This document shows positions 1 through 64,000 of a stretch of DNA of 64,000 nucleotides, piece by piece. A program made the translations under genes and the position numbers. The notes under the pieces are model-generated. The model was given only the letters and a program-made list of their open reading frames with translations, searched no databases and was not told the origin of the DNA. The stretch's first letter is position 1. Each line of letters opens with the position of its first letter. The DNA lies in the NCBI GenBank assembly GCA_022790575.1, contig JAAVXM010000025.1:67761-131760 (forward strand). The letters are read 5' to 3'. The stretch is from Clostridia bacterium (GTDB lineage: Bacteria > Bacillota > Clostridia > TANB77 > CAG-508).

Positions 1-224
1 TAAAAAACATTATATCCTCTTAGTCTCTTATATCTTGCTAGCATCTCTGTTTGAGTATAAGAAAATATGTGTCCTATATGAATTTTTCCATTAACTGTTG
101 GTGGAGGTGTATCTATTGAATACACTTCTCTTCCATCTCTTTCGAATTTATATAAACTATTTTCTCTCCAGTAATCTAGCCATTTTTTTTCTTTTTCTTC
201 TGCATTATATTTCTTATCTAACAT
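1..224 (-). CDS. valS: valyl-tRNA synthetase, N-terminal fragment (gene continues beyond window start)
   Basis: Manual reverse translation of 1..224 gives MLDKKYNAEEKEKKWLDYWRENSLYKFERDGREVYSIDTPPPTVNGKIHIGH..., class I aaRS HIGH motif in ValRS-like context; ATG at 222-224. Confidence 0.55.
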   Translation of the reverse strand, partial: MLDKKYNAEEKEKKWLDYWRENSLYKFERDGREVYSIDTPPPTVNGKIHIGHIFSYTQTEMLARYKRLRGYNVF

Positions 225-313
225 GTTATATGCTCCCTTCTATGCTTATATACTTATTTTAGTTCTCATAATAATTTACAAGGACTTAGCTTCATTATAT
301 GTTATATCTCTTT

Positions 314-1474
314 TTACATGGCTTTTCTGTATAATCCAATGAAATCCTCTTTTGTAACCTCTCTTGGATTTCCAGGTTTGCATGGGTCTTCCATAGCTTT
401 GTCTGCTAGTAATTCAAAGTCTTCTTCTTTTGCTCCCACATCTGATAATTTTTGTGTTATTCCTACAGCCTTTGAAAGTTCTGAAATCATCCATACAAAT
501 GTATTTATTACATCTTGGTCATTTAAGTGCTCTGCATCTGGCCTTCCAATATTTATAAGTATTTCTCTAAAGCGTTGTGCTGTTTCTTTGTCTTCTCCAT
601 TAAATCTCATAACAGTTGGAAGTAGTATTGCATTTGCAATTCCATGTGGTGTATCATATACAGCTCCTAATTGATGTGCCATTGAATGTACTATTCCTAA
701 ACCTACATTTGAAAATCCCATTCCAGCAATATATTGTGCAAGCGCCACTTTTTCTGTTGCTTCTTCATCTTTTTCATTTACAGCTGCAGATAAGTATTTA
801 AATATTAATTTAATAGCTTCCATATGGAACATATCTGACATTGTATTATGCGCTTTTGTGATATAGCCTTCAACAGCATGTGTTAATGCATCCATCCCTG
901 TAGAAGCTGCTATTGATTTTGGCATTGATGCCATTAGTTCAGAATCTACTATTGCTAATATTGGTATGTCATTTGGGTCAACACATACCATCTTTATTTC
1001 TCTTTCTTCATCTGTTATTACATAATTTATTGTTACTTCTGCAGCTGTTCCTGATGTTGTTGGTAATGCAATTATTGGGAGACCTTTATTTACAGTATTT
1101 GATAACCCATTTAATGATACAATATCACTTCTATCTGGATTTGTCATTACTATAGATATTCCTTTTGCTGTATCTATGCTTGACCCCCCTCCTACTGCAA
1201 CTATCACATCTGCTTCTGCATTTCTACAAGCTTCCACTCCATCTAATACATTTTTTATTGTTGGATTTGGCTTTATTTCTGAGTATATCTCATATACAAT
1301 CCCTGCTTTATCTAATATCTCTGTAACTTTTGATGTAACTCCACATTCTAATAACGATTTGTCTGTTACAACTAAAACTTTTTTAAATCCTCTCTTTTGT
1401 ATTTCTCCTGGTAATTCTTCTCTTGCTCCTTTTCCAAAATATGATGTCTCATTTAATACAAATTTAATTGACAT
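314..1474 (-). CDS. iron-containing alcohol dehydrogenase (Fe-ADH family)
   Basis: 386 aa ORF; GGGSSIDTAKG motif and overall Fe-ADH architecture (1,3-propanediol/lactaldehyde reductase type). Confidence 0.85.
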   Translation of the reverse strand: MSIKFVLNETSYFGKGAREELPGEIQKRGFKKVLVVTDKSLLECGVTSKVTEILDKAGIVYEIYSEIKPNPTIKNVLDGVEACRNAEADVIVAVGGGSSIDTAKGISIVMTNPDRSDIVSLNGLSNTVNKGLPIIALPTTSGTAAEVTINYVITDEEREIKMVCVDPNDIPILAIVDSELMASMPKSIAASTGMDALTHAVEGYITKAHNTMSDMFHMEAIKLIFKYLSAAVNEKDEEATEKVALAQYIAGMGFSNVGLGIVHSMAHQLGAVYDTPHGIANAILLPTVMRFNGEDKETAQRFREILINIGRPDAEHLNDQDVINTFVWMISELSKAVGITQKLSDVGAKEEDFELLADKAMEDPCKPGNPREVTKEDFIGLYRKAM

Positions 1475-1575
1475 ATTTTTTCACTCCTCTTTTGATTTTA
1501 TTATATATAGTATAGAAAATTTGATATTTCCTATTCAATAACTAATTTAATAAGCTTAATAAAGCCTAACATTTA

Positions 1576-2217
1576 TTAACTGTTTTCAGCATATTCTGAT
1601 GGTATTTCAAATAGTGCATCATCAGTACTTTCTGTAAATTTTATTTTTAATAATTCTTCAGTATCTTCATATGTTGTTCTCATATATACAAGTTCGTCAT
1701 TTTTGTTGAAATAAAATTTAGTTTTTACATTGTCTTCAACAATATTTAGTGCATTTAGTGATGTGAATATTGTTGTTCCAGAATATTCCTCAAATGTGTA
1801 TCTTATACCATTAACTTTTTCAACTCCTGTTGTATAATTCCCTTTATCAACTACTTCTTTTAATCCATCTCCTAAAATGTTTTGTTCTACACTATTTCCT
1901 TTGTATACATAATATTCTTGTTTGTCGTGAAAAACTAAATAAGTATTTCCATCTTTAATTAGAGATGTCAAGTGCCCTTCATTCTCTGAAGTCTGGTCTA
2001 TTGATGTTTGCTCTCCCCTTTTTGCCATTATTGTTTTTTTAGTATCATTTTCTGCTATTTCAAATGAGTATTGGTCTATTGATACTATCTTTTCATATAG
2101 TTTTTTTAGTCTTCCTTCATTTCCATCTTTGTCTTTTCTTAACATAAAAAATCCAATAATCACACCTATAATTACTACTGCAATTATTATTCTTATTAAT
2201 ACCTTCTTGTTTTTCAT
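1576..2217 (-). CDS. hypothetical membrane-anchored protein
   Basis: 213 aa ORF, N-terminal TM helix (IIIAVVIIGVIIGFFML), no recognised domain. Confidence 0.45.
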   Translation of the reverse strand: MKNKKVLIRIIIAVVIIGVIIGFFMLRKDKDGNEGRLKKLYEKIVSIDQYSFEIAENDTKKTIMAKRGEQTSIDQTSENEGHLTSLIKDGNTYLVFHDKQEYYVYKGNSVEQNILGDGLKEVVDKGNYTTGVEKVNGIRYTFEEYSGTTIFTSLNALNIVEDNVKTKFYFNKNDELVYMRTTYEDTEELLKIKFTESTDDALFEIPSEYAENS

Positions 2218-2288
2218 CGTATTTTACTACCTCCATTTTTATCTCTTGATTATTATAACAATAAAGTCTTCCTTTTACAACATTTTTA

Positions 2289-2768
2289 TTAATCTTTTGC
2301 TGGTTCAACAATTTCTAATGTATCTGGTAACATTTTGTCAATAAATACAATTCCTTCTAAATGGTCTAATTCATGGCATATTGCTTGTGCAAGTAAATCT
2401 TTTGCTTTTATTACAATTTTCTTACCGCTTCTATCTAACGCCTCTACTGTTACTTCTTTTGGTCTAATTAATTTTGCATATTTATTTGGAAAACTTAAAC
2501 ATCCTTCTTCAACTTCGTGTTCTCCCTTTATTTTCGTAATTTTAGGGTTTATAAGCACTTTTACCCCTGTACCATCTTCAACATCAATAACTACTACCCT
2601 TTTTAAAACACCTACTTGTACAGCAGATAAACCTACTCCTTTATATTTATACATTGTTTCTATCATGTCATCTATTAATATTTGAATTTTGTCATCTATA
2701 ACATCTACTTCTCTTGATTTCTTTTTTAATATTTCATCTTTTTCTAATCTAATAATACGTGTTGCCAT
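2289..2768 (-). CDS. def: peptide deformylase
   Basis: 159 aa; GVGLSAVQVG, EGCLSFP and HELDHLEG motifs of PDF. Confidence 0.9.
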   Translation of the reverse strand: MATRIIRLEKDEILKKKSREVDVIDDKIQILIDDMIETMYKYKGVGLSAVQVGVLKRVVVIDVEDGTGVKVLINPKITKIKGEHEVEEGCLSFPNKYAKLIRPKEVTVEALDRSGKKIVIKAKDLLAQAICHELDHLEGIVFIDKMLPDTLEIVEPAKD

Positions 2769-2805
2769 GTTTTATTCATTCCTTCCATATCTATAATTTA
2801 GTACT

Positions 2806-5040
2806 CTAACTCATGTTATTGGGATTAACATCAATAGTAACTCTAGTATCTTTGTAGTTGAGTTCATATATCTTCCTTAAACATTCATTGAATATTTCAT
2901 TTACTTCCTTGGTCATATTTCCTTTTATGATAATTCTCCATCTATATCTATTTTGTATTTTGTCTATTGGGGATGGCATTGGTTTTAGAATATAAAATTT
3001 TTTATCTTTAAGTTTAATTTTTAGATAAGTATATACCTTCTCAGATAATGATATTATATCTTTTTCTATTAAACCATTAAATTCCATCAATATTATATCG
3101 CAAAAAGGCGGATATTTCAACTGTTTTCGTAAAGCAATTTCTGTATTATAAAACTTTTCATAATTTTGCTCTTTTGCACTTACTATACTGAAGTTATCTG
3201 GATTGTATGTTTGAATAATAACTTGTCCTGGCAACTTCTCTCTACCAGCTCTTCCCGCAACTTGTGTTAATATCTGAAATGTTCTTTCATTTGCTCTATA
3301 ATCATCTATGTTTAAACTACTATCTGCAGCAATTACACCAACAAGTGTTACATTTGGAAAATGATGCCCTTTAACAACCATTTGTGTTCCTATTAATATA
3401 TCTATATTTTCATTTTTAAATTTATTTAATATCTCTTCATGTGAGTTCTTTTTAGTTACTGTATCTATATCCATTCTAATTGTTGTTGCTTTTGGAAAAA
3501 TAGACTCTATCTCTTGTTCTAGTTTTTGAGTTCCTGTACCAAAATATCTTATCTTAGTACTTTTACATTCTGGACAAGTATTTACAACTTTTTGCTCATA
3601 TCCACAATAATGGCATTTTAATTTATTTCCTGTTATGTGATATGTCATACTTATATTGCAGTTTTTACATTTAACAGTATAGCCACACTCTCTACACATC
3701 ACAAATGTAGAAAATCCTCTTCTGTTTAAAAATAATATTGTTTGCCTGCCTTCTTTTAAATTGTTTTCTATTGCCTCATGCAATTCAACACTTAACATTG
3801 ATTTGTTCCCATTTGCTAATTCCATCTTTAAGTCTACTATATTGACAGATGGTAAATTAGAATTGTTTGCTCTTCTAGTTAATTCCAATAATGTTATTAT
3901 TCCCTGTTTTGCTTTATAATATGTATTCATATCAGGTGTAGCACTTCCTAATACAAGTGGACATCTATTCTCTTCTGCTATCTTTTTTGCAATTTCTTTT
4001 GCATCATATTTAGGTATTGCCTCTGACTTATATGAACTATCATGTTCTTCATCTATTATTATTATACCTATATTTTGAGTTGGTGCAAATATTGCAGACC
4101 TTGCTCCAATAATAATTTTAGCTTTTCCTTCTTTTATTTTATTCCATTCGTCATATCTCTCTCCAATTGATAATTTACTATGTAATATAGCTATTTCTTC
4201 TTTATTAAATCTTGCAATAAACCTATCTATCATTTGAGGTGTTAAAGATATCTCTGGAACAAGTACTATTGCTGTTCTTTCCATTTTTAGAGCTTCACCA
4301 ATTAATTGTAAATATACTTCTGTCTTTCCTGAACCTGTTACTCCATATAACAAAAATTCTTCAAAGGTATTTGAATTAATTTTGGCTTGTACTTTATTAA
4401 ATGCACATTGTTGTTCATCTGTTAATTGTAAATTCTCTGTACTTTCTATGTTTTTATCTGCTAATGGATTTCTTTCTATTTTTTTCTCCATTATTTCTAC
4501 ATAATTATTTTTTTCTAGGGTTTTTACTATTGCTCTCGTTCCATCAGTAAATAGTTCAATTTCAGGAATAGTTGCTCCTTCTGTACTATTTAAAAATTGA
4601 AGTATTCTCTTTTGCTTATCTGATTTTATCTTGCCTGTATCTATATCAAATTGGATTTTTTCAAAATCTTGTTTTAAATATACAACATTTATTATTTTTT
4701 CTTGTATATTTTTTGCTTTATTGTGGTTTTTTGTACCTGGTTGTAACATCTGTTTAATACAATCAGAGGTATTGCAAAAATATTTTTTTGCCATCCATTG
4801 TGATAACTTTATTTGACTCTCTGTTAAATTATACTTTATTTCTACTATGTCTTTCACTTTATATGAAGTATCATCTTTAATTTTGGTTATATATCCTTCT
4901 TCTAATTTACTTCCTTTTCCAAATGGAACAAGTACAGTAGAGCCTATTGTTACTAAACTCTCTAATTGTTTAGGTATTCTATAATCAAATGTTTTATTTA
5001 ATCTTTTTGCTGAACGATTTATTACTACTTCAACATACAT
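2806..5040 (-). CDS. priA: primosomal protein N' (replication restart helicase PriA)
   Basis: 744 aa; Walker A GVTGSGKTEVY, DEEH box, Cys4 zinc-binding cluster CRECGY..CKNCN..CHYCGY..CPECK. Confidence 0.9.
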   Translation of the reverse strand: MYVEVVINRSAKRLNKTFDYRIPKQLESLVTIGSTVLVPFGKGSKLEEGYITKIKDDTSYKVKDIVEIKYNLTESQIKLSQWMAKKYFCNTSDCIKQMLQPGTKNHNKAKNIQEKIINVVYLKQDFEKIQFDIDTGKIKSDKQKRILQFLNSTEGATIPEIELFTDGTRAIVKTLEKNNYVEIMEKKIERNPLADKNIESTENLQLTDEQQCAFNKVQAKINSNTFEEFLLYGVTGSGKTEVYLQLIGEALKMERTAIVLVPEISLTPQMIDRFIARFNKEEIAILHSKLSIGERYDEWNKIKEGKAKIIIGARSAIFAPTQNIGIIIIDEEHDSSYKSEAIPKYDAKEIAKKIAEENRCPLVLGSATPDMNTYYKAKQGIITLLELTRRANNSNLPSVNIVDLKMELANGNKSMLSVELHEAIENNLKEGRQTILFLNRRGFSTFVMCRECGYTVKCKNCNISMTYHITGNKLKCHYCGYEQKVVNTCPECKSTKIRYFGTGTQKLEQEIESIFPKATTIRMDIDTVTKKNSHEEILNKFKNENIDILIGTQMVVKGHHFPNVTLVGVIAADSSLNIDDYRANERTFQILTQVAGRAGREKLPGQVIIQTYNPDNFSIVSAKEQNYEKFYNTEIALRKQLKYPPFCDIILMEFNGLIEKDIISLSEKVYTYLKIKLKDKKFYILKPMPSPIDKIQNRYRWRIIIKGNMTKEVNEIFNECLRKIYELNYKDTRVTIDVNPNNMS

Positions 5041-5112
5041 TTTGGAGTTATCCCCCCTTAAATTTTATTCCATCCTATAGAAAAAAAAGAAAAACGTAAT
5101 GTATCGCTTTTC

Positions 5113-5682
5113 TCAATTTTCCATATCTAACCATTTATAATATGCATCTTTAATTTGCTTTGCAACTTCCTCTGGAGTTAAGTATGTTGTATCTATTACT
5201 AAATCATAATTAGCCATGTCTTCTTTATGAACTCCATATAGTTTCCAATATCTCTCATTTTCTAATTGATACCTTTTTTGCATATCTGCTTTTTGCTCTT
5301 CAACTGTTGTAAAGCTTTCTGTGTTTTTTCTTTTCATGTCATTATAAGCTCTTTCTGCTGCAACATTTATATCTACTTTTAAATATACCTTAAATGATTC
5401 TGGAACTGCATACCATCCAAGTCTAGCATCAATAATAAAGTTTTCATGCTCTTTTGCATACTCAGATGCACTTTTTTCTATCTGCAAATCAATTTCTGGA
5501 TGGTTACTTAAATATTCATTAAAACTTGTAATATTTAGTCCCATTTCTTTTGCAAGTTTTCGTGCATATTCTCCATTTCTATATATTCCATAATTTAAGT
5601 CTTTTATTAAAATATCTGAAACAGTTCCTTTTCCAGCAGCTAAATCACCTGTTAGTGATATTATGTTCCTTTTATTTGCCAT
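5113..5682 (-). CDS. cytidylate-kinase-like family P-loop nucleotide kinase
   Basis: 189 aa; P-loop SLTGDLAAGKGTV; sits where gmk/coaBC normally lie in the remA-gmk-rpoZ-coaBC-priA cluster of Firmicutes. Confidence 0.55.
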   Translation of the reverse strand: MANKRNIISLTGDLAAGKGTVSDILIKDLNYGIYRNGEYARKLAKEMGLNITSFNEYLSNHPEIDLQIEKSASEYAKEHENFIIDARLGWYAVPESFKVYLKVDINVAAERAYNDMKRKNTESFTTVEEQKADMQKRYQLENERYWKLYGVHKEDMANYDLVIDTTYLTPEEVAKQIKDAYYKWLDMEN

Positions 5683-5693
5683 AGTATTTCTCC

Positions 5694-5954
5694 TTATTTT
5701 TTTACATTATCTTCTGATTCTTCTTGCATTTCTTGTGGCTCTATAATTTCTATTTTTCCTTCTGATATTTCATTTGCAGCAAGTGTAACTGCTGATTCCT
5801 CTTTAACATTTGTTTTTACATCTGCTCCTGATGCTATTTGTCTAGCTCTTTTTGATGTTGCAATAACTAGTTCATATCTGTTTTTTGCTTTTGTTAATAA
5901 TTCTGTTACAGTTGGTTTTACCATCATTTTTTTATTCCCCCTCTTTTTAAACAT
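5694..5954 (-). CDS. rpoZ: DNA-directed RNA polymerase subunit omega
   Basis: 86 aa; NRYELVIATSKRARQI signature of RpoZ. Confidence 0.8.
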   Translation of the reverse strand: MFKKRGNKKMMVKPTVTELLTKAKNRYELVIATSKRARQIASGADVKTNVKEESAVTLAANEISEGKIEIIEPQEMQEESEDNVKK

Positions 5955-6217
5955 TAATCTGATGATGTTTGTTGTGGCGTTATATCTTTATCCACTCTTC
6001 CTGCTACTGTCTCTGGCTGTACAGCTGATAATATTATATGCCCTGAATCCATAATCAAAACTGCTCTAGTACGTCTACCATAAGTTGCATCAACTGCTGT
6101 TTTGGCATCTTTGGCTTCTTGTACCATCCTTTTTATTGGTGCTGATTCTGGACTTACAATTGCTACTATTTTGTCTGCTGAAACAATATTTCCAAATCCA
6201 ATATTTACTAATTGCAT
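5954..6217 (-). CDS. remA: DUF370 / RemA (YlzA) family regulatory protein
   Basis: 87 aa; [12 protein letters not shown]...[19 protein letters not shown] typical RemA. Confidence 0.8.
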
Positions 6218-6232
6218 ATTAATTCTTCCTTT

Positions 6233-7108
6233 CTATTCAATATTTTGAGTTTGCTCTCTTATGTCTTCTAAAATTGTTTTTATATCTACTACTTTATTTG
6301 TTATATCTAGACAGTTCGCTTTTGAACCTATTGTGTTTGTTTCTCTGTTCATTTCTTGTAATAAAAAGTCCATCTTTTTCCCTGTTGGCTCACTTGCTTC
6401 TATAAGATTTCTGAATTGTAATATATGACTTCTCATTCTTGTAATTTCTTCTTCTATTGAACATTTGTCAGCATATATTACAACTTCTTGCATTAGCCTT
6501 GACTTATCAATTTCTTCCGTTTTTAATATTTCTTTAATTCTTGACTCTAATTTTACTACATATTCTTCAATAAGTCTAGTAGATAAACCAAAAATTTCTT
6601 CTACTTTGCTTTCTATTTGCAGTATTTTGGATTTTATGTCTTCTGAAATTTTCTCCCCTTCATTTTTTCTCATTTGTAATAATTGCTCTACAGCATCATT
6701 CACTACTTCTAGTATTTCTTCTTTAATTGTTTTTTCATCAAGTTCACTTTTTATTATTAATACATCTGGTAATTTAGCTATTTCTGTTATTTCTATATTT
6801 GAACTTATATTTTCCTCTACTGCAAGTTCTCTTAAACTTTGTATATACATTTTTGCTAATTCTGTATTTATCTTTACTCTGTTTCCTTCTTTACTGTAAT
6901 TTTCAAAGTTTATTGATATATCTATTTTCCCTCTTTTTATCTTCGAACTTATTTCTTTTCTTATATCTTCTTCTAAATAACTTATTATTTTTGGCATTCT
7001 TATGTTTATGTCTATATATTTATGATTAACAGCTCTTAATTCTACTTGATATTCTCTTGAATCTTTACATAAACTACTTTTGCCATACCCAGTCATACTT
7101 TTTATCAT
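6233..7108 (-). CDS. yicC: YicC/YloC family stress-induced protein
   Basis: 291 aa; N-terminal MIKSMTGYG and C-terminal DUF1732-like region. Confidence 0.85.
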   Translation of the reverse strand: MIKSMTGYGKSSLCKDSREYQVELRAVNHKYIDINIRMPKIISYLEEDIRKEISSKIKRGKIDISINFENYSKEGNRVKINTELAKMYIQSLRELAVEENISSNIEITEIAKLPDVLIIKSELDEKTIKEEILEVVNDAVEQLLQMRKNEGEKISEDIKSKILQIESKVEEIFGLSTRLIEEYVVKLESRIKEILKTEEIDKSRLMQEVVIYADKCSIEEEITRMRSHILQFRNLIEASEPTGKKMDFLLQEMNRETNTIGSKANCLDITNKVVDIKTILEDIREQTQNIE

Positions 7109-7109
7109 T

Positions 7110-7658
7110 TTATTTTCCTTCTTCTTTTTTATTTTTTCTTTTTGTTGCTTTTTTTATTGGCTCTTCTTTTACAATTTCTTTTATATCACTAAGATTATTC
7201 AGTTCTTTTTTCTTCTCCATAGTATATAAAATAGTTAGTTTTAATATATAGTATATACCAAATGCATATGAACCTATTAAAATGTAATTTTGTATATTGT
7301 AATTTAATATTTTTGGTATGTGTTTTATTAGTAATGTGAATGTTGCTAATGCTAAAAATTCAATCCCATATATTGATAAACTGTCTTCTTCTTTTTTGTA
7401 TGCTATCTCTATTATTATTATTGAAATTGCTATAAATACCATACTTGATATGTTTATATATTGTATTAACATTTCTTCTGATACTGATTTATATTGTATA
7501 TTAAAAAATATGAAATATATCATTATCATTGCTGGATATGCTAAATTTCCTATTATCTTTGCCCCTAATATGTTGTTTATATTATTATATCTTTCTTTTA
7601 TTGTTAATTTCTTTTTATTTTTTGACTTATTTTCTTTTGAATTGTTTGGTTCTATCAT
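7110..7658 (-). CDS. hypothetical integral membrane protein
   Basis: 182 aa, K-rich N-terminus then 4 hydrophobic helices. Confidence 0.4.
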   Translation of the reverse strand: MIEPNNSKENKSKNKKKLTIKERYNNINNILGAKIIGNLAYPAMIMIYFIFFNIQYKSVSEEMLIQYINISSMVFIAISIIIIEIAYKKEEDSLSIYGIEFLALATFTLLIKHIPKILNYNIQNYILIGSYAFGIYYILKLTILYTMEKKKELNNLSDIKEIVKEEPIKKATKRKNKKEEGK

Positions 7659-7675
7659 TATTTTTCCCTTTCAGT

Positions 7676-8428
7676 TTATTTTTCAAATTCATACATTATT
7701 ATACTCAATATATTTAATGCAACTGTTTCTGTTCTCAATATTCTCTTTCCTAATGTGACTATTTTTGCTCCATTATTTTTTAGTTCTTGTACTTCTTCTT
7801 TTTCAAGTCCTCCTTCTGGTCCTATCACTATTCCAATTTGCATTTTCTCTTGTTCTTTTATTTGCTCTTTTATTTTTGATATCTCATTTTTTATATAATT
7901 GTCTTGTTCTTCCTCATATGCAACAATAATTAAGTTGTATTTATTCTTTGATTTTATTATGTCTTGAATTGTTACTACATTTTCTATTTTGGGAATTATG
8001 TTTCTTTTACTTTGTTTTGCTGCACTTTCTGAAATCTTTTGCCATCTTTCTATTTTTCTGTTTTCATTTTTTTTATCTATTTTTACTATGGACCTCTTCA
8101 TTTGCACTGGTATTATTGAATTTGCTCCCAATTCTACTGATTTTTGTATTATTAATTCCATTTTATCTGCTTTTGGCAATCCTTGATATATGTCTACAAT
8201 TATTTTACTTCCTTGCTTTTTTATGCACTTTTCTATATTACATATAATCTCTTGCTCTAATAATTGAACTATTTTACATTCATATATTTTCCCATCTTCT
8301 TGATTACATACTTCTATTATTTGTCCATTTTCTTTTCTTAATACATTTTTTATGTGTTTTACATCTTCTCCTAATATTTTTATTGTGTTTTCTTCTATTT
8401 GACTTGTTTTTATAAAAAATCTTGACAT
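7676..8428 (-). CDS. rsmE: 16S rRNA (uracil1498-N3)-methyltransferase
   Basis: 250 aa; RsmE family with GPEGGLEKEEV C-terminal motif. Confidence 0.8.
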   Translation of the reverse strand: MSRFFIKTSQIEENTIKILGEDVKHIKNVLRKENGQIIEVCNQEDGKIYECKIVQLLEQEIICNIEKCIKKQGSKIIVDIYQGLPKADKMELIIQKSVELGANSIIPVQMKRSIVKIDKKNENRKIERWQKISESAAKQSKRNIIPKIENVVTIQDIIKSKNKYNLIIVAYEEEQDNYIKNEISKIKEQIKEQEKMQIGIVIGPEGGLEKEEVQELKNNGAKIVTLGKRILRTETVALNILSIIMYEFEK

Positions 8429-8461
8429 ATTTGCTCCTTATAATGTACCTATTATATTACA

Positions 8462-8513
8462 TTGCCACAAAAAAAGCAATATCTGACAGAGAATTTTCTC
8501 CATCAGATATTGC
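8462..8513 (-). terminator. rho-independent terminator (hairpin gcaatatctga/tcagatattgc + T7 run on minus strand)
   Basis: Perfect 11-bp stem at 8476..8513 followed on minus strand by TTTTTTT; lies 3' of the 317-aa ORF. Confidence 0.6.
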
Positions 8514-8561
8514 ATTTAGCCGTATGTTAACTTGATATTAGTTAACATTCAAACATTGACC

Positions 8562-9515
8562 TTACAGCAGATTCATTGTCTTGAGGAACAAATCAAAGTT
8601 ATCCTCCTGGAATTCGTCAAATCTTTTCTTCCAGATATCATATCTGGTAAAAATCTCTGTCTTGTTCTCAAGAGCCCTCTGAATTACCTCATAAATTGCA
8701 TTGGGGTTATCAGGCTGTGTGCATACCAGCAATTCATGAAGACGATAATCATCCTCATAAAAGTGATGAGTGTTCCCTGTAATGTAAAGCACTCGATTAT
8801 TGAGCGCCTCCAAAGGTGTAACAGATGCACTTTCTGTAAGAGTAACATCTGTAATCAACTCACATCCAGCCATTATTTTCATGCGCTTCTCGGGTTCAAG
8901 AGGTCTCTCAACCTCTATAACCTGACTTTCCATACGAAGTTTCCGAACAACTTTGTCAGAGATACTATTATATGGAATAACGTTGACTTCCTTACCTGTC
9001 ATGAGTGCAGCATACATGTTGGGCAAGAAGTTCTTTGCCCAATGTTCACTGGAATCACCCAAAACTCCAATCCCATGTTTCTTTACGTCTGCAAATTCTC
9101 CTCCCTTAGAATTGTTTGTAAGGAAGAATGTGGGCGTCCTAAAAATACTGGAAACCATCTCCTCCTGTCCCTTTTTGCATGTGATAAATAGGTCAAATAC
9201 CTTTTCATGCAGAAGAGACACAACTGCTTGCCATGCCTTGCTGACTTCATCGTCGAGTTCTCTTGCTGCCCCATAATGCCACAGGACAGCTGTCTTTCTT
9301 CTGCTCTCATGCAGTTCCCTTGCCACGTCTTTGAGTGTTTCGTCAAAGCCGCTGAACAGTACTGTTCTGAAATCTTTCAGAGTCTGAATCAGGTTGTCAT
9401 CATCTTCCTTATAGATGATGTGATATACTCCCTGAAACATGTTTTCAGTTGCTCGGATGTTACCATCCTGATTCAACTTCCGGCTAATCACTACAGCGAT
9501 GTCATTGGCGTACAT
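8562..9515 (-). CDS. hypothetical protein, compositionally foreign (40-43% GC in sampled 60-nt stretches), function unknown
   Basis: 317 aa uninterrupted ORF in a region whose sampled GC is nearly twice that of flanking DNA; AGGAGG RBS 9 nt upstream of ATG; GC-rich codon choices (CTG, GAG, CAG). Confidence 0.5.
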   Translation of the reverse strand: MYANDIAVVISRKLNQDGNIRATENMFQGVYHIIYKEDDDNLIQTLKDFRTVLFSGFDETLKDVARELHESRRKTAVLWHYGAARELDDEVSKAWQAVVSLLHEKVFDLFITCKKGQEEMVSSIFRTPTFFLTNNSKGGEFADVKKHGIGVLGDSSEHWAKNFLPNMYAALMTGKEVNVIPYNSISDKVVRKLRMESQVIEVERPLEPEKRMKIMAGCELITDVTLTESASVTPLEALNNRVLYITGNTHHFYEDDYRLHELLVCTQPDNPNAIYEVIQRALENKTEIFTRYDIWKKRFDEFQEDNFDLFLKTMNLL

Positions 9516-9548
9516 AAAATATACCTCCTAAATTTAAAATGCGGTATT

Positions 9549-9577
9549 ATTATATTTCATTTTTTTGTTTTTGTCAA
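9549..9577 (-). promoter_or_regulatory. consensus sigma-A promoter (TTGACA-17 nt-TATAAT) for the 317-aa ORF
   Basis: Minus-strand reading: TTGACAaaaacaaaaaaatgaaaTATAAT; -35 at 9572..9577, -10 at 9549..9554. Confidence 0.55.
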
Positions 9578-9625
9578 TATCTATTCTAAAAAATGTTGAC
9601 ATAATTCATTCTTATTGGCAGTATA

Positions 9626-9784
9626 CCTCATAGAAATTCTATGAGGCCTGTATTTATTATGTTACCATATAGCTAGGATAGAAAATCTAAAAAATTTGAC
9701 ATTATTAATGGGACTAGTATATGCTAGTCCCATTTCCTATGATATGAAAAGAGCCATATTCTTAAAAAATAAGAATATGGCTCT
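9626..9784 (-). terminator. cluster of three perfect hairpins (9626..9646, 9710..9731, 9750..9784) 3' of the 263-aa ORF
   Basis: cctcatag-aaatt-ctatgagg; gggactagtat-atgctagtccc; agagccatattctt-aaaaaat-aagaatatggctct. Confidence 0.55.
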
Positions 9785-9814
9785 TAGTTTCATCATATAG
9801 AGCATTAGGACAAA

Positions 9815-10606
9815 TTACAACTCATCATATGTTGCTTGCAACGCTCTACTGTGCATTTTGCTAATAGTCCCTTCCAATCTATCTGTAAGGCGTATTTGAG
9901 AAATCTCCTCCTGAGTCAACTCAAACCTTTTTGAGTTAATACGTTCTTCCATTTCATCACTGATATGGAAGTACTTAAAAGTATTTTCCACCAAAAACAA
10001 TGGATAAACTCTTTCAAAACTCTCTCTCACAATTAGATTACACCAATCACGATTGATTAGAAAACCTGTGTTTTCATAGACCATACCTACTAGCCTTAAG
10101 AATGAGGCTTCACAAAACAGGTCCAGTTGGCTACGAATCTCTTGCCCACTAAGCTGTTCTCCATTCCACTTAATTGTGCACACATCCTCAAATTTCCGGC
10201 TTTCATCTACCATATCTCTCCTCACCACTTCATCAAGTACTCTATCTTGGAGAAAATGCGCTCTTAAAGAACGATAATGTTGATGTTGCCTGTTAATGGC
10301 ATCAAACATTTCCAAATTGGTTAACTCTCCAATTGCTGCTTTGGGAAACTCTGGAATATAATATTCCATAAGGCTTGAGAAGTTTCCTTTTGTCAACTTT
10401 AGCAAAACTTCCTCTTCTGGGAATTTCATCCATGCAGTTTCACCATTGGGATTTACTTCAAAGTGGCTTGGTTGGCGTGTTCCTACATAGCCTCTGATTG
10501 AATCGGGAAGCAATGTATAGGGAAGTTCCTCTCTTACATCTTTAAAGGATTTTCCTTTTTTTAGCATTGCCCAAAAGAACAGTGCTGCATGTTGCCGTAT
10601 ATTCAT
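9815..10606 (-). CDS. hypothetical protein, compositionally foreign (by eye similar to the 317-aa ORF, about 40% GC), function unknown
   Basis: 263 aa ORF, GGAGGG RBS 6 nt upstream; GC by eye comparable to the neighbouring 317-aa ORF; no family recognised by eye. Confidence 0.5.
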   Translation of the reverse strand: MNIRQHAALFFWAMLKKGKSFKDVREELPYTLLPDSIRGYVGTRQPSHFEVNPNGETAWMKFPEEEVLLKLTKGNFSSLMEYYIPEFPKAAIGELTNLEMFDAINRQHQHYRSLRAHFLQDRVLDEVVRRDMVDESRKFEDVCTIKWNGEQLSGQEIRSQLDLFCEASFLRLVGMVYENTGFLINRDWCNLIVRESFERVYPLFLVENTFKYFHISDEMEERINSKRFELTQEEISQIRLTDRLEGTISKMHSRALQATYDEL

Positions 10607-10699
10607 ATTTGTCCCTCCATATGTTGTTAGTTTATAACTAACTGCAAAATATTTTGTACATGTTATATTATACTATATTTTTCATAAAATTACAAATCT

Positions 10700-11665
10700 C
10701 TATTTTAACCATTCTGGATTTTCTAAATACCAATCAATTGTTTTTATAATTCCATCTTCAAATTTTGTTTTTGGAGACCATCCAAGTTCTGTACTTATTT
10801 TTGTTGGGTCAATTGCATATCTATAATCATGACCTTTTCTATCTTCAACAAATTCAATTAATTCTTCTGGTTTATTAAGTCTTTTCAATATTAGTTTTAC
10901 TATATCTATATTTCTCTTTTCATTATGTCCACCTATATTGTATCTCTCTCCTGACTTTCCTTTATGAAATACAATATCAACTGCTTCACAATGGTCTTCT
11001 ACATATAACCAGTCTCTAATATTTTTTCCTACTCCATATACTGGTAGTTTTTCATTTTTTAGAGCTAATTTAATCATATGAGGAATAAGTTTTTCATTAT
11101 GTTGGTATGGTCCATAATTGTTTGAACAGTTTGTAACATTTACATTCATTTTATATGTTGTATGATATGCTAATGCAACTAAATCGGAACTTGCTTTTGA
11201 TGATGAATATGGACTACTTGGTTGAATTGGTGAAGCCTCAGTAAAATATCCTTCCTCACCCAACGCTCCATATACTTCATCTGTAGATATATGTAAAAAT
11301 TTATTTTCTGAACCTTCTCCCCATGCTCTTCTTGCTGTTTCTAATAGTGTATGTGTTCCTATTACATTTGTATGTGTGAATACAAATGGGTTTTTTATAC
11401 TGTTATCTACATGTGACTCTGCTGCAAAGTGTATAACTCCATTAATTTGGTATTTCTCAAATATTTCTTGCATTTTTTCAAAGTCACATATATCTGCTTG
11501 TATAAATGTTATTTTATCTTTTATCTTCTCTAAATTTGCTAGATTTCCTGCATATGTTAGTTTGTCCACTACAATTATATTATAATCTGGATATTTGTTT
11601 ACAAAGTATTCTGCAAAATTTGCTCCTATAAATCCTGCTGCACCTGTTACTAATATGTTTTTCAT
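10700..11665 (-). CDS. rfbB: dTDP-glucose 4,6-dehydratase
   Basis: 321 aa; MKNILVTGAAGFIGANF NAD-binding motif, SDR-extended fold. Confidence 0.9.
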   Translation of the reverse strand: MKNILVTGAAGFIGANFAEYFVNKYPDYNIIVVDKLTYAGNLANLEKIKDKITFIQADICDFEKMQEIFEKYQINGVIHFAAESHVDNSIKNPFVFTHTNVIGTHTLLETARRAWGEGSENKFLHISTDEVYGALGEEGYFTEASPIQPSSPYSSSKASSDLVALAYHTTYKMNVNVTNCSNNYGPYQHNEKLIPHMIKLALKNEKLPVYGVGKNIRDWLYVEDHCEAVDIVFHKGKSGERYNIGGHNEKRNIDIVKLILKRLNKPEELIEFVEDRKGHDYRYAIDPTKISTELGWSPKTKFEDGIIKTIDWYLENPEWLK

Positions 11666-11692
11666 ATAAATTCTCCTTTTAAATGTACTTTA

Positions 11693-12271
11693 TTATAAAT
11701 TTTTAAATAAGTCTGAATTTTTCAATTCTTTTAATGAAGGCCATTTTGCATCTTTATCAGATGTAATTAATTCTTCAACTTTTAAATTTCCCATAGGCCA
11801 TTTGATTGCAATATCTGGGTCATCATATTTTAATCCACCTTCTGCTTCATGATTATATATATCATCACATTTATATACAAATTCAGCTTCTTCTGATAAT
11901 ACTAAAAATCCATGCGCAAAGCCTCTTGGTATCATAAACATTTTTTTATTTTCTTCTGTTAAAATAATACCTTCCCATTTTCCATAAGTCTTACTGTTTG
12001 GCCTTAAATCAACTGCTACATCAAATACTTCTCCTTTTATACATCTTACAAGTTTTGCTTGAGTATTCTCTTTTTGAAAATGTAGTCCTCTTAAAACACC
12101 TTTTTTTGACTTTGATTGATTGTCTTGAACAAAGTCATAATCCAAACCGATTTCTTTAAAGTCATTTTTACTGTATGTTTCCATAAAATATCCTCTATTA
12201 TCTCCAAATACTGTTGGTTCTATAATACAAACACCTTCTATTGATGTATCGATTCTTTTAAATTTTCCCAT
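11693..12271 (-). CDS. rfbC: dTDP-4-dehydrorhamnose 3,5-epimerase
   Basis: 192 aa; RmlC cupin family (RGLHFQ...). Confidence 0.9.
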   Translation of the reverse strand: MGKFKRIDTSIEGVCIIEPTVFGDNRGYFMETYSKNDFKEIGLDYDFVQDNQSKSKKGVLRGLHFQKENTQAKLVRCIKGEVFDVAVDLRPNSKTYGKWEGIILTEENKKMFMIPRGFAHGFLVLSEEAEFVYKCDDIYNHEAEGGLKYDDPDIAIKWPMGNLKVEELITSDKDAKWPSLKELKNSDLFKNL

Positions 12272-12290
12272 ATTAATTCTCCTTATCTAA

Positions 12291-13220
12291 TTATTCGCTA
12301 AAATCAAATAATTCTCCTTCATATATTTCATGATAGTCTAACTCTTCATTATCTAATACTGATTTTAGATGTTTACCATATTCTGTTTTCTTATAACCTT
12401 TAATTGCTTCCTCAACATCTTCTCTTTTCATCCAGCCTTGTTTATATGCTATTTCTTCTAAACATGCAATTTGTATTCCTTGTCTTAATTCAATTGCCTT
12501 TACAAAGTCTGAAGCGTCTGATAATCTGTCTGCTGTTCCTGTATCAAACCATGCAAATCCATCTCCTAAAGGTATTACTTTTAATTTTCCTTTTTCCATG
12601 TATGCTTTATTTACATCTGTTATTTCTAATTCTCCTCTATCAGAAGGTTGTATCTTTTTAGCAATCTCCACAACTTCATTATCATAAAAATATATTCCTG
12701 GTACAGCTAAAGAAGATTTTGGCTTTTCTGGCTTTTCTTCTATTGATAAAGCTGTTCCATTTTTATCTATTTCAACAACACCATATGATGTAGGGTCTGC
12801 AACTTTATATCCAAAGATTAATCCTCCTTCTTGCAAATTATTAGCTGCTTGTAATAATCTTTGTAGTCTTGAACCATATATCATATTATCTCCTAGAATT
12901 AATGCAACATTGTCTTCTCCTATAAATTCTTCTCCTACTCTAAATGCATCTGCAAGTCCTATTGGTTTTTCTTGAACTTTGTATTCAAATCTCATTCCCA
13001 ATCTTGAACCATCTCCCAATAAACTTTCAAATGATGGTAAATGTGCTGGTGTTGATATTATTAATACTTCTCTTATCCCTGCCATCATTAATGCTGATAG
13101 TGGATAATATATCATTGGCTTGTCATATACTGGTAACATTTGTTTTGATACAGCAAGTGTTATTGGATATAACCTTGTAGCACTACCCCCTGCTAAAATA
13201 ATTCCTTTTCTATTTTTCAT
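12291..13220 (-). CDS. rfbA: glucose-1-phosphate thymidylyltransferase
   Basis: 309 aa; GIILAGGSATRLYPIT signature. Confidence 0.9.
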   Translation of the reverse strand: MKNRKGIILAGGSATRLYPITLAVSKQMLPVYDKPMIYYPLSALMMAGIREVLIISTPAHLPSFESLLGDGSRLGMRFEYKVQEKPIGLADAFRVGEEFIGEDNVALILGDNMIYGSRLQRLLQAANNLQEGGLIFGYKVADPTSYGVVEIDKNGTALSIEEKPEKPKSSLAVPGIYFYDNEVVEIAKKIQPSDRGELEITDVNKAYMEKGKLKVIPLGDGFAWFDTGTADRLSDASDFVKAIELRQGIQIACLEEIAYKQGWMKREDVEEAIKGYKKTEYGKHLKSVLDNEELDYHEIYEGELFDFSE

Positions 13221-14082
13221 TTTCCTTCACCTCTTTTAAATATCTCCTTAAACCATCTTCCCATTTAGGTATTTCTATTCCTAAATTTAATAACTTATCT
13301 TTTGATAATTGAGAATTATATGGTCTCTTGGCTTGTGTGATTTTCATCATTTCTATGTATTCTTCTGTGGTTACAGGATTTACTTTACATCCTATCTTTT
13401 GTTCGTCTAATATTGCTTTTGTAAAGTCATACCATGTTGTATATCCTTGGTTTGTTGCATTATATATTCCATATGGTATTTTCTTATTTATTGCTTGATA
13501 TATTATTTCAGCTAGGTCTACTGCATATGTTGGACTTCCATGTTGGTCTGACACAACATTTAATTCATCTCTTGTTGAACCTAATTTTGTCATTGTTTTT
13601 ACAAAGTTGTTTCCACCTATTCCATATAACCATGCTGTTCTAAATATGTAATATTCTTCCATATTTTTTTCTATTTCTTGTTCTCCATGTAATTTAGTTT
13701 TTCCATAAACTGTTACAGGCGCTGTTTCATCATCTTCTTTATAGTCTTTTGCTATATCTAAGTCTCCTCCAAAAACATAGTCTGTTGAAATATGTACTAG
13801 TTTTGCTCCTACTGCTTTTGATGCTTTTGCTAAGTTCCCTGGTCCTTCTCCATTTATTTTTTCTGCTATTTCATAATTTTCTTCTGCTTTGTCTACAGCT
13901 GTATATGCTGCACAGTTTATTATATAGTCTGGTTTTATATCTGCTGTGTATTTCATTACTGCAATTTCATCTGTTATATCTAGTTGTTCTACATCTGTTT
14001 CAATTATCTCATTCTCTTTTTTAAATCTCTCTTTTACTTCTTTTGCCAACATTCCATTAGCTCCAGTTAATAATATCTTCAT
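13210..14082 (-). CDS. rfbD: dTDP-4-dehydrorhamnose reductase
   Basis: 290 aa; MKILLTGANGMLA Rossmann motif, RmlD family. Confidence 0.9.
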   Translation of the reverse strand: MKILLTGANGMLAKEVKERFKKENEIIETDVEQLDITDEIAVMKYTADIKPDYIINCAAYTAVDKAEENYEIAEKINGEGPGNLAKASKAVGAKLVHISTDYVFGGDLDIAKDYKEDDETAPVTVYGKTKLHGEQEIEKNMEEYYIFRTAWLYGIGGNNFVKTMTKLGSTRDELNVVSDQHGSPTYAVDLAEIIYQAINKKIPYGIYNATNQGYTTWYDFTKAILDEQKIGCKVNPVTTEEYIEMMKITQAKRPYNSQLSKDKLLNLGIEIPKWEDGLRRYLKEVKENEK

Positions 14083-14286
14083 TACTTTCCACCTTTCTTT
14101 ATTTTAAATCTTCTTTGATATAATATCATACCCCCCCAAAAAATACAACCCCTTTTATTATGGTTTATTATATATTTATTTTAAACTTATATTTCATTAC
14201 TGATTATGACATTTCTATTTAATTCACTCCATTTGCAAAAAAATAATACCTCAACTAGATTTAACTAATTGAGATATCTTTTATTA

Positions 14287-15618
<1,332 letters not shown>

Positions 15619-15642
15619 TTAAATTTGCTTTTTAGCACATCT

Positions 15643-16305
15643 TTATTTACTTAATATTTGATTTATTGTCTTTTTTACACCTTGATTTTTTGCTAAATAT
15701 TCAACACGCTGATTTTCTTTAAAATCAGTTGTGTCATATGTAATTATGTTTGTTTTTCTTTTTAAATAAACTCCTGTATCATATTCTTCATCATGCTTAT
15801 TACTTGGCTTTCTTTCAGCCAAGTATTCTTCTATTGCTTCTTTTTCTCTTTTGCTGTGTGGCTCTATATTAAGATATTTGTATCTCCAATATATATGGTG
15901 TGAATAATATGAATTTTGAGTTCCTGATAATTTATCATAATTATATTCTATTTTAAATCTATTGTTTTTGATTGTTATTGTAATATTTGACCAAACTGGC
16001 TGGTTACTTTTTATAAATTCTTCTCGAAGTTCTTTTATATTATCATATAACAAATTGATTAAATTTAAATACTCTTCTTCTTCAATATCATATTTAGAAG
16101 GGACTTCATATACATTTATAAACTTCCTTTTTAATAGTGCTTTTGGTAAAAAGTAGAAATACATTTCACCTGTTTGGATTTTTCCCAATCGCTCTATTAT
16201 TGAAGCATAAAGATATAATTCATCCCATTTCCCAGGTACAGCATAAAATATCTTTCTCTGGATTTCTTCATATAATTCTTTTATTCTTTTAGTATTATTT
16301 AACAC
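15643..16305 (-). CDS. hypothetical protein inserted between gpmI and eno
   Basis: 220 aa soluble ORF, K/E/Y-rich, no recognised domain; interrupts otherwise conserved gap-pgk-tpi-gpmI-eno order. Confidence 0.45.
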   Translation of the reverse strand: MLNNTKRIKELYEEIQRKIFYAVPGKWDELYLYASIIERLGKIQTGEMYFYFLPKALLKRKFINVYEVPSKYDIEEEEYLNLINLLYDNIKELREEFIKSNQPVWSNITITIKNNRFKIEYNYDKLSGTQNSYYSHHIYWRYKYLNIEPHSKREKEAIEEYLAERKPSNKHDEEYDTGVYLKRKTNIITYDTTDFKENQRVEYLAKNQGVKKTINQILSK

Positions 16306-16329
16306 TTTTCTTTCACCCTTCGTTGTGAA

Positions 16330-17862
16330 TTATTTTTCCAAAATACTTTCCCCTGTCATTTCTGAAGGCTTATTTATTCCTAATATTTCTAATAAAGTTG
16401 GTGCTAAATCTGCTAATTTACCAGATTTTACTTTTAATGTTTCATCATTTGATACTAGTATTAATGGAACTGGATTTGTTGTGTGCGCTGTATGTGGTTC
16501 ACCTGTTGTACAATCAATCATTTGCTCACAATTACCATGGTCTGCTGTTATTATAAGTACTCCTTCATGTTTTAATATACAATCTGATACTTTTCCAACA
16601 CATTCATCTATTACCTCTACTGCCTTGATTGCTGCTGATAAGTTCCCTGTATGCCCTACCATATCTGGATTTGCATAGTTTAATATTATTGTGTCATATT
16701 TATTCTCATTTATTGAGTCTATAACATTTTGTGTTACTTCATATGCACTCATTTCTGGTTTTAAATCATATGTTGCAACTTTAGGTGATGGTACTAATAT
16801 TCTATCCTCTCCTGAGAATTGTTTTTCTTCTCCTCCATTGAAGAAAAATGTTACATGTGCATATTTTTCTGTTTCCGCTATACGAAGTTGAGTTAGCCCA
16901 TTTTTACTTACTACTTCTCCAAATGTATTTATTATTGGCTCTTTTTTAAATGCAACTTCTACATTTGGCATTGTTTCATCATAGTTTGTAAAACACACAT
17001 AATATATATTCATTTTCTTTGTTTCAAATTCTTTAAAATCTTTATCAACTATTGCTCTTGTTATTTGTCTTGCCCTATCTGGTCTAAAATTGAAAAATAT
17101 TACAGAATCGTTTTCTTCAATTGTTGCTATAGGTGTGTCTCCATTACAAATAACTGTTGGTTCAACAAATTCATCAAATACTTCCTTTTGATATGAACTT
17201 TCTATTGCTATAGTTGCAGAGTTGGCTTTATTTCCTTCACCTTTTACTAGTACATCATAGCATTTTTGAACTCTTTCCCATCTTTTATCTCTATCCATTG
17301 CATAATATCTTCCTGATATACTTGCTATTTTTCCTATTTCTTTTTCTTTCATCTTTTCTTCTAATTGCAATATATAGCTTTCTCCTGAAGCGGGTGGAGT
17401 GTCTCTCCCATCTAAGAAACAATGTACATATACATTTTCAAAGTCTCTTCTTTTTGCCATTTCTAATAATCCATAAAGATGTCTTATATGACTATGAACT
17501 CCTCCATCTGACACTAGTCCTAGTATATGCAATTTTGAATTGTGCTTTTTACAGTTTTCTATTGCTTCTGTGAATTCTGGAACTGTAAAAAAGTCTCCAT
17601 CTTCAATCGATTTTGTTATTTTTGTTAGTTCTTGATATACTATTCTTCCTGCACCAATATTTGTATGCCCTACTTCTGAATTTCCCATTTGTCCTTCTGG
17701 TAATCCCACCTGTAGTCCACTTGTATATATTTCTGTAGTTGGATATTTTTTCATTAGTTTATCAATATTAGGCGTATTTGCTAATTTTGCTGCATTTGCA
17801 TCTCCTTGATTATTTATCCCAAATCCATCCAATATCATTAGCATTACTGGTTTTTTTTTCAT
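16330..17862 (-). CDS. gpmI: 2,3-bisphosphoglycerate-independent phosphoglycerate mutase
   Basis: 510 aa; iPGM family end to end. Confidence 0.95.
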
Positions 17863-17905
17863 TTTCTTTTCCTATATCCTTTCTCTTTTTAATGTAAAAA
17901 ACTTT

Positions 17906-18658
17906 TTAATTGTCAAATTGTACTATTTTTGAGAATTCTTCTGCATTAAGACTTGCTCCTCCTACTAATCCTCCATCAATGTCTGACATTTCGAAAAGAC
18001 TTTTTGCATTTGAGCTTTTTACACTTCCACCATATTGTATTATGATTTTGTCTGATTTGTTCTGCCCATATATTTCTGATATTTTTTTTCTTATTTGCAT
18101 TATGGCTTCATTTGCTTCTTCTTTTGTCGCTGTATTTCCTGTTCCTATAGCCCATATAGGTTCATATGCTATAATGATTTTCTCTAAGCTTTCTTGTTCT
18201 ATTCCTTCTAGTGCTTTTTCTATTTGTTTTGATATGACTTTTTCTGTTATTCCTTGTTCTCTTTGCTCTAAAGTCTCTCCAACACATACTATTGGTTTTA
18301 ATCCAACTTTTAAGGCTTGTTTTACTTTTTTATTAACTATTTCATCTGTTTCAGAAAAATATTGCCTTCTTTCAGAATGTCCAATTATAACATATTCCAC
18401 ACCTATTGATTTTAACATTTGCCCAGAAACTTCCCCTGTATATGCTCCACTTTCTTCCCAATGCATGTTTTGTGCCCCAACTTTTATGTTTGTTCCTTGT
18501 ACATTTAATAATACATAAAATAGGTCTGTATATGGAACACATATAATTACTTCGTTTTTTGTATTTTTTACTAGAGGTGTTAATTTTTCTATAAAGTCAA
18601 TTGCTTCATTTGGAAGCATATTCATTTTCCAGTTTCCTGCAATAACTTTTCTTCTCAT
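17906..18658 (-). CDS. tpiA: triose-phosphate isomerase
   Basis: 250 aa; IIGHSERR and AYEPIWAIGTG motifs. Confidence 0.95.
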   Translation of the reverse strand: MRRKVIAGNWKMNMLPNEAIDFIEKLTPLVKNTKNEVIICVPYTDLFYVLLNVQGTNIKVGAQNMHWEESGAYTGEVSGQMLKSIGVEYVIIGHSERRQYFSETDEIVNKKVKQALKVGLKPIVCVGETLEQREQGITEKVISKQIEKALEGIEQESLEKIIIAYEPIWAIGTGNTATKEEANEAIMQIRKKISEIYGQNKSDKIIIQYGGSVKSSNAKSLFEMSDIDGGLVGGASLNAEEFSKIVQFDN

Positions 18659-18685
18659 GTTTCTTCTCCTTATATTATCTAATCT

Positions 18686-19930
18686 TTATCTATCGCCATC
18701 GTCATCTTCTCTTGAACAACATTTTTCTTTATCCATTAAGCACTCTATTCCTGGTAATTTCTTTCCTTCTAAGAATTCTAGTGATGCTCCTCCTCCTGTT
18801 GAAATATGTGTCATCTTATCTGCTAATCCTGCTTTTTCTATAGCTGCTGCAGAATCTCCTCCACCTATTATTGTTGTTGCCTCTATTTTTCCTAAAGCTT
18901 CTGCAATTGTATTTGTTCCTTTAGCAAATTCGTCTATTTCAAACATTCCTAAAGGTCCATTCCATATAACTGTTTTTGCTGATTTTAATTCATGTTTCAA
19001 TAATTCCATAGTCTTTTCTCCAATGTCAAAACCTTTCCATCCTTCTGGCATTTGTGTAGCTGGTACTGTTTTATATTCTGACATAAGTTTACCATTTTCG
19101 TCAACTTCATTGTCTTTCCCAACTACATTATCTATAGGAAGAATTAAGTTTACACCTTTTTCTTTAGCTTTTTTTATTAATTCTAATGCTAAATTACATT
19201 TATCTGGCTCACATAGAGAATCTCCTACTTCATAACCTTGTGCTTTTAAGAATGTGTAACTCATCGCTCCACCAATTATTAATGTATCAACTTTTTCAAG
19301 TAAACTTTCTATTACACTTATCTTGTCTGATACTTTTGCTCCACCAAGTATTGCTACATATGGTCTTTTAGGATTGTCTAAGCTGTCTCCTAAGAATTTT
19401 AATTCTTTTTCTATTAGAAATCCTGATACTGCTGGTAAATATTCAGCCACTCCTGCTGTTGATGCATGTGCTCTATGTGCTGTTCCAAATGCATCATTTA
19501 CATATATTTCTGCCATATCTGCTAACTTTTTAGCAAATTCAGGGTCATTGTCTGTTTCTTCTCTATGAAATCTTACATTTTCAAGTAACATTACTTGACC
19601 TTCTTTTAAATCTGAAGACATTTCTTGAGCATTTTCTCCTATTACATCTTTTGACATTGGTACTTCTTGCCCAAGTAATTCTGATATTCTTTTTGCTACT
19701 GGTGCTAATGAATATTCTGGGTTAGCTTCTCCTTTTGGTCTACCTAAGTGTGAACATAGTATTACTTTACACTTTTGGTCTAATAAGTATTTTATTGTTG
19801 GTAATGCTTCAACTATTCTTCTATCATCTGTAATTTCTCCTGTTTTTTTATCTATTGGTACATTAAAGTCACATCTTACTAGTACTTTCTTTCCTTTTAA
19901 ATCTATATCTCTTATTGTTTTTTTACTCAT
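18686..19930 (-). CDS. pgk: phosphoglycerate kinase (start set at internal MSKK with GGA RBS; ORF track begins 11 codons upstream)
   Basis: PGK family throughout; unusual ~15-aa Cys/Asp-rich C-terminal tail ([19 protein letters not shown]). Confidence 0.9.
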
Positions 19931-20067
19931 AACAATCAATCCTTTCAATTTAACTAATATCATGAAGTTAAATTCTTCTAACGTCCTTTTTATAATTTTA
20001 TTTTTTTGAGGCTTTCTATTTGTATAATATCAATTTATAGTTGAAAACCTCAAAATACTATTTCTTT

Positions 20068-21120
<1,053 letters not shown>

Positions 21121-21199
21121 CTAACTTCTATTATTTACCTTTCTAGGCAATTTTATTCTATAATAAAAAACACTACTTTTCAAGTAGTATTTCAAAATT

Positions 21200-21634
21200 T
21201 TACAAATATTTTTTTAGTGTCTCTATACTATCTTCTTGCATTACTACAAAATCATTTAAAATTTGTTTTACTTTTGAGTCCACACTTGGGTTATTATTTA
21301 ATAGTCTTCTCCCCTCAATTATTCCCATATTTGTACCTTGCATTAATAATTCTGATATCTTTGAATTACTTTGGTCATTAATTGTTTTCATATTTATACC
21401 ATACCATGTCATCATTTTGTTCATTGCATTTGTCTCTTGTGGCTTATCAAAACTGTATTCTGAATATATTTCGTCAACTCTGTCTGCTATCTTTTTATAT
21501 TTCCCATATTCTACATTTAATACTTCCTCAAATTTGTTATCTTTGACTTTGTTTAGAATAAACGAAATTGCATCCATACCCATTGTAGTTCCTTTATTAA
21601 CTTCGTCTAAAACTTTTACATTTTGCTCTCCCAT
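21200..21634 (-). CDS. hypothetical helical protein
   Basis: 144 aa, predicted all-helical, no recognised motif. Confidence 0.35.
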   Translation of the reverse strand: MGEQNVKVLDEVNKGTTMGMDAISFILNKVKDNKFEEVLNVEYGKYKKIADRVDEIYSEYSFDKPQETNAMNKMMTWYGINMKTINDQSNSKISELLMQGTNMGIIEGRRLLNNNPSVDSKVKQILNDFVVMQEDSIETLKKYL

Positions 21635-21730
21635 AATTACCTCCTTTTTGTTAGATTTTCCATTTTATTTATTTTTATACATGGTCATGCACTTTTATTT
21701 TTTTCTAGCATATATTGGGTTTAGAGGTTA

Positions 21731-22453
21731 TTGCTCGAATGGAGGTTTTTTATGTTTTTTTCCCTTTGTGTAAATGGTTTTTTACATTTTTTACAATATG
21801 CTGTCTTTGCTGTTGGATATATTTCAGGAACTACTCTTTTTCCTGAGCCTTTGAGTTCAGATGATGAACAAAAATATCTTGAGAAATTGAGTAATGGTGA
21901 TGAAGAAGCTAGAAACATTCTTATAGAAAGGAATTTAAGATTAGTTGCTCATGTTTGCAAAAAGTATAACAGTTCAAATATTGACCCAGATGATTTAATT
22001 TCTATTGGTACAATTGGTTTAATTAAAGGTATAAATAGTTTTAAAGTAGAAAAAGGCGCTAGACTTTCTACATATGTTTCTCGTTGTATTGATAATGAAA
22101 TTCTTATGCATTTTAGAGCCACGAAAAAGCTTGGAGCTGAAGTCTATCTGAATGAACCTATTGGCAAAGATAAAGATGATAATGTTATTACTTTACAAGA
22201 GGTTCTGGAAAATGATGATAAATCTGTTGAGGATTCTGTTGATTTAAAGATGAAAGTTAAATTGCTGTATGAAAAAATGAAAAGTAGTTTAAAGTCTAGA
22301 GAACGTACTATTTTGGAATTGCGTTTTGGTTTAGATGGTCATAAACCTAAAACTCAAATCGAAATCGCTGAACAAATGGGTATTTCACGTTCCTATGTAT
22401 CCCGAATTGAAACAAAGGCAATAAATAAATTAGCAAAAGAAATAAAGGAATAA
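21731..22453 (+). CDS. sigK: RNA polymerase sporulation sigma factor K precursor (pro-sigma-K), uninterrupted
   Basis: 240 aa; hydrophobic pro-sequence ending ...FPEPLSSDDEQKYL (cf. B. subtilis pro-sigK ...FPQPLS), regions 2 and 4 of sigma-70 family; no skin-like interruption. Confidence 0.85.
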   Translation: MLEWRFFMFFSLCVNGFLHFLQYAVFAVGYISGTTLFPEPLSSDDEQKYLEKLSNGDEEARNILIERNLRLVAHVCKKYNSSNIDPDDLISIGTIGLIKGINSFKVEKGARLSTYVSRCIDNEILMHFRATKKLGAEVYLNEPIGKDKDDNVITLQEVLENDDKSVEDSVDLKMKVKLLYEKMKSSLKSRERTILELRFGLDGHKPKTQIEIAEQMGISRSYVSRIETKAINKLAKEIKE

Positions 22454-22481
22454 ATGGTTACCCATTTATTCCTTTTATAAA

Positions 22482-24338
22482 TTATGGATAAAAAATCGCT
22501 TCATGTAACTCTCTTGACTTTTTTATCCGTTCTTCAGTATCAAATTGACTATTATATAATTTTTCATAGAAACCACCTTTTGCAAGTAATTCTTCATGTG
22601 TTCCTTGTTCGACAATATCCCCATGGTCCATAACAAGAATTAAATCTGCATTTTTAATTGTTGATAATCTATGGGCAATAATAAAAGATGTTCTACCTTT
22701 CATTAAATTATCCATAGCTTTTTGAATTTCAATTTCAGTTCTTGTATCGATAGAGCTGGTTGCTTCATCTAATATCAATATTTTAGGATCTGCTAAAATA
22801 ACTCTAGCAATAGTAAGAAGTTGTTTTTGTCCAGCAGATACTCCACTTGTTTCTTCACTTAATATTGAATTATATCCATTTGGCAATGTTTTAATAAAAT
22901 GGTGTACACGTGCAGCTTTAGCAGCTTGAATAACATCATCTTCAGTTGCATCATCTTTACCATATTTAATATTGTCCCTAACAGTCCCTTCAAATAACCA
23001 TGTATCTTGAAGAACCATTCCAAACATTTGACGAAGTTCCCCTCTTTTGAAGTCTTTTATATTATGTCCATCTACTAAAATAGCGCCATCTGTTACATCA
23101 TAGAATCTCATGAGTAATTTGACCATTGTAGACTTTCCTGCTCCTGTAGGACCAACTATTGCAATTTTTTGTCCTTCATGAACTTTTGTAGTAAAGTCTT
23201 TTATTATTATATCATTTGGATTATAACCGAATTTTACATTTTGAAATTCAATATTTCCTTTTAGCCCTTCTATTGTAGTTCCTTGCTTATCTGTTTCAAC
23301 TTCTTCATCTTCTTCTAGAAATTCAAATATTCTTTCAGTTGCTGCTACCATTGCTTGTAACATGCTTGAAACTTGTGCAATTTGGTTTATTGGTTGAGTA
23401 AATTGTTTATTATATTGTATAAAACTTTGTATATTACCTACTGTAATTCTTCCATTTATTGCTAGATATCCTCCTGCAATTGCAACTCCAACATATCCTA
23501 TATTTGAAATAAAATTCATTATTGGGTGCATAAGTCCTGATAGAAATTGTGCTCTCCATGCTGACCTATACAACTCCTTGTTTGCCTTAGAGAATTCTTG
23601 TTTTGCTTTTTCTTCTCCATTAAATGCTTTTACAACAATCAATCCTGAGAAAATTTCTTCAACTTGCCCATTTACATGTCCTAAATAATCTTGTTGCCTT
23701 TTAAAGTATTTTTGTGATTTTCCTACTATTATCTTTACTAGTATTGCTCCTATTGGCATTACAAATAGTGAAATTAATGTCATTTGCCAACTTATTGTTA
23801 ACATCATTATTAAAATACCTACTATTGTACATATTGATGTTATTATTTCTGTTACACTTTCATTTAGGTTCATCCCTAGTGTATCAATATCATTTGTTAT
23901 AACTGACAAAACCTCTCCATTTGTCTTTTTGTCAAAGTAATTCATAGGTAGCTTATTTATTTTTGCTACTAGGTCTTTTCTCATTTTGTATGTAAGATTT
24001 TGTGCAATATGAGTCATTGTAAAGTTTTGAATGAAAGAGAATAATGCACTTATTATATATAATCCTAATAATGTTATTAATATAGTACCAACTTTTCCAA
24101 AGTCAATTCCACCTGTTCCAGAAATCTTATTTACTAGTCCATTAAATATTTCTGTTGTAGCATTCCCCAAGATTTTAGGTCCCACGATTGCAAATATTGT
24201 ACTACCAATTGCAAATATTAATACAATTACTAATGCAATTTTATATTTGCTTAGATAATTTTTTACTAACTTCATTGCTGTCCCTTTAAAGTCTTTAGCT
24301 TTTTCAGTTGTTCTAACATGTCCCATTGGTCCTGGCAT
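22482..24338 (-). CDS. ABC transporter ATP-binding/permease protein (exporter half, MsbA-like)
   Basis: 618 aa; 6 TM + NBD with Walker A GPTGAGKST, LSGGQKQ signature. Confidence 0.85.
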   Translation of the reverse strand: MPGPMGHVRTTEKAKDFKGTAMKLVKNYLSKYKIALVIVLIFAIGSTIFAIVGPKILGNATTEIFNGLVNKISGTGGIDFGKVGTILITLLGLYIISALFSFIQNFTMTHIAQNLTYKMRKDLVAKINKLPMNYFDKKTNGEVLSVITNDIDTLGMNLNESVTEIITSICTIVGILIMMLTISWQMTLISLFVMPIGAILVKIIVGKSQKYFKRQQDYLGHVNGQVEEIFSGLIVVKAFNGEEKAKQEFSKANKELYRSAWRAQFLSGLMHPIMNFISNIGYVGVAIAGGYLAINGRITVGNIQSFIQYNKQFTQPINQIAQVSSMLQAMVAATERIFEFLEEDEEVETDKQGTTIEGLKGNIEFQNVKFGYNPNDIIIKDFTTKVHEGQKIAIVGPTGAGKSTMVKLLMRFYDVTDGAILVDGHNIKDFKRGELRQMFGMVLQDTWLFEGTVRDNIKYGKDDATEDDVIQAAKAARVHHFIKTLPNGYNSILSEETSGVSAGQKQLLTIARVILADPKILILDEATSSIDTRTEIEIQKAMDNLMKGRTSFIIAHRLSTIKNADLILVMDHGDIVEQGTHEELLAKGGFYEKLYNSQFDTEERIKKSRELHEAIFYP

Positions 24339-24339
24339 A

Positions 24340-26607
24340 TTATTCTCCTCCTTCCTTTTGGTTTAACTCATTTTCTGATAGTTGTGATAAGGCAATTTCT
24401 CTATATGTTTCATTGTTTTTCATTAATTCTTCATGTGTTCCTTGTCCTACAATTTTACCATCATCTAATACTATAATTTTGTCTGCATTTAGTATTGTAC
24501 TTATTCTTTGTGCAACTATTATATTTGTTTTATTTTTTGTCTGTTTTGCTAATGCTTCACGTAATGCTGAGTCTGTTTTAAAGTCTAATGCAGAAAAGCT
24601 GTCATCAAATACAAATATTTCTGGTTCTTTTGCGATTGCTCTTGCAATAGATAATCTTTGTTTCTGTCCTCCAGATACGTTATTACCACCTTGTGCAATC
24701 TCTGAACTATATTTGTTATCTTTTTCTTCAATAAAATCTGTTGCTTGTGCAATTTCAGCTGCTTTACGCATTTGCTCATCAGATATATTTTGACTTGCAT
24801 ATTTTATATTACTTTCTATTGTTCCTGAAAATAATATTCCCTTTTGTGGTACAAATCCAATAATATCTCTTAATTCTTTTTGTGATAAGTCTTTTACATT
24901 TACTCCATCTACTAAAAGTTCTCCTCCTGTTACATCATAAAATCTAGGAATTAAATTTACTACTGTTGATTTTCCACTTCCTGTACTTCCAATTATTGCT
25001 GTTGTCTTTCCTGCTTCTGCTGTAAAGTTAATATCTTCAAGTATTTCTGTATCTGCATCAGGATATCTAAATGATACATTTTTGAATTCTACTAAACCTT
25101 TTTTATCTGGATTTAATTTTTTAGTTTCTTCTTTATCTTTTATACTTGGCTCAGTTTCAATAACTTCCATAATACGATTTGCTGATACTGATGCCCTTGG
25201 TAGCATTATTGATATCATAGAAATCATTAAGAAACTCATTATTATTTGCATTGAATATTGTATAAATGCTAACATGTCTCCAACTTGCATAACACCTTGG
25301 TCAATATTATGACCTCCAACCCATATAATTAGTATTGACATACTGTTCATTATAAGCATTAACATTGGCATCATTACTGACATTGTTCTATTTACAAATA
25401 TATTTACCTTTGTTAAATCTTTATTTGCTTCGTCAAATCTATTTTCTTCTCTTTCTTCAGTGTTAAATGCTCTAATTACTGATTTTCCTGTTAATATTTC
25501 TCTTGCTACTCCATTTAATTTGTCTATTAGTCCTTGTAACTTCTTGAATTTTGGCATTGCAATTGCAAATAATACTGCTACTACAATTAATACTGCAATA
25601 ACTACTAGTCCTATTATCCATGCCATTGAACTGTTACTTTGGTGTACAACTTTGATAACTCCACCTATTCCTATTATTGGTGCATATACTACTGTTCTAA
25701 ATAGCATTGCTAATAATTGTTGTATTTGTTGAATGTCATTCGTACTACGAGTTATTAATGAGGCTGTTGAAAATTCTCTTAATTCTTTTTGAGAGAATTT
25801 TAATACTTTACTAAATACTTTATCTCTTAAGGTTCTTGACATTCTTGCTCCAACTCTTGAAGATAACATCATTATTGTTATTCCAGATGCCATACTTATA
25901 GCTGCTAATGCAAGCATTTTTAGGCCTGCTATAAGTATATAATTCATTTGAACTCTATCTGTATTTATTCCTGCATTTGCATATATACTTTTTACATTTG
26001 CTGTTGCTGCTTGTTCTTTTATACTTTCTTGCATATTGTTTATTTGTTCTGTTGCTTGTTGTAATATTTGATTGGTTTGCTCTTGTGGCATTGTTTTTAT
26101 TATTTCAATTAATGACATATTTTCCATTGCACTAACTTGGTCTGCTGGCATATTTGCAAATATTTGCTGTTTTATTTGATTTGATATTTCTTCTTGTTTT
26201 AGTGTTTGTGAAATTATTATTGGTTCTGTCATTAATTTTGAAAGTTCCTCTGTTTGTTGTTCATCTAAGTCTTTTATAATATATATGTTGTCTTTATCAT
26301 AACTGTCTTCTATATAGTTTTTGATAAATCTCTTCTGATTTTTTTCTAAATCTGTTGAACTGGCAATAGAATAACTTTCTAGAATCACATCATCATTTTC
26401 TGTAAACATAAGTATTGTTTCCATGTCTTCTTTATTGATTACATTTGGTGCAACATTTTCTATTCCTCCTGATTGTATTCCTTCATTTACAATTTTTGAT
26501 GTATAATTTGGTAATTCTAAGTCTACTGCTGCCTGTAAACATAAAAGAGATACTATTACTAGTACTGAAATCCATGATTGTTTTAGATTTTTTAGTATTT
26601 TTAACAT
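24340..26607 (-). CDS. ABC transporter ATP-binding/permease protein with ~190-aa extracytoplasmic insertion after TM1
   Basis: 755 aa; TMD+NBD (GSTGSGKST, VSGGQKQR); forms heterodimer pair with downstream gene (adjacent, 1-nt spacing). Confidence 0.85.
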   Translation of the reverse strand: MLKILKNLKQSWISVLVIVSLLCLQAAVDLELPNYTSKIVNEGIQSGGIENVAPNVINKEDMETILMFTENDDVILESYSIASSTDLEKNQKRFIKNYIEDSYDKDNIYIIKDLDEQQTEELSKLMTEPIIISQTLKQEEISNQIKQQIFANMPADQVSAMENMSLIEIIKTMPQEQTNQILQQATEQINNMQESIKEQAATANVKSIYANAGINTDRVQMNYILIAGLKMLALAAISMASGITIMMLSSRVGARMSRTLRDKVFSKVLKFSQKELREFSTASLITRSTNDIQQIQQLLAMLFRTVVYAPIIGIGGVIKVVHQSNSSMAWIIGLVVIAVLIVVAVLFAIAMPKFKKLQGLIDKLNGVAREILTGKSVIRAFNTEEREENRFDEANKDLTKVNIFVNRTMSVMMPMLMLIMNSMSILIIWVGGHNIDQGVMQVGDMLAFIQYSMQIIMSFLMISMISIMLPRASVSANRIMEVIETEPSIKDKEETKKLNPDKKGLVEFKNVSFRYPDADTEILEDINFTAEAGKTTAIIGSTGSGKSTVVNLIPRFYDVTGGELLVDGVNVKDLSQKELRDIIGFVPQKGILFSGTIESNIKYASQNISDEQMRKAAEIAQATDFIEEKDNKYSSEIAQGGNNVSGGQKQRLSIARAIAKEPEIFVFDDSFSALDFKTDSALREALAKQTKNKTNIIVAQRISTILNADKIIVLDDGKIVGQGTHEELMKNNETYREIALSQLSENELNQKEGGE

Positions 26608-26742
26608 TTTCTCCTCCTTGTTCTTGTTTTAGATTTTTTCTTGCATTTTTCTATAACACAAAATAACACCATGTTATTTTATTTGACATAGTGTTATTTG
26701 TCAATGATATTATTGTGATTTTTATGTGTCCTTTTTGTAAAT

Positions 26743-27888
26743 TTAGTCACCAAAACTAATTCCTATACTTCTTGCTGTTTTAACTAAATCATGTTCCATT
26801 GTGACTTTTCTAATATTGCTTTTGTTTGTATTTCCTGATACTGCTCCTATTTCTGTATTCTCTCCTACAACATCTTCTAATGAAACACAATCTAATCTTC
26901 CATTTTTTATTACTGTTAGTACTCCAAAGTGTCCATCTAATGCAAGTTGCATTGCTTTTGCTCCATATTTTGTTGAAAGAACTCTGTCAAATGCTGTTGG
27001 TGTTCCTCCTCTTTGCATATATCCAAGTGTTGTATTTCTTGCTTCTAATCCTGTTAATTCTTCTAGTTGTTTTGCAATTATTTGTCCTACTCCTCCTAAT
27101 TTTGTATTATCTACTCCAGCACCATTGTCTCTTGTATTTAATATTGTTGCTGTTCCTCCTGCTGGCATTGCACCTTCTGCAACAACTACTACACTAAATG
27201 TTTTTCCTTCTTTCATTCTTTCTTTTATTTTGTCTGCTGCCTTGTTTATATCATATGGAATTTCTGGTATTAATGCTACATCTGCTCCTCCTGCTATTGC
27301 AGATTCTAAAGCTATCCACCCTGCATATCTTCCCATAACTTCTAATACCATTATTCTGTGATGTGTTTCTCCTGTTGTGTGCAATCTATCTAATGCTTCC
27401 ATTGCTACTGATACTGCTGTATTATATCCAAATGTGATTTCAGTACATGCTACATCATTGTCTATTGTTTTTGGTACTCCTATTACATTTACTCCTCTTG
27501 TTGAAAAGTCTCTTGCTGACTTTTGAGTTCCATCTCCTCCCAATGTGAATATACAATCAAATCCGTCTTTTTTTATGTTTTCTATACATACTTCTGATAA
27601 GTCTTTGTATTCTACTTCTCCTTTTTCATTTATAGTTTTATAGTTGAATACATTTGCATTTGTTGATGACCCTATTATTGAACCTCCTTTTTGCAATATC
27701 CCTGATGCCATTTCATCTTCTCCTGTACTTAATCTCTCAAATTCATTTTTTAATAGGCCTTGATATCCGTCTATAAACCCATAACATTCTATCCCATTGT
27801 TTTCTGCTGTTTTTACTATTGCTCTTATTACAGCATTAAATCCTGCTACATCTCCTCCATTTGCTAGTATCGCTACTTTTTTTATCAT
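26743..27888 (-). CDS. pfk: 6-phosphofructokinase (long, possibly PPi-dependent/group III type)
   Basis: 381 aa; PFK family GGDGT...TIDND motifs; longer than 319-aa ATP-PFKs. Confidence 0.8.
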   Translation of the reverse strand: MIKKVAILANGGDVAGFNAVIRAIVKTAENNGIECYGFIDGYQGLLKNEFERLSTGEDEMASGILQKGGSIIGSSTNANVFNYKTINEKGEVEYKDLSEVCIENIKKDGFDCIFTLGGDGTQKSARDFSTRGVNVIGVPKTIDNDVACTEITFGYNTAVSVAMEALDRLHTTGETHHRIMVLEVMGRYAGWIALESAIAGGADVALIPEIPYDINKAADKIKERMKEGKTFSVVVVAEGAMPAGGTATILNTRDNGAGVDNTKLGGVGQIIAKQLEELTGLEARNTTLGYMQRGGTPTAFDRVLSTKYGAKAMQLALDGHFGVLTVIKNGRLDCVSLEDVVGENTEIGAVSGNTNKSNIRKVTMEHDLVKTARSIGISFGD

Positions 27889-27999
27889 ATGATTTCCTCC
27901 CTAACCACTTTTCTTTTTATGTTATTATTATATCAATTTTTTATTTTTTTACAAGTTCTTTTTAGAATTTTTTATATTTATTACAAAAGGTATTATATC

Positions 28000-29034
28000 T
28001 CATATTCCAGGAGGTGAAGGAGGAGTTATAAGTGCACATGTATATGTAAATTTTATATTTTCATGTATTGGAAGTGATGGTGTTGGTTCATATGGAGACC
28101 AAGTACCACCCTGCGTCGTATACCCAGCATCAGCTGTAATATCAGGTATTTCTCTATCTGCTAAATGTCCTATTCCATTTTCTGATGGTACACCATTTGA
28201 CATTAATGTGACAACTATAGCAACAGTTTTTTCTCCACCAGTAAAACTACCATGTTCTACTGCAATTTCTACAATAACCTGATATTTGTCTGGAATTCCA
28301 TCTGGCATATTTATATTACTTCCTTTACCAATTTCATCTTTACTATAGTATAAAGTTATTGTTTGGTCTTTCCAGTCCATTAAAATTTCATCTTCAGATG
28401 CTGAAAGATATGTATAATTCTTTCCATTATATGCTAAACTAGTTTTGGCATAAGTAGAAGCAGTATATTTTTTTCCACTTTCTACTTCTATATGTTCAGT
28501 TTGTATAGTTTCATTAGTTTCCTCCTCACAATGTAGTATCGTTAATTGAGGTTGTGAAATCTGTTTATATGTAACTTCATTATCTGCTGTGTTTGTATGA
28601 TACCACACTCCATCCATTTCTATACCTCTAGCATAATAAATATGGTGACTTTGTTTGTCTATTATGTATATGTCATCATAATTTTCTTCTAAATTTTCTC
28701 CATTTAATTTTTCATAATCTTTACCATAATTTAATGTAAATCCATCTAGCGCTGCTAAATCTATAATATAATACTCCTGAATATCATTGGGTTGTGGTTC
28801 AAATTTTATATTTGTATATTTATGTGATATTGGTAATGCTCCATACTTTATATAAAATGCATCTATTTCATTTTCTAATACTTCTATATCATTTTGCATC
28901 CATTTATAACTTCTCACTTGAATTCCACTTTTAGAATTGTATATAAGCATCCCTGATATTATAATTAGTATTACTATTCCTATTACTAATGATATCATTG
29001 TCACACCTAATGATTTTTTCATTTTTAATCTCAT
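28000..29034 (-). CDS. hypothetical membrane-anchored protein (start set at ATG of MRLKMKKS; ORF track start 29052 is a TTG inside the repeat element)
   Basis: N-terminal TM helix then ~300-aa extracytoplasmic domain; leader carries repeat element A. Confidence 0.45.
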   Translation of the reverse strand: MRLKMKKSLGVTMISLVIGIVILIIISGMLIYNSKSGIQVRSYKWMQNDIEVLENEIDAFYIKYGALPISHKYTNIKFEPQPNDIQEYYIIDLAALDGFTLNYGKDYEKLNGENLEENYDDIYIIDKQSHHIYYARGIEMDGVWYHTNTADNEVTYKQISQPQLTILHCEEETNETIQTEHIEVESGKKYTASTYAKTSLAYNGKNYTYLSASEDEILMDWKDQTITLYYSKDEIGKGSNINMPDGIPDKYQVIVEIAVEHGSFTGGEKTVAIVVTLMSNGVPSENGIGHLADREIPDITADAGYTTQGGTWSPYEPTPSLPIHENIKFTYTCALITPPSPPGI

Positions 29035-29179
29035 TCCTTTCTCCAGGCACAAATTGGTTCGAAAAGAGTTAAATTTTGGCTAGGAAAACAAGTTTTAAAT
29101 TTATGAATCATACTTATTGTACATTCATTAAATTTAAAATGAAGTTTGACGACGCCAAAATTGTAATTATTTTTCAACC
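29023..29179 (-). repeat. leader repeat element, long form (copy A)
   Basis: Shares 24-nt core (29156..29179) and RBS-proximal block with copies at 41597..41693 and 61029..61090. Confidence 0.7.
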
Positions 29180-29254
29180 TTTTTCCTTCGTTTTTCTCTT
29201 GATACTGTAATTACTTTACACTATAATTGCTATTGTTAGAATCTTATTTATATT

Positions 29255-30356
29255 TTATATATATTTCAAATATGCTTCAATAAAATCGTCAATATTTCCA
29301 TCCATTACCGCTTCTACATTCCCTACTTCATAGTTAGTCCTATGGTCTTTAACAAGAGTATATGGGCAAAATACATATGAACGTATTTGATTGCCCCATG
29401 CAATATCTTTTTGCACCCCTTTTAAATCTTCAATTTTTTCCTTTTGCTCTTTTTCTTTTAGGTCTAAGAGTTTTGATTTTAGCATTTTCATTGCAGTTTC
29501 TCTATTTTGTATTTGTGAACGTTCAGATTGACATGCAACAACAATATTTGTTGGTATATGTGTTATCCTTATAGCAGAAGATGTTTTATTTATATGTTGT
29601 CCCCCTGCTCCTGATGCTCTATATGTATCTACTCTTAAGTCATCTTGGTTTATTTCTATTTGTATATCATCTGTTATTTCTGGTAAAACCTCTAATGAAG
29701 CAAATGATGTATGCCTTCTTCCCCCAGCATCAAATGGAGATATTCTAACTAATCTATGAACTCCCATTTCTCCTTTCATATACCCATATGCATTTTCTCC
29801 TATTATTTCAAATGTTACACTTTTTATCCCTGCTTCATCGCCTTCTAAATAGTCTAATTCTTTTACTTCATATCCGTTTTTTGTTGCCCATCTGTTATAC
29901 ATTCTATATAACATTTCAGCCCAATCTTGCGATTCTGTTCCTCCTGCTCCTGGATGTAGTGTTACTATACAATTACTTCTATCATATTTTCCTGATAATA
30001 GTGTTTGTATTTGCATTTTTTCTACATCATTTTCTAATTTCTTTGTGTTTCTTAATATTTCTTTCATTATTTCTTCATCATGTTCCATTGTTACAAGTTC
30101 TGTCATTTCTTTAAGATTTTGAGTTTCTTTTTTTAATTCCTCATAATTTGTAATCTTTTGCTTTAATTGTTTTATTTCCGCTAAGACTTTTCCTGTCTCT
30201 TTCATATCTCGTTGCCAGAAATTTTCGTCCATCGTTTCTTTCTCGAGTTCTTCTAATCTCTTTTTTAAATTAGAGACGTCAAAGAGACTCACCTAAATTC
30301 TTTATCTTTTCACTTAACTGCTCTAGTTTTTTTGAGTTTTCTTCAAGCTCTATCAT
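29255..30356 (-). CDS. prfB: peptide chain release factor 2, with programmed +1 ribosomal frameshift at CTT TGA C (30278..30284)
   Basis: GGQ and SPF motifs; frame-0 ORF ATG(30354..30356) runs 25 codons to CTT-TGA preceded by SD-like AGGTGAG, +1 frame continues DVSNLKKRLEEL... into main ORF. Confidence 0.85.
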
Positions 30357-30377
30357 TTTTTCACTCCTCACTTATTT

Positions 30378-31547
30378 TTAATCATAATCTCTAATACTTA
30401 ATGTTGGATATTCAAATATTTGCCCTCCTTCTGTAAATCTTCCAGAAGGTATATGACTTTTATTAAATGTAGTTAACCCTTTTAAGAAATATTGATATTT
30501 TGACTGCTGTGATTGTTTTCCTCCTCCTATTACAACTGGGTCATCCCATGTTGTGTCAACTGCATACCAGTTTTCATTTAATTTTACATAGTTCCATGCA
30601 TGGCTTTCAGTTTCATTGTTGCTATTTGTTCCTTGCCCTATTACTATAACATTATCTACTTTTAATTCATTCATAAAATATTGAAATGCTTTTGCATAAC
30701 CTTCGCATACAGCCTTTTTATATACCAATGCTCCATACATATCATATATATTGTCTTGTGATATTGTTGTTTCATAATCAATGGTTTCTACTAGATAGTC
30801 ATGTACTAACTTTACTTTTTCATAATCACTTTTTCCATTTGCTTTTGATAATATCTGATTTTTTATTGTTTCTATTTGTAATAATGCTGCATCAACATCA
30901 CTTTTTGATAAAAAACCATCTTGTAAATAATTTGGTTGGTGTCCACTATTAATATATACATTGTATTTTATTCCTGTTATTTTGGTTATCTTTTCAATGT
31001 TTATATACATTTTTGTTGCATCTATATAAAATATGTCTGGATTGTCATATATTAATGCTTCTATAGCTGATTGATATTGTCTTTGTAATTCTTCATCTCC
31101 TCCTGATTCTGATAACAATGATGAAAATGTATTTTTGAATTCTACAGTATATGTTCCTGTTTTTAAGTTTTCTCTATTTTCATATAATTTTGAATATATT
31201 ATTTTTGCTGTTTTGTCTAATTGGTTATATAAGTGCTTATAATTTCCTGCATTTTCTGTTGTCCCATTTCCTGAACTTGTTTCTTTGAATATTATTTCTT
31301 CATAATTATTACTGTCTTCCTTTTCTGTCGTTTTGTATTGTATTGTTGGAATTATTGAGTCTTCTTCAAAGCTTATCTCTATTGTTGATTCTCCCATTAT
31401 TTCACTATATAATACATATCCTGTAATTCCTATTATTCCTATTAATAATATAAGTATTATTAATAATAATATTGTACTTCCTTTATTTCCTTTTTTTATC
31501 TTCATTTTCTCACTTTCCTTTCTCAAGGTTTCTATTTTCTTTTGCAT
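30378..31547 (-). CDS. transglutaminase-like cysteine protease domain protein, membrane-anchored
   Basis: 389 aa; N-terminal TM; Cys-His-Asp triad context CEGYA...HAWNYV...DTTWD. Confidence 0.7.
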   Translation of the reverse strand: MQKKIETLRKESEKMKIKKGNKGSTILLLIILILLIGIIGITGYVLYSEIMGESTIEISFEEDSIIPTIQYKTTEKEDSNNYEEIIFKETSSGNGTTENAGNYKHLYNQLDKTAKIIYSKLYENRENLKTGTYTVEFKNTFSSLLSESGGDEELQRQYQSAIEALIYDNPDIFYIDATKMYINIEKITKITGIKYNVYINSGHQPNYLQDGFLSKSDVDAALLQIETIKNQILSKANGKSDYEKVKLVHDYLVETIDYETTISQDNIYDMYGALVYKKAVCEGYAKAFQYFMNELKVDNVIVIGQGTNSNNETESHAWNYVKLNENWYAVDTTWDDPVVIGGGKQSQQSKYQYFLKGLTTFNKSHIPSGRFTEGGQIFEYPTLSIRDYD

Positions 31548-31660
31548 ATTATAATTATATCATTTTTTTTTTATAAAGGAAATATTTTTTGAAACTTTTA
31601 TAAAAGATTTGATTATAAAAAAATAGAGGCTATTAACTAGCCTTTATTTTTTTATAATAT

Positions 31661-32350
31661 TTAAGTATTTTCTATAGAATATTCACTTGTATCTGGTATT
31701 GTAATTTTATCTAAAATATTCATTTTATAGTTATATTCATATGTTCTTGAAGCATTTGTATCAGATGAAACTATAGCTCTTAGTGTTAATCCTGTATCCT
31801 TTTCTATCCATAATTGCGTTCCACCATTAAATTCTATTAAATAACATGATGTATCATTACAATTTGTTGTAGTAATATTCTTTACATTTTTTGTATAAAA
31901 TAGTCTTTTAAAAAATGATAAATCTGAAAAATCTTCTGTATAATTGAATAATGATACCTTAACTATTTCTCTCTCATCTAAATTCTCTTTTACTGTTTTA
32001 GTATCATGTGAAATAAATTGGCATATATTGTTAGTTTCATTTTTATACATACTAGTATTTATACTACTATTTTTATCTTGTGATATTACTTCTAAATTTG
32101 TTAATGTTTCATTTCTAGTTATATATGATTCCACAATATGTAAATTATCATTTTCAACAGAAATCACTTTAGCATAGTAATTATTTACAGTTTTTAATTC
32201 ATTTATGTTATTAGATATTATTGAGAGTATTATGAATTTTCTAGCATATACACAAAACACAATTGTAAATATCAATATAACAATAAATATCAATACTTGT
32301 TTTACTAGTTTATTATTCAATACTAATCTCCCCCTCTCGTAGTGTATCAT
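31661..32350 (-). CDS. hypothetical membrane-anchored protein
   Basis: 229 aa, single N-terminal TM, N/S/T-rich ectodomain. Confidence 0.4.
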   Translation of the reverse strand: MIHYERGRLVLNNKLVKQVLIFIVILIFTIVFCVYARKFIILSIISNNINELKTVNNYYAKVISVENDNLHIVESYITRNETLTNLEVISQDKNSSINTSMYKNETNNICQFISHDTKTVKENLDEREIVKVSLFNYTEDFSDLSFFKRLFYTKNVKNITTTNCNDTSCYLIEFNGGTQLWIEKDTGLTLRAIVSSDTNASRTYEYNYKMNILDKITIPDTSEYSIENT

Positions 32351-32437
32351 ACTATACTATAAATTATATTTCAAGTTTTTATGAAAATATAATTTAGAGA
32401 TTATCATTTTTTCTTTATTAATTCTGTGCTCTCCTCA

Positions 32438-33472
32438 TTATTTCCGTATTTGCAATACCATTTTATTAGTTAGCATATTTTTATTAAAATCAAATTCATA
32501 TTGGAATTTGCCATATTCTTTATCTTCTCCAATTCTAGTACACGAATAATATTTATAAGTCTTTCCATTTTCATCAACAATTTGAATATTAAGTGGCATG
32601 AAATCATCTTTAATTGTACCAGTCATTATTGTACCTGTATCTGTAACATAAAAATTTTCTACTTTGACTTTGTTTAGTTTACCCTGTGTTTCAAACTCTA
32701 TATTGGCTCTGTTGTAAAATAACTCTGGAACATTTATTGAAAAATTCCAATCAGTATCTTTAAACAAATATACATATTCATCTTTATTATAATCTATATA
32801 ACCTACATCATAGATATTAATGTATATTTTCTGTGCCCTAGGTATGGGAGTAATTGAATCAAGCATAAGCTGTGCTATAAATCTATTGTCTTTTAGATAT
32901 AAATTGGTATATGATTTGCTCATATTCAGTTCGTTTTTATGAGAAAGTTTCATACTTCTGTAAAACTTCTTTTGATATTTTAAGTCACTTGATTTCTTTG
33001 TTAATGGTGAGTAATTACAATAAACATTTTTATTTTCATCATAAATTATAAATTTTGCAAAAATTTGATTTTGTACTATTTCCTTATCTGTAAAGTCAAA
33101 ATCAACAACTATATTCATATCTTTATCTGAGATAATTAGACTATTTATTTTACATCCAATACCATTTTTATATTCATATGCTGTGTTAATATTTTCTATA
33201 TAACCATTGTCAACAGCATTTTTCATGCTTTCTGATAATTGTAATGTAATATCTATATTTTCTATATCCATTATGTTGCTCTGAGTGTAAGCATATATTA
33301 TTGTTCCTCCTGCTACTATTGTTGAAAGAATTCCTATAATGATTTTTTTGATGGTCTTTATTATCTTATTACTGGACTTATTTTGCTTTTTGTTATTTTC
33401 TTCTCTAAACTGATATATAGCAATATCTTTTTTCAATTTTTCAATTATGTCTTTTTCTATATTATTTCCCAT
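32438..33472 (-). CDS. putative anti-sigma factor (membrane-anchored), partner of ECF sigma
   Basis: 344 aa; overlaps ECF sigma gene by 11 nt; cytoplasmic N-term, one TM, large extracytoplasmic domain. Confidence 0.45.
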   Translation of the reverse strand: MGNNIEKDIIEKLKKDIAIYQFREENNKKQNKSSNKIIKTIKKIIIGILSTIVAGGTIIYAYTQSNIMDIENIDITLQLSESMKNAVDNGYIENINTAYEYKNGIGCKINSLIISDKDMNIVVDFDFTDKEIVQNQIFAKFIIYDENKNVYCNYSPLTKKSSDLKYQKKFYRSMKLSHKNELNMSKSYTNLYLKDNRFIAQLMLDSITPIPRAQKIYINIYDVGYIDYNKDEYVYLFKDTDWNFSINVPELFYNRANIEFETQGKLNKVKVENFYVTDTGTIMTGTIKDDFMPLNIQIVDENGKTYKYYSCTRIGEDKEYGKFQYEFDFNKNMLTNKMVLQIRK

Positions 33473-34010
33473 ATCCTTTCCCCTCCATTTCTTTTTGTAA
33501 TTTTTTTCTTATCCTATGTAATCTGCTTCTAACATTAAAGTCTTTCATCTTCATATGTTCTGCTATTTCTTTTGTTCCCTTGTTATTGTGATAATATAGT
33601 AAAAATATTTGTATGTCCGTTTTTTGCATTTTATTTATTGTTTCATACAAAATCTCGTTTTTTTCTCTTGTTTCTATAATTTCCAGAAGTTGCTTATCAT
33701 TAAATAAAACATTATCATATTCTTCTATATCTAATTCAATTTTTAATTTTCTAAGTTTTTTCTTAGTTATGTTTTTTGCTATTCCAACTAGATATGGTAA
33801 TATCGGTCTATTTAACTCTAATTCGTTTTCTTTTTTCCACAATGCAAAAAATGTGTCTAGTATTATTTCTTCTATGTCTTCTTGAGTTAATATATTATTA
33901 CTTATATTTTGTATAGTTTTTATTAAATATGATGTGTTTTCTTCTATAACTTTTTCTAAGTCGATTTTGTTTTCATAAAAGTAGTTTTCTATACTTTTCT
34001 TGTTTTCCAT
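33462..34010 (-). CDS. RNA polymerase sigma-70 factor, ECF subfamily
   Basis: 182 aa; sigma-70 region 2 and region 4 (HTH ...TKEIAEHMKMKDFNVRSRLHRIRKKL). Confidence 0.75.
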   Translation of the reverse strand: MENKKSIENYFYENKIDLEKVIEENTSYLIKTIQNISNNILTQEDIEEIILDTFFALWKKENELELNRPILPYLVGIAKNITKKKLRKLKIELDIEEYDNVLFNDKQLLEIIETREKNEILYETINKMQKTDIQIFLLYYHNNKGTKEIAEHMKMKDFNVRSRLHRIRKKLQKEMEGKGYGK

Positions 34011-34187
34011 TTTTCCCCCTTCTTTCTTCTTTTTGTTATATATATGTTACCATTTTTACAAAAAATGTTACACTTAATTATAAATAACAAGAATTATTAT
34101 CACAGTAGAATTCTAACTGATAGTTTCCTGCTGCACAATTTTTTGTTTATTTAGAATAATTTTTTAAATTTCGTTAATATTAATAAT

Positions 34188-35801
34188 ATGGAAATCAAGA
34201 AGTTTTTTAGAAATTTATTTAAATATGATAGTAGCGATATATACAACTTTTCAATATTAAATGATAAAAATGCACAACAGCCAAATCCTAAAGAAAACAA
34301 ACATATAATTTCTGCAAATGTAAATGAAAATTTAGAATTATTAAAAAGTAAATATAATGCATTATTAAGTAATGATATAATAATTAGAGAATTCAGTTTA
34401 TCAGCAAATAATAAAGAATATAGAAGTTTTATTATTTATATTGATGGTTTAGTTGACACAATATCCATAAATGAGTTTATTTTACAACCACTAATGTTAT
34501 CAAAAAAGGAGAAAAACTCTGTATTACAAAATGATTTAGCAGCATATGTAGATAATTGCCTCCTTCCTCAAAATAGTGTAAAAAAAGAAGAAAAATTTGA
34601 GGATGTATTTAGTGATATAAATATGGGAGACTGTTTGCTCTTCATAGATACCCTAAATATTGCTTTTGATATAGATGTAAAGAGTTATAATCAACGTAGT
34701 ATAAGTACACCTCAAAATGAAGCAATTATTAAAGGGCCTCAAGAGGCTTTTATAGAAAATTTGAGAACAAACACTTCACTACTTAGGCGCATAGTTAATA
34801 ATGAAAATTTGGTAATAGAAACTATTCCTGTTGGTAAAATAAGTCAAACAAAATGTGGTGTGTGTTATATGCAAAATATAACAAATAGCGATTTAATTGC
34901 AGAAGTAAAATATAGATTAAATAATCTATCTATAGATTCTCTTTTATCTTCTGGTCAATTAGAACAACTTATTGAAGAAGATGAAGGCTTTGGTATCCCT
35001 CAAATACTCTCTACAGAAAGACCTGATAAATGTGCTAAATATCTGCTACAAGGTCGTGTGATTATTTTGGTTAATGGGAATCCTTATGCTCTAATTGTAC
35101 CTGCAACTATAGAGGATTTTCTATTTTCTCCTGAAGATACGAATTTGAGACCTCTTTTCGCGAATTTTTTACGTATTATTCGTGTTATGGCAGCAATTAT
35201 AACACTTTTATTACCTAGTGTATATATTTCAATTACATCTTTTCATCAAGAAATATTACCAACTGAACTACTCTTCTCAATCTTAGCAACTAGAGAAAAT
35301 GTTCCTTTTCCTATCTTTTTTGAGTTGTTATTGATGGAGTTTTCTTTTGAATTGATACGTGAAGCAGGTTTAAGAGTCCCATCTCCAATTGGGTCTACTA
35401 TAGGTATTGTTGGTGCTTTAATACTTGGCGATGCTGCTGTTAATGCAGGTATAGTTAGTCCTACTTTAATTATTATCGTAGCCATAACTGGTATTGCTTC
35501 TTTTGCTATTCCAGATTTCTCTTTTGGCTTCCACATTCGTATATTTAGATTTTTATTTACTGCCTTAGGTGTTACTGCTGGTTTTCTAGGAATTGGTTGC
35601 GGATTGTTTGTATATCTTGCATCTCTATGTAGTATAAAGTCTTTCGGTATTCCTTATACTACACCTATTGCCCCTGCTTTTAATTCTAAGGGTAATGGAT
35701 ATTTTGTTCCTCCTATATGGAAACAACAATATAGAGCTAGCTTCCTTTCTTCTAAAAAACCTGAAGCTCAATCTGATATTAGTATGAAATGGAAAGTATA
35801 A
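34188..35801 (+). CDS. spore germination protein, GerA (GerAA/SpoVAF) family, orphan A-subunit
   Basis: 537 aa; GerA family soluble N-domain + C-terminal TM region; no adjacent B/C subunit genes. Confidence 0.8.
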   Translation: MEIKKFFRNLFKYDSSDIYNFSILNDKNAQQPNPKENKHIISANVNENLELLKSKYNALLSNDIIIREFSLSANNKEYRSFIIYIDGLVDTISINEFILQPLMLSKKEKNSVLQNDLAAYVDNCLLPQNSVKKEEKFEDVFSDINMGDCLLFIDTLNIAFDIDVKSYNQRSISTPQNEAIIKGPQEAFIENLRTNTSLLRRIVNNENLVIETIPVGKISQTKCGVCYMQNITNSDLIAEVKYRLNNLSIDSLLSSGQLEQLIEEDEGFGIPQILSTERPDKCAKYLLQGRVIILVNGNPYALIVPATIEDFLFSPEDTNLRPLFANFLRIIRVMAAIITLLLPSVYISITSFHQEILPTELLFSILATRENVPFPIFFELLLMEFSFELIREAGLRVPSPIGSTIGIVGALILGDAAVNAGIVSPTLIIIVAITGIASFAIPDFSFGFHIRIFRFLFTALGVTAGFLGIGCGLFVYLASLCSIKSFGIPYTTPIAPAFNSKGNGYFVPPIWKQQYRASFLSSKKPEAQSDISMKWKV

Positions 35802-35831
35802 ATAAACCACCCATTATGGGTGGCTTTAATT

Positions 35832-36371
35832 TTAATAATTTTCAGCTTTAATTTCAAAATATGCTTTTGGATGGCTACATACAGGGCAAACTTCTGGCGC
35901 TTTTGTTCCAACAACTATATGTCCACAATTTCTACATTTCCAGATTTTTACTTCTCCTGCTTCAAATACTTTTCCATCTTTAACATTTTCTAATAATTTT
36001 AAATATCTTTCTTCATGTTCTTTTTCTATTTTAGCTACTTCTTCAAATAAGAATGCTATATGGTTAAAACCTTCTTCTTTTGCTGTTTTTGCAAAACTAG
36101 CATACATATCTGTCCATTCATAGTTTTCTCCTTCTGCAGCAGCTTTTAAGTTTGATGCTGTATCTGATATTTCTCCTCCATTTAATAGCTTGAACCACAT
36201 TTTTGCATGTTCTTTTTCATTATTAGCTGTTTCTTCAAAAATAGCAGCTATTTGCTCATACCCATCTTTCTTAGCTCTACTTGCAAAATAAGTATATTTG
36301 TTCCTTGCTTGTGATTCTCCTGCAAATGCAGTCATTAAATTTTGTTCTGTTTTTGTTCCTTTTAAATCCAT
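35832..36371 (-). CDS. rbr: rubrerythrin (start set at MDLKG with GGAGGG RBS)
   Basis: Ferritin-like diiron domain (E..EXXH x2) plus C-terminal rubredoxin-like CxxC...CxxC. Confidence 0.85.
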
Positions 36372-36445
36372 TCTTCTTTTCCCTCCATATTTATTACTTA
36401 TAGTGATTAATATAACATAACTTATAAATAAAATCAACTATATTA

Positions 36446-36620
36446 AACAACTTTTTGTTACTAGTCAGCAATAAAACTATTTCAATAGTTAAAGAATGTT
36501 GATATATAATATTTGAAAGATAAAGACCCGTAAGAGTACCCTAGATATGGTTTTATCAAAAAATATTATATATCAACATCTGAAACTTTTTATTATTTAT
36601 TGCTGACTAGTAACAATTTT
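36446..36620. repeat. nested perfect inverted repeats (outer 22 bp, inner 19 bp) forming a ~175-bp palindromic structure
   Basis: ttgttactagtcagcaataaa (36455..) / tttattgctgactagtaacaa (..36616); atgttgatatataatattt (36497..) / aaatattatatatcaacat (..36579). Confidence 0.7.
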
Positions 36621-36624
36621 TTAA

Positions 36625-37218
36625 TTATTTCACCATTATATGTATATTTTCAACTTTAGCATTCATTTCTCTAGAAAGAATATTTTGAATTTGAGCAATC
36701 TCTTCTGTCTTTAACTCTTCTGCTTTTACAATAACACTAATACTGTCAACATTAACAAATATAACACAATTTTCAAAACCTTTTGTATTAATTAAATTTT
36801 CACAAATCATAATTGCATTTTTTTCTTTATTAAGCTTGGTGATTTCTTGAGTTACAACTGCTTTTTGTTCTTCTGATACATTTGAATTATTCAACATTCC
36901 TTGATAAGTCTCCATTGTTTGAGAATACATTGTATCTCTTGCAAGTCTAGATTCTTCAAAGTATTCATCTTTTTTCTCTGTATCTTGATTTTGCTGTTGT
37001 TCTTCTTCCTCTTTTTCATTGTTTTCATCAATCAATTCATTGTTACTTACAAGTGTTGCATCTCCCAAATTTTCTTCATCATTTTCTTTTTGCTCACTTT
37101 GACTTACATTCATTGTTTCTATAGTTTTTGACTCTTGAGAAATGTAATTCCAATATCCTGCAGTAACAAGCATTAATGCTAAAGTGTATATAGCTACTGA
37201 ACTTTTCTTAATTTTCAT
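36625..37218 (-). CDS. spoIIIAH: stage III sporulation protein AH
   Basis: 197 aa, N-terminal TM, acidic linker, YscJ/FliF-like C-domain; last gene of 8-gene spoIIIA operon by order and sizes. Confidence 0.7.
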   Translation of the reverse strand: MKIKKSSVAIYTLALMLVTAGYWNYISQESKTIETMNVSQSEQKENDEENLGDATLVSNNELIDENNEKEEEEQQQNQDTEKKDEYFEESRLARDTMYSQTMETYQGMLNNSNVSEEQKAVVTQEITKLNKEKNAIMICENLINTKGFENCVIFVNVDSISVIVKAEELKTEEIAQIQNILSREMNAKVENIHIMVK

Positions 37219-37820
37219 CTTTTATCCTCCTTTCCCATTTCAAATACTTGTATTTTATGTACTGCTAATCCTGTAACAGCTTCTACTGCACTTACTATTG
37301 ATGTTTTTATATTAGCATTTTCTGCACCTTGTGCAGTTATAATTGCCCCCTCTATTGTTGGCATTATAATCCTTTCTGTTATTGGCTCATTTTTTCCATT
37401 TTCGTCTGAATATACTATCTCCTTTTTACTTTCAGTCTCTGTTGTGTCTTTACTACCTCCATCTTTGCTATTTTCTGTTGATTTACTTTGAGAAGTTGTT
37501 TCATTATACATTGCTACTACTGTACTACTTTCTGAATATTTCATTAATACTTTCACTTTTCCAACTCCATTTATACTACCTAGAATTTCTTCCAATCTTT
37601 TTTCCAAGTCATCTTTGCTTGTTACATTATTTGATATATTTGTTGCAAGTACCTTGTTTGTTTCATTTTCTTCTTTTTCAATTTTCTTATCTTCTGTTTT
37701 CCACATATTATTTATTATTATTACTGTTATTATTAATATTATAATAAATACAATTATGTTCTCTATTTGCCTTTTTTTATCTTGTCCTTCCCCACCTTTT
37801 TTAAAAAATTCTTTAAGCAT
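37215..37820 (-). CDS. spoIIIAG: stage III sporulation protein AG
   Basis: 201 aa, N-terminal TM + C-terminal ring-building domain; operon position. Confidence 0.7.
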   Translation of the reverse strand: MLKEFFKKGGEGQDKKRQIENIIVFIIILIITVIIINNMWKTEDKKIEKEENETNKVLATNISNNVTSKDDLEKRLEEILGSINGVGKVKVLMKYSESSTVVAMYNETTSQSKSTENSKDGGSKDTTETESKKEIVYSDENGKNEPITERIIMPTIEGAIITAQGAENANIKTSIVSAVEAVTGLAVHKIQVFEMGKEDKR

Positions 37821-37845
37821 ATATTATCCCTCCTTTAAATATAAA

Positions 37846-38352
37846 CTATTTTGTCATTAAAATATTGATTTTATCTTTGCTTATTTCATATTCTTCTATA
37901 ATCTCGTTTCTTATATCATTTAATTCACCTTCACTCATTGAAGGCGTTATTTTGACTGTAATTTGATGTATTCCTGCATTTCTCTTCGTTGTATCTAATT
38001 CAGCATCAATAACGCATTTACTAACTGTATATCCTTTATCTGTGAACTTTTGTCTTATATTATTTTCTAATTCTTCTAAATATATTTTTTCAAGCCTTTT
38101 ATCCATTGATGATTGGTCTACTATATATTGAGAATTTGTAGTATTATATTCTTCTACCTTATATTCATCAATTTTATTGAATTCTTCTTTGTTTTTTATA
38201 ATTGGAGATATTATATTAAATAATATATATACTCCAATAACCATTTGTATATATTTTCTATTTTTGTTGTTTGGTAAAACTAATTCTATTATTGTTGCTA
38301 TAATTACAGCAATAACAATTTGTTCAGCCCATGAACTTATAAAATTTATCAT
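37846..38352 (-). CDS. spoIIIAF: stage III sporulation protein AF
   Basis: 168 aa, two N-terminal TMs; operon position. Confidence 0.65.
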   Translation of the reverse strand: MINFISSWAEQIVIAVIIATIIELVLPNNKNRKYIQMVIGVYILFNIISPIIKNKEEFNKIDEYKVEEYNTTNSQYIVDQSSMDKRLEKIYLEELENNIRQKFTDKGYTVSKCVIDAELDTTKRNAGIHQITVKITPSMSEGELNDIRNEIIEEYEISKDKINILMTK

Positions 38353-39491
38353 CTGTACATCATCCCACTATTTGAAATTTTTACTACCAAAGTAGTTCCT
38401 ACAATAAGCATTACAGAAAGTGCACATAGAATTCCTAATAACACTTTAAATACACCTCCCATTTCTTCTAACAGTTTTACTATTTTTTCATCTGCAATTG
38501 GTTGCACCACTGCTGAAGCTAAATTATACACTATACTCAGAATTGCAATTTTTATTATTGGCATAACACATATACCTATGATTAAAATTACACCTATTAG
38601 TCCAACTGCATTTTTTAATATAACTCCACAACCTAAAACACTATCCACAACATCTCCTAAGACTTTTCCTACTACTGGTATTACAGTCGATACTGCTGCT
38701 TTCGCTGTTTTAGCTGTTATTCCATCTACACTACTACTTAGTGTACCTTCTAATGAAACTACTCCAACAAATATTGTTAATGTTACTCCTAGAAACCAGT
38801 TAACCCCAGATTTTAAAAATTTTGATAACTTGTCTATTTGTACTTTCTGGGAAATCTTAGATATTATTGCAAACACTACTACAACTAGCATTACAGGTAT
38901 TAACAAATCTTCTATCATTCTTCCTATAAAATTGATGGTAAATAATATTATTGGTTCTAGCATTGTACTTGTTGCTATACTTCCTGTATAAATCATTAAT
39001 GTTAATAATAATGGTATTAATACATTAATAAGACCAACTAAATTACTTGCAGTGTCTTTTACTAATTTTATTATTTCTGTGAAATTTGCCATGATTAATG
39101 TTACTATTAATATGTATTGAACAAAATAAATTATTTGAGATATGTTTTTGTTTTCTAAATTATCTGTTATTGATTTTAATATTCCATGAATTACTACTAT
39201 TACTAGTATGCTTATTAATACTTTTATTGTTGAACTGATTTCTGTTCCTAAAACTCCTAACACTTTCTTATAGATTGTTTTGTTATCCACTTTTCCTTGT
39301 ATTGCTTGATTCAACATTTCTGCTATATCTATGTCTTCAAAAAAGTCTCCTGTATATTGCTTTGATTCTTTTATAAATTGATTTATATTAAACTGTTCCA
39401 TTGTTGATTCCATTATTTCTTCTTCTGTTTCTGCTAATGCAATATTGGGTATTAAAATAATCAAAACAAATATTATGATTATTTTTTTCAT
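38349..39491 (-). CDS. spoIIIAE: stage III sporulation protein AE
   Basis: 380 aa, signal peptide + polytopic membrane protein; operon position. Confidence 0.8.
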   Translation of the reverse strand: MKKIIIIFVLIILIPNIALAETEEEIMESTMEQFNINQFIKESKQYTGDFFEDIDIAEMLNQAIQGKVDNKTIYKKVLGVLGTEISSTIKVLISILVIVVIHGILKSITDNLENKNISQIIYFVQYILIVTLIMANFTEIIKLVKDTASNLVGLINVLIPLLLTLMIYTGSIATSTMLEPIILFTINFIGRMIEDLLIPVMLVVVVFAIISKISQKVQIDKLSKFLKSGVNWFLGVTLTIFVGVVSLEGTLSSSVDGITAKTAKAAVSTVIPVVGKVLGDVVDSVLGCGVILKNAVGLIGVILIIGICVMPIIKIAILSIVYNLASAVVQPIADEKIVKLLEEMGGVFKVLLGILCALSVMLIVGTTLVVKISNSGMMYR

Positions 39492-39520
39492 ATGTATTCC
39501 TTTCCTTAAATAAAACTTTT

Positions 39521-39922
39521 CTAAGGTAATATTTCTACTATTAATTCTAATAAACTTGTTATAATTGGAAGTGACATTGTTATTATAATAACTTTACTCC
39601 CTATTTCTATCTTACTTGCTATTGCTTTTTCTCCTGCGTCTGCACACACACTTACCGCAAACTCAGTTAAAAATGCAATTCCTGTAATCTTTATTAAAAT
39701 ACTTAAAAACTTTTGATTTATATATGTTTTTTCTGATATGGATTGTAATAAATTTATTATTCCTGTTATTTTTTCTAATGATAATGCTAATATCATTACT
39801 CCTGCTATTATAGATGCATATATTGCAAATTCTGGTCTATATTGTTTTAATATTATTATTACTATTAGTGCTATTAAACCAATTCCAACAATTTTTATTA
39901 TTTCTTCCATTTTTAATCTCAT
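39521..39922 (-). CDS. spoIIIAD: stage III sporulation protein AD (alternative start at 39910, MEEII)
   Basis: 133 aa, 4 TM small membrane protein; operon position; shares ATGAGATTAAAAATG start context with gene at 29034. Confidence 0.75.
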   Translation of the reverse strand: MRLKMEEIIKIVGIGLIALIVIIILKQYRPEFAIYASIIAGVMILALSLEKITGIINLLQSISEKTYINQKFLSILIKITGIAFLTEFAVSVCADAGEKAIASKIEIGSKVIIITMSLPIITSLLELIVEILP

Positions 39923-39972
39923 TCCTTCCTAAAGGTACATATCCATTTGGAAAAGGATTGGATATTTCCTAT

Positions 39973-40167
39973 TTATAGATTAAATAATGTTCTTACTGAG
40001 TTAAATAGAGAACTTATTTCTTGTATTACCATTGATAATACTATTACCAATCCAGCAAGAGTTGTCATCATTGCTTGGTCTTCTCTACCTGCCCTTACTA
40101 ATACTTGATGTAGTACTGCTACTAAAATTCCGATAGCAGCTATTTTGAATAATAAATTTATGTCCAT
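39973..40167 (-). CDS. spoIIIAC: stage III sporulation protein AC
   Basis: 64 aa, two-TM mini protein; operon position. Confidence 0.75.
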   Translation of the reverse strand: MDINLLFKIAAIGILVAVLHQVLVRAGREDQAMMTTLAGLVIVLSMVIQEISSLFNSVRTLFNL

Positions 40168-40211
40168 CTTTATTTCCCCTTTATAAAAAATTTTTATTAA
40201 TAAGTTATTTT

Positions 40212-40721
40212 CTAAACTAAAATTATTACAAATACTAATCCTACTACTACTCCCAATGTTTTATACATTTTTTGGTTCTTCTTCTTTTCTTCTTCTGCAT
40301 TTTCTATCTGCATATCTAAAAACTCTTGGGCTACCTCTATTTCACTTATTTGTCCATCTACATCTGTTTGTCCAAGTAATTTTCCTAGTCTTTTTATTAC
40401 ATCTTTATCTTCTTGATTTATACTTATACATGCTTCTTGAATACAGTTTGTCCATACTTCTTGTGTGTCTTTATATTCTATTTGAGTTGCCATTTCTCCA
40501 AATATTTTTTCTATCTGAGTATTACTGTCTTTAGCTATTTGTTTGAAGATTTCTCCTAATGGCTCATATGTAAATTTTATCTTTGTTTTCATTATATTTA
40601 GTATGTTTTTAAATTCTTTAAGTTCTTTTACTCTATTTTCATATATCTTTGATACTGTAATTCCTATTCCTGTTGATAATAGAAATATAGAAATTAACAA
40701 TATGAGTTTAAGTACATACAT
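40212..40721 (-). CDS. spoIIIAB: stage III sporulation protein AB
   Basis: 169 aa, N- and C-terminal TM; operon position. Confidence 0.7.
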   Translation of the reverse strand: MYVLKLILLISIFLLSTGIGITVSKIYENRVKELKEFKNILNIMKTKIKFTYEPLGEIFKQIAKDSNTQIEKIFGEMATQIEYKDTQEVWTNCIQEACISINQEDKDVIKRLGKLLGQTDVDGQISEIEVAQEFLDMQIENAEEEKKKNQKMYKTLGVVVGLVFVIILV

Positions 40722-41596
40722 TCTGCATCTCCTCTTTTCTTTGGATTTAAAATAATTATTCTTTCAAAAACATTTTTCTCTAATAGCCTAGCAAGTTCTA
40801 CATTTTTGTTTAGCTCTTCTATATCTTTTCCATGTGCTGTGAATATTCCTTTTACACCTGAACACATTGCATAATCTATCGCTTTTACATCTTCTATACT
40901 TCCTATTTCATCACATGCTATAATATCTGGCGCCATTGACCTTACTAACATTCTCATTGCCTCTGGTTTTGGCATATTGTCTATTACATCTGTTCTTATT
41001 CCTATATCATTTTGTGGTATTCCTTTATACATTGCTGCAATTTCTCCTCTTTCATCTACTACTCCTATAGTTCTACCAATAAAGTTTAATCTCTCTATTC
41101 CATTACTTATATTTCTTATAATATCTCGCAATAATGTAGTTTTACCACAACCTGGGGGAGATATTATTATTGTATTATGTATGGTGTTTTCTTTTTCATC
41201 TATAATTTCTTCTATTATCTTATTACTACAACCTATTTTCTGTCTCGCTATTCTAATGTTTAAACTTGAAATATAATTTACATTTATAATTTTCCCATCG
41301 TCTATAACCGCACTTCCAACAATTCCTACTCTATTTCCTCCTCTAATTGTTATATATCCATCACAAATCTGCCTTCTATATGAATATACTGAATTCTCAC
41401 ATACCTTTTCAAATGTTTGTAATACTTCCTGCTGACTTACAATATAATCTATTATGCTTGTCCTTGAACCAATCTTCATACATAATTGTTTATTACTTCT
41501 TAATCTTATTTCTTCTATTCCATCTTCTAGATTTTCTTCTATTATTTTATGTAATTGTCTTGGCATATAGTTTAATACTATATTTATTTCTTCCAT
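40694..41596 (-). CDS. spoIIIAA: stage III sporulation protein AA (secretion-type ATPase)
   Basis: 300 aa; Walker A SPPGCGKTTLLRDI, AAA+/T2SS-E-like. Confidence 0.85.
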   Translation of the reverse strand: MEEINIVLNYMPRQLHKIIEENLEDGIEEIRLRSNKQLCMKIGSRTSIIDYIVSQQEVLQTFEKVCENSVYSYRRQICDGYITIRGGNRVGIVGSAVIDDGKIINVNYISSLNIRIARQKIGCSNKIIEEIIDEKENTIHNTIIISPPGCGKTTLLRDIIRNISNGIERLNFIGRTIGVVDERGEIAAMYKGIPQNDIGIRTDVIDNMPKPEAMRMLVRSMAPDIIACDEIGSIEDVKAIDYAMCSGVKGIFTAHGKDIEELNKNVELARLLEKNVFERIIILNPKKRGDAECMYLNSYC

Positions 41597-41693
41597 TTTT
41601 AATCACATTCCCTTCTCAAGGCACAAGTTGGTTGGAAAAAATTAAATTTAAAATAAAGTTTGACTACACCAAAATTGTAATTATTTTTCAACC
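41597..41693 (-). repeat. leader repeat element, medium form (copy B) abutting spoIIIAA start codon
   Basis: 24-nt core at 41670..41693 identical to copies A and C; shared RBS-proximal block. Confidence 0.7.
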
Positions 41694-41765
41694 TTCCTCC
41701 TCAGTGACTTATACTACTATAATCAGGTTTTTATGATATAAGAAATTTTTATTTTGATATACCAC

Positions 41766-41800
41766 AAAAAGAGCATATATTATATATATATGCTCCCTTT
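41766..41800 (-). terminator. bidirectional rho-independent terminator (gagcatatatatatataatatatgctc hairpin flanked by A and T runs)
   Basis: Perfect palindromic stem with A5 upstream and T5 downstream on + strand. Confidence 0.6.
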
Positions 41801-41821
41801 TTCTATTTTAGAACCTATTAT

Positions 41822-43162
41822 TTATATTAATCCCATTTTTTGGTAAAAACTTGTCATTAATGCTTGTAACTCTGCGTCTGTTGCTGTGTTTAATACTGTT
41901 GCATTTTGTTCATTTAATGCTTCTATTTGTGCATCTGGTGCAAATGTTACTGTATTTTTATAGTTTAATCCCATTTCCATTGCTTCTTCACTAACATTTC
42001 CTTCATTTATTGACATTTTTACAGATATGCTTTCTTCTACATTATCTAATGTAAATAGGTTTTTATATGTTATTGTTAATTCACCTTCTGATATGACTTC
42101 TCCTGCATCTTGAAGTTTGAAATTCATTTTCATTGTTGCATCATTTCCATTTTTCTCTGTTGATATTGCAACAGTCATTATTTGTTGTCCTTCTTCATCA
42201 TATGCTTTAATTGTTATTTCATTTTCTGATATTTCTATCTCTATTTTCATGCTAACTTTTTCTTCTTCAAGTGCTAATAACTCACATTTTGTTACTTTTC
42301 TATTTTCTACATATAATTTAATTTCTAATTTGTTAGTGTCATCTCCTTGTTCTCCTTTTACTGCATCTAGTAATTGGTCTATTGATTCTTCAACTTGCTT
42401 TTTTGTAGAGTTTGTTAGTTTTTCTGATATTATTTCATCATTACGTAATTCTTCTAATATTTTTTCTACTACTTCTATTAATTTTGATTCAGGTATGTTT
42501 AATGTAATTATTGTTTGTTTGTCTTTCTTTTCTTTGCTGAATAGTTCTTCCCCTAAGTTGTCTCTTAATATCCCTATATATTTATTTTTTAGTTCTTTTT
42601 CCTCTTTTTCTGTAAATAGTGTTGTTGTTTCAAAGTCTATTTTGTCTGGTATTTCTGTTGAATCTATATCGAATTTTTCTGCTAATGCTTTTAGGTTTTC
42701 ATTTTTTATTGCTATGTATTTGCTATCTATTAAGTCTGTTTGTAATCCAAAAAAGTCATTGTCTCTTTTTAATTTTATTGGTACATTAACCCCTTGTGAT
42801 AAATCTATTGTTACATTTTGTTCTGATTTTTTCTCTTTTGAGTTTGTTGTTCCTTCAAATGTTATTTTTCCATTGTTTATCATTTGCATAACTTCTGCTG
42901 GAATTGTCTCATCTTCCATTTTTAAATTAACTGTTGTTTCACCTTTGTTTGTATATGGTGTTTTTCCTTTTTTCTCTGCATAATCTGCTATCTTGTTTTC
43001 TATTTCACTACTTTTTTTATCTTCTAATAAGTATGAGAAAAACATGTCTTTCTCTGATTTTAATGTATCTGTTGCAAAATACGCATATGCAACTCCTGCT
43101 CCCAATAAAATTGCAATTAGGATAATTACAAATATAATTTTATTTTTCACTTTTATCTCCAC
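41822..43162 (-). CDS. hypothetical membrane-anchored protein
   Basis: 446 aa; single N-terminal TM, E/K-rich extracytoplasmic region. Confidence 0.45.
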   Translation of the reverse strand: MEIKVKNKIIFVIILIAILLGAGVAYAYFATDTLKSEKDMFFSYLLEDKKSSEIENKIADYAEKKGKTPYTNKGETTVNLKMEDETIPAEVMQMINNGKITFEGTTNSKEKKSEQNVTIDLSQGVNVPIKLKRDNDFFGLQTDLIDSKYIAIKNENLKALAEKFDIDSTEIPDKIDFETTTLFTEKEEKELKNKYIGILRDNLGEELFSKEKKDKQTIITLNIPESKLIEVVEKILEELRNDEIISEKLTNSTKKQVEESIDQLLDAVKGEQGDDTNKLEIKLYVENRKVTKCELLALEEEKVSMKIEIEISENEITIKAYDEEGQQIMTVAISTEKNGNDATMKMNFKLQDAGEVISEGELTITYKNLFTLDNVEESISVKMSINEGNVSEEAMEMGLNYKNTVTFAPDAQIEALNEQNATVLNTATDAELQALMTSFYQKMGLI

Positions 43163-43189
43163 CTTTTATTTTATATTTTTTTCTGGTTA

Positions 43190-43915
43190 CTATTCTTCCC
43201 AGTTATGATATACATCCATTACATCATCTAAGTCTTCTAACTTTTCTATTAGCCTCTCCATCTTTTCTTTTCCTGCTTCGTCTAATGATACTGTTGTTGT
43301 TGGTATCATTTGAACTTCTGCTTCTAAAAATGTTAGACCTGATTTCTCTAGGCTTTCTCTTACTTCTGTAAATCCTGATGGTTCTGTTGTTATTTCATAT
43401 ACTTCTTCTAGTATGTTGAAGTCTTCCGCTCCTGCTTCTAATGCTAACATCATTATTTCGTCTTCTTCCATTTTTACTGTTGCTTTTTCTATTACAATTA
43501 TCCCTTTTTTGTTGAACATATATGATACACATCCTGTTGTTCCTAAGTTCCCTCCAGATTTGTCAAATATATGCCTTACTTCTGATGCTGTTCTGTTTCT
43601 ATTGTCTGTGTTAGCATTTACTATTACAGCTACTCCGTTTGGTCCATATCCTTCATATACTATTTCTTCATATGTTGTCGAACTTCCTTCTCCTGATGCT
43701 TTTTTTATTGCATTGTTTATTGTGTCATTTGGCATATTAGCAGCTTTACATTTTGCTATAACATCTTTTAATTTTGAGTTCCCTGCTACGTCTGGTCCTC
43801 CTTGTTTTACTGCGATTAATAGTTCTCTTCCTAGTTTAGTAAATATTTTTCCTCTTGCTGCATCTGCTTTTCCCTTTTTTGCCTGTATATTATGCCACTT
43901 ACTGTGTCCTGACAT
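43190..43915 (-). CDS. yebC: YebC/PmpR family DNA-binding transcriptional regulator
   Basis: 241 aa; [15 protein letters not shown]...FTKLGRE hallmark N-terminus. Confidence 0.9.
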
Positions 43916-44166
43916 GGCGAATCACCCCCTTTATTTTTCCTTGTATTTAAGCATTTTTCAAGGTTTTTACTTGTATTATTTTGGCAATTTTTTCATGCTA
44001 TTTTTCTACCCCAAAGCATTATATCACATTATTTTAAATTTGTGTAGTATTTTTCACAAATAAAACTTGTATCTTGCTCACCACAGTTGTATTTTATTTT
44101 TTATAACTTTAATTCATTAGTTCTTCTATTTTATCAAAATTATTTAATTCATTTTCATAAGAATTT

Positions 44167-44541
44167 CTATTTTATTTTTTTATAAGTGTTTTCACAAGAT
44201 TTACAAGTAATTTTCATTTCATAACTAGCTACCTTTTTATCTAATATTGTAATTAATGGTTCATTATCTTTTGAACAACAAAATCTGTTTTTTATTATAA
44301 CTAATTCATCATTACATTCTTTTCCTGTCTTACTATCTTCAAAATCTAGTAATGCACTACCTTGACTTCCACAATTACATTCATATTTTAATTCTAACCT
44401 ATCATATGTTGAATAGCATAAATACCCTATGTTTTCATTACATTTTTCACAATACATCCATCCTCCATAATTAGTCGCTAACCTTGTGTTTATTAATTCT
44501 TTATTTTTTAATATCCTTGCCATAATTTTCTTTCCTTTCAA
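44167..44541 (-). CDS. hypothetical Cys-rich (zinc-ribbon-like) protein
   Basis: 124 aa; CxxC...CxC and CxxC pairs. Confidence 0.4.
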   Translation of the reverse strand: MKGKKIMARILKNKELINTRLATNYGGWMYCEKCNENIGYLCYSTYDRLELKYECNCGSQGSALLDFEDSKTGKECNDELVIIKNRFCCSKDNEPLITILDKKVASYEMKITCKSCENTYKKIK

Positions 44542-44583
44542 TATTATAATTTATTTATATTAAAGTAATATTTTCCTTTCGTG

Positions 44584-45138
44584 TTATAACTCTTTTATGA
44601 TTCTGCAGGGATTTCCTACTGCTACTACATTTGATGGTATATCTTTATTGACTATACTCCCTGCGCCAATTACAACATTATCTCCAATAGTCACTCCTGG
44701 AAGTACAACAACATTCCCTCCAATCCATACATTATTTCCAACTTTAATTGGTTTTGCATATTCTAATCCTTCATTTCTTCTTTTGACATCTAATGGATGT
44801 CCTGCTGTGTAAAAGCTACAATTAGGTGCAATAAATATATTATCTCCAAATTGAACTTTGTTACAATCTAATATGATTAAATTATGGTTAGCATAAAAGT
44901 TTTCCCCTACTTCTATATTATATCCATAATCACATATGAAAGGCTGTTCAATGTAGAAATTTTCTTTACATTTCCCTAAAATACTTTTCATTAGACTTGT
45001 TCTTCTCTCTATATCTGATGGTTTTATATTATTATATTCAAAGCATTTATCTTTCGCTTTTATTCTCTCTTTTACAAGTTCTTCATCATAATTAGCATTA
45101 TATATTTCTCCTGCTAACATCTTATCTTTTTCAGACAT
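44584..45138 (-). CDS. maa: maltose/galactoside O-acetyltransferase (hexapeptide-repeat), start at MSEKD with GGAGGG RBS
   Basis: Left-handed beta-helix hexapeptide repeats; N-terminal Mac domain-like MSEKDKMLAGEIYNANYDEEL. Confidence 0.8.
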   Translation of the reverse strand: MSEKDKMLAGEIYNANYDEELVKERIKAKDKCFEYNNIKPSDIERRTSLMKSILGKCKENFYIEQPFICDYGYNIEVGENFYANHNLIILDCNKVQFGDNIFIAPNCSFYTAGHPLDVKRRNEGLEYAKPIKVGNNVWIGGNVVVLPGVTIGDNVVIGAGSIVNKDIPSNVVAVGNPCRIIKEL

Positions 45139-45207
45139 ATTATTATCCCTCCACCTATAACCTATAATAAGAAACTGTAAGTTGTCTTGCAGATTCAACT
45201 TTTTATT

Positions 45208-45765
45208 TTATCTTTCTTCTCTCTCTTTAATAAATTTTAATTGTTTTGAAATACTATCTAAAAAATCTATTCTTTTTTTTATTTTATCTGGATGATGTGC
45301 TTTTGCATCTGCATATTGTAATGTTAAAAGCTTTTTTACCATTTCATAAGAATTATCTAAATGTTCTGTTTCTATTGGTGTATCATGTTTTAAAACCAGA
45401 TAACACACATTACCAATAAAGTCTTCACTATATCCAAGTCTAGTTAAAATTTTCATACTTATTTCTTTTGATACTTCTGGATGTCCATGAAAATGCCTTA
45501 TTTCGTCATCTTGATATGAAAATGGTTTACCAATATCATGTAATAGACCAGCCATTTTTAATTCTATATCAGATTCGTCGTTTAGATTTCTTAAAACAGC
45601 TAATGTATGCTTCCATACATCTAAATTATGATGTGGATGTCTATGTTCAAACCCTACCATACTTTTTAATTCAGGAATATATTTAAACATTCTCTCTTGA
45701 TTTTCTTGCAAAGTATTAAAAAGCAGTATTTTTCGTATTTTATCTCTAGTTCCTTCTGGTTCCAT
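45208..45765 (-). CDS. HD domain phosphohydrolase
   Basis: 185 aa; H...HD (LHDIGKP) metal-binding motifs. Confidence 0.7.
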   Translation of the reverse strand: MEPEGTRDKIRKILLFNTLQENQERMFKYIPELKSMVGFEHRHPHHNLDVWKHTLAVLRNLNDESDIELKMAGLLHDIGKPFSYQDDEIRHFHGHPEVSKEISMKILTRLGYSEDFIGNVCYLVLKHDTPIETEHLDNSYEMVKKLLTLQYADAKAHHPDKIKKRIDFLDSISKQLKFIKEREER

Positions 45766-45994
45766 ATTATTACCTCACATATTTAAGTAAAAAACTACTA
45801 TCTTGTGTTTCGATTATATCATAAATGACAAGTAGCTTTCAACTCGATTACCTGTAATTTGTATTACTGATTTAATTCTTTTTCTAAATCATTCATACAA
45901 TTAAAGTTAAAATTGCAAATACAAGACTTAAAATCAAAAATATTTTTACTTTTAATTTTTCTTTATTCATAACTTTTATATCTCCTTTATATAT

Positions 45995-46879
45995 TTAGTT
46001 AATAGTTGTTATCACAAATACATTATCCGTTTTAAAATTTTCTTCTGTTATATCTTCGTTGTATAAAACCCAATATAAGTGATTATTATTTTTATATTCT
46101 GATATATAATTAAATTCTTTCAATTCAATTATTCTATCAGTTTCTGCTGAAAATTTATCTCTAGTATTATCAGTAACTATATATAATTTATCTGATTTCT
46201 CGTAATATAAAATATCTGTTAAGATTAAATCTCCTTCAACAGTATTTTGAGCCACTCTAATAAATGCTGTCTTTTTATTTTTGTAGTTCTCCATAAATTC
46301 GCTATATAAATTATCATTATGAACCATTACACCTATAACAAAACAGTTACCTTTTTGAGCATCAAAAGTTTTATATTCCTTTGATAAATTTCTTATATCT
46401 CTATTTTTAACAATAGTATATGGTAACACATCTTTAGCCACAACCGAATTTGCTCCAATGACTGCTCCATTTCCTATATGAACTCCTGGCATTATAGTTA
46501 CATTTTGCCCTATCCATACATCATTTCCAATAATAGTATCTCCCTTATTTGGCAATTCTAATAAATGTTCAATATTTACTTCACTTTTCTCTTGCATTAT
46601 TGCTGTAAATGGATATGTTGTAATTGCACTTAAGTTGTGGTTTGCAGCATTCATTATAAACCTAACATTTTCACCTATCGAACAAAACTTCCCTATCACC
46701 AATTTATCTCCAAATTCTTCATAATGATATAAAACACAATCTTTTTCAAAATTCTCTACATCTTTTTCACAATTATAATATGTATAATCTCCAATTATAA
46801 TATTGGGATTTTTTATCACATTATTTATATAACAAATATTTTTTAAGTTCTTATTTGGATAAAGTTCATTTGCATTCAT
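45995..46879 (-). CDS. xenobiotic acyltransferase (XAT/Vat/CatB-like hexapeptide acetyltransferase) with ~110-aa C-terminal extension
   Basis: N-terminal 180 aa closely resemble Vat/CatB hexapeptide-acetyltransferase region ...[23 protein letters not shown]...[33 protein letters not shown]. Confidence 0.7.
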
Positions 46880-46908
46880 ATAATATTTCTCCTCTTTTTT
46901 AACTATTT

Positions 46909-49353
46909 TTATTTCAATGAATTTTCAAGAACTTCTGCTAAGTACTTTACACTATTTAATGCTTGTTCTATAGTATTCCAGTTTTCTCCAACTTCAATTA
47001 GAACAGCATGTTTAGCTACATCTTGATTATATTCTCTCTCTCTTATTAATATTGGACTAAATAATCCTGGGTACATTTCATTTGCTTTGTTTTGCATATC
47101 TATAGCAAATTTCAAATCATACATCCAGTTTTTATCTTCTTTATTTATTCCTATAACAAATCTTAACTTAGCTACTTCTTCTCCATTTATATCTATCTTA
47201 GGCGCTTCATATTCTTGCTCTGAATAGGAATCTCTATGTATATCTAATACTACACTTATATCTTTATTTTTATTTAATATCTCTTTTACATCAACTTTTG
47301 CTCTATCATATGCTCCAGCTGTTGATGGCAAATCATAATATTTAGTTTGATGAATAACATTAAAATTTTTACCTTTAAGTAATTCTGTTAGATAATTTCC
47401 TATTTTAATCACATTGTAGTTTTCATCTAAACTCCTATAAAACTTATATGTATCATATTTTTTATCTGATTTATAGCTTTCTGAACCATGTGTATGATAT
47501 ATTAAAATGTTTTTATTGGTTTCAACATTTAAAGTTTCTAAGTTTTCTTCCTCTATATTTATATCTGTATCATTAATAATGCTAACTCCTAATAGATAAT
47601 ATTTTTCCTTTAACTGGGCCTCTCTATATATGTTGTCCAATTTTTTAATATATACATTATTAGTTTCATATATATTTTGCTCTTTTATAACTTCTTCTAT
47701 CTCTTTTTTTGTTTCACTATATTCATCTAATATAATTTTTATAAATTTTTCTATAATTTTATCATATTGTGGATTGTTTTGTTTTTCTAATTCTGTTACA
47801 ATACTATCTACAGCACTCATTTTTGTTATAATTTTATCTAAATTGCTTTTTTTCATATTTTTGTATTGTAAAATCTTCTCATAATATCGCTCTAAGATTT
47901 CTTTTTTGTTTTCACAATTTGAGTTTATATAACAAAATACTATATTGTAATATATTTCAATATAATCATATCTTTCAACTTTAATTATCTTCTCATATTC
48001 TTTGGCAATTTTGTAGTTTATTTCTTTATATTCATCAGAAGATATATCTAACTTTTTCATTTCTTCTGCTAATTTTGGTATCTTATTATATGCACTATAA
48101 ATTTGAGGGTTTATTACTAAATAACTACATATTATGATTCCTATCATAAGTAGTATAACAGGTATAGTTATCTTCTTTTCTTTTTCTGTTTCTTCTGCTT
48201 TCTTTTTTACATTATTAGATAAAATTCCTATCAGCCCAAAAACATATACTAGTACCCATATATATTCTAAATTCATATTTATTATACTGTGTATTACTAC
48301 AACCATTAACGCAAACCAAATTGTTAACATTTCTACATTTTTATTTTTTATTAGTTGTATGAATATCTTAAGCAAAATTATTGCTATTCCTATATATGCT
48401 ATTATTTCTAATAACCTAAATTCTAAAATGATTTTGGCAGGATAATTTTTTGTTATTGTTATTTTTTCTTGTATTGTTCTCTCAAATATGTTTTCTACAT
48501 TTTTAGTATCATAATTTTGTTCAATCTTTCTTGTATAATCTTCATTGTCTTCATAATTGTTTAATTCTATTATTATATATGAGGCTACTAGTGTGACCAC
48601 AATAGCTGCAATTATACCAATCTTTTTTATGTCAATCTTTTTGCTCTCCATCATTATTATATTTATTGCATAATCTATTAACAATAGCATTATTAGTTCT
48701 ATCCAAGCTAAAGTATAACATTCTAATCTACATAGTTTTTGAAATGATATAATAAACATTATTGCCAGTAAACTTGATATTACAATGTTTTCTATTACTT
48801 CTATCTTTTGTTTTTTATCTTTTATTATTATTATATATGGTATTAATAGTATTGGTAAAATCAAATATGTTCCTTTACTATATGTTAATATTATTCCTAT
48901 TATGAATATTAATGTTGATGTTTTGTATATTGCTTGTATCTTTTTATTTTCTTGTTTTAAATAATTGTTTATATTGAAAAATAATACACTTGCTATAAAT
49001 GTAGATAATATATTTGAATAGCCAAATAAGGATATTAGATTGTTCTCTCCATTATAAACTCCTCCCCCTATATTTGTTAGCAGATTATTAAGTATTCCTG
49101 TTGTTATCCCATCTATTCCTATAAATATTAATATTATTGTAATGGTTATTAATATATTGGAAATCACTTCATTTACTTTATTATGTTTTTTACAGATTAT
49201 CCTAAACAGCATGTATATACATAATGCCAATATATATTTGAGTATTGTCTGTATTGTTCCTGTTAAGCTTACATATGTATTAAATATTAATGGTAAACTT
49301 GTTGATAATGCTAATACTATTACACATATATCTAATTTATTTATTTTTTTCAT
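46909..49353 (-). CDS. fusion protein: polytopic O-antigen-ligase/Wzy-like membrane domain + coiled linker + C-terminal SpoIIP-family (stage II sporulation protein P-like) domain
   Basis: 814 aa; ~10 predicted TMs in first 450 aa with [10 protein letters not shown] Wzy_C-like block; C-terminal [10 protein letters not shown]...DIHRDS matches SpoIIP amidase family signature. Confidence 0.6.
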
Positions 49354-49374
49354 CTTTTCTTCCTTATCTGGTTT

Positions 49375-49795
49375 TTATATCTCTTTTATACGAATTAAAA
49401 TTTTTTCATCTGTAATCCCTATTTTTTGATACTCATTGGTAAATTCAGTATAACTCCATACAGGAGAATATACTTCTTTTTGTTCTCCTTTATAAGTAAT
49501 GATATTATATATACTATTTTTGCTAATACATTCTGTTAATGAACTATATTCTGGTATATCTGTTTGCAAAAAACCGTTTAAAAATCTCCTCAAATTCGTT
49601 TTTCCATAACTCTTCTGCTAGTATTCTATTTATAACAATATATATATCAAATTCGTCCTCTGGGTTATACTTTTTTTCAATAAATTGTTCTACTTTTTGA
49701 GCTTGAAACTTCTCAATTATATCAGCAGGAAGTTTGACAGAACATTCTTCAAATTCTAGCACTACATTCTCATAATCAATATTTGTTTCCAACAT
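49375..49795 (-). pseudogene. small hypothetical gene split by a 1-nt frameshift in a T6 homopolymer (~49558)
   Basis: ORFs 49544..49795 and 49375..49593 overlap; removing one T from the T6 run joins ...EIFKRF-LQTDIPEY... into one ~150-aa product. Confidence 0.45.
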
Positions 49796-49884
49796 TTTTT
49801 ATTTTCCTTTCCGATTTTTGGTAAATTATATCATAAAAGGAGGTAATCGTAAATACAATTCCCCCTAGTATAATAAAATTTATT

Positions 49885-50871
49885 TTATTGAACAATCTCT
49901 AAGCCACAATTTTTGCTCATATCAGAAAAAATGACAGTATTATCTTTTTTTAAAGTCACATTAATTAAAGAAGTAATGCTTTCGAAAATATCTTTTTCCA
50001 TTTTCCCTTCAACTGGTGCAAACAACTTCATTCCTGCATCATATTTAGATTGCAAATCTAAAGTATATGGTCCTTTTTTTAGAGTTATATTAAGAAAGTT
50101 GTTGGTAATATCATATTTTATTATTTTGGCATTATTATAAGTGGCAAACTTAAATTCTTGATTGTTTATTATAATAACGCAAATAACACCTCTGAAATTG
50201 ATAAGTTTGAATGGTATATCTGCTATTGAAAGCATAAAGCTAGCATTTGATTTTTGAAAGTTATTTCCCTGACACCAAATATATGACTTTGGAAATGAAC
50301 ATCCCCAGTCTTTTTCTATATACCCTGTATCATTATTAAAATTTATTATATTGTTATTAATATTTATTGAACCATTTATTCTATTTTTCATACTAAGTAT
50401 TGAATGATTACATTCCATAAATGGGATATAGGAAAATGGTCCCATTATATTGGGATAAAAACAGTTTGTATTAATATTTTCACTATTTGAATATTTAATT
50501 TCTCCCTGGATTTTAAGTTTCTGAGACTCATCTTTTATATCAATATAAAGCCCCTTTTTTGAAAAAACATTATTTGCAATTTGAATTTTAAAAGGGTTTA
50601 TTTCAAATTTAAAGTCATTTATATTATAGTTTACAAAATATAATGTCTCATTTGTAATTACTTGTATAAATGCTTTTTTGTCTTTACCTTCAATATTAAT
50701 ACCTGGAATAAAAGATATTCCATTTTCATTATTTGTATTTTTAAAATACCAACCTTCAAAGTAATTTTTATTTGCACTTAAATATTTTTCTCCCTGAAAT
50801 AGTTCAGGATTTCTCATTAAAAATAATCTTTTCATATATAAATTTTTTCCAAAATATACAATAATATTCAT
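49885..50871 (-). CDS. hypothetical protein (tocopherol-cyclase-like fold suspected)
   Basis: 328 aa; N-terminal FEGWYFK motif reminiscent of tocopherol cyclase-like family; weak. Confidence 0.35.
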   Translation of the reverse strand: MNIIVYFGKNLYMKRLFLMRNPELFQGEKYLSANKNYFEGWYFKNTNNENGISFIPGINIEGKDKKAFIQVITNETLYFVNYNINDFKFEINPFKIQIANNVFSKKGLYIDIKDESQKLKIQGEIKYSNSENINTNCFYPNIMGPFSYIPFMECNHSILSMKNRINGSININNNIINFNNDTGYIEKDWGCSFPKSYIWCQGNNFQKSNASFMLSIADIPFKLINFRGVICVIIINNQEFKFATYNNAKIIKYDITNNFLNITLKKGPYTLDLQSKYDAGMKLFAPVEGKMEKDIFESITSLINVTLKKDNTVIFSDMSKNCGLEIVQ

Positions 50872-50885
50872 TCTTTATATAGAGA

Positions 50886-52035
50886 TTACCCTATCTTCCC
50901 TTTTTTCTTTGAAATAATATTGGCAAGTATAATAAATAATACTGAGAATCCTAAAATAATTACCATATTTATAACTAAAGGACTTAATTCTTCAAAATTA
51001 AACTCCTCTAGAGTCTTTAATGCTTCATTTGTACTTATATAATAATATGTAGGTATTGCATGTGCAATTTTCAAAACAGAATCTGGTAACCATTCCATTG
51101 GTACAAATGCACCACATAAAAAACTTGAACCTAAGGCTATAACATTTACTATTCCATTTATTGCACCTTTATTATTAAATAAATTTCCTATTAAAAAAGC
51201 TATTGTTGTTGCGCAAATTGTTAATGTTAGAGAATTTAACATATATATTATTCCGTATTTTAGTTATCATTATATCTCCTAATATAATGAAACTTATTAT
51301 AACATAGAATATCCATAGAATTAGTGAATAACAACAATTTGATAATAGTAGTATTCTGTTATGCTTTTTATAATTTGTATTACTTACAGCTATTCTTTTT
51401 CTTATTCTTTCTTCATTAAAACTACTTAATATTAAACTAATAACGAGTAATAAACATGCTAATATACTATAGCTTGCAAAATTATAATAAAAAGTTGCCC
51501 TTGATAATGCATCTGTATCTAATTTGGAAGTGATTTCAACTTCTGCTTCTTTTGACAATGTTTCATTTATTTTATCTATCAGTTCTTTTTCATCTTGAAT
51601 GTTTTTTTGATATGTATTTGCAATCTTAATATACCTAGATAGTATCATTTCTTCAAATGCTGCATTATAATCTCCTGTACTCTTTATTTCTATTTCTGGA
51701 TTTTTTCCTTCCATAAAGTTTGTACTATAGTTTTCTGGAATATAAATTACATAGTTTATATCCCTATAGAACAAAGCATCATCTATCTTTTCTTGTGTAT
51801 TTTCAATATCAATTATATTACTTTTATCTGATATGTATTTTATTAAATTTTTTGTTATACTTTCTTCTTCATCATAATTTATAATTAGTACATCTGGCTT
51901 GCTTGAAACAAAACTCATGCTTTGTTCGCTTGTCTGCATATTAGAAACACCAAATATAAGTAGCATTATTGTATACATAATAACTATAAATTTATTTTTA
52001 TTAAATATCTTCCAAAATGTTTTAAATACTGTCAT
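50886..52035 (-). pseudogene. ABC-2 family transporter permease, disrupted by 1-nt frameshift in an A4 run (~51275)
   Basis: ORFs 51175..52035 and 50886..51242 are N- and C-terminal parts of a paralogue of the 52022..53203 permease; deleting one A restores ...ITKYGIIYMLNSLTL... Confidence 0.55.
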
Positions 52036-53203
52036 ATTTTTGCCTCCTTAAACTAAAGAATGAAATTGCTATTAATGCAACGGCAAAAATTAGTAATCCT
52101 ACAATATTAGTGTAATATCTTTCTAATGTATTATAATAATATAATGAGTAAAATCCATCTGTTATCATACTTGCTGGATTTATCTGATTTATGAATGGTA
52201 CATTTTTATCAACAATGTATTTCATTGAAATTCCCATCATTCCAGACAAGTAACACCATAACATTGTTAATGCAATTAAAACTCCTGTTTTTGCATTTTC
52301 ATTTATCTTGAATATGGTTCCAACAAATGTTCCAAGTGCCAGTCCTGCCAAACTTCCTGCCATTGCTAATAAGATTATCAAACCTGTATTGTCTCCATAA
52401 TCTACTTTTAATACTAAAAGTGTATATGCAAATAACATTGCAAGACCTATTAGCTGTACTATATAACTCGCAAATAAACTACTTAAAATTATTGTCCCCT
52501 TTTTCGTTGGCGAAACTGCTACTCTTTTTCCTTTATTGGACATATTTGCTAAGTTTTGATTTATTGATATTATACTTAGGCAACCACCATATAAGCAAGT
52601 CATTGCAATAAGTGTATAAAACTCTATCATTGTATAACTTAGATTATCATTTGAAGTATTTTTTAATTTAACATTATCTTCCTTGATTTTTTCTGAAATG
52701 TTATTATATATTTTCTCATAGTCTATACTATAATTTCCAGATGTAATTTCTTTTTGTATTTCTAATTCTGATAAGTTTTGTATCAACTCACTTGTTTGTT
52801 CAATTTCCTCTGTTACATATTTGAATATTGTTTCTTCTATTCCATTTGTAGTAAATGTTAATATTGTTTTATTTCCTTCTAACTTCATATATCCAATAAT
52901 TTCATCTTTATCAAGTAACTCCTTTGCTTTTTCTTCTGTTGTGTATTGTGTATTAAATAATCTTTCTTTGTTATTTTCATCACTTAATTCTCTAAATGAT
53001 GTTTTAAATACTTCATTATTTTGAAAATCCTCATTTTCAATTATTGCAATATCTATAATTTGCAATTTTTCACTATTTTCTATATTTGAAAAAGCCATGT
53101 TAAAAAGTGTGCCTAATATTATTGGAAATGCAAAAGTCCAAAATATTAACATCTTATTTCTAAAAAGCGTTTTAAAGGCATATTTAAAATTGTGAATAAA
53201 CAT
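52022..53203 (-). CDS. ABC-2 family transporter permease
   Basis: 393 aa; N-terminal TM, large extracytoplasmic loop, 5 C-terminal TMs. Confidence 0.7.
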   Translation of the reverse strand: MFIHNFKYAFKTLFRNKMLIFWTFAFPIILGTLFNMAFSNIENSEKLQIIDIAIIENEDFQNNEVFKTSFRELSDENNKERLFNTQYTTEEKAKELLDKDEIIGYMKLEGNKTILTFTTNGIEETIFKYVTEEIEQTSELIQNLSELEIQKEITSGNYSIDYEKIYNNISEKIKEDNVKLKNTSNDNLSYTMIEFYTLIAMTCLYGGCLSIISINQNLANMSNKGKRVAVSPTKKGTIILSSLFASYIVQLIGLAMLFAYTLLVLKVDYGDNTGLIILLAMAGSLAGLALGTFVGTIFKINENAKTGVLIALTMLWCYLSGMMGISMKYIVDKNVPFINQINPASMITDGFYSLYYYNTLERYYTNIVGLLIFAVALIAISFFSLRRQKYDSI

Positions 53204-54143
53204 CTAATCTCGAAGCTCCTTTCCTGTTAGTTCTAAGAATACATCATTAAGTGTGGGCCTTTCTGAATAGATTTTATTATAGTTTATACTTTCTTTTTTT
53301 AGAAAATCTATCATATCTACTAAATTGTTTTTCCCTTTTTTATATGTAACAAGTAAAATGTTATTACTATATTGGACATCCTCAACATTTTCTAATTCTT
53401 TTATCTTGCTTAGTATCATTTGTTCTAAATTATTTACTTCTACTGTAACTTTTTCTTCGATTTTGGCAAGTTCTTTTAATTCGTCAGTGGTTCCGAGTAG
53501 CTAGTACTTTTCCTTTATCAAGAATTATTACTCTATCACAAAGTATCTCAACTTCCTCCATATAGTGAGTTGTATATACAATCGTTGCTCCATTGTCTCT
53601 TAACTTTTTAATACCATCTAAAATATTATTTCTACTTTGTGGGTCTACTGCAACTGTTGGCTCGTCTAAGAATATAAGTTTTGGCTTATGTGCAATTCCA
53701 CATGCAATATTTAGTCTTCTTAAAAGACCTCCTGATAGTTTCTTAGGATAAAAGTTTTTGAATTCTTCTAGTCCAACTAGTTCTATAGCGTCTTCTATAT
53801 ATTGCTTTCTTATTGTTTTGTCTTTTATATATAATCCGCAAAAATAGTCTATGTTCTCATATACTGTTAATTCATCAAATACTGATATGTCTTGAAATAC
53901 AACTCCTATTTTTGATTTTATGTCATATGCATCTGGCTTCATCTCTTCACCAAATATTTTAATGCTTCCTGTTTTAAAATTAAGTAAAGATAAAATACAG
54001 TTTATAGTTGTAGATTTGCCACTTCCATTTGGTCCAAGTAAACCTAATATTTCACCTTCATATACTTCAAAAGATAAATCATCTATTGCTTTTATTTCTT
54101 TATATTGTTTTACTAAATTCTTGACCTCAATAATGTCCTTCAT
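53204..54143 (-). pseudogene. ABC transporter ATP-binding protein (ABC-2 type), disrupted by 1-nt insertion (~53496)
   Basis: 219-aa ORF (Walker A GPNGSGKST, LSGGLLRR, Walker B) stops at ...KVLATRNH*; +1 frame continues LLGTTDELKELAK...LNDVFLELTGKELRD; removal of one C yields canonical ...VLATGTTDELK... Confidence 0.55.
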
Positions 54144-54213
54144 CTTTTATCTCCCTTCTCATTCATATTTAAGTATTCTTAATGATTATATCACATATAA
54201 CTTCGATATTATA

Positions 54214-55026
54214 TTATTGTTTATTCCCAGCTTCTTCGATTAAGTCATAGAAATTGTGAAATGTATATCCTTGTGACTTTAAATATTTAATAGAATCTTC
54301 CAAAACTAATGAACTATTGCTAACATCTTTTGTATCATGCATTAAAACTACAAGAGTTCCTTTGTTTTTAGAAGTCTTTTTTAAGTTTTCTAATAATTGT
54401 TTATTACTATATTTTTTCATAGAATCATTATTTAGACAATTCCAGTCTATATAAGAATAGTCCATATTGCTAAGAAGTTTTACAGCTCTTTCTTTCTCTC
54501 TTTTATTTTGTTTTGCTATATATCCATTGGGAAATCTAAAAACATAGGAACAATACTCTTCATCTCCAATTGCTTTTCCTATTGCCTTATCTGTTTTTCT
54601 AACTTCTTCTAAAAAATCATTATCACTTTTATAAAGCTTTTTATTATCATGACTATATCCATGATTGGCCATATAATGCCCTTCTTCATACCCTCTTTTT
54701 ACTATTTCTGGATGTTCTTCTACATTTTTTCCAATAACAAAAAATGTTGCTTTTACATTTTCTTTTTTTAATATATCTAAAACAACTGGTGTGACTACTT
54801 TGTTTGGACCATCATCAAATGTCAAATAAGCTATCTTTTCCTCTTTAGAAGTTAAAGTTCTTATTTGTTTCTCAAACTCCCCAGAAATTACAGAATTACG
54901 ATTTATCTCTATTGCAAATACTTGGTTATCTCTAATAAGTAGATACAAAACAGAGATTGCAATTGTTAATATAATTATTAAACACACGATTTTTATATTT
55001 TTCTTACTAACTATATATATTTTCAT
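54214..55026 (-). CDS. polysaccharide deacetylase (NodB homology domain) family protein, membrane-anchored
   Basis: 270 aa; LTFDDGPN, H..H and MHD motifs of CE4 deacetylases. Confidence 0.8.
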   Translation of the reverse strand: MKIYIVSKKNIKIVCLIIILTIAISVLYLLIRDNQVFAIEINRNSVISGEFEKQIRTLTSKEEKIAYLTFDDGPNKVVTPVVLDILKKENVKATFFVIGKNVEEHPEIVKRGYEEGHYMANHGYSHDNKKLYKSDNDFLEEVRKTDKAIGKAIGDEEYCSYVFRFPNGYIAKQNKREKERAVKLLSNMDYSYIDWNCLNNDSMKKYSNKQLLENLKKTSKNKGTLVVLMHDTKDVSNSSLVLEDSIKYLKSQGYTFHNFYDLIEEAGNKQ

Positions 55027-55094
55027 ATTTAATAATATAAAATTTATATTTATTTATTCCATTTTTATAACATCTAAGAAGTTTGATTTCTATT

Positions 55095-56585
55095 TTATTC
55101 TCCATTTTTTAATTCTATTGTTTGGGTTGCAACTTTTTCTATAAATATATCATCATGCTCAACGAAAATTATTGTTGGTTTATATTCTAGAATTGCATTT
55201 TCTATTTGTATTCTAGTTATAATATCTATATAATTTAAAGGTTCATCCCATATATAGATATTTGCTTGTTCTGATATGCTTTTAGCAATCAAAACCTTCT
55301 TTTTTTGTCCTTCACTCATTTCTTCGATGTTTGTATTAAAATCTGTTTTTGAAAATCCCATTTTTGACAACATAGCTTTAAATATACTTTCATCTATTTT
55401 ATTATCACTTGCAAATAGTTTCAAATTGCCTTTTAAATCCTCTGTACTTTGTGATACATAAGAAATTTTTAAATCATTAGCAATTTTTAATTCTCCATTG
55501 TATTCCAGATTATTTTCCATAATTAGTTTTAATATACTAGATTTTCCTATTCCGTTACTTCCAATTATTGCTATTCTGTCTCCATTTTTAACTTCAAATG
55601 ATACTGGTGAAAATATTGCTTTATCATTATATTTTATTTGCAAATTCTTTAGCACAATTAGTGGATTTTTCTTGCTTTCTATTGGAACTATTTTTAGGCT
55701 TTCATTTTTGTCTATATTTTTTAGTAAATTTGTCTTTCCTTCTATCGCCTTTTCAATCCTTTGTTCCATTGTTTTAGATTTTTTCATCATCTTTGCTGAC
55801 TTATGTCCTACATAGCCTCTGTCTATTGATGTTTCAGATTCATTCGTTTTGTATTTTGATTTTTCAACCATATTGGACCAATTCGCAGTATTCCTTGATG
55901 CTATTTCAAGTCTATTTATGTCTTTTTGTAGTTTTTCATTTTGCGTCATTTCAAAATTGTCTTGTCTATTTTTGTTTTCTTGCCAAGAGGTAAAATTCCC
56001 TTTTTGTATATCAATATTTGTGTTATTTATTGATACAATATGGTCTACAACTTTATCTAAAAAGTTTCTATCATGAGAAACTAATATAAAGCTTTTTTTC
56101 CTTTTTAGATATTCAACTAGATTATCTCTTGTTTCTATGTCTAAGTGATTTGTGGGTTCATCAATAAGTAGAAAATTGTTTCCTCTTAAAAATAGGCTTA
56201 TTAACAGTATTTTTATTTGCTCTCCCCCACTTAATAACTTGAATTGTTTATATAAAATTTCTACATTTGCATTTAATAAATTTAGTTCTTTTATAATTTG
56301 CCAGTCTTCTACATTTGGCGCAATTTCTTGTACAATCTCTATTGACATTTTCTCTTTATCTTTTACTTCATATGGAAAATAATCAAATTCTACACTTTTT
56401 GTAATTGTGCCTTTATATGGGTATTTTCCTAATAATAGCTTTAGAAATGTAGTTTTCCCTTTTCCATTTCTACCTATTAACCCTAATTTCCAATCTGTAT
56501 CAATATTAAATGAGACATTTTCAAATACATTATCTATATTTCCTTCATACCCAAATGTTAAATTATTTACACTTATTAATGACAT
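55095..56585 (-). CDS. ABC-F family ATPase (tandem NBDs, no TMD)
   Basis: 496 aa; two Walker A (GRNGKGKTT, GSNGIGKSS) and two signature motifs with interdomain linker. Confidence 0.8.
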   Translation of the reverse strand: MSLISVNNLTFGYEGNIDNVFENVSFNIDTDWKLGLIGRNGKGKTTFLKLLLGKYPYKGTITKSVEFDYFPYEVKDKEKMSIEIVQEIAPNVEDWQIIKELNLLNANVEILYKQFKLLSGGEQIKILLISLFLRGNNFLLIDEPTNHLDIETRDNLVEYLKRKKSFILVSHDRNFLDKVVDHIVSINNTNIDIQKGNFTSWQENKNRQDNFEMTQNEKLQKDINRLEIASRNTANWSNMVEKSKYKTNESETSIDRGYVGHKSAKMMKKSKTMEQRIEKAIEGKTNLLKNIDKNESLKIVPIESKKNPLIVLKNLQIKYNDKAIFSPVSFEVKNGDRIAIIGSNGIGKSSILKLIMENNLEYNGELKIANDLKISYVSQSTEDLKGNLKLFASDNKIDESIFKAMLSKMGFSKTDFNTNIEEMSEGQKKKVLIAKSISEQANIYIWDEPLNYIDIITRIQIENAILEYKPTIIFVEHDDIFIEKVATQTIELKNGE

Positions 56586-56657
56586 TTTACCTCCTAACTT
56601 GACTATCTAATTTTTTATTAATATCTTTTTATATAAAACTTTGTGGCTTTAACCTTT

Positions 56658-58157
56658 CTACATAAGTGGTGCTACTAGTCTTAATAATGCTTGCCAAATA
56701 CTCTTTGGTAGGCTGAATTCTACTTCTTTTTTTGATACCTTATGACTCTTTTGCATAGTATCTATTAAGTCTTTTTTTATTTCTTTTATTTCTTCTACAT
56801 TTTCAAGATAACATCCACATTCAAAGTGTAAGTATAAACTTCTGTAGTCTAAATTTATTGTTCCAACTGTTGCAATATTATCATCTGATACAAATACTTT
56901 TGAATGAACAAACCCTGGAGTGTATTTATATATTTTAACTCCTCCATTAACAAGTACCTCTACATAAGATTCAGATAATGTATATACTACTTTTTTGTCT
57001 GGAATTCCTGGAATTACAATTCTAACATCCACTCCTCTTTTTGCTGCAAGAGTTAGAGAATTTATCATATCTGTATCTATTATTAAGTATGGAGTGAAAA
57101 TATAAACATAATCATTTGCTTGGTTTATAATGTTTAGATATACTTCTTCTCCTGTTGTTTCTTCATCTAATGGCGTTTCGCCATATGGTATTACATACCC
57201 ACTTTTCTTATCTTTGTCTTTAAATTCATACTTAAATTTTCTAAAGTCTTTATCTTCGTTTATAAAAGAGTTCCATATTGTTAGAAACATTACAGTATAA
57301 TTCCATACTGCGTCTCCTGATATTCTTATTCCATTATCTTTCCAATGTCCGTGTTTTTCTATCTCATTAATGTATTCATCAGCTATGTTTATTCCTCCTG
57401 AAAATGCAACTTTACCATCTATAACCATGATTTTTCTATGGTCTCTATTGTTCATTATAACACCAGCAACTGGATTTAATCTATTAAATACAACACATTT
57501 TATTCCTTTTTTCTCAAGTTCCTTAGGATAGTCTTTTTTTAATGTCCCTACACTTCCTAAATCGTCATACATTACTCTGACTTCTACTCCTTTAGAAACC
57601 TTTTCTTCTAATATTTTTAAAATAGAACCCCACATTTTACCATGATTTACTATAAAGTATTCAATAAATATAAATTTCTCTGCCTTTTCTAGTTCTTCAA
57701 TCATTGCTTCAAATGCCTTTTCTCCTATAGGATAATATGTTACATCATTATTATTTGTAGCTGGATAACCACAAAAGTCGCTCAAATATCTCATTCTACT
57801 ATTATCTTTGAATTCTTCTCTTATTTCTTTGTCTTGTATTAGATATTTTTTACTGTCTTTTTCCTTCTGAACTATATTTTTAAATGTTTTACTTTTATAT
57901 TTATTACTTCCTATAATAATATATATCAATGTCCCTATCAAAGGAAACATTACTAGAATAATAATCCATGGCAATGTGTATGAATAATTTTTGCTGTATT
58001 TTATTAATGCTAATATAAGTAAAAGTCCTATTATTGAAAAACATATATTTATAAGTACAACATGTTCTATAAAAAACAAATATATTGATAATGATAATAA
58101 AATTTGTGCCACTAATCCAATTATTACTATAATTGCCCTTTCTATTGCCATAAGCAT
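56658..58157 (-). CDS. cls: cardiolipin synthase
   Basis: 499 aa; two N-terminal TMs and two HKD motifs (HRKIMVIDGK..., HSKVFVSDD...). Confidence 0.85.
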   Translation of the reverse strand: MLMAIERAIIVIIGLVAQILLSLSIYLFFIEHVVLINICFSIIGLLLILALIKYSKNYSYTLPWIIILVMFPLIGTLIYIIIGSNKYKSKTFKNIVQKEKDSKKYLIQDKEIREEFKDNSRMRYLSDFCGYPATNNNDVTYYPIGEKAFEAMIEELEKAEKFIFIEYFIVNHGKMWGSILKILEEKVSKGVEVRVMYDDLGSVGTLKKDYPKELEKKGIKCVVFNRLNPVAGVIMNNRDHRKIMVIDGKVAFSGGINIADEYINEIEKHGHWKDNGIRISGDAVWNYTVMFLTIWNSFINEDKDFRKFKYEFKDKDKKSGYVIPYGETPLDEETTGEEVYLNIINQANDYVYIFTPYLIIDTDMINSLTLAAKRGVDVRIVIPGIPDKKVVYTLSESYVEVLVNGGVKIYKYTPGFVHSKVFVSDDNIATVGTINLDYRSLYLHFECGCYLENVEEIKEIKKDLIDTMQKSHKVSKKEVEFSLPKSIWQALLRLVAPLM

Positions 58158-58202
58158 ATTTTGTCCTCCCTGTTCTTTTTTCTATATTATCATAAATATA
58201 TA

Positions 58203-59498
58203 TTATTTTAAGAAGCTTTCTGGATTACTCCTTAACAATTTAATCTCTTCTCTAAATTCTATCAATTCTTCTTTAGTATAATACTTAAAGAAATATTCTA
58301 AATCTCTTTCTATTAAGTGCTCTTTGATATATATGTAATATTCTCTCAAAAGTTCTATATAAAATGACTTATTTTTAATTTCATCAATATTTTCAATTCT
58401 TAAGAATCTTGTAAGCCTTCCTTGATGAATAGAATCAATTAATTTTATAAAAGTATAATTGTTGAAATATCCAACCTCTATCCATAATTTAATAATTCCT
58501 AGCATTTTATCAACTAATTCAGAAACATACCCCTCTGCCCCTTTTTTATACTCAGACAATATGTTGTAAAGAGCTGTCCCAATTAGATTCTCTAAACTTT
58601 TTTCATCTTTGGCTTCTATTTCTGCGAACATTTTCTTTGTCACTTCATTGTAATTTTTGAAATAAGTTACAACTTCAGTTCCTTTATATTCGCCAAAATC
58701 ATGTAATAATGACTTTGTTATAATTTTGTATATGTCTATATTCTCACTTAATTCTTTATTACAATATTCTGCAAGCATAAGACTTATAATTGTATTGTTA
58801 TATGAATGAAGTAGTACATTTTCTGGTAATGGCGTTAACATGCTAGAGTATCTATATACTTCTTTTAAGTTTAAGCATACATATGTTAAATTGCCATATT
58901 GATTTTCATTAAAAGTGTCTTGTTTTATTGAATTAACAATTATTTCTTTTTCTTTGTAGAAATAGTCATTTTTGTCAATCTTTTCAAAATGATTAACAAT
59001 TTTATTTTTTGTGTTGTTATAATATGGTATTGCTTCCTGATTTCCTCTAAAAATCATTTTTTGAAAAATTGCATATTCACCAATGTCTTCTAGAAATGCT
59101 AAAAGCTTATTATATTCATTTGTCTCAACATTTTTATAATTATATTTTAGTTGTTTCATAATCCTGTTTTTATATTGAAATTTCTCTGTAATTAATTTTT
59201 CCAATATTTCATTATATACTTTAAATTCTGTTTCTGTAATCTCAAATGCTAAACTTCCTGTTTCTCCATATATTATTTGCTTTACTAAATAATTAGATAA
59301 TGTGTCTGTTACTAATTGGTTTTTTTCATTTCTTTCCTCAATAATTTTTATAAATAAATATATTGCAATCATTGATTTATCAATAATTGTATATTTGTCA
59401 TTTACTGTTTGATGTATTTTTGAATTATAACTATCTATACTAGATATGTATATTTTGAATATATCTTCTATTATATCATTTATCATTTTTTTCTCCAT
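58203..59498 (-). CDS. hypothetical protein with HD-domain-like motif
   Basis: 431 aa; SLLHDFGEY motif mid-protein; otherwise unrecognised. Confidence 0.35.
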   Translation of the reverse strand: MEKKMINDIIEDIFKIYISSIDSYNSKIHQTVNDKYTIIDKSMIAIYLFIKIIEERNEKNQLVTDTLSNYLVKQIIYGETGSLAFEITETEFKVYNEILEKLITEKFQYKNRIMKQLKYNYKNVETNEYNKLLAFLEDIGEYAIFQKMIFRGNQEAIPYYNNTKNKIVNHFEKIDKNDYFYKEKEIIVNSIKQDTFNENQYGNLTYVCLNLKEVYRYSSMLTPLPENVLLHSYNNTIISLMLAEYCNKELSENIDIYKIITKSLLHDFGEYKGTEVVTYFKNYNEVTKKMFAEIEAKDEKSLENLIGTALYNILSEYKKGAEGYVSELVDKMLGIIKLWIEVGYFNNYTFIKLIDSIHQGRLTRFLRIENIDEIKNKSFYIELLREYYIYIKEHLIERDLEYFFKYYTKEELIEFREEIKLLRSNPESFLK

Positions 59499-59510
59499 TT
59501 TATTTTTATA

Positions 59511-60383
59511 TTATTTGTTTTCTAAAAGTCCATAAACCATTGCAATATCTGTTGCAATGATATATTTTGCTTCTATTGCCTCTGCTACTACTAATACAAA
59601 TGCACACATTGCACGTGTTCCATACCACCAGTCTGGATTGCTAACTCTACTTTTTATTTCTTCTAATGATATTTTTTTATAAAATCTTTCTGTCTCACTT
59701 TTTCTTGTTTCTGTATCTTCCATAATTGGTGAAGCTTCATCTTTGTATAATGTATTTTCTTTATACATAATTCCTGAATTCCTTACAAACCTTTCGTGTG
59801 CTCCACCTGCTAATATCAATACATCTGCTTTTCCTTTTGGAACATTTAATCTTTCTTTTATAAATTCTTTTACTTCTTTAAGGTTAGTAGTTGCAAGGTC
59901 TTCTGCTATATCTGGAAAATGTAGTGTTACATCTACAACTCCCATTTCTGTGTTAACGATTTCTTTTATTTCATTATCATATATTGCTATTTCTGTAGAG
60001 CCTCCTCCTCCAATAAATACACATACTTTTTCATTTACAAATCTTGTTGCTCCATAAACTGTTAATTCATTTTCTCTTTTTTGAGATATAATATCAAAGT
60101 CATATCCTGTTTCATTTTTAAACCTTTCTAAAAATGAATTTCTTTCTTGGTCATTTAAGCTCCTAAATATGCTTGTACCACATACATATATATCACTAGT
60201 CTCTGATTTTAATTCATTTATATTTTTTATAAGTTCTTTTATATCACTCTCTCTTAATTGCTTGTCTTCTTTATAGTGCTTTTTGAATTCTATTGTTACA
60301 TCCTTAATTTTTTTTACTTTTTCTCCATCAAATTTGTCAATTTTTGTATTTGTTGAACCTACTTCTACTATTATCCTATTCAT
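59511..60383 (-). CDS. ASKHA-superfamily (Ppx/GppA-like) phosphatase/kinase-fold protein
   Basis: 290 aa; EVGSTNTK and FIGGGGSTE phosphate-binding loops of actin-like ATPase fold. Confidence 0.4.
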   Translation of the reverse strand: MNRIIVEVGSTNTKIDKFDGEKVKKIKDVTIEFKKHYKEDKQLRESDIKELIKNINELKSETSDIYVCGTSIFRSLNDQERNSFLERFKNETGYDFDIISQKRENELTVYGATRFVNEKVCVFIGGGGSTEIAIYDNEIKEIVNTEMGVVDVTLHFPDIAEDLATTNLKEVKEFIKERLNVPKGKADVLILAGGAHERFVRNSGIMYKENTLYKDEASPIMEDTETRKSETERFYKKISLEEIKSRVSNPDWWYGTRAMCAFVLVVAEAIEAKYIIATDIAMVYGLLENK

Positions 60384-60479
60384 ATTACTTAAACAACTCC
60401 TTTATCATTTTTTCAGCAATTTATATTGATTGTCTATATAATATCATATTTGGATGATTATGGCAATCTTTCTTTTTAT

Positions 60480-61028
60480 TTATACCCATATAATAAGGAT
60501 AAGTAAAACAATTCCAAAAATAATAAATGAATATCCTAGTATCTTTGTTGTTTTTCTGAATGATTTTTCATTCTTAGGTCTTGGATGAAAAAATTCTTTT
60601 CCTATTTCATAACTCATTTTAGGAAAGTAATTTCCTATTATTATAAATAGTATTCCCAAAATTAAACATGTACTTTTTCCAACATAAACTGTGCTCCCTA
60701 GTGGTACTTCTATCATAATTATATATAATAATACTGTCACAACTGGAATAAACCATTCCATTATTTTCATAATTTTAGGTTTTTCTTTGTTTTCTATCTT
60801 GTTTTTTCTATTTGTAAAAAATATACAAATCCCCTGTATAACTGCCATAATAATGGGTATTCCAAACAATGCAAAATTCTTCGGTGCATAATTGTCCACC
60901 TCATTTGTTATTGTAAAATGTATTGGCATTTGTTCTGGTAGTTTATCATATAATATTACACCCAATATAATTGGAAATAAACATACCATTACACTTAAAA
61001 TAAGTTTTCTTTTACTTTCTTTTTCCAT
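60480..61028 (-). CDS. SdpI/YhfL-family (DUF1648) membrane protein, putative immunity/signalling protein
   Basis: 182 aa; YDKLPEQMPIHF DUF1648 motif then 4 TMs; downstream of ArsR/SdpR-like regulator. Confidence 0.55.
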   Translation of the reverse strand: MEKESKRKLILSVMVCLFPIILGVILYDKLPEQMPIHFTITNEVDNYAPKNFALFGIPIIMAVIQGICIFFTNRKNKIENKEKPKIMKIMEWFIPVVTVLLYIIMIEVPLGSTVYVGKSTCLILGILFIIIGNYFPKMSYEIGKEFFHPRPKNEKSFRKTTKILGYSFIIFGIVLLILIIWV

Positions 61029-61090
61029 TTTTAATCATCTTCCTTTCTATAGGCACAAATTGGTTGCAAAATTGTAATTATTTTTCAACC
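61029..61090 (-). repeat. leader repeat element, short form (copy C); core overlaps arsR stop codon
   Basis: 24-nt core 61067..61090 identical to copies A and B; encodes last codons (VEK*) of ArsR. Confidence 0.7.
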
Positions 61091-61425
61091 TTATTACCCC
61101 CCAATTTATAAATCCATACTAAGACATCTTCAAATACAGAACTATTTAATTCATAAAATATAAAGTTCTTTTGCTTGGTTTCTGTTATCAAATTTGCTCT
61201 TTTTAGATGTGATAAATGATAAGATACTGTCGCTCCTGTTAAATTAAAACTACTCGATATCTCCCCTGCAGTTTTTCTTCCATCTTTCAGAAGTTCTAGT
61301 ATTTCTCTTCTAACAGGGTCACTAATTGCTTTTAATGTTTCTGACATTCCCATTATCTTCACCTCTCTCAATCTATTTTGATATATATCTAAATAGATTG
61401 TACTATTTTGAATCACTGCTGTCAA
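61078..61425 (-). CDS. ArsR/SmtB (SdpR-like) family transcriptional regulator (true start possibly internal at 61353)
   Basis: HTH ...ISDPVRREILELL...LTGATVSYHLSHLKRANLI. Confidence 0.8.
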   Translation of the reverse strand: MTAVIQNSTIYLDIYQNRLREVKIMGMSETLKAISDPVRREILELLKDGRKTAGEISSSFNLTGATVSYHLSHLKRANLITETKQKNFIFYELNSSVFEDVLVWIYKLGGNKVEK

Positions 61426-61549
61426 TAGCTATTTAGATTTTTTTCTAAATAGTCAAAAAAAATATAGTAGTACTTAGATTACTACTATATTCTTTATTCC
61501 CATTATTTCTTGCTCTCCCTACAATAAAAAATCGAATTCTTTGTTCATA

Positions 61550-62128
61550 CTATATCTCTACCTTTATATATTTATCTAACTTTTTATTTAGCTTCCTGTA
61601 TATATTCTCTGCAACCCATTTTTCATTTACAGATTTCTCTACATCTTCTATATTAATCCATTTAACTTCACTATTTTCATCCTCTTTCACTTGTAGAACT
61701 TCTTTTTCATCTACTTCTAAAAGATATGTTAAATTTAAATGTTCATGAGATGATACATATTCTCCTCTTTTTACATGTCCATCTACACCTACTATTTCTA
61801 AAGAATAAATATTGCTATCAAGTATTTTTACATTTTTGATGCCTGTTTCTTCTTTTAATTCACGAATAGCTGTACCTAATAAATCCGCTTTTCCATCTGC
61901 ATGACCTCCTGTCCATGACCATGATTTATATATATTATGATATATCATTAGAATTTTTGTTTTTTCTTTATTTACTACCCATGATGATGCTGTAAAATGT
62001 CCAAATTCATTTTTTCTGGTTAGTACATCATCAAATGAGTCTATATATTTTAACATTGTTTGCTTGTCCTTTTCTTCTTGTTCATTATATGGCTTATATT
62101 TTTCTATTTGTTCTCTTAATTTATTCAT
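61550..62128 (-). CDS. NUDIX hydrolase
   Basis: 192 aa; Nudix box GGHADGKADLLGTAIRELKEETGI. Confidence 0.8.
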   Translation of the reverse strand: MNKLREQIEKYKPYNEQEEKDKQTMLKYIDSFDDVLTRKNEFGHFTASSWVVNKEKTKILMIYHNIYKSWSWTGGHADGKADLLGTAIRELKEETGIKNVKILDSNIYSLEIVGVDGHVKRGEYVSSHEHLNLTYLLEVDEKEVLQVKEDENSEVKWINIEDVEKSVNEKWVAENIYRKLNKKLDKYIKVEI

Positions 62129-62211
62129 TTTCCCTCCTATAATATTCCTTTGTTTTTCCCTTATTATCTTAAATAACTATATCTCTGGCTCACAATTTTA
62201 TATAGTTCTAA

Positions 62212-62613
62212 TTAGTTTTTAATTGATGCTCTAGTAAACATTTCTGGTAAAAGTTCTTTTAATTTGTATATTTTATCTCCTTCTAGCATAACTTCTGTTT
62301 CTAAATTTTCCTCATCTATCATTCTGATTAGTTCTCTGCATTTTCCACATGGAGAATATATTTTTCCTTTATATGAGTATGCTACTATTTTTTTTATTTT
62401 AGTTTCATCATTTTTTAACATTTCTGCTATAGCCGCATATTCTGCACAGTTCCCCAATGAACATTTTGCGTCTATACTTATACCTGTATAGATGTTTCCT
62501 TTGTCTGTTATTAATGCACATCCGACCTGCTTATATGAAGCATATTCATTTACTATTATTTTATCAGCTTGCTTTTTAGCTTCCTCTAATAATTTTTTAA
62601 ATTCTTTATCCAT
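62212..62613 (-). CDS. cdd: cytidine/deoxycytidylate deaminase family protein (start at MDKEF with AGGAGGAG RBS)
   Basis: CAEYAAIAEM...PCGKCRELI zinc-binding H/CxE...PCxxC motifs. Confidence 0.7.
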   Translation of the reverse strand: MDKEFKKLLEEAKKQADKIIVNEYASYKQVGCALITDKGNIYTGISIDAKCSLGNCAEYAAIAEMLKNDETKIKKIVAYSYKGKIYSPCGKCRELIRMIDEENLETEVMLEGDKIYKLKELLPEMFTRASIKN

Positions 62614-62626
62614 AAATCTACTCCTC

Positions 62627-63208
62627 CTAAAAAATGCTATTTTCTTTTTTATACCATTCAGCAAAAACTTTCAATGCTGCTACTGAACCATCTGTTTTCC
62701 TTCGTTCTTCTCTTTCTACTTTATCCATTTCAGCAAGAGTCTTTTCATAATGCTCTGGTTTAAATATGTACCATAAGTCTGACCATTTCTCTTCTCTATC
62801 CATACCTTGGATTTTTGTTGCTAAATTTCCTGGATGTTTTCCATAAAAATAATGTATCTTCTTTCCATCATGATATGCTAAACATTCTTCAAATCTACAT
62901 TTTCTATTTTCTTCGTTTTCCATTAATTTTAAAATTCCTTCTATACCTATAGTATCTAATGAAAAATTCACGAATGCTCTGGGGAATCCATTTAATCCAT
63001 CTATAAAAAATCCAGTATCTAATGCTATACATGGTTTTTTTACAATTTTATATGCTTGTTTTACCTTTGCTGTTGCTATTTCTTTTATGTCATCACTTCT
63101 TGGCTCATCTAATTCAAAATCATATGTACTGAACTTCAAATTATTAAAATAACGCTCTGCTGATTTTGCCTTTCCCTTGTTATGTGTTACAAATACAATT
63201 TCTTCCAT
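62627..63208 (-). CDS. Ham1/RdgB-like non-canonical purine NTP pyrophosphatase family protein
   Basis: 193 aa; N-terminal IVFVTHNKGK and ...LDTGFFIDGLNGFP resemble Ham1 substrate-binding motifs. Confidence 0.5.
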   Translation of the reverse strand: MEEIVFVTHNKGKAKSAERYFNNLKFSTYDFELDEPRSDDIKEIATAKVKQAYKIVKKPCIALDTGFFIDGLNGFPRAFVNFSLDTIGIEGILKLMENEENRKCRFEECLAYHDGKKIHYFYGKHPGNLATKIQGMDREEKWSDLWYIFKPEHYEKTLAEMDKVEREERRKTDGSVAALKVFAEWYKKENSIF

Positions 63209-63273
63209 TTATATTTTCCCCTTTTGTTTCTATATTTCTAAAACATCACCATCATTTGAGAATTCTATATTAT

Positions 63274-63672
63274 CTATATAATTAGATTTTTTTCATATAA
63301 GTCTCTAAATATCAATTTATCTACTGGTGAAATTATATCTAAATTACTATAGTCTAACCATCTAATTTCTTTAATCTCTGAGTCTGCTTCAATTTCACCA
63401 TCAAATTCTGCCATGTAACATGTCATTTTTACTACTATGCCTTCTGATTTCCCATGTGCTTGTGCCTCAAATGTACCATAATATTTTATTGTGTCTTTTT
63501 TTATATCAATAGTTAATTCTTCTTTACATTCCCTAATTAGCGTTTCTTCATCTTTTTCTGTCCCTTCTCTCTTGCCACCAGGGATATAATATGTATCTTT
63601 TCCTTTTGATAATGTACTTAATATTTTTCTATCTTTTAGATATATAAATGCTATTTTGTCTATTTTTTTCAT
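63274..63672 (-). CDS. NUDIX hydrolase (MutT-like)
   Basis: 132 aa; Nudix box GGKREGTEKDEETLIRECKEELTIDI. Confidence 0.8.
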   Translation of the reverse strand: MKKIDKIAFIYLKDRKILSTLSKGKDTYYIPGGKREGTEKDEETLIRECKEELTIDIKKDTIKYYGTFEAQAHGKSEGIVVKMTCYMAEFDGEIEADSEIKEIRWLDYSNLDIISPVDKLIFRDLYEKNLII

Positions 63673-64000
63673 TAATCGTCCTCCAATTCTTTTTTCATAT
63701 AATTTAGCATTTGATTAAAGTCATCAAATTGGTATTGTGATAATTCATTAATTTTTGTTCTATTACAGTCTGAGTATTTGTCATATATTACTGCCACTTC
63801 TATATTAGCATTATTTGCTGCTTCTACTCCTATTAAAGAATCTTCTATAATTAAACACTCCTTTGGCTGTACTTTTAACTCTTTTATTATTTTATAGTAT
63901 ATTTCTGGATTCGGCTTTAATTTCTCAACTGCTCCTTTTGAGTATATAATCGAAAAGATTTCTTCTTATCTATTATATTTCTATTATAGTTTTTGTAGTT
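63672..64000 (-). CDS. HAD-superfamily hydrolase, C-terminal fragment (gene continues beyond window end)
   Basis: Manual translation gives ...KPNPEIYYKIIKELKVQPKECLIIEDSLIGVEAANNANIEVAVIYD..., HAD motif III/IV region; stop TAA overlaps downstream ATG (TAATG). Confidence 0.4.

Follow-up and report, generated by a model that had tools for sequence, protein, structure and literature searches.

The 64,000-nucleotide stretch of clostridial DNA analysed here (the window) contains exactly three matches to the 24-mer GGTTGAAAAATAATTACAATTTTG, all on the minus strand, where none is expected by chance (100 shuffles). The sequence-only reading had described this 24-nt core as common to the leaders of three genes, and had given the corresponding copies, here designated A, B and C (Table 1), lengths of about 157, 97 and 62 bp. 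Both statements are borne out, with 157, 97 and 62 nt counted from the initial G through the last base ahead of the ATG; the conserved block SAACCAAYTTGTGCCT in each copy and the internal module common to the medium and long ones are likewise confirmed. All three copies end in ...GATTAAAA followed by ATG. Copy A precedes a gene (28000-29022) with no Pfam match, and its tail holds a further in-frame ATG at 29032-29034. The gene behind copy B is SpoIIIAA by Pfam assignment, while copy C precedes a DUF1648/SdpI-like gene (ATG 61026-61028), the ArsR-family ORF upstream of it (61078-61425) having its TAA stop (61078-61080) inside the 5' arm. A fourth copy, D, which had been missed earlier, abuts a spoIIIAD-like gene (ATG 39908-39910). 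The start of tpiA is empty in the window, and the tpiA ortholog in another locus (L115) bears a full element at that position.

Table 1. Copies, remnants and associated features in the window
Feature	Position	Strand	Remarks
Copy A, essentially full-length type-1 element	29023..29179	minus	profile E=2.5e-45
Rod hairpin of copy A	29056-29179	minus	
Tail of copy A	29023-29055	minus	
5' arm 24-mer of copy A	29156-29179	minus	
Native SD-like GAAGGA of copy A, purine-rich	29184..29189	minus	7 nt 5' of the element's TTG
Start codon behind copy A	29020..29022	minus	picked by family geometry, 15 nt past GGAATG
Copy B, internally deleted element before spoIIIAA	41597..41693	minus	ATG of spoIIIAA at 41594-41596
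24-mer of copy B	41670-41693	minus	
Native SD GAGGAGGAA of copy B	41694-41702	minus	
Copy C	61029..61090	minus	5' arm 24-mer, CAACC and tail only
24-mer of copy C	61067-61090	minus	
Copy D, 5'-truncated remnant	39911..39958	minus	3' arm end TCCTTTTCCAAA and tail GGATATGTACCTTTAGGAAGGAATGAGATTAAAA; profile E=6e-8
Candidate fifth copy, weak solo-tail remnant	31506..31530	minus	CCTTGAGAAAGGAAAGTGAGAAA, then ATG; E=0.01, weak
Empty site at tpiA start (ORF 17906-18658)	18659..18685	minus	plain AAGGAG-aagaaac-ATG
Conserved block in copies A, B and C	29045-60, 41619-34, 61051-66		
Internal module in copies A and B	29130-56, 41644-70		

The full-length element consists of a ~125-nt imperfect palindrome, which forms a rod-like hairpin, followed by a ~33-nt tail, AGATTTGTGCCTTAAGAAAGGAATGnGATTAAAA. 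The palindrome is bounded by nearly invariant 25-nt terminal arms (GGTTGAAAAATAATTACAATTTTGGC ... GCCAAAATTTAATTCTTTTCCAACC) which are inverted repeats of one another, with 22 of 25 positions paired; since the conserved tail lies outside the 3' arm, these inverted repeats are not strictly terminal, and MITEs do not usually have a tail in this position. Although the search did not select on the 3' arm, its sequence is invariant in 40 copies; in copy A this arm has two substitutions and the terminus GAACC. The rod comprises 41 base pairs, maintained at 99-100% pairing (at most 57% in slid controls) with compensatory changes: pair 44-85 shows all four Watson-Crick types, and pair 25-103 is found as GC or AU. 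The GGTTG/CAACC stem noted previously proves to be the base of this long terminal hairpin. The complement strand forms a rod 12-16 kcal/mol more stable than that of the mRNA sense, a difference that rests on about six independent positions. Of other structural readings, a tail hairpin sequestering the SD was rejected, its outer helix being unsupported (64% paired) and its inner 3-4 bp showing no compensation; an integron attC site was rejected because the copies lie scattered, 12-20 kb from one another, at core housekeeping genes and the core motifs misfit on direct reading, which also ruled out a sigma-54 reading. The window gave no Rfam match at gathering score, and a permissive search with the canonical copy returned only noise (E>=1).

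The 24-mer is not confined to the three leaders of the window, but occurs exactly in at least 120 DNA stretches from at least 77 species-level MAGs of uncultured gut Clostridia, and a profile search recovered ~224 copies in 0.96 Mb of carrier DNA. The hosts belong to one clade of low-GC, uncultured gut Clostridia, and the carrier assemblies come from humans, rabbits, chickens and ruminants. This agrees with the earlier proposal of a repeat family that is dispersed, has conserved ends and belongs among the small, non-autonomous mobile elements. The arm sequences do not occur in the literature searched, and the hairpin repeat family is previously undescribed. Copies group by genome, with an interior identity of 0.847 among copies of one genome and of 0.692 among all copies (0 of 2000 permutations), and the nearest-neighbour copy lies in the same genome 15 times where 1.3 are expected; gene conversion rather than transposition could explain part of this within-genome similarity. 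Serial and nested insertions are found at L106, L068 and L004, and in L029 compared with L013. Orthologous copies are common to related species. No intact copy was found in 489 kb from 80 related spoIIIA loci, and these related lineages keep tail or 3'-arm scars at the same gene starts; the recurrence of remnants at the spoIIIAA and spoIIIAD starts in distant lineages could reflect old vertical inheritance, not repeated insertion.

The copies are far from randomly placed with respect to gene starts: 101 of 129 (78%) immediately precede a start in their own orientation, where random positions do so in 7.9% of cases, and 73 (57%) follow closely behind the end of a co-oriented ORF and are internal to operons. 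The element is thus found almost only in translation-initiation regions. The sequence-only reading had held that a 24-mer confined to its three places, or copies lying randomly with respect to gene starts, would count against it, and on both points the outcome supports that reading. At L093 two copies face opposite ways within one locus, and each is still oriented with its own gene. The downstream genes are unrelated, and include those for GuaA, Fmt, GatA, TpiA, FabD, MetK, XseA, SpoIIIAA and DUF1648. Comparison of filled and empty orthologous sites places the insertion point, co-oriented with the gene, between the native SD and the start codon: empty junctions read '...AGGAG-spacer-ATG' and filled ones '...AGGAG-spacer-[element]-ATG'. 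Between def and fmt, the stop codon of the upstream gene overlaps one and the same AGGAG whether the site is filled or empty, which shows that the upstream SD is native. On the 3' side, 45 of 65 copies have 15 nt from GGAATG to the start and 58 have 14-16 nt, while the 5' flank shows only AA (75%) behind a G-rich SD at variable distance.

With its length of ~160 nt, its multiple copies and its lack of a conserved ORF, the element has the general form of a MITE, and its presence or absence varies among orthologous sites, as seen in 28 mixed filled/empty ortholog groups and in the junction alignments, all between genomes only 72-85% identical. No such polymorphism was found between genomes at least 90% identical, so that the case for mobility is drawn from the 72-85% comparisons; indels between loci 90-97% identical are other elements, and a metagenome scan returned no same-species contigs for strain comparison. 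Sharing of 2-5-mers by the 5' flank and the sequence just before the ATG was no more frequent than in shuffled pairings, and inspection revealed no target-site duplication around the hairpin alone. Neither an arm pair flanking a gene nor a recurrent transposase-like family was detected in 120 loci of 8 kb, a very limited search found no Y1 transposase, and a peptide search returned only 24 small ORFs, none of them fused to a transposase. Viral contigs and plasmids contain no copy of the element. Profile matches to the 5' or the 3' part only are deletion remnants, not the ends of a larger element, and L007 is a degraded antisense fragment. Taken together, the 24-mer is probably the terminal arm, on the 5' side, of a ~160-nt DNA element that is MITE-like, mobile and non-autonomous and is specialised for translation-initiation regions.

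The variable interior had been read earlier as an additive modular architecture, but the short forms are deletion derivatives of the full-length element. Copy B retains the 5' arm with the ~27 nt of interior that follow it, then the last part of the 3' arm (…TTTTTCCAACC) and the tail, and its breakpoint falls at the direct repeat AAATTTAAT, as for a deletion between two such repeats; copy C keeps the 5' arm, CAACC and the tail. Old copies decay by deletion between internal direct repeats, whereby the hairpin is lost and the tail stays as the putative working RBS of the gene, and copies B, C and D of the window are in that decayed state. Both hairpin-only and tail-only copies exist, and the mobile unit is therefore not cleanly defined.

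The tail carries its own AGGAA Shine-Dalgarno sequence at a fixed 15 nt from the ATG, in line with the earlier view that the element provides a putative RBS and the start-codon context of the downstream gene. The rod would part the native SD from the ATG, so that the downstream gene would be translated from the element's SD in the single-stranded tail; possession of its own SD would make insertion nearly neutral, even within operons or before essential genes, and insertion would be tolerated because the element supplies the RBS. At its other end the element sets a TTG 4-7 nt past the native SD, a distance at which a short uORF would probably be translated into the rod. As far as sequence can tell, then, the tail SD (SD2) would drive translation and the TTG would be used. 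The ATG-TGA start-stop of copy B and the short out-of-frame ORF of copy C, from which the sequence-only reading had suggested translational coupling, are both present, but the geometry is not kept across subfamilies: about half of type-1 copies have their uORF stop codon no more than 25 nt from the gene start, and none of 16 type-2 copies does. Coupling of the kind used in bicistronic design was accordingly rejected as a conserved design. Also rejected were an in-frame coding insert (RPE-like), since frames are random and uORF length is variable, and a split RBS in which the rod loops the native SD to the ATG, which the geometry rules out, as ~35 nt would remain.

Among known systems, Neisseria REP2, together with the Correia/RUP-type MITEs, offers the closest precedent. 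REP2, like the similar IR-A/IR-B of Borrelia, is a dispersed 120-150-bp repeat directly upstream of ORFs, which gives an RBS and initiation codon context and has internal stem-loops; it contains a promoter, lacks terminal inverted repeats, is present in ~25 copies and marks a co-regulated set of virulence genes (PMC3184786). The present element likewise adjoins the ORF start and adds RBS/ATG context. It differs in having no promoter, in 25-nt inverted terminal arms that close one 125-nt rod of 41 bp (a single rod, where REP2 has two small internal stem-loops), in lying inside operons as often as at their heads, in leaving the native SD upstream, and in preceding unrelated housekeeping genes in 77 species or more; the sequences of the two show no similarity. 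The Correia/NEMIS, RUP, BOX and ERIC MITEs are high-copy, non-coding elements of 100-200 bp with conserved inverted termini, which form long stem-loops when co-transcribed and show size variants through internal deletion and lineage-specific expansion (PMC2229807). In size, copy number, inverted arms, stem-loop, deletion variants and lineage expansion the present element resembles them, and the sequence-only reading had already likened it to BOX, RUP and Correia elements. Those families, however, insert with duplications at TA or similar targets, in either orientation and mostly in intergenic or 3' regions, whereas the present element has no target-site duplication, a fixed orientation with the gene, 78% of its copies at gene starts and a tail outside the inverted repeat. 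The MITE reviews describe no family that targets the SD-to-ATG interval or carries an RBS.

Two further groups invite comparison. Elements derived from IS200/IS605, and REP/RAYT, move by hairpin-dependent HUH transposition of a single strand. They lack target duplication, depend on a hairpin folded on one particular strand and are strictly oriented with respect to a short target; no target duplication was seen for the present element, and its compensated hairpin is strand-asymmetric, as judged from about six independent positions. They differ in having separate left- and right-end hairpins or short GC-rich REPs, inserted 3' of a fixed tetra- or pentanucleotide, where the present element has one long rod closed by both ends and an orientation that follows the genes. 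MIRUs (Supply et al. 1997) are reportedly operon-internal repeats oriented with genes, whose small ORFs overlap the flanking stop and start codons, suggesting translational coupling. They are tandem-prone units of 40-100 bp without a long hairpin; in the present family the coupling geometry is not conserved, and we know of no sequence relation between the two.

It might be supposed that the element is a cis-regulatory leader of benefit to its host, in which the rod, a site for RNase III or a dsRNA-binding protein, or the TTG uORF sets translation or stability, and which is kept for this function however it spread. The compensated 41-bp rod, the native SD with a TTG at initiation distance, and a short CCU/AGG helix over the element's SD that is 95% paired would all suit such a role. 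So would the proximity of the uORF stop to the start in about half of type-1 copies, which recalls synthetic bicistronic cassettes (PMC5995908, 10.1101/2023.02.09.527918). These BCD cassettes consist of SD1 and a short leader ORF with SD2 near its end and a stop beside the gene start, and aim at translation independent of local structure (PMC5995908; 10.1101/2023.02.09.527918; PMC12548453); they are engineered and ~50 nt long, and a stop near the start is missing from all 16 type-2 copies here. The downstream genes, moreover, have no function in common, intact copies are missing at the same genes in sister lineages, and the outer tail helix is just 64% paired. Older copies retain the tail, not the rod, and the rod folds better on the complement of the mRNA, which also tells against a conserved leader RNA shared in the sense orientation, as had been proposed. 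A beneficial leader is on this evidence unlikely. Still less probable is the view that the conserved unit encodes a small protein or a leader peptide (MKNNYNF...), its product or its translation being the function. The TTG does stand in SD context, many type-1 copies have an open frame of 45-52 codons, 24 such small ORFs have been called in public data, and in L039/L045 the TTG is now the start of SpoIIIAD; yet the uORF ranges from 9 to 60 codons with differing C-termini and ends at codon 27 in type-2 copies, the frame shifts in short copies, it agrees with that of the gene in no more than about one third of copies, and conservation is at the level of nucleotides and base pairs.

A REP2-like expression cassette, that is, a unit of promoter, RBS and ATG that places genes under common transcriptional control, for example in sporulation, was suggested by its REP2-like place directly upstream of ORFs with RBS/start context (PMC3184786) and by the two window copies in the spoIIIA operon. 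This reading has been largely refuted and is now very remote. The TTGAAA and TACAAT hexamers noted earlier lie only 6 nt apart and so cannot form a sigma-70-type promoter; a scan of the canonical copy found no sense-strand promoter and no terminator, and its two antisense promoter-like matches are at chance level. With no sense promoter and 57% of copies operon-internal, the proposed mobile promoter cassette is not supported, and a site co-regulating sporulation and membrane genes is at odds with the diverse, unrelated housekeeping genes that lie downstream. At spoIIIAA the element comes after both a terminator and what is presumed to be the native promoter region, and the long inverted-repeat arms have no counterpart in REP2. 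Chance, low-complexity sequence or assembly artefact, which the AT-rich sequence might have suggested, is refuted to the point of being negligible: shuffles are expected to give zero matches, hundreds of copies occur in independent assemblies from four animal-host groups, and related species carry orthologous copies.

Returning to the MITE-like mobile element, the conservation of its arms and the compensation within its hairpin suggest that a single strand is recognised in its folded form. It is tempting, though distinctly speculative, to go further and propose a mobile element directed to start codons, which would insert in a hairpin-dependent manner, probably by single-strand recombination, at a fixed offset from the start codon and oriented with the gene. 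It would be a translation-neutral parasite, replacing the RBS that it displaces and using its TTG to capture ribosomes from the native SD, with a hairpin strong on the non-mRNA strand and weakened in the mRNA.

At a practical level, the repeat breaks short-read assemblies exactly at gene starts (the contigs encoding the exact SpoIIIAA are Logan contigs that end at the repeat), and start-codon calling is led astray by the tail's in-frame ATG and by TTG fusions. If the MITE-like reading is correct, this would be a mobile element of bacteria with a niche only a few nucleotides wide, from the Shine-Dalgarno sequence to the start codon, tolerated before essential genes because a replacement RBS is carried along, and it would point to an uncharacterised insertion mechanism with start-site precision. 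The family would also offer a natural experiment on the effects of a 125-nt rod, tandem SDs and uORFs on translation. Spread through this clade of gut Clostridia, selfish DNA could then swap the RBSs of core genes wholesale, and spoIIIAD and spoIIIAA of the window, with several relatives, would now depend on the element's tail. Were insertion indeed directed to start codons, the element would be a translation-initiation counterpart of introns and inteins, and a natural source of new RBSs throughout the clade.

The element between the native Shine-Dalgarno (SD) sequence and the start codon is a multi-copy, lineage-restricted and structurally constrained insertion in translation-initiation regions, co-oriented with the genes. 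The 24-mer GGTTGAAAAATAATTACAATTTTG has three exact matches in the window (G+C 28%), on the minus strand only, at 29156-79, 41670-93 and 61067-90; 100 shuffles gave zero matches, even allowing up to 3 mismatches. The identity of the three 24-mers, claimed in the sequence-only reading, is thus borne out, and the second block and common internal module which it described were also located. Copies A, B and C end in ...GATTAAAA, immediately 5′ of ATG, and a profile made from full-length relatives revealed a fourth copy, D. Copy A is essentially full-length, copy B has a deletion between direct repeats AAATTTAAT (a form recurring at other loci), and copy C has lost all but the 5′ arm, CAACC and the tail. 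Since B, C and D are partial, the supposed 0, 1 or 2+ internal modules are stages of internal deletion, and the idea of modular assembly was mistaken. A tail ATG (GGAATGAGA) at 29032-29034 and 39920-39922 (minus strand) lies in frame, 12 nt 5′ of the start predicted from the geometry (ATG AGA TTA AAA ATG), so that ORF callers add four codons (MRLK) to both genes; in copy B the equivalent ATG runs straight into TGA.

Positions and sequences of the element, its variants and its remnants (window coordinates unless a locus, L, is named)
Feature	Position or locus	Strand	Sequence or remark
Copy A	29023-29179	-	
Copy B	41597-41693	-	before spoIIIAA
Copy C	61029-61090	-	before DUF1648/SdpI-like gene
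Copy D	about 39911-39958	-	profile match; 3′-arm end and tail only; directly before spoIIIAD-like gene
Possible solo-tail scar	31506-31530	-	weak tail-like RBS region, CCTTGAGAAAGGAAAGTGAGAAA+ATG
Element 5′ arm			GGTTGAAAAATAATTACAATTTTGGC
Element interior, type 1			...CATTTGAAATTTAATCAACGTACAAAAAGTACGCCTCATAAATTTCAAA...
Element interior, type 2			...CATTTAAAACGCGGTTACATACACCACGTATGCGCCCTTGCCTTTTAAATAA...
Element 3′ arm			GCCAAAATTTAATTCTTTTCCAACC; pairs with 5′ arm
Element tail			AGATTTGTGCCTTAAGAAAGGAATGnGATTAAAA; extends to ATG of gene
Nested hairpin module, ~50 nt	L019, L020, L024, L029, L042, L059, L062, L078, L101		example L029:3335-3385
Subfamily variant	L003, L035, L042, L044, L048, L068, L070, L087		TGCGCAGTGGCGAAC
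Strand-asymmetry positions	type-1 consensus 6-119, 40-88, 55-73, 56-72		in the window, copy A 29056-29179
Tail-only remnant	L131, L130, L132 group		L131: gTTTTGTGCCTTAAGGAGGGAATGCGGTTAAA then ATG
3′-arm end and tail remnant	L126, L153/158, L185-187, window copy D		
Internal-deletion remnant	L172		

The tail-like region that may be a solo-tail scar precedes the second in-frame ATG of ORF 30378-31547 and comes shortly after a TGnTATAAT-like extended -10.

When a single genome from each species was scanned, the exact 24-mer was found in at least 120 stretches; those listed are spread over 77 assemblies, every one of them a MAG of uncultured Clostridia, Clostridium sp. or Clostridiales whose source was the gut of humans, rabbits, chickens or ruminants. 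Alignment of the copies gives a canonical element with a length of about 160 nt. An optional hairpin module of ~50 nt (…GCATACTGAGGCTGTAACAAGCAGAGCTTTAACAGCCTCAGCA…) is nested at no fewer than three different interior positions and, in the DNA compared, was seen only inside elements; it is present in the L029 copy and missing from the orthologous L013 copy. A subfamily variant has TGCGCAGTGGCGAAC replacing TGTCAAAC near the rod base, in the interior just after the 24-mer, and is carried by L044 and not by the orthologous copy in L092.

The canonical copy forms a rod of ~125 nt, with an RNA folding energy of -33.6 kcal/mol (z = -8.1), and the tail behind it is unpaired. The consensus over 40 type-1 copies has 41 pairs, and among these copies pair 44-85 occurs as GC 28, AU 4, UA 3 and CG 1 and pair 25-103 as GC 26 and AU 10, with double changes also at two other pairs. 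Helices 1-4 were 99-100% paired, compared with at most 57% for slid partners as a control, and the covariation lay above all 500 shuffles. The 3′ arm showed no variation in 40/40 copies, in a search which had fixed the 5′ arm only. A candidate hairpin over the tail SD was rejected: its outer helix, 64% paired, is unsupported, and its inner helix (CCU/AGG), 95% paired, has no compensation. No Rfam family matched the window or a canonical copy.

The rod folds far more stably as its reverse complement than in the mRNA sense, with means of -45.4 and -33.9 kcal/mol over 82 copies, only two of which had the sense strand as the better-folding one. For the consensus as RNA, complement and sense values were -47.5 and -33.6 kcal/mol (type 1) and -46.5 and -30.2 kcal/mol (type 2); as DNA they were -27.6 and -23.9 (type 1) and -28.9 and -18.9 kcal/mol (type 2). 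The advantage, 12-16 kcal/mol with RNA parameters in both interior subfamilies, arises because the mismatches of the sense consensus are A·C, which the complement turns into G·U or G·T. As it derives from no more than about 5-6 independent positions, with a single sense G·U on the other side, and private mutations are unbiased, the asymmetry is suggestive only. At that strength it counts against a sense-RNA rod as the optimised entity, and is compatible with use of the non-coding strand as a single-strand DNA substrate or with selection softening mRNA structure.

Of 129 copies detected by the profile, 101 have a co-oriented gene start immediately downstream, compared with 7.9% of random positions in the same test. 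In 73 of the 129 the element closely follows the end of a co-oriented ORF, and those copies are thus operon-internal. The 15 nt upstream are G-rich at -9 to -4, with A at -2 and -1 (75%), and the distance from this SD-like motif to the element TTG peaks at 4-7 nt, the SD-to-ATG distance at ordinary genes being 6-9 nt. At the other end, GGAATG in the tail stands 15 nt from the gene start codon in 45/65 copies and 14-16 nt in 58/65, a spacing much tighter than is natural for an SD, so that the offset between the 3′ end of the element and the start codon is fixed. The element carries a self-contained SD at a fixed distance from the ATG. A purine occupies +4 in 93% of filled genes (those with the element) as against 68% of ordinary genes.

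Comparison of orthologous loci revealed 28 groups of mixed state, with the element at the gene start in some members only, the empty junction reading ...AGGAG-spacer-ATG and the filled one ...AGGAG-spacer-(GGTTG...GATTAAAA)-ATG. Between def and fmt, the def stop codon overlaps an identical AGGAG whether the site is filled (L113, gaaTAAGGAGttaaa followed by GGTTG...) or empty (L042, gaaTAAAGGAGaaaaatATG), which establishes that the upstream SD is native and the second was brought by the element. The tpiA start in the window is likewise a plain empty site, with a full element at that place in L115. The central proposal of the sequence-only reading, a small mobile repeat supplying an RBS, was right. 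Genomes at least 90% identical have the element at common sites, and filled/empty differences arise at 72-85% flank identity. Interior identity between copies at different loci is 0.847 within one genome, higher than the overall 0.692 (0/2000 permutations), the nearest-neighbour copy is in the same genome in 15 cases where 1.3 are expected, and genome-specific variants include compensated stem changes. Serial insertion is seen in L106, where a fresh copy stands behind an older degenerate 5′ arm and SD, and in L004 and L068. Two other presence/absence differences were observed among these loci. A different, GC-richer small repeat of ~121 nt, within the inverted repeat AATTGTCTATTTATATTATAA / TTATATAATATAAATAGACAATT, is carried by L012 (4857-4978) and missing from L055 (5376-5378), which is 95-97% identical. 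Two small ORFs make up a ~600-nt cassette, bounded by a duplicated flank stretch, that occurs in L029 (2570-3179) only, in comparison with L013 (~1200); it has a toxin-antitoxin-like look, with CxxC...CxxC motifs in the second ORF.

On this arrangement the downstream gene would be translated from the tail SD, outside the rod, and the native SD would now serve the element TTG. The resulting uORF has 9-60 codons and is conserved in neither sequence, frame nor end point. Type-1 uORFs stop no more than 25 nt from the gene start in 18/37 copies and read into the gene in 7 more; type-2 uORFs end early in 16/16. Translational coupling may help some copies and does not characterise the family. Within its first 13 nt the element has stops in both remaining frames (GGT TGA; GTT GAA AAA TAA), which would close an upstream ORF running into it, as with the ArsR-family gene at copy C. 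The earlier suggestion of a mobile promoter fails, since scanning a canonical copy found neither a sense promoter nor a terminator and the hexamers TTGAAA and TACAAT have a gap of 6 nt between them. On the antisense strand, element positions ~6-34 (e.g. L011:780-807) hold a perfect -35 TTGACA (from GTTGTCAAAC), 16 nt and TATTTT, directed out of the 5′ end at the upstream gene, with a chance-level scan score. Nor is a regulon tenable, the downstream genes being unrelated: GMP synthase, Fmt, GatA, TpiA, FabD, MetK, XseA, SpoIIIAA, DUF1648/SdpI-like and one without a Pfam match.

No intact copy was found in 80 orthologous metagenome spoIIIA loci (489 kb, 49-77% SpoIIIAA identity, same G+C). Some have remnants precisely at the spoIIIAA or spoIIIAD start, and others a plain stop-AGGAGG-ATG, from which it follows that the hairpin is dispensable to the host and lost over time; the tail persists because it became the RBS of the gene. 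In L039 (1046-1069, minus strand) and L045 (4662-4685, plus strand) the spoIIIAD-like ORF begins at the element TTG (MKNNYNFDKDVVTIDIVKIIG…) and the ancestral ATG position is now ATA, so the element has donated the start codon and seven N-terminal residues. All five Logan contigs encoding the window SpoIIIAA (L121-L125) stop within the tail, some 30 nt 5′ of the spoIIIAA ATG; short-read assemblies thus break at the element, which will fragment MAGs of the carrier clade exactly at gene starts.

Among known systems, MIRUs are a conceptual analogue only. In function, the nearest precedent is offered by Neisseria REP2, with Borrelia IR-A/B, which likewise contributes an RBS and start. Unlike REP2, the element is promoterless and has long inverted arms; it is often operon-internal, leaves the native SD upstream and has no regulon tie. 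Its architecture resembles that of Correia/RUP/ERIC-type MITEs (PMC2229807), but no target-site duplication was found, and the MITE reviews consulted describe no family located, as this one is, strictly polar at gene starts. Synthetic bicistronic designs (PMC5995908; 10.1101/2023.02.09.527918) are again only conceptually analogous, and the arm sequences appear in no paper of the literature searched. The loci compared yielded neither an autonomous version nor a recurrent transposase, and viral contigs and plasmids lack the element. For its targeting close to start codons the ordinary explanation would be a short asymmetric target, for example A-rich-ATG-purine, together with purifying selection against insertions elsewhere. 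The element is classified among the small non-autonomous repeats of bacteria, distinguished by its niche and by carrying its own RBS, and its insertion mechanism could be new.
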